NCBI GenBank assembly: GCA_002269645.1
Contig: NIVC01000962.1
Location: 248,001-312,000 of the forward strand
Direction: 5' to 3'
Origin: Macrostomum lignano
Lineage: Eukaryota
Length of the DNA stretch: 64,000 nt
Below are positions 1 to 64,000 of this stretch, piece after piece. The notes under the pieces are model-generated. The model did not search any database. It saw nothing but the letters and a program-made list of their open reading frames with translations, and had not been told where the DNA came from. Numbering within the stretch: the first letter of the stretch is position 1; each line of letters begins with the position of its first letter. The position numbers were made by a program, and so were the translations under genes.

Positions 1-360
1 AAGATAAATGAGACAGGATCGAGATAAGAGAGCAAAGACGAGAGAGAAGACAAGTGAGGGAAGAGACGAGAGAAGAGGGGAGAGAGGAGAGAGGAAAAAG
101 AGAAGAGATGAGAGAAGAGAAAGAGAGAGGAAAGAGTAGAAAGGAGAGATGATAGAGTAGAGGAGAGATGAGAGAGTAGAGAATAGAGTTGAGAGAAGAG
201 AGAAGAGAGGAGATAGAGGAGAGCGAGGAATGAGAAGAGAGAGTATAGAGATCAGAGAGGAGAGGAGAGAGAAAAAAGAGAAGAGATGAGAGGAGAGAGA
301 GAGAAGAGAGGAGAGACGAGGGACGAGAGAGAAGAGAGGAAACAGAAGAGAAGATAGAAG
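1..360. repeat. GA-rich low-complexity/simple repeat
   Basis: Almost exclusively A/G with degenerate (GA)n/(GAGAA)n tracts. Confidence 0.9.
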
Positions 361-478
361 TTTCAAAGAATCCAAGGGACGTAGGGAGAGTCAGAGGCAG
401 AGGCCAGAGTTTGCCAATACATGTTTTAGAGTCAGACAGACATTGCCTGACATTCTGCGCAGCACCCCAGCCAACAAG

Positions 479-1403
479 TAGGGATTCCAATCCCGGGATC
501 CCGGGATTGGGGCCAAAAATCCGGGATTTGAATCCCGGGATTTTTTTGGGAATCGAATCCCGGGATTTTTAATCCCGGGATTGCAAAAGACCGGGATCGG
601 GATCCCGGGATTTCAAGGCCTTAATCCCGGGATTGGTCCGGGATTAGAACGACCTTTCAATGCCTAAATTAAATAATTTAAAGTCTAAACGTTTATTTGA
701 ATAATAAAACATTTATTTGTTTTTGCTGTTTCTCAATGAAACGTTAAACATTTGCAAAGCTCCTGTCCTAATTGAGCTAAAAATTGTTAATGTGAACTGT
801 AAATGATAGATAATTTTAACTTTTTTTTCGCTTTCTACCACGAGACGAGACTGAGGGCCTTTTCATATTGCTTTCTCTGGTTCCAGAACAAGAACCAATT
901 TGTGAAGTATAAACTTTTTGTCTCCATAACTAGAGGGAGATACGTGCTATAAAGTTTTTATTATTGAATGACAGTCGCCAAGAAGAAAGTGAAAAATCGT
1001 GCAAAGTGAGGCTGTTAAGGCAGTCAAATATTAACAGAGTTTAATAGTTATACTGCTGTTTTTCTTGGAATTCCGAACCGATTCTGGTTCTGGAATTGGT
1101 AATATGAAAAGGCCCTGAGACTCTGAGAGTCGCGAGACCATGACTACTGCACGCGGCACGCCGCACAGTCCGTCTAGCAATTTAGGGATTCCAATCCCGG
1201 GATCCCGGGATCCCGGGATTGGGGCCAAAAATCCGGGATTTGAATCCCGGGATTTTTTTGGGAATCGAATCCCGGGATTTTTAATCCCGGGATTGCAAAA
1301 GCACCGGGATTCCGGGATTTTGAATCCCGGGATTTCAACAGCATCGGGATTTCGGGACTATTCAATCCCGGGATTGTAAAATGTCGGGATTTTGGAATCC
1401 CTA
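479..1403 (+). mobile_element. Non-autonomous hAT-type DNA transposon, copy 1 (925 bp)
   Basis: Terminal inverted repeats TAGGGATTCCAA (479) and TTGGAATCCCTA (ends 1403). Perfect 8-bp TSD CCAACAAG at 471-478 and 1404-1411. Many subterminal ATCCCGGGAT palindromes; no transposase ORF. 8-bp TSD with TAGGG termini is typical of hAT. Confidence 0.85.
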
Positions 1404-2598
1404 CCAACAAGATCAATGTTTGCCTCAAATTCTAATTTTACATGAATGTACTCCTTTTTATGGTTGCCTCTCTGCTAATTATCAACAAGTTTTTGAGTAT
1501 GGCCTCAGATTTCAGAATAGTTCCGGGGATTGGAATTCCCCGGGTTCAAAATCCGCGGGTTTCAACAGCTTGTTGACTTTATAAAACGGGGCCCGCCTTG
1601 TCCGTAGGCAGACAGTCCGAAATCCTGACCAACTTTATCGACTGGGCCTGGAATTTTCAAGCAGAATTTATACCTCTCTACTCCAATGTACATTGGCGGC
1701 CCTCACTCATCTTTATTTGGGGCGGGGTGGGGTGGGGAGTATGTACATTTGCGAACGAAGGAGAACCAGCCTTTATATTGGAGGAACTTGCGGGGGAACG
1801 ACTGCCAAGCCAGCACCATTTCCAGGAAATTTAGCTACCGGACTTGTTCCACCAGTCAAGCCAAGTTAAAGTATAAACTAAATTCAAAGAAGGTAAGATG
1901 TGATGTGATCTCTTCATTTTTGTAATCCTCTCTTCTCGCATATGATCTACTCCTATAGGCGATATAGAGAGACATGGACTTGGACTTTCAAGAAAAAACT
2001 TTTGAAAAACTAATTTATCTTATATTTTCTGTTTCTGTTATATCAGGTCGTAAAACTAAGGCATGCCGTTATAAACACCGTATAATTATAATGCTATAGC
2101 TAACGTCAGCCTTGAGCCAACAGCATTGATTCATTCGATAGATATATCTGTAATTGTTTGTGTCTACACTGCAGTTACCTCTTAGTCAGTCAGTGTGCAT
2201 TCACATTTCTTGGAAACACTCGTATTTCTTGGAAATTCGAATTCACAAAAACTGCAGAGCCAGAGTCCTAGACTGCTATACATGTAGCTAACGTATAGAG
2301 ATTGTTGCAAATTAGAATAAATGTTTGAAGAAGCTATTAAAATGCATAACTGGTCCGAATTGAACTGATTACTGAACCCCAGCAAAGTGAGTCAGTGAAT
2401 CCTGCCTGGATCTCGGTCTCGGATACCTTTTAAGTTTGAGTAAGATTTCTTTCTCGATTGTGTATAGTATTCACTTATTCAACCATTATTAGGCAAGTGC
2501 AGACAGATAACAAGATAGGCAGAGTCAGAGACACTAAGACAGACAGGCGCTAAGACAGGCACTAAGACAGACAGGCACTAAGACAGGCACACTAAGAC

Positions 2599-3530
2599 TA
2601 GGGATTCCAAAATCCCGACATTTTACAATCCCGGGATTGAATAGTCCCGAAATCCCGATGCTGTTGAAATCCCGGGATTCAAAATCCCGGAATCCCGGTG
2701 CTTTTGCAATCCCGGGATTAAAAATCCCGGGATTCGATTCTCAAAAAAATCCCGGGATTCAAATCCCGGATTTTTGGCCCCAATCTCGGGATCCCGGGAT
2801 CCCGGGATTGGAATCCCTAAATTGCTAGACGGACTGTGCGGCGTGCCGCGTGCAGTAGTCATGGTCTCGCGACTCTCAGAGTCTCAGGGCCTTTTCATAT
2901 TACCAATTCCAGAACCAGAATCGGTTCGGAATACGAAGAAAAACAGCAGTATAACTATTAAACTCTGTTAATATTTGACTGCCTTAACAGCCTCACTTTG
3001 CACGATTTTTCACTTTCTTCTTGGCGACTGTCATTCAATAATAAAAACTTTATAGCACGTATCTCCCTCTAGTTATGGAGACAAAAAGTTTATACTTCAC
3101 AAATTGGTTCTTGTTCTGGAACCAGAGCAAGCAATATGAAAAGGCCCTCAGTCTCGTCTCGTGGTAGAAAACGAAAAAAAGTTAAAATTATCTATCATTT
3201 ACAGTTCACATTAACAATTTTTAGCTCAGTTAGGACAGGAGCTTTGCAAATGTTTAACGTTTCATTGAGAAACAGCAAAAACAAATAAATGTTTTATTAT
3301 TCAAATAAACGTTTAGACTTTAAATTATCTAATTTAGGCATTGAAAGGTCGTTCTAATCCCGGACCAATCCCGGGATTAAGGCCTTGAAATCCCGGGATC
3401 CCGATCCCGGTCTTTTGCAATCCCGGGATTAAAAATCCCGGGATTCGATTCCCAAAAAAATCCCGGGATTCAAATCCCGGATTTTTGGCCCCAATCCCGG
3501 GATCCCGGGATCCCGGGATTGGAATCCCTA
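2599..3530 (-). mobile_element. Non-autonomous hAT-type DNA transposon, copy 2 (932 bp, inverted relative to copy 1)
   Basis: Near-identical reverse complement of 479-1403 with the same TIRs. 8-bp TSD ACTAAGAC at 2591-2598 and 3531-3538. Confidence 0.85.
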
Positions 3531-3624
3531 ACTAAGACAGACAGGCGCTAAGACAGGCACACTAAGACAGACAGGCGCTATGACAGACAGGCACTAAGAC
3601 GGACACACAAGTTAGGCAGATAGA

Positions 3625-3629
3625 CACTA

Positions 3630-3705
<76 letters not shown>

Positions 3706-3735
3706 GGACAGACAGACAGACAGACAGACGCACCA

Positions 3736-3779
<44 letters not shown>

Positions 3780-3785
3780 GCACCA

Positions 3786-3858
<73 letters not shown>

Positions 3859-3885
3859 CACAGACAGGCAGACAGACAGATGCAC
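3625..3885. repeat. (GACA)n microsatellite
   Basis: Direct reading; the overlapping SVCL-repeat ORFs are artefacts. Confidence 0.95.
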
Positions 3886-3949
3886 CAAGACACGCAGCCA
3901 AAGCGCTGTCCCCCTTTTCGCGCCCGGCCCCAGCAGCTCCGAGAGCAGC

Positions 3950-4510
3950 ATGGCTCGCTACGAACCGACCGCCCCGCCGCCAAAGTATGACCAAGACGAG
4001 GACCAGCAGCAGCAGCAGCGCTGGGTGACTCAGCAGCAGCCAACGGCATCCGGCATGGATCCCTACCGAGTGGGCTACAACCAGCCGTCAGTCAACATGG
4101 ACAGAAGTGGCGGCGGTGGCGGCGGCACCCACGTGATGGTCAACCTGGGCAACGTGGTGACCAACCAGCCGCGCCAGCTGCGCACCTGGTCGACGAGTCT
4201 CTGCGGCTGCTGCGAGGACATGAGCTCCTGCTGCCTGGTCACCTGGTGCACCCCCTGCTTCTTGTGCTGCAGCCTGTCGCCGAGAATGGGCGAGAGCTGC
4301 TGCGCCCCGTTCTGCCTGTCGTTGTGCGGCCAGTCGGCACCGCTGGTCTACCGCACCAAGCTGCGAGCCGCCCACGGCATCTCGGGCGGAGCCATCGACG
4401 ACTGCTGCGTGACGAGCGGCTGCTCGCTGCCCTGCGCTCTGTGCCAGATGAAGCGGGAGCTGGACTATATCGAGAGAAGCACAGGCCAGCTAGCCTTCCA
4501 GCGGGTGTGA
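3950..4510 (+). CDS. PLAC8/cornifelin-family cysteine-rich protein (single exon, 186 aa)
   Basis: WSTSLCGCCEDMSSCCLVTWCTPC...YRTKLRAAHGISGGAIDDCC...PCALCQMKRELD matches the PLAC8 domain pattern; GC-rich codon usage. Confidence 0.88.
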   Translation: MARYEPTAPPPKYDQDEDQQQQQRWVTQQQPTASGMDPYRVGYNQPSVNMDRSGGGGGGTHVMVNLGNVVTNQPRQLRTWSTSLCGCCEDMSSCCLVTWCTPCFLCCSLSPRMGESCCAPFCLSLCGQSAPLVYRTKLRAAHGISGGAIDDCCVTSGCSLPCALCQMKRELDYIERSTGQLAFQRV

Positions 4511-4646
4511 TGGCTCTGCCATCTGTTGTGCAATGTGCAGTAACAATAATCTAACAATACTTTGCATCATCCCCAGTATTTGCCTGTTGTCTGCGGTTTT
4601 CAGGTTCAGTTTGCGGCTGTCAGGATGAAATCCAAATATTTTAAGT

Positions 4647-6255
4647 ATGGAATCTGACACTTTCAGGATGAAATCTGACAGTTTCAAGATGGAATCTGAC
4701 AGTTTCAGAATGGAATCTGACAGTTTCAGGATGGAATCTGACAGTTTCAGGATGGAATCTGACAGTTTCATGATGGAATCTGACACTTTCAGGATGGAAT
4801 CTAACAGTTTCAAGATGGAATCTGACAGTTTCAGAATGGAATCTGACAGTTTCAGAATGGAATCTGACAGTTTCAGAATGGAATCTGACAGTTTCAGAAT
4901 GGAATCTGACAGTTTCAGAATGGAATCTGACAGTTTCAGAATGGAATCTGACAGTTTCAGGATGGAATCTGACAGTTTCAGGATGGAATCTGACAGTTTC
5001 ATGATGGAATCTGACACTTTCAGGATGGAATCTAACAGTTTCAAGATGGAATCTGACAGTTTCAGAATGGAATCTGACAGTTTCAGAATGGAATCTGACA
5101 GTTTCAGAATGGAATCTGACAGTTTCAGAATGGAATCTGACAGTTTCATGATGGAATCTGACAGTTTCAGGATGGAATCTGACAGTTTCAGGATGGAATC
5201 TGACAGTTTCATGATGGAATCTGACAGTTTCATGATGGAATCTGACAGTTTCAGGATGGAATCTGACAGTTTCAGAATGGAATCTGACAGTTTCAGGATG
5301 GAATCTGACAGTTTCATGATGGAATCTGACAGTTTCATGATGGAATCTGACAGTTTCAGAGTGGAATCTGACAGTTTCATGATGGAATCTGACAGTTTCA
5401 GAATGGAATCTGACAGTTTCAGAATGGAATCTGACAGTTTCAGGGTGGAATCTGACAGTTTCAGTCTCAGAATGGAATCTGACAGTTTCAGAATGGAATC
5501 TGACAGTTTCAGGGTTGAATCTGACAGTTTCATGATGGAATCTGACAGTTTCAGGATGGAATCTGACAGTTTCATGATGGAATCTGACAGTTTCAGGATG
5601 GAATCTGACAGTTTCAGAGTGGAATCTGACAGTTTCATGATGGAATCTGACAGTTTCAGAATGGAATCTGACAGTTTCAGGATGGAATCTGACAGTTTCA
5701 GGATGGAATCTGACAGTTTCAGAATGGAATCTGACAGTTTCAGAATGGAATCTGACAGTTTCAGAATGGAATCTGACAGTTTCAGGGTGGAATCTGACAG
5801 TTTCAGTCTCAGAATGGAATCTGACAGTTTCAGAATGGAATCTGACAGTTTCAGGGTTGAATCTGACAGTTTCATGATGGAATCTGACAGTTTCAGGATG
5901 GAATCTGACAGTTTCATGATGGAATCTGACAGTTTCATGATGGAATCTGACAGTTTCAGAGTGGAATCTGACAGTTTCATGATGGAATCTGACAGTTTCA
6001 GAATGGAATCTGACAGTTTCAGGATGGAATCTGACAGTTTCAGGATGGAATCTGACAGTTTCAGAATGGAATCTGACAGTTTCAGAATGGAATCTGACAG
6101 TTTCAGAATGGAATCTAACAGTTTCAGAATGGAATCTGACAGTTTCAGGATGGAATCTGACAGTTTCAGAATGGAATCTGACAGTTTCAGGATGGAATCT
6201 GACAGTTTCAGAATGGAATCTGACAGTTTCAGGGTGGAATCTGACAGTTTTAGGA
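4647..6255. repeat. 21-bp minisatellite (ATGGAATCTGACAGTTTCAGG), about 75 copies
   Basis: Direct reading. The unit is a multiple of 3 and stop-free, which explains the long ORFs on both strands. Confidence 0.95.
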
Positions 6256-6595
6256 TTGAATCTTTTAAGGCCCCAATATTATTAACTATAATATCCTCTT
6301 ATGCTTAAATTTTGGTATCGAATATCAATATTAAACTGTTATATCCAAGTTCGCCACTTATTTTTATTAAGTATCTTCATTAATACTCGTACTTCTAAAG
6401 TCTTTTTATGCTTTTTCGATTTTTAACAGCACGAAGAAAAAGCAATATATATTTTTTAACTTTAATAGGCCGGTTTCAAGTCCTCCGTTTTGTGTCTCCG
6501 TGTGCTTAGCAGGTTTGGCAACAGTTTAAAAATATAAATTTGATCAACTCGGTGAATTAAATGAGATTTCCTTTTGCTTATTTCTACTGTAGGTA

Positions 6596-6597
6596 GG

Positions 6598-6647
<50 letters not shown>

Positions 6648-6680
6648 GATAGGTAGATAGATAGATAGATATATAGATAG
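6596..6680. repeat. (GATA)n microsatellite
   Basis: Direct reading. Confidence 0.9.
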
Positions 6681-6943
6681 CAAATACACTCCTATGCTCA
6701 ACTGTTGCTATGCTGCAGGTGCATGAGAAGCAGTACTCAAAGCATACTCATGCTGGATTGAATGTACACTCACTGCCGCGCTGGACTTGAATGCGAGAGA
6801 GCACTGGCAGAAGAGAAGGGGGGAGAAACAACGCCAGCAAGTTAGGAACAATTGCAGAGTATTAGACAATGGGTTTGCGGCTGCTGAAAAATCATCCCAT
6901 AAGGGAGGACAGGTGGACCCAGGCTGCAGCTAGGCCGGATCTG

Positions 6944-6957
6944 GTTGCCAGGGAAAG
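6944..6957 (+). promoter_or_regulatory. Possible RFX X-box upstream of IFT27
   Basis: GTTGCCAGGGAAAG, an imperfect X-box 25 bp upstream of the ATG of a ciliary gene. Confidence 0.35.
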
Positions 6958-6982
6958 AAGAAATTCAACACCACAGAGAAGC

Positions 6983-9907
6983 ATGCCTCTGCTGCTTCGC
7001 GCAAAGACAATTGTGCTGGGAGATGCAGCCGCGGGCAAGAGCGCCCTGGTGCAGACTTTCCATTCCGATGGGCAGCACTTTCCCAAGAACTACAACATGA
7101 CGCTGGGCGTGGAGCTTCTAGTGAAAGCGGTCACTCCGCCAGCGGCAGCACCGCTGAGCAGTCGGGTCACTGAGCAGCATCAGCTACAGATGCAGCTGCA
7201 GCAGCAGCAGCAGGTGCAGGTCGAGCTGCACATCTATGACTGCGCCGGCCAGGAGGCCTACGCCGACGTGGTCGAGGGCCACGCTGAGGGACCCGACCTG
7301 TGCGTGCTGACCTATGACGTCACCAGCGAGGCGTCGTTTGAAAAGTGCCGCCACTGGCTGGGCAAACTGCAGAGGCTGGTAGAGAGAGGCAGAGGCAGCC
7401 GGCAGATGAAGCCATCAAAGCCGCAGCAGCAGGAGCAGCAGGTGGTAAGCGAACTGCTAGAATACATGTAGTGCATGATAAATGGTAATGATAGCTGCTT
7501 AGTGGTGGATATTCTGCTTGTAAGAACACAAACAAAATCACAGGAAGTGGCTGAATTGTATACAGAATTTCTCCATATAGTAATTTAATCTCCATGCAGT
7601 TATTTATTTTTAGCACTAAATTCTCAATATCTTGGATTTCCGAATTACAAATGTTATAGCCTTCAGTGTTTGTTCTGTCCAAGGCTTTAATCACTTAAGT
7701 TTATCGAGCTATTCGGAGACAGACCGGCTGACAGCTCCAATATCTTTATTTTATGTTCGACAAGCTACTTGCCTGTACCGTCGCGAAGTAACCGCATATA
7801 AAAATCTGCCAAATCGATAAATTGATATACAGCGTACATGTGCAACAAGAATAGCTAGTCTAAATTAGGGAGCATGAGGAAGTTTTTCCCGCCGAAGTTT
7901 TCCCAACGAGGTTTTCCCGCAGGGTTATTCCTGTCGGAATTTCAAGTCAACTCCAATCGGATTTGAAATCTAGTCTAGGCTAGTTCTAATCTAGTCCAGC
8001 ATTCTCTATAGACTGGAGTTGACTTGAAATTCCGACTGTAAAAACCCCGCGGGAAAACCTCTCCTGGGAAAACCTCTCCTGGGAAAACCTCTCCTGGGAA
8101 AACCTCTCCTGGGAAAACCTCTCCTGGGAAAACCTCTCCTGGGAAAACCTCTCCTGGGAAAACCTCTCCTGGGAAAACCTCTCCTGGGAAAACCTCTCGC
8201 GGGAAAGCCTCTCCTGGGAAAACCTCTCGCGGGAAAACCTCTCGCGGGAAAACCTCGGCGTTGAAATCTCGGCGGGAAAACCTCGGGGGAAAACCTCGGG
8301 GGAAAACCTCGGGGGAAAACCTCGGGGGGAAACCTCGGGGGAAAACCTCGGGGGGAAACCTCGGCGGGAAAACCTCGGGGGGAAAACCTCGGGGGAAAAC
8401 CTCGGGGGAAAACCTCGGGGGGAAAACCTCGGGGGAAAACCTCGGCGGGAAAACCTCGGGGGGAAAACCTCGGGGGAAAACCTCGGGGGAAAACCTCGGG
8501 GGAAAACCTCGGGGGAAAACCTCGGGGGGAAAACCTCGGGGAAAACCTCGGGGGAAAACCTCGGGGGAAAACCTCGGGGGGAAAACCTCGGCGGGAAAAC
8601 CTCGGGGGGAAAACCTCGGCGGGAAAACCTCGGCGGGAAAACCTCGGCGGGAAAACCTCGGGGGAAAACCTCGGCGGGAAAACCTCGGGGGAAAACCTCG
8701 GCGGGAAAACCTCGGCGGGAAAACCTCGGCGGGAAAACCTCGGCGGGAAAACCTCGGCGGGAAAGCTTCCTGCAAGAAATTCTCATAGACCCCTAAATTA
8801 TGCAGAACTTTCATTTGATACTCTACTGACAGTACAAATATAAGGAAAATACGCTAAGAAAATAATCTATAGACATGCACCTGTTTAACGAATCCAATAT
8901 TTCCAATATTTTACTCACGACACAGCAATATTACTCACTAATATATGTCAACAGTATACCATAAATTTTGAATAACTACTTTTTTAATACCTATATCTAG
9001 CTCGTATCTACGAGGTCGTACTTCCAATACCATATGGATATGCGCTCCTGTTGTACGGGAGGTCAGTAGACATTGGGAGTATACTTGTATATGGTAGGTG
9101 TTGGAAGTAGAGATTGGGAGTATACATGGTAGGTTTTGGAAGTAGACATTGGGAGTATATCTATGGTAGGTAACTGGAAGTAGACATTGGGAGTATATAC
9201 ATGGTAGGTAACTGGAAGTAGACATAGTAGGTAACTGGAAGTAGACATTGTAGGTAACTGGAAGTAGACATAGTAGGTAACTGGAAGTAGACATTCAAGC
9301 AGATATACGATCAGCAAGCTATATGTTAGTACATGTATTAGAGGGAAGGTATGAAATGTATAGTACACTACTGACAATTGTGAGTAATGAGTAATGCGTT
9401 TTTCAAAATATGTTTATTAAAATCGGTGCTTAAATAGCCAGGAGGAGCTAAAATTTCTCCGGAACTTTGCCTATCAGCTTCCGGCAGCAGTTTGTGAACG
9501 AATAGCTTGATAAGCTTTTGAGTAAGCCTTGGAGAGAACAAACGCCGCATCACGGCTTCATTTTTGACTCTGGAGTCCACAAGGTGAGATGCTGAGGAGA
9601 ATTTATTAGTGTTGAGAAACGGAAAACTTCATGATTTGCCAGCGGCCTTCTGCTTCAGAAACCCCCCCTCTGTTCTCAGCTGGCGCCGATTCCCACAGCC
9701 CTGGTGGCGCTGAAGTCCGACCTGGACAACCGGCGCATTGTGACACCAAGCCAGGGCCAGGAGCTGGCGCAGTCCGCCGGCCTGGCCTACTTCGAGGCCT
9801 CCGCCAAGGACGGCCAAGGCGTTGAGCAGCCGTTCCTGGAGTTGGCCAGGCGCTTCGCTGATCTGTACGCGGAGAGATGCGCCCAGGTGTGCGAGCTGGT
9901 CAGCTGA
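6983..9907 (+). CDS. IFT27: Intraflagellar transport protein 27 (RABL4), 2 exons (6983-7444, 9680-9907), about 229 aa
   Basis: GDAAAGKSALVQTFHSDGQHFPKNYNMTLGVEL, DCAGQ, CVLTYDVTSEASF and YFEASAK...PFLELARRFADLY match IFT27. GTAAGC donor at 7445 and TTCTCAG acceptor ending 9679 join in phase 0. Confidence 0.9.
8050..8762. repeat. Intronic 14-16-bp minisatellite (GGAAAACCTC core)
   Basis: Direct reading; lies within the IFT27 intron. Confidence 0.9.
9065..9295. repeat. Short degenerate tandem repeat (GGTAACTGGAAGTAGACAT core)
   Basis: Direct reading. Confidence 0.75.
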
Positions 9908-10190
9908 TCCGGTTGCTGGCTTCCTGATTGTCACTGATCGGGCCAGCCCGATGAATTAAAGATTCAAAGAAAAAGTCGCTGGTTTACGAAAGAGTCTACT
10001 GACAAGTAGAGAGTATAGAATGTTAAGCAAAAGCGTATCAAAGTCCAGATTTTTTACAGCCGGCTGAAATACACCTTGACTTACTTACTTGACTTAGCTG
10101 CAGGGTGGTCCGTAGACACAGCGGGGAGGCGAGGGTCGCCCATTCCGCTAGCCCCTGAAGGTCCGCAGACAGGCAGAGGCGTGGGGCCGG

Positions 10191-13100
10191 TCAGGGTGGT
10201 CCGCCGGTCCGTCCTGCAGCGTGATCTTCCGTTGGGAAGAAACTGGCTCGTCTAGTCGCCCGAAGGAACTGGATGAGCCGTGGGATGCTGTCGGGCTGGA
10301 AGACCTCGTCGATGGACGGGTTCGGCCCGAGGTAGCGTAGCCGGTCTCTGTTAAAGAAAGGGCAGTGACAAACAAAGTGCTGAGCATCTTCATTGTCGTA
10401 CTCGCAAAAGGGGCAAAGTTCGCTCTCGAGGTCACCTCGGAGGAAGCAGTGCCTGGCGAGGTAGCCATGGCCAGTAAGGGTCATGACAAGGGCTCGAATA
10501 TCCTTCCGATTCTGGTTCAGAAGGATGTTTCTTAGCCTGCGAGACGGGCAGGGAACCGCGGCACGAGATTGCCGGCAGTTTTGGGTGCCCGCCCATCTGT
10601 CCCTGTGGAGGGAGTCAGCCCAGTCGTCGATCTGACGATTGATGACTGTCAAGGGCATAGGGACCAGGGGGCAGGGCCGAAGAAAGAGCCAGAGCCGCCC
10701 CTCTTGGCGAGGGTGTCTGCCAGCTCGTTCCCCGGAAAGCCTGCGTGCCCTGGGATCCATTTCAGCCTGACAGTATTGCTACTGGCCAGGAGGTTGAGCT
10801 GCCGGGCGCAGTCGGCGACTGTCCGGGAGTTCGTTGTGGTGTGGCAAAGGGCCTGTAAGGCCGCTTGGCTGTCGGAGTGGATGACAATAGTCTTTCCTCT
10901 CGTACCCTTGGCGTTCAGCTCTGCAGCGCAAGAGCTGATGGCAAGGACTTCGTTCTGGAAGACTGTGGAGAGTCTACCAGTGTGCTGGGCATGCGTGGCA
11001 ATTACGCGGCCGTTGATGATGATGCAGACCCCAAAGCCGGCGCGACCGTCTTTGATGGATCCGTCCGTGTAGCAATGGACCTCCTGGAATTTCCAGTGGT
11101 CATTGGCAGCATCCCTAGAGGGGATGGTGACCTTGTAGCGCTGAAAGAGGTTGAGAGTGCGGGGTTCGCCGTCAGATAGGACGTGGAGCCCGCCGCTGTC
11201 TCTCAAGTCCTTGAGGCAGAGGTCGGCGTGGGGCAAAAGCTTGCGCTTAGCCATGGCCCTATGGGGCTGGATTTGAATGCCAGCGTCAGCTAGACGGCGG
11301 GCAGTCTTGGCCGCTTCCCTGCGGACAAAGATGTCCAGCGGAGGAATGTTGAGGAAGGCGTTGAGGCCATCGTAAGGAGCAGACGGAGGGGCGCTCATGA
11401 TCATGCGACATGCGCGCCCTTGCGCTCTCCTGAGAGCCTCTAGACAGGTCTTTATCTGCAGGGCGCTAGCCCAGATCAGGCCGCCATACGAGATAGCGGG
11501 CCTAACCATTGCAGTGTAGATCCACCAGAGGCGCTTGGGGGTGAGCCCCCAGGTGGTGCCGACAGCCCTGCGCAATTGCGCGAGGACTGCGAAGGCCTTT
11601 TTGGCTTTTGCTTGAACGTGGGGTGACCAGTTCAGCCTGTGGTCCAGGGTAATACCCAGACATTTAGTCTGCTTGCAGAAGGGGATTTCCCTTCCGTAAA
11701 GCGTGAGCGGCCGAATCTGCCACTTGGTCCTGCTGGTGAACATGATCGCTGCGGTCTTAGTCTCAGAGAGCCTTAAGCCACAGCGGTCCGCCCATTGCTC
11801 AGCAGCGTAGATGAAGTTCTGAAGAAGGTCCCTGAGGGTATCAGGGGACGGACCAGATGCCACCGCGGTGACATCGTCCGCATATCCAACTTTCAGAATG
11901 GGGTCAGGCCGAACATCCCGAAGGAGCTCATCGATGACCATATTCCAGAGAACTGGGGACAGCACCCCACCTTGCGGGCTACCTTTGCAGACGGGGACCG
12001 TCCTCTGGTAGCCCAGCAGACTAGCGGTGGCCGTGCGATGGCTGATCATATACATGATCCATCTGGTGAGATGTGAGTGCGTTTGCCTCTCACAAAGAGC
12101 TCTTCGGAACGCCTCAAAGAGGACGTTATCGAAGGCGCCAATGATGTCCAGGAAGATCCCCAGAGCAAAGCCATTACCAAGCACGGCCTTCTCGAGTTTA
12201 TCGACCAGGACGTGCAGCGCGCTTTCAGTGGAGCGACCCGCCCGAAAAGCGTGCTGGTTCTCGCTGAGAGGTTTGTTCTTCAGCTCAACAGAGAGAAGGC
12301 GCCAAAGCACCAGTCTCTCCATCAGCTTGACCAGGGAGGAGGTCAGGCTGATCGGTCTGAAGGATTTGATAGAATGGTAGTCCGGGCGGCCTGGCTTAGG
12401 GATAAAGATCACCTTTGCCTCGGTCCATGCCTGTGGGACATAACCAAGCGTGATGCATGCCCGAAGAAGGCTGCAAATTTTGCGCAGGAAGCCTGGGCAT
12501 TTAACGGCCTCTCTTAGGAGGGCCGGTACAATGCCGTCGGGTCCTGGGGCTTTGAAAGGCTTGAAGGAATTAGCCGCTCTCACGATGCGGTCCTCCGTGA
12601 TGATAGAGGCAGCCAGCGCGTGACCTCCCTCCGAGTGATCCGGAGTGGTCGGGTTAGCTGGCTCGTTGGGGAAGAACGCAGTGAGCATTACATCAAGCGT
12701 TTCCCCTGGGTTGTCCGTGGACGTACCGTCGGTGCGTTTGACCGAGGAGAGCTTAGACATTTTGTCCAGCGTGAGCGCTTTCACAACTCTGGAGGTGGGG
12801 CGTGAGCCCTCTAGCTCCTCACAGTATTGTCGCCATTTTTGAGCCTTTGCATTCCTAACCTGCCTTTTAAACTCATGAATTGCTTCATGATAGGCGGTTT
12901 GGTCCGCTGGGCTCTTAGTTTTAGTTGCTCTGCGGTGGAGTCTCTTAGCCCTGCGACGGAGGTTGCCGAGCTCGGGATTCCACCACGGCGCGGATTTTTT
13001 CCCTTTATAGGCTTTTAAAGGGCAGGACGCCTCAAAGGCGGCGGTTAGCGTCTCTGTCAAAACAGTCGCGCACTCATCCGCCTCTCGGCACGACGTGATC

Positions 13101-13894
13101 GTGAATGGTTGGCCAGGAGACCGATGGAATTCCTTCAGGGCGAGCCCGAAGGTTTCCCAATCAGTATTTCTGGCGTTCCGTCTCCACGTAACACGAGTTG
13201 CGCCACGCGCGGCCATTAGGTTGAAGGAGATGAACTTGTGATCCGAGAGTGAGGACACTGGAAGCACCCGCCACGCTCCAATACTCTGGTAGAGTCTGGG
13301 CGTTGCGAGCGTAGCGTCGATCGCCTCCGACCACCGTCCGTTGTCAAAGGTAGGGGTAGACCCAGAGTTGCAGAACTCGAGGGTCGTAGAGGCAACGTAA
13401 GCTAGGAGGTCTTCGCCTCTCTGATTAATGCCAGTGCTGCCCCAGTGAGTGTGGTGGGCGTTGATGTCGCCGGCAACCATGAGCTCGTAGTTTTTGGCAG
13501 AGCAAAGCTCTACCAGCGTAGCGAGGGCTCTGGGGACGACCGCAGCATCACCTGGTAAGTAAACCGAGGCGATGAGGGTGGTCTTCCCAGGAAGGAGGTC
13601 CTCGGATTGGATGACGCAGATGTCCCTGTTGGACAGGTCCGATCTGAGCCACGCACTGAGCGTTTTGCTCGCAAAGATGCAAGCTCTGGGAGGCTGGTTG
13701 GCCTCGCGAGGGTAAGTATAAAAACAATTATAGCCGTCAGGGGCGTTTTGAGGCTTACCTCTGAGAGTCCAGGGTTCCTGGACGAGGATGAGCCCCGGCT
13801 TGTCGAGCTCGGCGTAACACATAAGGTTGACCGAGGCTGCGACGCAGTGTTGCAGATTAATCTGCAGGCAATGGATTCCCTGGTTGCTGATCAT
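10191..13894 (-). CDS. LINE ORF2: AP endonuclease, reverse transcriptase, RNase H and C-terminal CCHC finger; one frameshift near 10670
   Basis: APE motifs QINLQH, LVQEP, GDINAH, SDH. RT motifs KAPGPDG, FRPISL, GSPQGGVLSP, YADD. RNase H motifs YTDGS, HSDSQAAL, WIPGHAGFPGNELAD. CPFC..H..C lies in the 10191-10760 frame, which joins the main frame if one C is added to a C5 run. Confidence 0.9.
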
Positions 13895-13896
13895 TA

Positions 13897-15363
13897 TCAC
13901 GCAGTTGGGGAATCGTTGAGCAGATCATCCTCCTCCTTTTCAGTGGTGGGTGACCCGCAGACCTCCATGGGAGTTTCAGCGTCCTCAGCAGTTAGGGTGG
14001 CTGTGGAGTCCTCCGCGGACGTGAGCCCAGCGTGGACGTTACCGTCGCCTCCCCTGCGTGCTTCGTTGCTGTCACTGCCCGTCCCCTCTGCCTCGTCGGT
14101 CAGGTCGATGCGGGTGGCGCCAGCCTCCTGGTGAGTCACAGACTCGAACCAGTCGGTCGGAGCCTCCCCGCTTAGAGCCTGGCCTTCTGGCTGTTGGGGT
14201 GGAGCGCGAGAGGCGCGGGCCCGCTCACGATGCGCCCGAAGGCTCTTGGCCTGGTCCAGCGCGCGCTGGATCAGGCCGGACCTCCGGGTGCTCCTGGCGG
14301 GTCTGCGATTTCGGTTTCCGGTTTCAGCAGCGCGAACTGCCTTACCGGGCATAGGATCGACCGTTTGCCTCGGCTTCTTTGCCGGAGGAGCCTGGGCCCC
14401 AGTTCCGGTTTCGGAAGCCTTGGCATTCTTGGCTTCATCAGCTTTCCGCTCCTCGCAACGGAGGATGGTCAGCTGAGTCAGACCAATATGAATTGTGGAC
14501 TTAGGCGGCAAGCGCTTAGCCCAGTCATCAGAGAGCCCTAGGATCACCGTAGCCCCCTTCTCCTTGCGGGAAGTGGCGTGGTGTAGGAGCCCATTGACCT
14601 CAAGGTCGGGGTGCAGCTTTAGCAATATTTGCCTAAGCTGATCTCCGGACTTAATGGCACTGCCGGCCGGGATCCAGACGCGAAAGCGCTGGGTCTTCTG
14701 TCGCTCGCCCTCGCTGGCGAAGACGAGCTTGCCGAGCTTCTTGGGCCAGTTCAGCTTTGGCAGAAGCTCGCGTAGACTGCGGCTGCTCTCCTCCGAGTTG
14801 CACCAGATGAAGATGCAGCCGTCGGTCTTGGCAGACTTGACCACGCTCACAGGGCGGCCCGCCAGGAGCTGGTCGATGAGCGCAGCATCAATGGTGCGCC
14901 AGGCACTGTCGAGCTCGTCGGCCGTGAGGTCCTGCTCTTCCCCGAAGACGATGACCGCCGGTTGGAGCTTGACCTTTGAGGCATAGTTGGTGGCGGCGGT
15001 TCCCGAAGGCCCGGCCGCGCTTGTAGCAGGTTTACTGGGTGGCTCACCAGCGGGGGTTGTATCCTGGGGGGCAGGGGTTGCTGTGGCTCCTTTCGGCCCA
15101 ACAGCAGCCTCGCCCTCCCTAGGTTCCCCCTTCGCCGGTGGCCGGCCCGCAGTATCCCGCAGTCACCGTCGTCGCTCGTTGCGGCGTTGGTTACGGGCGC
15201 GTCGGGCTTCAGCGGAGGGCCCGGTTGCGCGTGCGGGCATGTCACCGGCGGAGCCGGCGGCAAGCCCATCTGCCCCCGGTGGGGCGGCGCTGGTGCCAGA
15301 GTCACCGGCCGGAGTTGCCGGGGCCCCGGCTTCAGCGGGGTTTAAAGAGGCGGGTGACGCCAT
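13897..15363 (-). CDS. LINE ORF1 (489 codons) with one in-frame TGA at 15163-15165
   Basis: The 15363 ATG and the 13897-14850 ORF share a frame; hand translation across 15165-14850 shows only one stop. No CCHC knuckle is visible. Confidence 0.75.
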
Positions 15364-15546
15364 AGCTGAAAGCGGGAAGGAGTGAGCTGAGTCACAAAAG
15401 AAAGAGGAAAGAAGAAAAAGAAAAGGACCGCTAGCGACCGGACAACCCCCCGGCCTTCCAGCCCATCGGCACGGTCAAACACCTTAGGCATTAGGGGGTA
15501 CGTTAAGCAGTACCACGGCCTGCAGGCTGGCAAGCCAGACCTGCAT

Positions 15547-15833
15547 ACCCAAGTTCGGCCGAAGCCACTGGATGGGTCACCAGCGTCGGAGCCCAGTCTG
15601 TCCAGCAGCCCTAGGGTCTGCCTTGAACACACGCGGGGACGAGTACCCTGGGTCGACTTGCGAAACAGCGTGAGGGGGGGGGTCTGCGGTTGCCAGCGGC
15701 AAATAGCGGGTGCAGACCTCCCTCCAGCCTTGACCTGCTGAAGATAGGGGCAGGCGTGAAGCATCGCAGACCGTAGCCCATAGGCCTGGTCTGTCTCATA
15801 CTTCACTGGCGTGCTGAATACACCTTCGCGTGC
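15547..15833 (-). ncRNA. HDV-like self-cleaving ribozyme at the LINE 5' end
   Basis: P1 GCACGCG/CGCGUGU with G1-U wobble; P2 ACCCA/UGGGU; P3 GGG/CCC; L3 UACUCGU; P1.1 AC/GU; P4 UCAAGGC/GCUUCGG; J4/2 containing CGAA. G1 (15833) directly abuts the TSD. Confidence 0.8.
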
Positions 15834-16228
15834 GAAATACACCTTTTCTCAGCATGAATTTAAAATGAAATTATTCATTGCAAAAAAGTTCACCCTACAA
15901 ATACGATTTATTGCAAACTTTGTTTTTCAAAAATATTTAACAGAAAATTGAAATCTTCAAGTAGAACGAGCGGCTGAATTTGCACAGACAAAGTTGAATT
16001 GCAGATAAATTTTGTAAAATTCTGCGAGCCAATTAACGCCTCCTCAACCTGAGTGTTGCGTCCGGATACAACAGAGAGGCTGTGCATGCATGAGAATGAA
16101 TGCTAATGCAATTGCAGACGATGCCAAAGTCACGAGGTTAAATGAAGTTTGATGCAAAGAAACAGCTGCTTGTGGCGTGCTGGATAGTTACTGTGGTGAG
16201 GTCGGAGGCTCAGGGAGCCCTAGGCTGC

Positions 16229-16662
16229 TCAGGCTCCCAGACGCGTGACCTGCAGCAGTGTGGCGCTCGGACTGGCGCTAACCCTGACGATGGGGCCGTT
16301 GCGAAGCACTATCAGACGGGCCCAGTCTCCGGGCTGCAGGCGCAGCTTCCTCTGCACTGAGCAGCCTGTCCGGGACACCGCCGCTGGCCGGCCGTTCACC
16401 AGCAGGCCGACCGGCACAGCGGAGGCCTGCTCGGGCGAGGTGAACGTCACGTGACCGAACAGGTCGTAGATGCCGGCCATGCTGATGCGGACTCGACCGT
16501 CGGCTGGCGACAGTCGGAATGGCGACGGCTCTGAGCAGTCGGGACCGACACAGCGGAGCGGGGCCAGCGACATGGTGCCTGCGGGATCGATTGTTCGGTC
16601 GACTGATTGGTCGGTTGCTTGATTTATTGGGCGATAGGTTGATTGGGTGATTAATTGGTTGG

Positions 16663-16697
<35 letters not shown>

Positions 16698-16782
16698 ATT
16701 GATTGGTTGGTTGATTGATTGATTGATCGATTGATTGATTGGTTGATTGGTTGGTTGATTGGTTGATAGATTGATTAGTTGG

Positions 16783-16813
<31 letters not shown>

Positions 16814-18192
16814 GTTGATTGATTGATTGGTTGATTGGTTGGTTGGTTGGTTGATTGATTGATTGGTTGGTTGATTGATTGATTGATTTCTTGATTTCTT
16901 GATTGATTGATTGATTGATTGATTGATTAATTGGTTGGTTGATGGATTGGTTGATTGGTTGGTTGATTGATTGATTGATTGACTGACTGATTGATTGGTT
17001 GGTTGATTGATTGTTGGATTGACTGATTGATTGATTGATTAATTGATTGATTGATTGGTTGACTGACCAATTTGTGGGGAAAATTCGAACTCACGACAGT
17101 GATAAAGTTTATAGAACAAAGTATATTTTCCTATTCCTTTCACGGACGCGATGCCACTGTACTTGTAGGTAAGCAAAATCCTCACCCTTGAACACGTAGT
17201 CGCCACCGCTCCGACACTGCAGTACCCTCATCGACTGCTGCTGTTGCCTCGCCTTAGTGCACTGCGGCAGCGAGCGCAGATCTAGTGCGTAGGATCTCTG
17301 CGAGGGTTGCGAGGGGGTGAGTGCTTGTCTGGGGGTGGAAAAAGTGCAGAAAATCCGGGGCAGAAGCTTGGAATTTCCTTGTAGAGTGCGCTGGATTATA
17401 CTAGTGAGGAGGCGTGGCAGGGGAACTCTGGGGTACACCTGACCAGAACTGCATAGCAACGCTTACCATGCAGGACAAGCGCTCATAGGGACCCTTGATA
17501 AAATTGAGCAAGGGCTAAAAATAGCTGTTCTGAGTTCATTCTGCCTGCTTTCTCTGTCTTCACGGCTGTCTTTATGTTTATCTGTTTTAGTATTCGTCTG
17601 ATTGGCCTATAGTGTCTTTCAGCATGTCTTTGTGTCGGTCTCTTGCTGTCTGTCTGTATGTCTAAGTGTCAGTGTGCATGTAGTAGTGTCTCAATGTCTT
17701 TGTGCCTGCATGCATGTCCTAGTGTCTATCTGCATGTCCTCCTAGTGTCTGTCTGCATGTTCTAGTGTCTATCTGCATGTCCTAGTGTCTATCTGCATGT
17801 CCTAGTGTCTATCTGCATGTCCTAGTGTCTATCTGCATGTCCTAGTATCTATCTGCATGTCCTAGTGTCTGTCTGCATGTCCTAGTGTCTATCTGCATGT
17901 CCTAGTGTCTGTCTCACAGCGCCAGACTCACAATCAAAATCGTCGGGGCTGCAGGCAGATGTTTCGCAGCTGAAGAATGTGCCTTGCCTTCATTGAAAGT
18001 GGCATTCTGTTGAACAGGAGACTTGGAGCCGGCTCCATGTCGCGGCCAGAGTTTCAGGCAGACAATTGAAGAGGCGAGCAACAGGCAGAGCAGTGCTGAG
18101 ACGCATGTCATTCTCAAAGGCTTTGAGACAGTCGGTTGTTCGTTGGGAGTCTGCGAGGGAATCCGGATGAAGCTGTCGTTGGGCTTTGGCAT
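16229..18192 (-). CDS. Type II membrane protein with C-terminal TNF-like domain; predicted exons 18192-17932, 17297-17186, 16578-16229 (about 240 aa)
   Basis: N-terminal hydrophobic helix CVSALLCLLLASSIVCL. C-terminal motifs VRISMAGIYDLFGHVTF and LQPGDWARLIV plus a terminal strand resemble the TNF homology domain. GT-AG sites are phase-compatible (0, then 1); the exon 2 acceptor is the least certain. Confidence 0.55.
16600..17065. repeat. (GATT/GGTT)n microsatellite, intronic
   Basis: Direct reading. Confidence 0.9.
17705..17915. repeat. 20-bp tandem repeat (CTAGTGTCTATCTGCATGTC), intronic
   Basis: Direct reading. Confidence 0.85.
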
Positions 18193-18989
18193 TATTTTGA
18201 GCTTGTTCTCCTTGTAACGAATATTGAATCTGTGATTGCAGGTGCACGCGCAATCGACACGGGACAAGAACCAGCACGACTCCATGCCTGGTATCTGCCG
18301 TATATAAGAAGGGGGGGGGGCGATTCCGCGGACTAAAAGATATGACTCAGAGCGTTGGTTTTGCGGAAAGAGGTAGTAAATAATTGGCAAAAGGCACCGC
18401 ATTTGCGCAGCAATTGGATCGAGTAAAATCAGTTTGCACATACGAGGATGTTTGATGCTTCGGTAGCAGATTTTTGACATGACGTAGAGCGGAACTCCCA
18501 TGGAAGGCACTTTGGCTTTTTAACTAACAAGGATGTAGCTGCTGCCACCTAGATTAACTGAATGTCAGATGGAACATTAGCGATTTAAATTGCACAGAGT
18601 TACCGTTTAGGGAAAGCAAAGGGAGGTTTGTGAATGAGAGACAGTTGGGGATTAGTGACTGAGGGAAAGATAGGGATTAGTATATGCGGATGGGGACACG
18701 TGAAAGTATTAGTGTGTTAGTTCATTAGTGTATTGGTTAAAAATAAAACAAGAGATTATAATTCTATAGAAACAACTATATTCCCTAAGGTACATAAATA
18801 AGTACCTGGTAAAAATACATGACGTGTATATAGAATATTATACTTAAATTTGCATTGCAAACGAGACTGACATTTTTATCAGTTAAATATCATTTCATTT
18901 ATCCGCAAATAATTAGCGATTAGTAATAGTAAAGGCAGAAAATTATCAAGCAGTTAATGGCGCTTTAACTGTATAAGCGCAAGCTGATT

Positions 18990-19200
18990 CTGCGTCAGCG
19001 TGTCAGGAGGCGCCCCAGCGAACTGACACAGCGAAGGCCTGCTCGAGTGATCGAGGTGAACGTCACGTGACCGAATAGGTCGTAGATGCCGGCCATGCCG
19101 ATACGGACTCGACCGTCGGCTGGCGACAGTCGGAATGGCGACGGCTCTGAGCAGTCGGGACCGACGCAGCGGAGCGGGGCCAGCGACATGGTGCCTGCGG
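18990..19200 (-). pseudogene. Partial degenerate duplicate of the last exon of the TNF-like gene
   Basis: Near-identical to 16440-16590, including the acceptor, up to HVTFTS; indels and divergence follow. Confidence 0.75.
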
Positions 19201-20014
19201 GATCGATTGGTTGCTTGCTTGATTGGTTGTTTGCTTGGCAGCTTTCTTGCTTGATTGGTTGTTTGCTTGGCAGCTTTCTTGCTTGATTGGTTGTTTGCTT
19301 GGCAGCTTTCTTGCTTGATTGGTTTTTTGCTTGGTAGCTTTCTTGCTTGATTGGTTGTTTGCTTGGTAGCTTTCTTGCTTGATTGGTTGTTTGCTTGGTT
19401 GATTAGTTTGGTTATCTGGTTGTTTGGTTTGCTTGGTCGGTTGGTTGGTTTATTGATTGATTGATTGAGCAAGTACACACTGCATGGGCATGAAAGTACA
19501 CTGGCGAAGAATAGCTTCAATCCCCTCAGCCAACTCCTATACCTTCATGGGAACTCACAAATGCAAGTTGTTGCCACCCAGTCCAACCCACTATAATGCA
19601 GAGGGCAGCTCCAACCGAAACACTGAAGCGCACTGAAGCGCACAAAAATCAGGGAGACTGGCAAACAGCTGGTAGATTTCGTGGTAGAAGCGTCCGTTGA
19701 GTGGCATTGTGTGGCCAAAGTAATCTTTCGTAGAAATATAATTTATGGAAATACATGTGCACGAAATTCACGAATGTACATGTAGACATGCAGTATGGGA
19801 ATTCCATGGACTGGATTTACTGCTAATTATAGAAACTATGCAATACATTCCTTGAGGGCCAACAAGGCAATTTGCTGTACTATTCATATTAGAAATTTCA
19901 TAATGTGCTACGTTTTTGGTTCCCATTTCTTCTTCGAGCAGAAATCCCCAGCATGACGTGACGCGGGCAAGCATTGCTCTCGCCCTGCACAGCACCCTCT
20001 CACCTGCTTGAACA

Positions 20015-20625
20015 TTTGCAACCTCTTCATCACCCTCACACCCTCTCAATCATCCTTCAACTCTCTTTATTACCTTGACACCCTTTTCACAACCCTCACA
20101 CCCTCTTCATTGCCCTCACACCCTCTTCATTACCCTCACACCCTCTTCATTGCCCTCACACCCTCTTCATTACCCTCACACCCTCTTCATTGCCCTAACA
20201 CCCTCTTCATTACCCTCACACCCTCTTCATTGCCCTAACACCCTTTTCATTGCCCTCACACCCTTTTCATTGCCCTCACACACTTTTCATTGCCCTCACA
20301 CACTCTTCATTGCCCTCACACCCTCTTCATTGCCCTCACACCCTCTTCATTGCCCTCACACCCTCTTCAGTACCCTGACACCCCGTTCATTACCCTCACA
20401 CGCTCTTCATTACCCTCACACCCTCTTCATCACCCTCACATCCTCTCAATCATCCTTCAACTCTCTTTATTCCTCTCTTCATTACCCTGACACCCTTTTC
20501 ACAACCCTTACACCCTTTTTATAACCCTCACACCCTTTTCATAACCCTCTTACCCTCTTCCTTACCTTAACACACTCTTTGTTACCCTCACACCCTTTTT
20601 ATCACCCTCTAACCCTTTTCATCAG
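20015..20625. repeat. About 20-bp C/T-rich minisatellite (CCCTCACACCCTCTTCATT[G/A])
   Basis: Direct reading. Confidence 0.9.
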
Positions 20626-21249
20626 CCCCCACCGTCCCGTTCCTTTCTATGGCGGCATGGCACACGGAAATGACAAACTACGCTCGTAAACAAACCTGGG
20701 TGACACAAAAAGCTTATTGAAGGTATCAGAGATAGGACTGCTCACTCCGAAAGGAATATTTATATATTTTAGAACTCATATGAGATCTCAAAAGAAGACT
20801 TTGACACGAGAAACACTCACAAGCAAACAAGCATCAGTTTGTATAACAATAATTTTTTGTCATGCAATCAGGAGGCCTAAAACCGCAAAAAACAAGAACA
20901 GACTGACAAAAACGCTAAGATAGTCAAACGCAGACTTGTAAAATCTATTTAAAAAGTTGTGTCAACAATGAGTTGAACTCAGTTTGATCAGCAAGCTGCT
21001 CTGAGAGGCCGGCAAACAATCAATTTTCCTGGAGAAAAAGGGGAATGAAAAGCATGGAATAACAGACTTCGGGAATGGCATAACGCCCCTTGACATCAGA
21101 AGCATCACATGGACACGGACGAGCTCTGCTCAGTATATAAAAATATAAAAACAAGCAAGTGAGAGTAAAAAGGCATAAACAAGCCGTTATCGTCAAAAGA
21201 CTAATGTTTTCAAATAAATTAGAAACTGCACTGGACTTCCGCTGGCAAT

Positions 21250-21950
21250 GGGAGGGTGAGGGAGGCAGGGGAGGGTGAGGGAGGCAGGGGAGGGTGGGGG
21301 AGGCAGGGGAGGGTGAGGGAGGCAGGGGAGGGTGAGGGAGGCAGGGAGGGTGGGGGAGGCAGGGAAGAGGGTGAGGGAGGCAGGGAAGAGGGTGAGGGAG
21401 GCAGGGAAGAGGGTGAGGGAGGCAGGGAAGAGGGTGAGGGAGGCATGGAAGAGGGTGAGCGAGGCAGGGAAGAGGGTGAGGGAGACAAGGGGAGGGTGAG
21501 GGAGGCAGGGGGATTGTGAGGGAGGCAGGGGAGGGGGAGGGAGGCAGGGGAGGGTGAGGGAGGCAGGGGAGGGTGGGGGAGGCAGGGGAGGGTGAGGGAG
21601 GCAGGGGGATTGTGAGGGAGGCAGGGGAGGGTGAGGGAGGCAGGGAAGAGGGTGAGGGAGGCAGGGAAGAGGGTGAGGGAGACAAGGGGAGGGTGAGGGA
21701 GGCAGGGGGATTGTGAGGGAGGCAGGGGAGGGTGAGGGAGGCAGGGAAGAGGGTGAGGGAGGCAGGGGGATTGTGAGGGAGGCAGGGAAGAGGGTAAGGG
21801 AGACAGGGAGGAGGGTGAGGAAGGCAGGAGAGGGTGAGCGAGGCAGGGAAGAGGGTGAGCGAGGCAGGGAAGAGGGTGAGCGAGGCATGGAAGAGGGTGA
21901 GCGAGGCAGGGAAGAGGGTGAGCGAGGCAGGGAAGAGGGTGAGGTGGCAG
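21250..21950. repeat. G/A-rich 20-21-bp minisatellite (GGGTGAGGGAGGCAGGGAAGA)
   Basis: Direct reading. Confidence 0.9.
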
Positions 21951-22080
21951 GCAAGATGTAAAAAAGACCTATAATGGCGGCAGACGGATAGTGACAACAC
22001 AGCAAAACACACCGCACATGAGACAAGCGGATTCAACAAAACAACAAACAATGGAAGCACATTGAATTTTAATTCTCACA

Positions 22081-22307
22081 CTCGTACAAAGTTAACCAGA
22101 TGGCTGGTACAGATGTACTAATTCTTACTCGTACAAAGTTAACCAGATGGCTGGTACACATGTACTAATTCTTACTCGTACAAAGTTAACCAGATGGCTG
22201 GTACACATGTACTAATTCTTACTCGTACAAAGTTAACCAGATGGCTGGTACACATGTACTAATTCTTACTCGTACAAAGTTAACCAGATGGCTGGTACAC
22301 ATGTACT
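22081..22307. repeat. 47-bp tandem repeat, about 4.8 copies
   Basis: Units start at 22081, 22128, 22175, 22222 and 22269. Confidence 0.9.
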
Positions 22308-22951
22308 TTAAAAAAGACAAATGAAAAGCCGGTCAATAGCAAGATACATAATGCAATAAAAATTTCCAAAGCGAGGAGCTTGTATAGAAACTAATGGTTG
22401 GATTTTCAAATTTCTTAGACGCTACTTAAAGTAGAATCTGATGGGACATAGCCTAGTGGTCTGGAGCGGGAAGCCAGCGGCTTAGGCTTGATTCCAAGTG
22501 CAGTCACTAATTTGGGGCTAAATTGGAATCTCGGTTTAGCTCTGATCGTGCAATTAACGTTGTAAAGTGTGCATGCATAACGATAAGCTTGTGTGCCTGC
22601 TCAGGGGAGTCGGCGAAATGGGCAGTAATGCCTCTAGCCGGTTGTGTGACAATGTCGCTTAAAGTGCGCCAGGGTGCACAGCCCCTCTGCCTCTGATAAA
22701 AAGTTTAATCCGAAACTTGTAGGCTCCATCCATATTGCTGTTACATTGCAACCCGCCGTGGACAAGAAATCCACTTTCATAACATTAGAAGACAAGACAG
22801 CAGCAGAGCCATCAATCAAATGATAAATTCTGACAAAGTTCAAGAGATTCGCTAAACGCGTACGTACCAGACAGGACTAAAAGTGCAGCGCATTAACTGT
22901 TATTCAGAAAGAGTCAATTGTTTATATCAATGTTTTAGCTAGACCTTCCGA

Positions 22952-23131
22952 TCAAGCCTCAGCTGCCGGTTGCGAAGCAAAGTACACGAAGACAATAATG
23001 AAGAGAACGATGAGCACCAGGGTGGGCAGCACAATGGTCACCACCTGGTTCGGCAGCGTGGCCTGGTCCCGTCGCTTCTCCTCCCGATCGTGACGGGTGC
23101 GCTTCTTGGGGATGGACTTGTACCGCTTCAT
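22952..23131 (-). CDS. SMCO4: Single-pass membrane and coiled-coil domain protein 4 (59 aa)
   Basis: MKRYKSIPKKRTRHDREEKRRDQATLPNQVVTIVLPTLVLIVLFIIVFVYFASQP matches the length and pattern of SMCO4 (basic N-terminus, then VLPTL...VFVY TM helix). Confidence 0.85.
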   Translation of the reverse strand: MKRYKSIPKKRTRHDREEKRRDQATLPNQVVTIVLPTLVLIVLFIIVFVYFASQPAAEA

Positions 23132-23234
23132 GTCTGCAATGGGCGGTTGTGTGCGCACTGCACTACTGACCTGATTGCAGCGAGTAGGGTGGTTTGAAAG
23201 CTGACAGGAAAATGGGAGGGCAGCGGTGGCCAGC

Positions 23235-23885
23235 AACTGAGGATCTGGGATACTGGCCCAGAAACTCACTCTGGGAGGCTGGCCCAGCAACTGAGGATCT
23301 GGGAGACTGGCCCAGCAACTGACTCTGGGAGGCTGGCCCAGCAACTGACTCTGGGAGGCTGGCCCAGCAACTGAGGATCTGGGAGACTGGCCTAGCAACT
23401 GAGGATCTGGGAGGCTGGCTGCCCAACTGAGGATCTGGGAGACTGGCCCAGCAACTGAGGATCTGGGAGGCTGGCTGCCCAACTGAGGATCTGGGAGGCT
23501 GGCTGCCCAACTGAGGATCTGGGAGGCTGGCTGCCCAACTGAGGATCTGGGAGGCTGGCTGCCCAACTGAGGATCTGGGAGGCTGGCTGCCCAACTGAGG
23601 ATCTGGGAGGCTGGCTGCCCAACTGAGGATCTGGGAGGCTGGCTGCCCAACTGAGGATCTGGGAGGCTGGCTGCCCAACTGAGGATCTGGGAGGCTGGCT
23701 GCCCAACTGAGGATCTGGGAGGCTGGCTGCCCAACTGAGGATCTGGGAGGCTGGCTGCCCAACTGAGGATCTGGGAGGCTGGCTGCCCAACTGAGGATCT
23801 GGGAGACTGGCTGCCCAACTGAGGATCTGGGAGGCTGGCTGCCCAACTGAGGATCTGGGAGACTGGCCCAGCAACTGAGGATATG
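23235..23885. repeat. 28-bp minisatellite (GGCTGGCTGCCCAACTGAGGATCTGGGA)
   Basis: Direct reading. Confidence 0.92.
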
Positions 23886-24389
23886 GCAAGGTTTTCCGTC
23901 TACTATAATATATATATCAGTAAGTCAATTCTTGCTTACATGTTGAAAATTGATTAATCAGTCAAATTTTTTTGCTAAAGACAAGCAGATAATATCGATG
24001 CGAAGATGTTTATTTCAAATCAAAATGACTGCGCTATGAGTGACAAGAATATGCATTACTGAGGACATGGTAGAGCAGAACAGGATACTTCGCAATCAGC
24101 AAACTAATATTCTAATTTAGAATACTTTCTATTGCTGCAAAATTAACTGGTAGATTTTACGATAAAAAAATGCCTCACATATGAGAGTACTACTAATGCT
24201 TCAGTAGGCACAGGCGAACAAATAGACTGGCAGACAAATACTGACAAACTGGCAGTGATGGACATGGCAAATAGTGCTGCCAAATTCTTAACTGAGAGTC
24301 CACTACGAGTATTTTAAGCACAATAGAGCATTGCTAGAAGGACTGAGCCTGAGTATCTGGGAGGGCGGCAGCTTTCAGCTCAGGAGCTG

Positions 24390-25577
24390 GGAGTGTGGAA
24401 TCCTTCAACTGAGGATCTGGGAGTGTGGAATCCTCCGACTGAGGATCTGGGAGTGTGGAATCCTCCGACTGAGGATCTGGGAGTGTGGAATCCTCCGACT
24501 GAGGATCTGGGAGTGTGGAATCCTCCGACTGAGGATCTGGGAGTGTGGAATCCTCCGACTGAGGATCTGGGAGTGTGGAATCCTCCGACTGAGAATCTGG
24601 GAGTGTGGAATCCTCCGACTGAGGATCTGGGAGTGTGGAATCCTCCGACTGAGGATCTGGGAGTGTGGAATCCTCCGACTGAGGATCTGGGAGTGTGGAA
24701 TCCTCCGACTGAGGATCTGGGAGTGTGGAATCCTCCGACTGAGGATCTGGGAGTGTGGAATCCTCCGACTGAGAATCTGGGAGTGTGGAATCCTCCGACT
24801 GAGGATCTGGGAGTGTGGAATCCTCCGACTGAGGATCTGGGAGTGTGGAATCCTTCAACTGAGGATCTGGGAGTGTGGAATCCTCCGACTGAGGATCTGG
24901 GAGTGTGGAATCCTCCGACTGAGGATCTGGGAGTGTGGAATCCTCCGACTGAGAATCTGGGAGTGTGGAATCCTCCGACTGAGAATCTGGGAGTGTGGAA
25001 TCCTCCGACTGAGGATCTGGGAGTGTGGAATCCTCCGACTGAGGATCTGGGAGTGTGGAATCCTCCGACTGAGAATCTGGGAGTGTGGAATCCTCCGACT
25101 GAGAATCTGGGAGTGTGGAATCCTCCGACTGAGAATCTGGGAGTGTGGAATCCTCCGACTGAGAATCTGGGAGTGTGGAATCCTCCGACTGAGAATCTGG
25201 GAGTGTGGAATCCTCCGACTGAGAATCTGGGAGTGTGGAATCCTCCGACTGAGAATCTGGGAGTGTGGAATCCTCCGACTGAGAATCTGGGAGTGTGGAA
25301 TCCTCCGACTGAGAATCTGGGAGTGTGGAATCCTCCGACTGAGAATCTGGGAGTGTGGAATCCTCCGACTGAGAATCTGGAGTGTGGAATCCTCCGACTG
25401 AGAATCTGGGAGTGTGGAATCCTCCGACTGAGAATCTGGGAGTGTGGAATCCTCCGACTGAGAATCTGGGAGTGTGGAATCCTCCGACTGAGAATCTGGG
25501 AGTGTGGAATCCTCCGACTGAGAATCTGGGAGTGTGGAATCCTCCGACTGAGAATCTGGGAGTGTGGAATCCTCCGA
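24390..25577. repeat. 30-bp minisatellite (GAGTGTGGAATCCTCCGACTGAG[G/A]ATCTGG), about 39 copies
   Basis: Direct reading; explains the repetitive ORFs on both strands. Confidence 0.95.
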
Positions 25578-25659
25578 TGCATCGCCTACCTCCCTGAGAC
25601 TGAAGCAGCACTAAGAACGCAATAAAGGCCACCACAGACGGAGAGAGAACTGATGCCCG

Positions 25660-27131
25660 TCACTCCGATGGACCGCACGCCAGCACCAGGTCGGCCACGG
25701 TGCGGGCAGCGGCAGGACAGGTCGGGCAGGAGTAGGGCAGGCTGGCAGCCAGGCAGAAGTAGCAGGAGGGTCCGCAGCGGCAGTCGCTGCTGCACAGAGT
25801 GGGCAGACAGGCCTCCTGACCGCACAGCCTGCAGCCGCCTGGACTACCGGAAGCGGCACCAGACGAGCCGTCACAGTCGTAGCCGCGTCTACCGGAAATG
25901 AATCGGCGAGCATCGGCAATGGCGCCGGCGGCGGCGTCGGCCAACTCGGCGAAGCTGTGCCAGACCAGCTCCCGATCGACGAATGCGAATGCCGCAGGCT
26001 GGTACAGCCTGGGCGGGCCCGGCGGGTGGCCCCAGCGGGCGCCCAGCAACCGGTGGACCAGGCTGACTGGGCGGCCGTGCCGCAGGAAGGCCAGGAGGTT
26101 GGCCAGCTCCAGCAAGCTCAGGGCGCCGGATAGAGCTGAGACTAGCGAGACGCTGGCGGCACCGCTGCTGCTGCCGCGTGCATTCTGAACAGGTTTGAAT
26201 GCCACATTTAAAGTACATTTGAGAAATGGAGCCCACCGTATCCGAAATCTACAACCAAAGAATAGAATCCACACCCCGGGGGCTGCGGGCACCCTAACGC
26301 AATGCCCTTCGACGACATTGAACCACATCAAGCGCTGACTCCTGAGCACAATCCAACAAACTACTCTGAACAAAGACTGGAGATTCACGGCCAGGTTTTG
26401 AGCACAATCCAACAAACTACTCTGAACAAAGACTGGAGACTCACGGCCAGGTTTTGAGCACAATCCAACAAACTACTCTGAACAAAGACTGGAGACTCAC
26501 GGCCAGGTTTTGAGCACAATCCAACAAACTACTCTGAACAAAGACTGGAGATTCACGGCCAGGTTTTGAGCACAATCCAACAAACTACTCTGAACAAAGA
26601 CTGGAGACTCACGGCCAGGTTTTGAGCACAATCCAACAAACTACTCTGAACAAAGACTGGAGACTCACGGCCAGGTTTTGAGCACAATCCAACAAACTAC
26701 TCTGAACAAAGACTGGAGACTCACGGCCAGGTTTTGAGCACAATCCAACAATCTACTCTGAACAAAGTCTGGAGACTTACAGCCTGCCTCAGCCTCAGCC
26801 AGTCCCGCCAGTAGCCAACCAGACACAGGGCTGTCAAGAATTTCAACCGAGTCGCGTAGCCACCAGCTGCTCGGGCCGTCAGCAGTTCCAGTCCGTAAAG
26901 CTTTGCGCCAAAAGTTGCGGCAGGCCCGCTGGTGCCGCACAGCATGGCGCCACATAGCAGGAATCGAACTGCCGACCTCAGCTCGATAGACCAATCGGAA
27001 ACTAATGGCTGCACCAGGCTCAGGGCGTCCAGAATCCGGTCAGCCAGCAGGGCTGTCATGTCCTCATCAAGGTCATCGGCCTCCAGCTGGCTGACACGCA
27101 GCGCCTGCACTGTGGCTGGTTCAGTGGCAGC
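25660..27131 (-). CDS. PEX2: Peroxisome biogenesis factor 2; exons 27131-26781 and 26184-25660; no ATG found in the first exon
   Basis: LRVSQLEA, ATFGAKLYGL, NLLAFLRHG...LVHRLLG, VDRELVWHSFAE and a C-terminal RING (CRLC...CYFC...CPTC) match PEX2. GTAAGT donor and TTCAG acceptor join in phase 0. Confidence 0.88.
26345..26780. repeat. 56-bp tandem repeat (about 7.7 copies) in the PEX2 intron
   Basis: Units at 26345, 26401, 26457 and onward. Confidence 0.92.
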
Positions 27132-27949
27132 CTGGAGAGTTAGATAGCAAAGTACAAAAACAGGAAAAAATTAATGCTACAAAAATTTCAGTGGCCTAAT
27201 CATAAGCCTATATGCTGTGTGTGTGTTGCCAATAGAAGGTTGCGCCCAAGCATGTCTAGATAGGTAATTTTTATCATAAGCATAAACATGTGTTTAGGCC
27301 AACTTTGTCTAATAAGTCTTGATTTAAACCCTTACTTGACAATAAGTGAAATAACAGTGTATAAAAGTTATAAATGTGCAACACCTGGCTGGCTAGTGAG
27401 GGACCCAGCCGAGGTAAGTTGCAAAAATGCCCACCCAAAAATATAGTCATAGTTACTTTTGCTGTTTACCCAAAGTTATATTAGTTTTTGCTTAGGTTTC
27501 TTTCATAGGTAAGTCACATTTTTGGTCAAAAAGTAAGTTGCATGGCTGGTATAAATCAGAGGGGGGTTGTAATAAGAGCCATAGTCTGGATCATGCTGGG
27601 TGCATGCCCAAACAAAAATTGAATAACTATAAATGCATGCCGAAAAAAATTGAGTGCACACCTATTCTCAAAACTATGTGACAATAAATGACCTTTTTTA
27701 ATTGCACAATACTTGTAGATCCTATTTGGCACGTAATTTAGTTAATTTTAATGCTTTTTCAGCAATACATTTAAAGTGGAAAATCAATACATGCAAAGAT
27801 TTGTTTATATGCTTTATTATGAGGTTTAAAAAACCAGAAATTTTTAAATATATGCTTTAAAATGAACTTTTTTTATCTTTTTTCTACTTCACAATAACTC
27901 TTCTGCGTGATTCTATAAAGTGCATGCCAGGTGTGCACTGCGTGCCGGA

Positions 27950-28430
27950 CGACATTGAGGCTGCAATATTCTGCTGAGGCACTGACAGGCAGGCGACCAA
28001 ACTCCCACGATGTCAGCAGTTTGTCTACCTTGGCAGTCTGGTTCCAGACGCTTGCGAGGACCTGCGACGCCGCCGCGGGCTTGCCTGGGCTTCCTTTTGT
28101 TCTGTGAGGGCAGTCCTGCAGTCCGAGGCCCTACCGGACCGCCAGAGGGCAGCACTGTTCTAGGTGGTAATCAAGACTATCCTGCTGTACAACGCCGAGA
28201 CCTGGACGCTGACGGACTCACTCGAACAGCAAATTGATGCGGCGCACGCTGGCCTGCTGTGCGCCACCTTTAACATTGGCCTCGAGCAAGTCACCAACAT
28301 GGCACTCTATTACCACACTGGCCTGCCATGTCCAAGTGATCTACTGCGCTGTCGGTGACTCCAGCTCGCAGGCCATCTCATCCGTGCCGAGTCCCAATTT
28401 CAGGTCCTACCTGTCCACCCCCTGGCGCAA
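27950..28430 (+). mobile_element. Degenerate 3' fragment of an RTE-like non-LTR retrotransposon
   Basis: Reading FVYLGSLV...(stop)...ILLYNAETWTL...(stop)LQLAGHLIR, typical of the post-RT region of RTE elements; contains internal stops. Confidence 0.7.
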
Positions 28431-30517
28431 GCTATGATGTAATTTTTGCCCTTTTTCTGATTTAACCATCCTATTTTCTGGTTTTGTATGCCCCTTTTCT
28501 GGATATTTTGTTTTTTTCTATGCTTTTTTACGGAGTTTTTCTTTTGCCACATTTTGGACCCTGGTGTCCTTGCCCCTTCCCATTTTCTTGGCTACATTGG
28601 CCACTTTTTGCTTTGCATTTTGGTATATATATAACTCCGCCTTCTGCGCCTGTCTCGAACCCCGAACCCGGACCTTTCTCTTGCTCTTCCTCCTCTACCC
28701 TTTGTTTCCCTTAACTCAAACAACTTAATATTGCTAACTTAAATTCTTTTTAATCTGTGCTCAACCAGCCGTGACTTAAGTTTTAATTAGTTTAGAGCCC
28801 GCACTGTGGTACCCCCATTCATTTGATTGTTGAGTTGACTCTCTTGTGTACAAAATAATAATTTTGTTGGACACCAATAAATAAGCAACAACTTTGTTTC
28901 TTTGGTGTATTACTAGAATTAAGAGCCATAGTTTAAGTTAAGTCTTTTGCCTGTGGGGCGTAAAATAACCCTGTCTTAACTCAAAGAAAGCTCTAAGACT
29001 TCAACATTCCATAATATGCAAATTACGGGGGTGGCAGTGGCAGCGCTACTCTATTGTTAGTAATGAGACAAACATACGAAGTACATTAATTTGGTGTCTA
29101 AAGACCCACATCTGAATGCTTGCACCAAACTAGGACCGCTCGCCTACGACTAAAACTACCCTCCCTGGAATTGAAGACCTTGGTAGCCAGAGTACCAAGA
29201 GAAATTTCATTGAGATTCATCAGTGTGATTTTCTGGATCTAATATGTGCAAACTCAATGTTGGCAACAATTCAAAATTAAACCACCCCACAGTTGGTGTC
29301 AGCTAATGTCAAGCAAGCTAAGTTCAAATTATATTTCCATTTCTTTACCCCTACCTTATATTATATACATCTTTTTCTTAGAAACACCTCACTTTAAACA
29401 AGACAAGTAGTATACTTCCTTTTCAAAACTGACCTATTTAAGCAAGGCATCAAATTACAAGTGACCAATCTAGAGATTTAATTCAGTTTAAATGTGAAAT
29501 TATACACACATTATTTGTCACCAAAATGGATGTTAGGCTTACTAAACTGATTGTCACCAAAGTAGGATAACCATAATTCTTGCCTAAAACAAAAAGACAA
29601 AATACATCAAGGCAAAGCGTGGCTAGTAGGCCTAGGCCTAGCTAGCTTGCTGCCTTGCTTAGGCATTTAGCTTCCTGCCTTAGAAGGCAAAGGCTTAAAA
29701 TTAAATGTCAATAAATATTAAAAGACAAACTTAATCCAAATCACCCAACATTAGTATTTAATAAACAAAAAATGGTGCCATTTGGCATCCTATGTCAATG
29801 CCAAATTGAAAAGTAGAATGCTAGCTGAAAACAGTCAAAATTTTTATTAAGTTGTCTCGATACGAAAGTACAAAACTGGTTCTATGACTAGGACTATAAT
29901 AGCATTATTTGCATTTATAAAAAAGAAGCATTCTGGTGTCATAGGGTCTAAATTTATACACAGAAAAAATGACTAGTGGCACAGTGTCAGTCAATGTGAC
30001 ATCTGCCATCAAGATACAAATTACAAGACGAGGTCGCGCACACTAACTAACTAGATTAATTATTTTTGAACTCTGTGACGTCGAAGTTAGTATTAAAATG
30101 GTGCGTTTTTTGTAAGTAGCTTTGCAAAAAGCACTCCCTTAAAAGTTAAAAATTGTAACAACACCCTGAAGCCGAGTTGAGTTGATTTTCAAAGAAAGAT
30201 CGATGACTAAGTGTTTAATTCATCGTCAATATTTTTTGTTAACTTTTACAATGTCCGCGAAAACTTAACTTTCTAAGAATAATACAATTTTCGTGTCGAA
30301 ACCGGCTATTTTTGTAGTCTGTCTGCTGTGGTTAGTTTCGGTATTTGAGGAGTAAAGATCTTATCCGACGGCCCTCCTTTGTAAGAAGCTCAGCTACACC
30401 CACCTGTTAATCTTTTAGACTGACGGCTGACGCACAAACTTCAGTCTTCTATTCAGCAAATTAGGCCCCTACTATCTCATAGTATCTCATAATAACTAAA
30501 CTAAATCAAAACTAAAG

Positions 30518-36883
<6,366 letters not shown>

Positions 36884-37024
36884 TCTTGGAATTTTGGTTT
36901 TATCGATTTAAACTTTTTTCTGCTTGCGTTGTCATGGTGAACAGACTTTAGCGTTAAGCTTTAGTTTTGAATGAGTCGCATCTTTGTATGCAATTCCGTA
37001 TTCACGTTGCTTTGTAATGGTTAA

Positions 37025-37690
37025 GATTTGAGGTCTGACATCTATCTCATGGGTGAGATTTGAGATCTGACATCTATCTCATGGGTGAGATTTGAGATCT
37101 GACATCTATCTCATGGGTGAGATTTGAGATCTGACATCTATCTCATGGGTGAGATTTGAGATCTGACATCTATCTCATGGGTGAGATTTGGGATCTGACT
37201 TCTATCTCATGGGTGCGATTTGAGATCTGACATCTATCTCATGGGTGAGATTTGGGATCTGACTTCTATCTCATGGGTGCGATTTGAGATCTGACATCTA
37301 TCTCATGGGTGAGATTTGGGATCTGACTTCTATCTCATGGGTGCGATTTGAGATCTGACATCTATCTCATGGGTGAGATTTGGGATCTGACTTCTATCTC
37401 ATGGGTGCGATTTGAGATCTGACATCTATCTCATGGGTGAGATTTGGGATCTGACTTCTATCTCATGGGTGAGATTTGGGATCTGACTTCTATCTCATGG
37501 GTGATACTCGGGATCTAAAATCTATCTCATGGGTGAGATTATGAATCAGAAATCTATTTTATAGGTAAGATTTGAAATCTGACATCTATTCCATGGTTGA
37601 GATTTAAGATCTGACATCTGTCTCGTGGTTGAGATTTAGGGTCTGACATCTATCTCATGGGTAATACTTGGGATCTGACATCTATATCAT
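37025..37690. repeat. 32-bp minisatellite (GAGATTTGAGATCTGACATCTATCTCATGGGT)
   Basis: Direct reading. Confidence 0.9.
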
Positions 37691-38053
37691 GATTACTTTC
37701 GGGAGCGATATTTCATCTCGAGCAGTGTCAGATCATGTCCATTATTTTCGACAGTCGTGCCATAAAAGACATTGGTTGGCTACTCACTGTTTGTCGTTGT
37801 TAAATTGAACTCGCTTATTGTGTTGAATTTCGTGTTTGCACATTATTAACCCCATGAATAGATATTTTACTATCCAATTATTTAATTGTTTTTATTGTTA
37901 TTGTTTTTGCGTACACGGAGTTAGAGTCTGTTCTGATGGACCGCTGCACACTCGCACTGTTGCAGTGCCCGTTTTGTACAGCCCTGTTCTCAAATCTTGC
38001 TTCCCTTTGCTCATCCACAATACTGGTATTCACCTATTCTTCCTAGGCCTTTG

Positions 38054-38087
<34 letters not shown>

Positions 38088-38089
38088 GC

Positions 38090-38137
<48 letters not shown>

Positions 38138-38166
38138 CATCTGCCTGTCTGCCCCTTAGCTGTAAT

Positions 38167-38788
38167 CACAGATACTAGAATAACTAGATGTGTCACTCGC
38201 AATGAAAATTGTGAAAAAGTAGAGCCTCTACTCTTTTTAAAGTAGTTGTCTGCGCTAATATAATTTAAATTTGATGTAGAAGGTAAAATTCCTTTCCTTC
38301 CTCAGGGCTTGCGGCCTCAAGAGCATATGGGATTAAGAATGAACAAGCATTTGTTAACTAAATGTACACAAATGAACGCAAGACGGACGAAACTCAGCCT
38401 AGGGGGGGGGGGGGCAGGCCCAATCTAGCTCAGCCAATGAGAGAGCAGTAGAGAGATGTCTGGGCGCCAGCACTAATTCTCTCTTGCTCTCTATGCCAAG
38501 CACTGAATTTGGAAATTTTACATTTTTATAGTTCTCTACAGTCTTAAGTCTTAAATTCGTTTATTTTTGAACCGGTAAAACTCAGCAGACATGCTTATTT
38601 AATTAGCCTGCTTGTAGAATTAGACACAGACAAATTTTGCAGCTTTAAAAACTTTAAATTTCGTTCAAAAGTAGATAAATTTTAATTTCACTTTTATAAA
38701 GGCAAAAAACGCTAATTTTGCTACTGAAAAAATGAGTAGAGAAACGCATTTTTTGCGAGTGACACATCTAGTTATTCTAGTATCTGTG
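38167..38788. mobile_element. Non-autonomous DNA transposon (622 bp), P-element-like or hAT
   Basis: Perfect 36-bp TIRs CACAGATACTAGAATAACTAGATGTGTCACTCGCAA (38167-38202 and 38753-38788). Perfect 8-bp TSD GCTGTAAT at 38159-38166 and 38789-38796. Confidence 0.85.
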
Positions 38789-39339
38789 GCTGTAATAGAG
38801 TTTCGCCTTTGCAAAGTTATTTACACAACATATCGGTTGCTTGTTGGAGTCCTTAGTTTTGATTGTAATTTGATAATTTATTAGCTGTGTGGGAATTGTT
38901 ATAAAATTTTCCCACAGCCTAATGTCAAAGAGTTTGACTTTCAAAAAATATTTATTTTTCAGTTTCTGACTGAAGCATTATTGTGTTGTCTTCACATTTG
39001 TTTTAAAGTGCTTGATTGCTGTATTTATTTGCATATTCGTATAGCTAATTCAATAATGTAGCAATCATACATAATATGGGAACGATGTAGCATTCTATCG
39101 TATTTCAGCACTATGCTGCATACTGTATCATATGCTATAACTTCGACAATTTTAATAAAAATTTAACAAAGATTGTGAGTCTTCGTTTCGCGGTGTCGTT
39201 CTGTCTACTGCTGGCCTCTTGCTTGTCGCCGCATTTCGCTATTGGCTTCGGTAGTTTCCTTTGTTCACTTCTTCACCCACCGCATCTGCACCTGCCGCTT
39301 TGACACTTCAATTTTGTGTCCGTCTGTGCCTCTTTGTGT

Positions 39340-39342
39340 CCC

Positions 39343-39375
<33 letters not shown>

Positions 39376-39418
39376 TTCTGCCTGCCTGTCTGTCTGTCTG
39401 TCTGTCTGCCTGCCTGCC

Positions 39419-39459
<41 letters not shown>

Positions 39460-39525
39460 GCCTGTCTGTCTGCCTGTCTGTCTGTCTGTCTGTCTGTCTG
39501 CCTGCCTGTCTGTCTGTCTGTCTGA
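39340..39525. repeat. (GTCT)n microsatellite
   Basis: Direct reading. Confidence 0.9.
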
Positions 39526-40049
39526 CTGTCATGGAAGACTTATTTCTTAACCGGCAGGCGTAGCAGCAGTCGCAGCGCCTCGCCCGCTTCCTAGCTAACT
39601 GTAAAATGTATTTGCAGAACAACTATTCCATTCTTATAGCTGTATAAGCTAATTGCTGTCGGTAAACTTCAAAGCTTGTTGATAACGTGAATTTAACGCG
39701 CAGTTCGTAGAGCTGCTAAGGGGGTCTGCAACTGGGCCACTTGCACTACCTAATGTACAAAATGTTGCACAATATTTTTATTCATTTGAAAATTGAGTGA
39801 TTTATGTAGCCATATTGTAAGAATTCTTGTACCAATGTTAGGGGTCTGCGGACTGTTTTGTTTTTCTTTCTGGTAAATTGTGCTTTTCGTGTTCCGCGGA
39901 GATTCATAAGTTTTCATAATGGCTTTTTTCTTTTTTTGATTAAAATTTTGGCTGCAATAAAACAGGTTTTAGGGTGGTCTGACCTTCCCAGCATAGGATG
40001 GCATTGATTCTGTATTCTAAATCAATGGGATCAAGTGACCTCCCTCGCT

Positions 40050-40355
40050 TGTCATTTAGTAGATTAGATTCTATATCGGAGTCAGGTAACCTCCCTCCAT
40101 AATATCAGATTCTATCTTGGGGGGGTCAAGTGACCTCCCTACATAATATCAGATTTTATATTGGGGGTCAGGGGACCTCCCTGCATAGTATCATATTTTA
40201 TATTGGGGGTCAGGTGACCTCCCTGCATAGTATCAGATTCTATATTGGAGGTTCAGGTGACCTCCCTTCCCAATATCAGATTTTATCTTGGGGAGGGGTC
40301 AAGTGACATCCCTACATTATATCAGATTCTATATTGGGGGATCAGGTGACCTCCC
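40050..40355. repeat. Degenerate tandem repeat of about 45 bp (GGTCAGGTGACCTCCC...ATCAGATTCTATATTGG)
   Basis: Direct reading. Confidence 0.75.
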
Positions 40356-40464
40356 TAGAACAAAGCCAGGGGATTAGGTAGGCCTAGCAGCAAGGTACAG
40401 CCCAATTTTTTTCCTTCGAGTGAAACCAGTCAAACTAGGAAAACCCGTTGACAACTACCGGCAT

Positions 40465-40478
40465 GTTACCATGGCAAC
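40465..40478. promoter_or_regulatory. RFX X-box motif
   Basis: GTTACCATGGCAAC is a near-palindromic canonical X-box just upstream of the SLC25A35 coding region. Confidence 0.5.
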
Positions 40479-40484
40479 CCGCAG

Positions 40485-48581
<8,097 letters not shown>

Positions 48582-48734
48582 GGCGGTTTTTGTTGCATTC
48601 TTCCCTGTGGGGATCGGATCCTGACTCTCTCTTGTGGGTTGCCTGTTGTATGAGGTCGTTGCCGTGACAGAACGCGACATGGGGTCACTAGATATGGGGC
48701 CACTCAGGCATATAATACTTAGTAAACCAGCTTT

Positions 48735-49086
48735 CTACTTTCAGTTCAGTAGCAAAGAAAAATACATAAGCTATTTTATAAAAATAAAAGCCGCTGAAAT
48801 GACCTTGATAAGTTTAGAAGCCCAAGCTTGCAGGCGCGTAAACAACTGCTAATTGGGTCAGAAGTAATGTAAATTGGCCAGTCCACTGAAATGTACATGG
48901 CAGCTTTAGGCTGGAATTCCGAGAAAGGCAATAAAACTTGGAGCGGGGCCGTGGGGTAGGTCGTAGTGTGAAAGGCGCGGTTGGAGGGTTCGGGCTGAGG
49001 AAGGGGGGAAAGCGCCAATAAATGAGCCTTGGCTTTAAAAATACATTAAAATGCTTCTGTTTAACTTACTACTGAACTGAAAGTAG
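48735..49086. mobile_element. Small MITE-like element (352 bp)
   Basis: Perfect 18-bp inverted repeats CTACTTTCAGTTCAGTAG and CTACTGAACTGAAAGTAG, flanked by TTT on both sides. An alternative reading is a TA TSD with 15-bp TIRs. Confidence 0.6.
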
Positions 49087-49544
49087 TTTACACGCAAATG
49101 TGCTGCAGTTCTGTGTGCCAGCACTGGTGCAAATGCAGTTTGAATTATTGCTACCTGACGCTTTAGCAATTACAGGTGTTTGTACAGATGAAAACAATGT
49201 ATAACTTTAAACTGAATAATTATGCTACTCATGTTAGTAGAAATTTGGAAACTTTGCAACTCTAATAATTCAAGTCCTGAGGCGAACGTTATTTTGAAGC
49301 ATTTTGAACATTTGTCGTTTCAAGTTTAATTCATCAGGTAAACGTAGACTGCCAGCATTTTTGCTTACAGATAAACAGCTGCACTGACTGCCTTCGGAAT
49401 TTGCTGTTCTTAGTATTTTTCCAACTATTTTTAATGTTCACTTAGCACTTAATTACTGTTGTCAACTTTTTATGATATAAATGCTTGGTTTTGCAGACAA
49501 CTGGAAAACAGGCAATGATAATTCATTCTTGCATTGATTTCATA

Positions 49545-50755
49545 CATGTGTCCTAGTGTCTGTCCTAGTGTGTCTGTCCTAGTGTGTCTGTCCTAGTGTG
49601 TCTGTCCTAGTGTGTCTGTCCTAGTGTGTCTGTCCTAGTGTGTCTGTCCTAGTGTGTCTGTCCTAGTGTCTGTGTGTCCCTATGTCCCTGTGTCTGTCCT
49701 AGTGTTTTTGTGTCCCTGTGTCCTAGTGCCTGTGTCCTAGTGTCTGTGTGTCCTAACTCCTAGTGTCTGTGTGTCCTAGTGTCTGTGTGTCCTAACTCCT
49801 AGTGTCTGTGTGTCCTAGTGTCTGTGTGTCCTAACTCCTAGTGTGTTTGTCCTAGTGTGTCTGTCCTAGTGTCTGTGTGTCCCTGTGTCTGTCCTAGTGT
49901 CTGTGTGTCCCTGTGTCTGTCCTAGTGTCTGTGTGTCCCTGTGTCTGTCCTAGTGTCTGTGTGTCCTAGTGTCTGTGTGTCCTAGTGTCTGTGTCCTAGT
50001 GTCTGTGTCTTAGGGTCTGTCCCTAGTGTCTGTCCTAGTGTCTGTAGAGTCTGTGTCCTAGTGTCTGTGTCCTAGTGTCTGTCCTAGTGTCTGTGTGTCC
50101 TAGTGTCTGCGTGTCCTAGTGTATGTGTGTCCTAGTGTCTGTACCTAGTGTCTGTGTCTCAGTGTCCCAGTGTCTGTGTGTCCTAGTGTCTGTGTCCTAG
50201 TTTCTGTGCCTAGTGTCTGTGCCTAGTGTCTGTGTCTCTGTGTCCCAGTGTCTGTGTGTCCTAGTGTCTGTGTGTCCTAGTGTCTGTGCCTAGTGTCTGT
50301 GTCTCAGTGTCCCAGTGTCTGTGTGTCCCTGTGTCTGTGTGTCCCTGTGTCTGTGTGTCCTAGTGTCAGTGACCTAATGTCTGTGTGTCCTAGTGTCTGT
50401 CCTAGTGTCCGTGTGTCCTAGTGTCCGTGTGTCCTAGTGTCCGTGTCTGTGTGTCCTAGTGTCTGTGTCCTAGTGTCTGCCTAGTGTCTGTGTGTCCTAG
50501 TGTCTGTGTCTTAGTGTCTGTGTCCTAGTGTCTGTCCTAGTGTCCGTGTGTCCTATTGTCCCAGTGTCTGTGTGTCCCAGTGTCTGTGTGTCCCAGTGTC
50601 TGTGTCCCAGTGTCTGTGTGTCCCTGTGTCTGTGTGTCCTAGTGTCAGTGACCTAATGTCTGTGTGTCCCTGTGTCTGTCCAAGTGTCCGTGTGTCCTAG
50701 TGTCCCAGTGTCTGTGTGTCCCAGTGTCTGTGTCCCTGTGTCTGTGTGTCCCAGT
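49545..50755. repeat. Low-complexity (GTGTCTGTGTGTCCTA)-type repeat
   Basis: Direct reading. Confidence 0.9.
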
Positions 50756-50847
50756 GTCAGCATTGCAGCTGTCCTACACAATTTATGCTGTCTTCTGTCG
50801 CACCAAAGCCCGAATCGCTGCACCAAAGAGCCTCCGAGGTCGCCGCG

Positions 50848-53800
50848 ATGTCAGACGCGCTGGACCCGCTGACCGCCGCGGCCGCCTTCGCCGAAGCCGA
50901 TGATGAAGACACATCGCAACACCAGAAACTCAATGGTGACGGGCCCGCCGCGGTCCTGCCCGCCTCGCCAGAGCTCACCCTTGCCGGCAGTCGGCGATTC
51001 GGCGATGACAACTCGCTGATGACCAGCTTTGAAGAAGGCGGCGGGGATGAAGACGAAGACAAAGGCGAAGACAGCGGCGAAGGCGAGAGCGACGCCTCAG
51101 TGACCGAGATTGTGGCCAAGTCTACTGTGCGACCGCAGCCTCGAAGCCCGCTGCCGCCACCGCCGCCTCCGCCGCAGCAGCAGCAGAAACAGCAGAATCA
51201 GCCGGCATCTTCAGCAGCGGCAGCGGCTTCCAAGCAGGAGTCCAACGACTTGTTTGTTACTGTTGACGATCCGATCAAAAAAGTGAGACCATCGTTGGTC
51301 TCTACTTCATCGCTAGATCCTCACCCACCCCTACATGGTCTCCATCCCCCCACAGAATCCTTAGCGGATCCCTAATCCGCCCCTAAGCATTCTTTTCCCC
51401 CTCTAAAGGATCCTCATCCGCCCTCTAAAGGATCCTCATCCGCCCCTGAAGGATCCTCATCCGCCCTCTAAAGGATCCTCATCCGCCCCTGAAAGATCCT
51501 CATCCGCCCTCTAAAGCATCCTCTTCCGCCCCCTAAAGGATCCTCTTCCGCCCCCTAAAGCATCCTCTTCCGCCCTCTAAAGGATCCTCATCCGCCCCCT
51601 AAAGGATCCTTATCCGCCCCTGAAGGATCCTCATCCGCCCTCTAAAGGATCCTCTTCCGCCCCCTAAAGGATCCTCTTCCGCCCCTGAAGGATCCTCATC
51701 CGCCCCTAAAGAATCCTTATCCGCCCCATAAAAAATCTTCATCCACCCCCTAAAGGATCCTCATCCGCCCCCTAAAGCATCCTCTTCCGCCCTCTAAAGG
51801 ATCCTCATCCGCCCCCTAAAGGATCCTTATCCGCCCCTGAAGGATCCTCATCCGCCCTCTAAAGGATCCTCTTCCGCCCCCTAAAGGATCCTTATCCGCC
51901 CCTGAAGGATCCTCTTCCGCCCCCTAAAGGATCCTCTTCCGCCCCTGAAGGATCCTCATCCGCCCCTAAAGAATCCTTATCCGCCCCATAAAAAATCTTC
52001 ATCCACCCCCTAAAGGATCCTTATCCGCCCCTGAAGGATCCTCATCCGCCCTCTAAAGGATCCTCTTCCGCCCCCTAAAGGATCCTCTTCCGCCCCCTAA
52101 AGCATCCTCTTCCGCCCTCTAAAGGATCCTCATCCGCCCCCTGAAGGATCCTCATCCGCCCCTTCCGTCCGCAGGTGACCACCATGGAGGCCTTCGTGCT
52201 CTACCGGGTGAGCAGCAACGGCACCCGTCCTGAGCTGGGCGACCGCGTCCACTCGGTCCGGCGCCGGTTCACCGACTTCTCCCGGCTCCGGATGGCCCTG
52301 GCCGAGGCCTGGCCGGGCCGGGTGCTGCCGCCGCTGCCCGAGAAGCACCCGCTGGCCACCATCGACCGTTTCGACTCTCGGTTTGTCGGCCGGCGCGCCC
52401 GAGCCCTTCAACGATTTCTCGGCCGGCTAGCCGACAATCCGGTCCTGTCAGCGGCGCCCGTGTTCCTGGCCTTCCTGACCGCTCCGGACAGTCAGGAGTT
52501 CGAGCGCCAGTGCAAGCAGCTGCAGCAGCCGCAGGCCTCCCTGCTCCCCCAGCTGCTGCTGTCCAAGAGCCGGCGTGCCGCTCAGTCCTCCGCTCTCCGT
52601 CCGGAGTTCGTCGCTGCCGACCGAGTCGCGGCCGGAGCCGGCCGGCTGTTTGGCCGGTTCGAGAAGGCGGCCGACCGGCTGGCCGGGGAGCTGCGGGGAC
52701 TCGCGGCCGAGGAGGCGGCCCTGGCGGAGGCGCTGTACAGCCTGCAGCTGGCCGAGAAGGCCTGGGCTGCTGATAGCGGCTGCGACAGTGCCGCTGTTGA
52801 AGACCTGCGCAGGGCGGCAAAAGCGGCCAGCGACGGGGTTCGGGCGGCCGAGGATCTGGCCGAGTTCGCCTCCGAGGAGGTCGGCCAGCCGATGCACGAG
52901 TACCTGCTGTACACCGGCTGCGTGAGGGACTGCCTGACCAGAGCGTCCGGGCTGCAGGTGAGACTGAGTGCGGGTCTGAGAGTGACTGAGTGCGGGGGGT
53001 CTGAGTGACTGAGTGCGGGGGGTCTGAGTGACTGAGTGCGGGGGGTCTGAGTGACTGAGTGCGGGTCTGAGAGTGACTGAGTGCGGGTCTGAGACTGCCT
53101 GAGTACGGGTCTGAGAGTGACTGAGTGCGGGTCTGAGACTGCCTGAGTGCGGGTCTGAGAGTGCCTGAGTGCGGGTGTGAGAGTGCCTGAGTGCGGGTCT
53201 GAGAGTGACTGAGTGCGGGTCTAGGAGTGCCTGAGTGCGGGTCTGAGAGTGACTGAGTGCGGGTCTAGGAGTGACTGAGTGCGGGTCTGAGAGTGACTGA
53301 GTGCGGGTCTAGGAGTGCCTGAGTGCGGGTGTGAGAGTGACTGAGTGCGGGTCTAGGAGTGACTGAGTGCGGGTCTAGGAGTGACTGAGTGCGGGTCTAG
53401 GAGTGACTGAGTGCGGGTCTAGGAGTGACTGAGTGCGGGTCTAGGAGTGACTGAGTGTGGGCTTGTAGTGACTGAGCACCGGTCTCAAACCGCCCCAAAC
53501 GAACAAACAGGCGCAGGCCCAGGCAGCTCAGGACAGCCTGGAGAAGGCCCGGACCGCCGAGCAGCAGCAGCCGACGCAGCCTTCGTCATCGGCGGCGGCC
53601 AGCGCCGAGCGCATCGCCGAGCTGTCCAGCAGGTCCAACCGCTTGTCCGACATCGCCAGCGCCGCCTGCGCTGACCTGACGGCCGACTTGGACCGCTGGC
53701 GCCTGGACCGGATCCGGGACACCCGCACCCTCCTGCACGGCCTGGCCGCCGCTCACACCGACCGCCTGACGACCACCGCCGAGGCCTGGGCCGCCGCCGC

Positions 53801-53912
53801 GGCCACCGCCAACGAATCGGCGAGGTCGAATTCGCCTTCGCTGGCCGCCCGGCGACAGCGGCCGCAGTTGCAACGGATGGACGATCGGGAGGGAGACAGC
53901 GATGATGATTGA
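50848..53912 (+). CDS. SNX30: Sorting nexin 7/30 (PX-BAR); exons 50848-51282, 52175-52957, 53511-53912 (about 539 aa)
   Basis: DLFVTVDDPIKK|VTTMEAFVLYRV, VRRRFTDF, LPPLPEKH...DRFDSRFV..RARALQRFL...NPVLS, EYLLYTGCVRD and DLDRWR match SNX7/30. Phase-0 GT-AG introns. Confidence 0.88.
51370..52165. repeat. About 22-24-bp minisatellite (AAGGATCCTCATCCGCCCC) filling SNX intron 1
   Basis: Direct reading. Confidence 0.9.
52958..53465. repeat. About 22-bp minisatellite (GAGTGACTGAGTGCGGGTCT) filling SNX intron 2
   Basis: Direct reading. Confidence 0.9.
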
Positions 53913-54704
53913 TAGATTGATGATTGCTTGATGATTGCTTGATGATTGCTTGATTAATTGATTGATTGCTTGATGATTGCTTGATTAATTGATTGATTGC
54001 TTGATGATTGATTGATGAATGATTGATTGCTTGATATATTGATTGACTTTTTGATGATCTCACCATCGATTGGTGATTGATGTGTTGATTGATTGATCAA
54101 TTGATCAGTCGATAATTGATTGGTCCGTTGATTTATCGATTGATTGATTAATTTATTGATCGATTGATAACTTATTGATTGCTTGATGATTGAGTGATTT
54201 ATTGATGACTGTGGTTGACTGTTTGATAGATAGATTGCTTTTTCGTTCTGTCAGAAAATGTGCCCGTATTTACCGGGCCTCTTATTTGCGACAATGTCGG
54301 ATTTTTCAGGGAAATGATGTAATAGCCTCCTCAAAGCAGGCAAACATTTAAGTCCCACATTCTAATTTATCTAGGAACTCAACATCTCACCGATACTGGC
54401 ATCGAAATTGCAACATTTTCAAGTATTCGGAGTTCGAATATCCTCTATTTTCTATTTTCACACGCGGATGAACCCCGTGTTCGCGTCTGTTCGTACTTAT
54501 ATTGATTGGCCAATCATGATTCTAGTCTGTAGAATTATAATTCGTTGCTTTTTGCTGCAGATTGATTGATTGTTTATCCAAAGTTTATTTATTATTCAAT
54601 ATGATTTCAACCTAACAATTTCTGCGATTGCTAAAGCTTTGTCTGTGTGCCGATGCGTTCGAAACAATGAGTATTTCACTGTCAACCATTATGGATAATC
54701 ATTT

Positions 54705-55262
54705 TGCCGCTCCGTCAGTCCTTGAGAATCTGCCTCTCCGCTCCATCAGTCCTTGAGAATCTGCCTCTCCGCTCCGTCAGTCCTTGAGAATCTGCCTCTC
54801 CGTCAGTCCTTGAGAATCTGCCTCTCCGTCAGTCCTTGAGAATCTGCCGCTCCGTCAGTCCTTGAGAATCTGCCTCTCCGCTCCGTCAGTCCTTGAGAAT
54901 CTGCCGCTCCGTCAGTCCTTGAGAATCTGCCGCTCCGTCAGTCCTTGAGAATCTGCCTCTCCGTCAGTCCTTGAGAATCTGCCTCTCCGTCAGTCCTTGA
55001 GAATCTGCCTCTCCGTCAGTCCTTGAGAATCTGCCGCTCCGTCAGTCCTTGAGAATCTGCCTCTCCGCTCCATCAGTCCTTGAGAATCTGCCTCTCCGCT
55101 CCGTCAGTCCTTGAGAATCTGCCTCTCCGCTCCATCAGTCCTTGAGAATCTGCCTCTCCGCTCCGTCAGTCCTTGAGAATCTGCCTCTCCGCTCCATCAG
55201 TCCTTGAGAATCTGCCTCTCCGCTCCATCAGTCCTTGAGAATCTGCCTCTCCGCTCCGTCAG
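54705..55262. repeat. 24-29-bp minisatellite (CCGTCAGTCCTTGAGAATCTGCC)
   Basis: Direct reading. Confidence 0.9.
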
Positions 55263-55639
55263 TTATACAACCAATTTCGCGGCCAAATCCCCAATTGGTC
55301 AATTTAATTAGATTTTGGCATCCAATCAAACCTGTCTGCTTCCTGCAGATCCGCTGTGACGTCACAGGCATTCACAAGTTCGATCTTAGAATTTCTGTCT
55401 GCATCCAACCCCAAAGCCTCAAATTGAACAGCCTTTTCGCTCGTGTCAGCCGCAACCCCCGCCTGTCGTGTCTTCTGTTGCTTGCTTTCTTCTGAAGAAA
55501 AGTATACAATATATTTTTATTTTTTAGTTTCCGTTAAATAAATATACAATATGGCGGATAAATCTGTTCGTTTTGCATCGGTCGCTTTTGTTTGTGTTAA
55601 ATATAGTGGCATCTCTGTGGTCTCTGGCTTGTTTGTTAG

Positions 55640-55699
55640 TGTCTGTGTCTGTGTCTGTCTGCCTGTCTGTCTTTCTGTCTGTCTGTCTTTCTGCCTGCC

Positions 55700-55736
<37 letters not shown>

Positions 55737-55755
55737 TTCTGCCTGCCTGTCTGCC

Positions 55756-55790
<35 letters not shown>

Positions 55791-55842
55791 GTGTCTGTGT
55801 GTCTGTGTGTCTGTGTCTGTCAGTCTTGTCTGTGTCTGTCTA

Positions 55843-55918
<76 letters not shown>

Positions 55919-55960
55919 CCTGTCTGTCTGTCTGTCTGTCTGTCTGTGTGTCTGTCTGTG

Positions 55961-55993
<33 letters not shown>

Positions 55994-55994
55994 T

Positions 55995-56027
<33 letters not shown>

Positions 56028-56046
56028 GTCTGTCTGTCTGTCTTAG

Positions 56047-56140
<94 letters not shown>
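55640..56140. repeat. (GTCT)n microsatellite
   Basis: Direct reading. Confidence 0.92.
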
Positions 56141-57235
56141 CTTGCCATACTCGTCAATTGGTCTTAACCACACCTCACCTGGGAACACATGTTTAATGTT
56201 CTATTCAACCACTCGCATTAGTGTATTTCCATCGATTCATGTTTTAATAAGTTTATGTTCATTGTAAAAAGAAGTATTTTATCTAAAAAAATTGCAACAG
56301 AAACGGTAAACGATGTAAATCAGTTGGTGTTCTGATTTAAGCGGCAATAATTATATTTTTTGCAGAAATGTAATCTCAATCTGTCTGGCATTCATTTTTT
56401 TGTAAAAAATGTAAACTTTGTGCGTCAAGCGAGAAACTGAAGCAGAAAGAATGTTTGGTTAGTCAAGCGATACTGGTGCGTACTGTTACTCGTATTAGAA
56501 AGCGATCGAAATTTCAAAATCGAAAGATGCGGAGATGCACCTGAGCTGGTCTACTAATTGTTAGTTGATTAGGCAGGCAGAGGCAGCATTTTTGTGGATC
56601 TGTATTTTTGTAGGAAAAGTTCGAAAAACAAAATCAAATGAGAGCACCCAGCAGGAGAGAAGATTCTCCTGCTGACGAAAATCCTCGAAGCAGAGCAATA
56701 TATAGTGCTCAAGCTTGTGTCTACAGGGTGAGCAGTGCAAGGGGTGAATTTATAACAAATAGACGTGCATCAAATGACATATCAATATAGCAAGTAAAAA
56801 ATGCCAACTGTGTTATTTAGGCAAAAAAGCTGTTTTGTGTTAATCAGTACTCTAAGTAGGAGTTGCAGTGTCGCTTTAGCTTCTGATAGATCATCGACCA
56901 AGGCTTGGGACTAAACTTTGATCTCTTATTTATGTTCGTTTGAAAAACGACTGTACAAATGTACATATAATGGTTTCTAGACAGATTTCTCTGCCCCAGC
57001 GGGATGTACATCTTATTTTTCTACCCCACCCCGCCAAGTCCGCCAAGCTTAACGCTCAAGCGATTCTTTTTCCTACCAACTAGGCCCCCTACGGTTGCAC
57101 TGTTCAATAAATTTTCCATCAAATTTTCATTGCATTGCATTGACACTGCAACATTGGGCTTTGGGGTCTTTTGGGGACAAGTGCGGTTGCGGTTTCTAAT
57201 GATTTTTTCAACTCAAAAGAAAATGCCAACCCTGA

Positions 57236-60200
57236 TTAGAATTCATCGTTTCGATCTTGATGAAGTCTAGAGCCCGTAGGCGAGGACGATGACGAGATTG
57301 AAGAAGACACGCCGCTGTTGTCTCTGGACTCTGACGCAGCAGCAGCAGCCTGAGCCGCCGCAGCCGCAGACAGATTTACTCGAAGCATCTGCTGATGCTC
57401 CATCAGCTGGACTGGGGTTGGCACTGAAAATTGAATAATCGGACACGGGCTGGGCACGTTGTTGCACACCAGATCGCGCAGAGTCGCCTCCGTTACCATG
57501 CGGAAGCCCTCAGAGCCGCCGAAAGTGGCAGGTCGCCACAGCTGCGGGCTGGCCAAGGCGTTTCCAAAGATGCCCTGCAGCGAGTAGGGGCTGCCGATTT
57601 CGATCATGGAGGAGCCAAACATGGCATGCGGCCGGTGCCGCTCCACCACCAGGCCTGGGTAGAACTCCACCGCGTCCACGTCTTTGTAGAGCGAGCGCAG
57701 GGCGCAGGCGAGGTCCTCGTCGCCACCTGGAGCGCATGTGAGAGCAGGTGCAAGAATGATATTTAGAATTGGAATCTTAAGATGGCGCTAAGAAAGGGAT
57801 TCTGCAGAATTGACTTCTATTCAAAGCTTAAGAACATTTCCACTGAGAGCTCTCTTTCACTTACCGGCCAACTCCTGGAAGGTCTTGTACGGCTTCAAGC
57901 GGAATCGCTTTCTGTAGGCATTCAACGACTGCAGGCGCAGCGTGCGGCCCATCTGGACGGCCGCCCTGGCCGCGATCAACGTCGGCTCCGGGTGGTTGTT
58001 GGCGGTGAAGGAGCCGCCGATGCTGTTCACCAGGCCCTCCACGTAGTCCCGGCTGGAATGGTCCAGCAGCTTGGTGCCGTTGAACATCTCGTCTTTCAGT
58101 CGGCGGGTCGTCCCGGCCACCCTGTAGTCGTCGGCCATCAGTGGATGCCAGTGGTACAGCAGGTTGAACTCGGCCGCGATGCGGTTCTGGTACTGCATAG
58201 CCTCGCCGTGCATCAGAGTCGGGTCGAACAGCAACTTGAAGTGGTAGTTGCTCAGGTGCTGCACGTACTCTTCCACCACAATCTTGAGCGTCTTGCCGAT
58301 CAGGATCAGCTTGGTGGTCTGGAAGATTCGTTCGTCGTCCCAGCCGGGATGCAAGCGGGCCAGCAACCCGGCGACCCGGTTGTGCTCGCGCAGGTAGATC
58401 GTCTGCCACAGGGCACCCGTGGGCAACAGATTGGCGATCTGATGGCCAACTGCGAATTGGCGGCTGACATTACGCGGGTTTGGCGCCGGGTCTGGCAGCT
58501 GTAGGTGCTGGCTGAGGAACGGCGGGAATTCCTCGCCGCGCAGCAGCTGGGAGCGCATCCGGCCGCGACGGAACTCGCGCAGCCGGTTCTCCACCTCGGT
58601 GTTCTTGCCGTACAGGTGGCTCACGTAGATCTGCGAGAGGAGGTTGGGACTCTGCTAGGCCCAGGTTGTCAGCTGAACACCAGCCTCACTCCCTTGCCCT
58701 GACATCAATGTCACTCCCTGCCCCAATATTGGTACACCCACCACCTCACTGTCAGCCCCAATGCACCCACCACCTCAATCCCTGCCCCAATACACCCACC
58801 ACCTCAATCCCTGCCCCAATACATCCACCACCTCACTCCCTGCCCCAATACACCCACAACCTCAATCCCTGCCCCAATACACCCACCACCTCAATCCCTG
58901 CCCCAATACACCCACCAACTCACTCCCTGCCCCAATACACCCACCACCTCAATCCCTGCCCCAATACATCCACCACCTCAATCCCTGCCCCAATACACCC
59001 ACCACCTCAATCCCTGCCCCAATACATCCACCACCTCAATCCCTGCCCCAATACACCACCACCTCACTCCCTGCCTCAATACACCCACCACCTCAATCCC
59101 TGCCCCAATGCACCCACCACCTCAATCCCTGCCCCATTACACCCACCAACTCACTCCCTGCCCAACTACACCCACCACCTCAATCCCTGCCCCAATACAT
59201 CCACCACCTCAATCCCTGCCCCAATCCACCCACCACCTCAATCCCTGCCCAACTACACCCACCACCTCAATCCCTGCCCCAATACACCCACCAACTCACT
59301 CCCTGCCCAACTACACCCACCACCTCAATCCCTGCCCCAATACATCCACCACCTCACTCCCTGCCCCAATACACCCACCACCTCAATCCCTGCCCCATTA
59401 CACCCACCACCTCAATCCCTGCCCCATTACACCCACCAACTCACTCCCTGCCCAACTACAACCACCACCTCAATCCCTGCCCCAATACATCCACCACCTC
59501 ACTCCCTGCCCCAATACACCCACCACCTCACTCCCTGCCCCATTACACCCACAACCTCTCACCCTTCATTGCCCCAACTGTGCCCAACTCGCTCCTACGC
59601 AAACCAATAATCAATTTAAGCATTATTGCCCAGCTCGCTCACATTATGGTCGCCCCACGTATAGCCGGGATGCTGCCGAGGGTCGGACTTGAAAAACATG
59701 TGCGAAAAGTGCTGGGCAAACGAGCCGAACAGCATGTTGGTGCCGATCGCGCTTGGCTTGAACGGCTGGCCAGGCTGGCGTTTGAACAGAATGGCGACCA
59801 CTTCGCCCACTGTCGGCAGCTGCTTCGGGCCTGAGGGCCGTCAGTTTTGGGAGCGATGCTTGTTCAGGGATGCAGAAAAAGGTCAAAGGAGTCAAAGACT
59901 GTGTGGATGGGTAAACTGGGACCAAAGGTGGTCAATGACTCGCCCATCCAATTCCAAACCAAACTTACTCTAAAGAGGTACGGATACTACTTTCAGATGC
60001 AGACATGCAGAACTGTATTCAGATAGCAGGAAATACAAAACAAAAAGTTTTGTTGTTAAAAATAGCAGACCACAGTATTAATTTGCTTATCACTAATTAT
60101 TCAATGTTTTCAAATATTGTAAACAGATCTTACGGGCTAGACAGAAGAAGATGATGGAGACTACAATTAATTCAGAATACTGAGAGACAATGTGGGATGG

Positions 60201-61970
60201 GCAGGAATGAACGGCGAGAGCCTGGGGTAGGGCGAGAGAAGGAATGGCAGCGGAGCTCGAATCCACGCTGTCTGGCGGGCAGCGCACACAGCAACAAACC
60301 GAAGCTTGGCCGAAGCTTCAGTGTGCAGAGAGAGAGTTAATGCAGTGACCTCAGCTCCATCTCATGCACGCTATAAAGAGATTTTATGGGCCACCGCAAA
60401 CACGCAAAGCATGCACATGGGAAATGGCAATAACAGCAGACACACCTGGAGAGGGAAGTGGCAATAACAACAGACACACCTGGAGAGGGAAATGGCAGTT
60501 CGACAGACACATCTGGAGAGGGAAATGAGAATAGCATGCTGAGACACATGCTGAGAGAAAAGCAATAACAACAGACACACCTGGAGAGGGAAATGGCAAT
60601 AACAACAGACACACCTGGAGAGGGGAATGGCAATAACAACAGACACACCTGGAGAGGGAAATGGCAATAACAACAGACACACCTGGAGAGGGAAATGGCA
60701 GTTCGACAGACACATCTGGAGAGGGAAATGACAATAGCATGCTGAGACACATGCTGAGAGAAAAGCAATAACAACAGACACACCTGGAGAGGGAAATGGC
60801 AATAACAACAGACACACCTGGAGAGGGGAATGGCAATAACAACAGACACACCTGGAGAGGGAAATGGCAATAACAGCAGACACACCTGGAGAGGGAAATG
60901 GCAATAACAACAGACACACCTGGAGAGGGGAATGGCAATAACAACAGACACACCTGGAGAGGGGAATGGCAATAACAGCAGACACACCTGGAGAGGGGAA
61001 TGGCAATAACAGCAGACACACCTGGAGAGGGGAATGGCAATAACAGCAGACACACCTGGAGAGGGGAATGGCAATAACAACAGACACACCTGGAGAGGGG
61101 AATGGCAATAACAGCAGACACACCTGGAGAGGGGAATGGCAATAACAGCAGACACACCTGGAGAGGGGAATGGCAATAACAGCAGACACACCTGGAGAGG
61201 GAAATGGCAATAACAACAGACACACCTGGAGAGGGAAATGGCAATAACAACAGACACACCTGGAGAGGGGAATGGCAATAACAACAGACACACCTGGAGA
61301 GGGAAATGGCAATAACAACAGACACACCTGGAGAGGGGAATGGCAATAACAACAGACACACCTGGAGAGGGAAATGGCAATAACAACAGACACACCTGGA
61401 GAGAGAAAACTGCAACGAACTCGTGGAATCCAGCAGCTGTCACTCACCAACGACGCCCATGGGTGTCGGGCAGTTCAAGGGCACGGGCGGCAGAGTCTGG
61501 CTGTAGTAGGACATGTTGCTGAAACCTTCGACTGTCGTGTACCCGACGCCCGCCCGGAAGGACGGCGGCACGGAGACCACCCCGAGACGGACCTTCAGCA
61601 CCAGGCGCATAAACAGTCGGCGGAGAAAAGTCAAACGGTTCACAACTGACCAGAGCGGCCGGAAATTGGTCACCAGGTAGTGAGTAGTCTCGGTGTCCGG
61701 GCGGAGCAGCCTGGCTAACCAGGTGGACCAGTTGGACCGCTGGCAGATCCGGCCGTAGTAGCCCGTATTGGTGCAGTCGCACTCGAAGCCGCCTGCGGTG
61801 CCCTTTTCCATGCAAATGCCGCCATTTTTGCAGGGCGACGAGCAGCAGGGGTTGAACTGCGATTCCCCGGCTGGACTCCGGCCCCGCTGATGAGGCTGCT
61901 GAGACTGCGGCTGCTGGTAGCCGCTGGACCTCAAGAATAGGACTAAGAGAGTCAGACAGCTGACTGCCAT
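57236..61970 (-). CDS. PTGS: Prostaglandin G/H synthase (cyclooxygenase); exons 61970-61448, 59830-59643, 58630-57865, 57726-57236 (655 aa)
   Basis: Signal peptide; EGF domain NPCCSSPCKNGGIC; LMRLVLKVR (Arg120); FAQHFSH (Gln203/His207); LSNY (Tyr355); EFNLLYHWHPLM (Tyr385/His388); GSPYSLQG (Ser530); C-terminus RNDEF. All splice phases are compatible (1, 0, 1). Confidence 0.93.
58705..59575. repeat. About 29-bp minisatellite (CCTGCCCCAATACACCCACCACCTCAATC) in PTGS intron 2
   Basis: Direct reading. Confidence 0.9.
60415..61405. repeat. 34-bp minisatellite (GCAATAACAACAGACACACCTGGAGAGGGAAATG) in PTGS intron 1
   Basis: Direct reading. Confidence 0.9.
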
Positions 61971-62127
61971 GGCCCACTTGGCGGCTGACGCGGCTGTGGG
62001 TGTTGGAGACGGTGGCACTGATGTACATGTAAAGCTAGGCTTGGATTAGAAGTTTCTTTTTAATGTGTTGCCAGATCGCATGAAGGAATCGACACAAGTT
62101 CTTGTCCGCTACGAGCAGGCTCACGCT

Positions 62128-62194
62128 AGGGGGTTGTCGCCTAGCGGTTGGAGCGTCGGACTCACGACTTTGAATGTCGGGGGTTCGATTCCCG
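62128..62194 (+). mobile_element. tRNA-derived SINE-like head or tRNA pseudogene fragment
   Basis: A-box-like TCGCCTAGCGGTTGG and B-box GGTTCGATTCCCG. The 3' acceptor stem is missing and the sequence runs directly into (ATCT)n. Confidence 0.55.
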
Positions 62195-62670
<476 letters not shown>

Positions 62671-62675
<5 letters not shown>

Positions 62676-64000
62676 CTATCTATAGCCAGGACCTGCACCG
62701 GAGCGGTTACGAAAATTAGATTTCTCGGTAGTTGCACGTACTCTTTTGCACTACTTGAGTAGTCTGATTTTCGTTCGGCATGGCTGGTTCCAGCAGGTAG
62801 TTCCTCTGGATAAAAGCGCTTACCGCGCCCATTGGCTTTCCAGCTGCCTTAATCGTTTCCGGTGATCTTGTGTGCGTGCTTTCAGCTTGATTGGCTGCGG
62901 CAAGCAAGCTCGAAAGAGCTCGCTTCGCTCGCTCTTTCTCGCTATCTACTATCTATAGCCAGGACCTGCACCGGAGCGGTTACGAAAATTAGATTTCTCG
63001 GTAGTTGCACGTACTCTTTTGCACTACTTGAGTAGTCTGATTTTCGTTCGGCATGGCTGGTTCCAGCAGGTAGTTCCTCTGGATAAAAGCGCTTACCGCG
63101 CCCATTGGCTTTCCAGCTGCCTTAATCGTTTCCGGTGATCTTGTGTGCGTGCTTTCAGCTTGATTGGCTGCGGCAAGCAAGCTCGAAAGAGCTCGCTTCG
63201 CTCGCTCTTTCTCGCTATCTACTATCTATAGCCAGGACCTGCACCGGAGCGGTTACGAAAATTAGATTTCTCGGTAGTTGCACGTACTCTTTTGCACTAC
63301 TTGAGTAGTCTGATTTTCGTTCGGCATGGCTGGTTCCAGCAGGTAGTTCCTCTGGATAAAAGCGCTTACCGCGCCCATTGGCTTTCCAGCTGCCTTAATC
63401 GTTTCCGGTGATCTTGTGTGCGTGCTTTCAGCTTGATTGGCTGCGGCAAGCAAGCTCGAAAGAGCTCGCTTCGCTCGCTCTTTCTCGCTATCTACTATCT
63501 ATAGCCAGGACCTGCACCGGAGCGGTTACGAAAATTAGATTTCTCGGTAGTTGCACGTACTCTTTTGCACTACTTGAGTAGTCTGATTTTCGTTCGGCAT
63601 GGCTGGTTCCAGCAGGTAGTTCCTCTGGATAAAAGCGCTTACCGCGCCCATTGGCTTTCCAGCTGCCTTAATCGTTTCCGGTGATCTTGTGTGCGTGCTT
63701 TCAGCTTGATTGGCTGCGGCAAGCAAGCTCGAAAGAGCTCGCTTCGCTCGCTCTTTCTCGCTATCTACTATCTATAGCCAGGACCTGCACCGGAGCGGTT
63801 ACGAAAATTAGATTTCTCGGTAGTTGCACGTACTCTTTTGCACTACTTGAGTAGTCTGATTTTCGTTCGGCATGGCTGGTTCCAGCAGGTAGTTCCTCTG
63901 GATAAAAGCGCTTACCGCGCCCATTGGCTTTCCAGCTGCCTTAATCGTTTCCGGTGATCTTGTGTGCGTGCTTTCAGCTTGATTGGCTGCGGCAAGCAAG
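62671..64000. repeat. 273-bp tandem array, at least 4.9 apparently identical copies, continuing past the window end
   Basis: Units start at 62671, 62944, 63217, 63490 and 63763. Confidence 0.95.

What the first reader, a model, noticed from the sequence alone, without database searches (positions are those of the whole stretch)
15547..15833. HDV-like self-cleaving ribozyme defining the exact 5' end of a LOA-like LINE, with a covarying P1.1 and a 173-nt J1/2
Seen on the minus strand: P1 5' GCACGCG (15833-15827) pairs with CGCGUGU (15635-15629), with the canonical G1-U wobble. P2 ACCCA (15653-15649) pairs with UGGGU (15551-15547). P3 GGG/CCC encloses L3 UACUCGU; the canonical L3 is UCCUCGC-like. 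The L3 A-C dinucleotide is matched by G-U immediately after P1 (15628-15627), so the usual C-G pair of P1.1 appears swapped to A-U. P4 UCAAGGC/GCUUCGG is followed by CCGAAC, with the putative catalytic C at 15557. The predicted cleavage site (before 15833) is exactly the boundary set independently by the 12-bp TSD. J1/2 (15826-15654) has its own helices (GUGAAGUAU/AUGCUUCAC; GGUCUGC/GCAGACC). Established: HDV-like ribozymes process the 5' ends of R2, RTE, L1Tc/ingi and some LOA/R1-group elements. Inferred: this is an active variant in a flatworm LINE that descriptor searches with short J1/2 and a fixed CC/GG P1.1 would miss.
Basis: partly seen in the sequence, partly recalled or inferred. Interest (0 to 1): 0.85.

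Follow-up and report, generated by a model that had tools for sequence, protein, structure and literature searches.

The report
HDV-like ribozyme heading a flatworm LINE
The first ~250 bases of a jumping gene (LINE) in the flatworm Macrostomum lignano very probably fold into a self-cutting RNA of the well-known hepatitis-delta-like type. This RNA trims the element's transcript to its exact start, which is a new example of a known trick rather than a new kind of thing.

Summary
The sequence features are real. A 12-bp target-site duplication brackets a 5,756-nt minus-strand LINE (15833..10078; APE+RT+RNase H; Macrostomum lignano). Its first 7 nt pair with the 7 nt directly after a GGG/UACUCGU/CCC hairpin, followed by a 2-nt P1.1.

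A loose HDV-like descriptor alone is not above chance: about 5 hits per shuffled window against 2 real. The same core anchored on the TSD-defined first base occurred in 0 of 20,000 shuffles.

The only alignable relative (L001, ORF2 62% identical) starts at the homologous base. It keeps P1, P1.1, P2 and P4 through compensatory changes. Three distant relatives carry canonical HDV-like ribozymes at the same place, about 1.7-2.0 kb upstream of ORF2.

A compact version is conserved and covaries: P4 hairpin 15622-15604, candidate catalytic C15600, P2' 15595-15585. However, its J4/2 is less canonical, so the catalytic C remains unsettled.

A long J1/2 and P1.1 variants are already documented, so this is a new member of a known kind. 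This copy has a frameshifted ORF2. Cleavage itself is untested.

The parts
15834..15845 (-). 5' copy of the target-site duplication, AAGGTGTATTTC
   Evidence: Identical 12-mer at 10066-10077.
10078..15833 (-). The LINE insertion (5,756 nt): structured 5' UTR, ORF1 region, ORF2 (APE, RT, RNase H), 3' UTR and an (AAGT)n-like tail
   Evidence: Pfam hits. Homologues are named Macrostomum lignano. TSD. It is the only copy in the window.
15827..15833 (-). P1 5' strand, GCACGCG. The predicted cleavage is 5' of G15833.
   Evidence: It forms 7 bp with 15629-15635 in both the MFE and the centroid fold. RNAalifold with L001 keeps the helix, with 2 double compensatory changes. Shuffle test 0/20000.
15813..15826 (-). 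Leader nt 8-21, AAGGUGUAUUCAGC: a near-copy of the integration target (TSD + AGC). It overlaps a second P1-like heptamer, GCACGCC, at 15808-15814.
   Evidence: Read directly. Unexplained.
15658..15826 (-). J1/2, about 170 nt and itself structured. Helices: 15798-15806 with 15756-15764, and 15712-15718 with 15681-15687.
   Evidence: MFE fold. The first hairpin is conserved, with 3 double compensatory changes against L001. The motif is unique in the window.
15649..15657 (-). P2 5' strand, compact model: GUCG-A-CCCA.
   Evidence: RNAalifold. 16/16 cells paired and 2 compensatory changes.
15636..15648 (-). P3 GGG / L3 UACUCGU / P3' CCC
   Evidence: L001 has GGG UCUCCGU CCC at the homologous place.
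15627..15635 (-). P1 3' strand CGCGUGU (15629-15635) and the P1.1 dinucleotide GU (15627-15628)
   Evidence: P1.1 is A-U + C-G here and C-G + U-G in L001.
15601..15626 (-). J1.1/4 UCAA and the P4 hairpin GGCAGaCC-CUAG-GGCUGCU, with a possible extension UCAA/UGGA
   Evidence: Constrained folds. L001 has an 11-bp hairpin of different sequence at the same place.
15596..15600 (-). J4/2 of the compact model, CAGAC. C15600 is the candidate catalytic C.
   Evidence: Inferred from the conserved P2/P4. L001 has CUGC directly after an A-G closed P4. Not canonical in L001, which has no A.
15585..15595 (-). P2 3' strand, compact model: UGGG-CUC-CGAC
15547..15558 (-).
   Evidence: Present. The GGC-N-RAA motif resembles the J4/2 of the distant relatives L010, L011 and L062. 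The P2 and P4 that go with it are not kept in L001.
15521..15545 (-). Conserved hairpin with a CUUG loop, downstream of the ribozyme
   Evidence: The stem covaries with L001 (CUGG/CCAG against CCGGG/CCCGG).
10649..13900 (-). ORF2 (APE, RT, RNase H). Its C-terminal ~160 aa continue in another frame (10191-10760).
   Evidence: Pfam. tblastn with L001 ORF2 changes frame between about 10652 and 10676.
13897..15305 (-). ORF1 region, listed as two ORFs (14847-15305 and 13897-14850)
   Evidence: 37% identity to L001 ORF1 over residues 182-453. No Pfam family.
10066..10095 (-). 3' tail AAGUCAAGUAAGUAAGUC (10078-10095) and the 3' TSD copy (10066-10077)

Best explanation
The 5' end of this Macrostomum lignano LINE encodes an HDV-like (nested double-pseudoknot) self-cleaving ribozyme. 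Read-through transcripts from upstream host DNA would be cut immediately 5' of G15833. That leaves an RNA whose first base is the first base of the element, and this RNA is then copied back into the genome by target-primed reverse transcription. The element lies 74 nt downstream of an AATAAA, on the same strand as a possible host ORF.

Shown here:
- the helices and their positions
- the coincidence with the TSD
- conservation and covariation of P1, P1.1, P2 and P4 in one relative
- canonical ribozymes at the same place in distant relatives

Inferred: catalysis, and co-transcription with host DNA.

- P1 15833-15827 with 15635-15629
- structured J1/2 of about 170 nt
- P2 15657-15649 with 15595-15585
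- P3/L3 15648-15636
- P1.1 A15644-U15627 and C15643-G15628
- P4 hairpin 15622-15604
- J4/2 CAGAC with catalytic C15600

On this anatomy the ribozyme ends near 15585, not 15547.
For: - TSD and position: a perfect 12-bp TSD puts the element's first base at G15833. The HDV-type core anchored on that heptamer occurs in 0/20000 shuffles.
- L3 (UACUCGU) has U at position 1 and C-G at positions 5-6, as in the canonical relatives' UCCACGU(U) and in the Rfam consensus lines shown.
- P1 is formed in the MFE and centroid folds of the 334-nt leader.
- L001 was found only by ORF2 homology (62%). Its contig begins at the homologous base, 32 nt before the conserved GUAUGAGA in both sequences.
- RNAalifold closes the domain with P1 in both sequences. 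A-U becomes C-G, C-G becomes U-A, and G-U becomes G-C.
- P1.1 changes from A-U/C-G to C-G/U-G.
- Compact P2: 16/16 cells paired, 2 double changes, and 25-44% paired when the partners are slid. L001 has two extra nucleotides on each strand of the P3-proximal P2 segment (CUCAGA/UCUGAG, 6 bp, against CCCA/UGGG, 4 bp), and they stay complementary; this follows.
- Constrained folding prefers the compact P2 in the window: -67.3 against -60.1 to -65.4 kcal/mol.
- Distant relatives L010, L011 and L062 (31-35% ORF2 identity) carry canonical cores 1.7-2.0 kb upstream of ORF2, two of them with J1/2 of about 150-160 nt. L011, which has a short J1/2, gets full-length sub-threshold matches to Rfam HDV-F-prausnitzii (25.7 bits) and drz-agam-1.
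- Literature: HDV-like ribozymes cut at the 5' end of R4, Dong, Baggins and L1Tc elements, and J1/2 can be hundreds of nt (PMC3774820).
Against: - No cleavage data exist.
- Rfam gives no hit, even at E up to 10. The long-J1/2 relatives are equally invisible, so this weighs little.
- Only one alignable relative exists, so covariation rests on two sequences. The shuffle control is uninformative (126/500).
- The loose descriptor is common by chance.
- L001's P1 is 6 bp in a register shifted by one, unless an unseen upstream U exists.
- The compact J4/2 is not canonical. The window has CAGAC. L001 has CUGC, with no adenosine.
- In L001 the two P2 models are thermodynamically equal: -90.5 against -91.4 kcal/mol.
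- A second P1-like heptamer (GCACGCC, 15814-15808) could offer an alternative cut site.
- This copy has a frameshifted ORF2.
Confidence: 0.7

Rival explanations
1. It is the same ribozyme, but with the reader's 3' half: a large P4 domain (15626-15559), J4/2 CCGAACU with catalytic C15558 or C15557, and P2' UGGGU 15551-15547. This is a sub-case of the best explanation, so its probability is counted inside the 0.7.
For: ACCCA/UGGGU is 5 Watson-Crick bp. GGC-C-GAAC in the window and GGC-UAAAC at the aligned place in L001 resemble the J4/2 of the canonical relatives: L010 GGCCAAA, L011 GGCUAAAU, L062 GGCGAAAU. They also resemble the GGCUAA of the Rfam consensus aligned. A distal helix GCAAGYC/GGCUUGC exists in both sequences and is the constrained MFE in L001.
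Against: In L001 the homologous P2 keeps only 3 of 5 pairs, and the P4 closing helix loses pairs with no compensation: 77% paired and 0 double changes. A 5-bp complement within 150 nt is expected by chance at roughly 0.15 (my estimate). In the window the GGCUUGC strand is locked in a 10-bp CUUG hairpin. Model A energies in the window are 2-7 kcal/mol worse.
Confidence: 0.27
2. It is a structured but non-catalytic 5' leader. The terminal helix merely closes a conserved RNA domain, such as a protein-binding, promoter or translation element. The 5' end is set by transcription initiation from an internal promoter, as in many I/jockey-type LINEs.
For: The most conserved part of the leader is the J1/2 hairpin, not the catalytic core. 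The leader contains Inr-like TCAGC/CAGT motifs. J4/2 is ambiguous. There is no Rfam hit.
Against: It does not explain several features together: the P3/L3 hairpin abutting the P1 3' strand with zero spacing; the L3 letters U...CG.; the covarying 2-bp P1.1; and a P2 that encloses the whole. It also does not explain why distant relatives have canonical HDV-like ribozymes at the same place.
Confidence: 0.2
3. It is a chance descriptor match in GC-rich sequence, with no function.
For: The loose descriptor gives about 5 hits per shuffled window. A second, weak hit exists at 38809.
Against: The position-anchored test gives 0/20000. There is also conservation with compensatory changes in L001.
Confidence: 0.03

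Closest known systems
HDV-like ribozymes of R2/R4-clade elements (Eickbush and colleagues; PMC3774820), including the planarian R2
   Same: A double-pseudoknot ribozyme at the 5' end of a non-LTR element that releases the element RNA from a co-transcript. P1 is 6-7 bp and covaries. P4 is variable. J1/2 can be very large (216-498 nt in silkmoths) and P1-P1' separations exceed 700 nt in honeybee. J1/4 is 0-2 nt.
   Different: R2 is a single-ORF, restriction-like-endonuclease element specific for 28S rDNA, and it often cuts upstream within 28S. Here the element is a two-ORF APE/RT/RNase H LINE with a 12-bp TSD at a non-rDNA site, and the predicted cut is at the element's first base.
HDV-like ribozymes of Baggins1 (Drosophila, LOA clade) and L1Tc/ingi elements (PMC3774820, PMC3185411, PMC4035085)
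   Same: APE-type LINEs whose ribozyme cuts at the +1 nucleotide of the element. P1.1 composition and the +1 base vary among them (PMC4035085).
   Different: L1Tc's ribozyme is compact (77 nt) and doubles as a promoter. Here there is a J1/2 of about 170 nt, conserved and structured. The host phylum (Platyhelminthes) is different. Clade membership of this LINE was not tested.
Twister-variant ribozymes at the 5' end of Perere-3 (RTE) in Schistosoma mansoni (PMC8501958)
   Same: A flatworm LINE with a 5' self-cleaving ribozyme next to the TSD, a GTAA/AAGT-type 3' repeat, and presumed transcription from host promoters.
   Different: It is a different ribozyme class (twister, not HDV-like). In Perere-3 the TSD supplies the P1 strand, whereas here P1 lies wholly inside the element.
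Rfam HDV-like families (RF02682 HDV-F-prausnitzii, RF01787 drz-agam-1)
   Same: The same fold. The distant relative L011 aligns over the whole of both models.
   Different: The window and L001 score nothing. The L3 and P1.1 letters differ, and the long J1/2 breaks the models.

Membership tests
HDV-like self-cleaving ribozyme | Order of elements: P1 - J1/2 - P2 - P3 - L3 - P3' - P1' - P1.1 - P4 - J4/2 - P2' (nested double pseudoknot) | tested here: met
   My descriptor matches at 15833. All helices were read directly. Two alternative P2'/J4/2 assignments both satisfy the topology.
HDV-like self-cleaving ribozyme | P1 of about 6-7 bp whose 3' strand directly follows P3', with cleavage 5' of the first P1 base | tested here: met
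   7 bp with zero spacing. The first base equals the first base after the TSD. The helix covaries with L001. The cut itself was not observed.
HDV-like self-cleaving ribozyme | 3-bp P3 closing an L3 of about 7 nt that carries the conserved U, C and G positions | tested here: met
   GGG/UACUCGU/CCC. The pattern U-N-C-N-C-G-N matches the canonical relatives' L3, UCCACGU(U), and the Rfam consensus lines.
HDV-like self-cleaving ribozyme | P1.1: two nucleotides after P1' pair with L3 positions 2-3 | tested here: met
   A15644-U15627 and C15643-G15628. L001 has C-G and U-G, so one pair changes on both sides.
HDV-like self-cleaving ribozyme | Catalytic cytosine at the first position of J4/2 (PMC10879173), usually followed by adenosines | tested here: inconclusive
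   There are two candidates. C15600 goes with the conserved, covarying P2/P4, but its J4/2 is CAGAC and L001 has CUGC. C15558/C15557 sits in the canonical-looking motif GGCCGAAC, but its P2/P4 are not conserved.
HDV-like self-cleaving ribozyme | P2 of at least 5 bp enclosing P3, P1', P1.1 and P4 | tested here: met
Compact model: 4+4 bp with a 1x3 internal loop in the window, and 6+4 bp in L001.
HDV-like self-cleaving ribozyme | Divalent-ion-dependent self-scission giving a 5'-OH product, abolished by C-to-U at the catalytic C | not testable with these tools
HDV-like self-cleaving ribozyme | Match to a curated covariance model (Rfam) | tested here: not met
   No hit at gathering threshold or at E up to 10. 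As a control, relatives with long J1/2 (L010, L062) are also missed, and only the short-J1/2 relative L011 scores, below threshold.
APE-type non-LTR retrotransposon (LINE) with RNase H | APE endonuclease, reverse transcriptase and RNase H domains in ORF2; an upstream ORF1; a TSD; a simple-repeat 3' tail | tested here: met
   Pfam PF03372/PF14529, PF00078 and PF00075. 12-bp TSD and (AAGT)n tail.
LOA clade specifically | Phylogenetic placement of the RT with named LOA references | not tested
   No named reference sequences were available. The domain set also fits the I, Nimb, Ingi and Tad clades.

The most novel reading that the evidence does not exclude
Nucleotides 8-21 of the element RNA (AAGGUGUAUUCAGC, 15826-15813) are a near-copy of the integration target (TSD AAGGTGTATTTC + AGC), followed by a second P1-like heptamer (GCACGCC). 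If this is not an integration-time duplication, the 5' leader might guide or bias target choice by base-pairing with the nicked target strand. Alternatively, the ribozyme may have two alternative substrate strands 19 nt apart, which would let the element regenerate or shift its 5' end.
Probability: 0.1. Interest if true: 0.65.

Novelty: new member of a known kind. Interest (0 to 1): 0.35.

Why it matters
- It adds a free-living flatworm and an APE/RT/RNase H LINE lineage, including uncultured relatives in metagenomes, to the elements that use HDV-like ribozymes to define their 5' ends. In flatworms, only the R2 ribozyme (planarian) and the twister variants of Perere-3 appear in the papers I could search.
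- It shows concretely that family models and short-J1/2 descriptors miss such ribozymes, and that a TSD-anchored search recovers them.
- It gives annotators of the M. lignano genome a base-exact 5' end for this family.
- It does not change what is known about the mechanism.

Tried and rejected
- Rfam at gathering threshold on the whole window, and at E up to 10 on 15450-15900: no ribozyme hit.
- blastn of the element against the window: no second copy. A search for the conserved J1/2 motif found only the element itself.
- Protein searches meant to reach more 5' UTRs. L001 ORF1 found only itself and one M. lignano protein without DNA. The 166-aa ORF over the leader found nothing.
- Exact look-up of the window's ORF2: not on record.
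- Contigs of closer relatives either have no DNA (P0002) or stop inside ORF1 (P0007 and P0005).
- Viral contigs: nothing. The genome-contig scan gave only two short, irrelevant fragments.
- The descriptor hit in L039 was rejected. It is a UUCG hairpin inside about 100-nt tandem repeats and is not kept in the next repeat.
- The hit at window 38809 (AAA/UUU P3) is taken as chance.
- A TSD search around the ribozymes of L010, L011 and L062 was inconclusive.
- A covariance model from the three canonical relatives was abandoned. MAFFT misaligned the 3' halves, and the model's J4/2 preference would not have been independent evidence.
- I considered that the true 5' end is about 15812, with a 15-bp imperfect TSD. 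I rejected it because P1 pairs with nt 1-7 in both the window and L001, and both have 32 nt before GUAUGAGA.

Full report
**What is there.**
Read on the minus strand, window 15833..10078 is a 5,756-nt insertion bracketed by a perfect 12-bp direct repeat, AAGGTGTATTTC (15845-15834 and 10077-10066). It ends in an AAGUCAAGUAAGUAAGUC tail. It encodes an ORF2 with APE endonuclease, reverse transcriptase and RNase H domains, preceded by an ORF1 region with no Pfam family. No other copy lies in the window.

ORF2 changes frame near 10652-10676 relative to its closest intact relative, so this copy is probably not autonomous. The insertion lies 74 nt downstream of an AATAAA (15912-15907), which follows a 114-codon ORF on the same strand. 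That setting would allow read-through co-transcription.

**Checking the observation.**
I wrote a descriptor for the HDV-like fold. The candidate is one of two hits on both strands of the window. Block-wise dinucleotide shuffles of the window give 4.9 hits on average, so a loose descriptor match means nothing by itself.

The informative test is positional. I kept the TSD-defined first heptamer and shuffled the next 900 nt. The core (3-bp P3, L3 of type U...CG., P3', an immediately following 7-bp complement of the heptamer, then a 2-bp P1.1) appeared in 0 of 20,000 shuffles. Without the L3 letters it appeared in 40 of 20,000. The long-range P1 is also present in the minimum-free-energy and centroid folds of the 334-nt leader.

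**Relatives.**
The protein database holds almost nothing from this family with DNA attached. One Logan contig, L001, has ORF2 62% identical to the window's and intact ORF1 and ORF2. It has an alignable leader. It begins at the base homologous to 15833: in both sequences 32 nt precede the conserved GUAUGAGA. Its core is GGG UCUCCGU CCC GCAGGCA GG, against the window's GGG UACUCGU CCC CGCGUGU GU.

RNAalifold on the two leaders closes the domain with P1 in both. There are two pairs changed on both sides and one changed on one side. In L001 the helix is 6 bp in a register shifted by one, or 7 bp in the window's register if an unseen upstream U exists. P1.1 is A-U/C-G in the window and C-G/U-G in L001. 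The J1/2 hairpin 15806-15756 is the best conserved part of the leader and has three compensatory changes.

**Distant relatives.**
A scan of JGI metagenome contigs with an ORF2 alignment returned 80 loci, with best-segment identities of 25-42%. The relatives used below, L010, L011 and L062, are 34-36% identical. Roughly twenty of the 80 loci have at least 2 kb upstream of the ORF2 match, by my count from the table. Three of these carry canonical HDV-like cores on the coding strand:
- L010: ACC UCCACGUU GGU + P1' + GG.
- L011: the same core.
- L062: GCC UCCACGU GGC.

These cores sit 1.7-2.0 kb upstream of ORF2, as in the window. L010 and L062 have J1/2 of about 150-160 nt. L011 has a short J1/2 and is the only one Rfam can see: full-length but sub-threshold matches to HDV-F-prausnitzii (25.7 bits, E 0.5) and drz-agam-1. 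So the absence of an Rfam hit in the window says little, and a 5' HDV-like ribozyme with a long J1/2 appears to be a feature of this LINE group. One further descriptor hit (L039) turned out to be a tetraloop hairpin inside tandem repeats and was discarded.

- A large P4 domain, 15626-15559.
- J4/2 CCGAACU with C15557.
- P2' UGGGU, 15551-15547.

Model B, compact:
- P4 is the hairpin GGCAGaCC-CUAG-GGCUGCU (15622-15604).
- J4/2 is CAGAC, starting at C15600.
- P2 is GUCG-A-CCCA (15657-15649) with UGGG-CUC-CGAC (15595-15585).

Evidence for model B:
- RNAalifold on the window and L001 predicts model B's P2.
- Counted on that alignment, all 16 cells pair, two pairs change on both sides, and sliding the partners drops pairing to 25-44%.
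- L001 has two extra nucleotides on both strands of the P3-proximal P2 segment, and they remain complementary (CUCAGA/UCUGAG).
- L001's P4 is an 11-bp hairpin of unrelated sequence at the same place. It is closed by an A-G juxtaposition and followed at once by a C. The canonical relatives L010 and L062 show the same junction: A, then the P4 5' strand ... P4 3' strand, then G-C.
- Model A's P2 and P4, counted the same way, are 77% paired with no compensatory change and several broken pairs.
- Folding with P3 forced and L3, P1' and P1.1 kept single-stranded prefers model B in the window: -67.3 against -60.1 to -65.4 kcal/mol.

Evidence for model A:
- In L001 the two models tie: -90.5 against -91.4 kcal/mol.
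- Its J4/2 (GGC-C-GAAC in the window, GGC-UAAAC in L001) looks like the GGC-N-AAA of the canonical relatives and of the Rfam consensus.
- Model B's J4/2 has no adenosine in L001.

I estimate the chance of such a motif within 150 nt at roughly 0.1-0.15, so it is suggestive, not decisive. I rate model B about 60:40 over model A. The identity of the catalytic C is open.

**How it most likely works.**
The shown and inferred steps are these:
1. Pol II read-through from upstream host DNA transcribes into the element (inferred from the setting).
2. The leader folds, and the 5' heptamer pairs 190 nt downstream next to the P3/L3 hairpin (shown as structure and covariation).
3. The J4/2 cytosine cuts 5' of G15833 (inferred by analogy with R2, R4/Dong, Baggins and L1Tc; PMC3774820, PMC3185411).
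4. The 5'-OH RNA, which still carries the folded ribozyme, is translated and reverse-transcribed.
5. New copies therefore begin exactly at the P1 strand. This is consistent with the single TSD-defined junction seen here and with the start of L001.

**Comparison with what is known.**
HDV-like ribozymes at LINE 5' ends are well established. In R2 elements J1/2 reaches 216-498 nt, and P1 and P1' can be over 700 nt apart (PMC3774820). P1 of 6-7 bp with mismatches at the top, a variable P4 and a J1/4 of 0-2 nt are all within the described range. P1.1 composition and the +1 base vary in trypanosomatid elements (PMC4035085).

In flatworms, the planarian R2 has such a ribozyme (PMC3774820), and Schistosoma Perere-3 uses a twister variant (PMC8501958). 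I found no paper linking Macrostomum with a LINE ribozyme. The finding is therefore a new member of a known kind.

**An unexplained detail.**
Element nt 8-21 (AAGGUGUAUUCAGC) nearly repeat the target (TSD + AGC). Element nt 20-26 (GCACGCC) nearly repeat the P1 strand. The junction therefore reads as two 19-nt units, identical at 16 of 19 positions.

This is not a simple extra insertion, because the window and L001 have the same 32-nt distance from the first base to GUAUGAGA. L001's own leader shows no likeness to its 3' flank.

Possible explanations are a template-switch product at integration, a bias towards targets that match the leader, or chance. I estimate a 10-nt exact match between 40 and 60 nt at about 2 in 1,000. 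The second heptamer could serve as an alternative 6-bp P1. Only other genomic copies can decide.

**Verdict.**
It is an HDV-like 5' ribozyme with about 0.7 probability. Activity and LOA membership are untested. Interest is modest.

Noticed in passing
window 15808-15845 (minus strand): The 5' junction reads as two 19-nt near-repeats, AAGGTGTATTTCGCACGCG and AAGGTGTATTCAGCACGCC. The element's nt 8-21 therefore mimic the target site, and a second P1-like heptamer lies 19 nt inside the element.
   Followed up: partly
window 15907-16573 (minus strand): A 114-codon ORF (16229-16573, no Pfam family) is followed by an AATAAA at 15912-15907. The LINE is inserted 74 nt further downstream on the same strand, a setting that would allow read-through co-transcription.
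   Followed up: partly
window 10652-10676: ORF2 of this copy changes reading frame just after the RNase H domain. The C-terminal ~160 aa continue in ORF 10191-10760. This is either a real frameshift or an assembly error in a C-rich run.
   Followed up: partly
window 41586-47063 (+): An 1,825-aa ORF with Pao/BEL peptidase A17, DUF1759, RT and integrase zinc-binding domains. It is a BEL/Pao LTR retrotransposon.
   Followed up: no
window 24331-25635, both strands: Long overlapping ORFs on both strands with extensin-like and pentapeptide-repeat hits. This is probably a tandem-repeat or low-complexity block rather than genes.
   Followed up: no
window 16600-16700 (minus strand): An (AATC)n-like microsatellite lies upstream of the possible host ORF.
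   Followed up: no
window 38587-38809 (minus strand): This is the second descriptor hit (P1 AAGGCGA, P3 AAA/UUU, L3 UUAGCGU). It has a weak P3 and no TE context, and hits at this rate are expected by chance.
   Followed up: partly
L001 1-17: The P1 strand of L001 can instead form a local hairpin (CCUGC-AAUG-GCAGG) with a near-copy of its own P1' sequence. This is a possible alternative pairing that would compete with P1.
   Followed up: no
window 15521-15586 (minus strand) and L001 about 235-300: Downstream of the compact ribozyme, both elements keep a second hairpin with an ACCCA-containing loop, the motif GGGUA (which could pair with that loop) and a covarying CUUG-loop hairpin. The function is unknown; translation or protein binding are possibilities.
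   Followed up: partly
L039 55-300: The 5' region of this metagenomic relative consists of about 100-nt tandem repeats. One repeat mimicked a ribozyme core (a false positive).
   Followed up: yes
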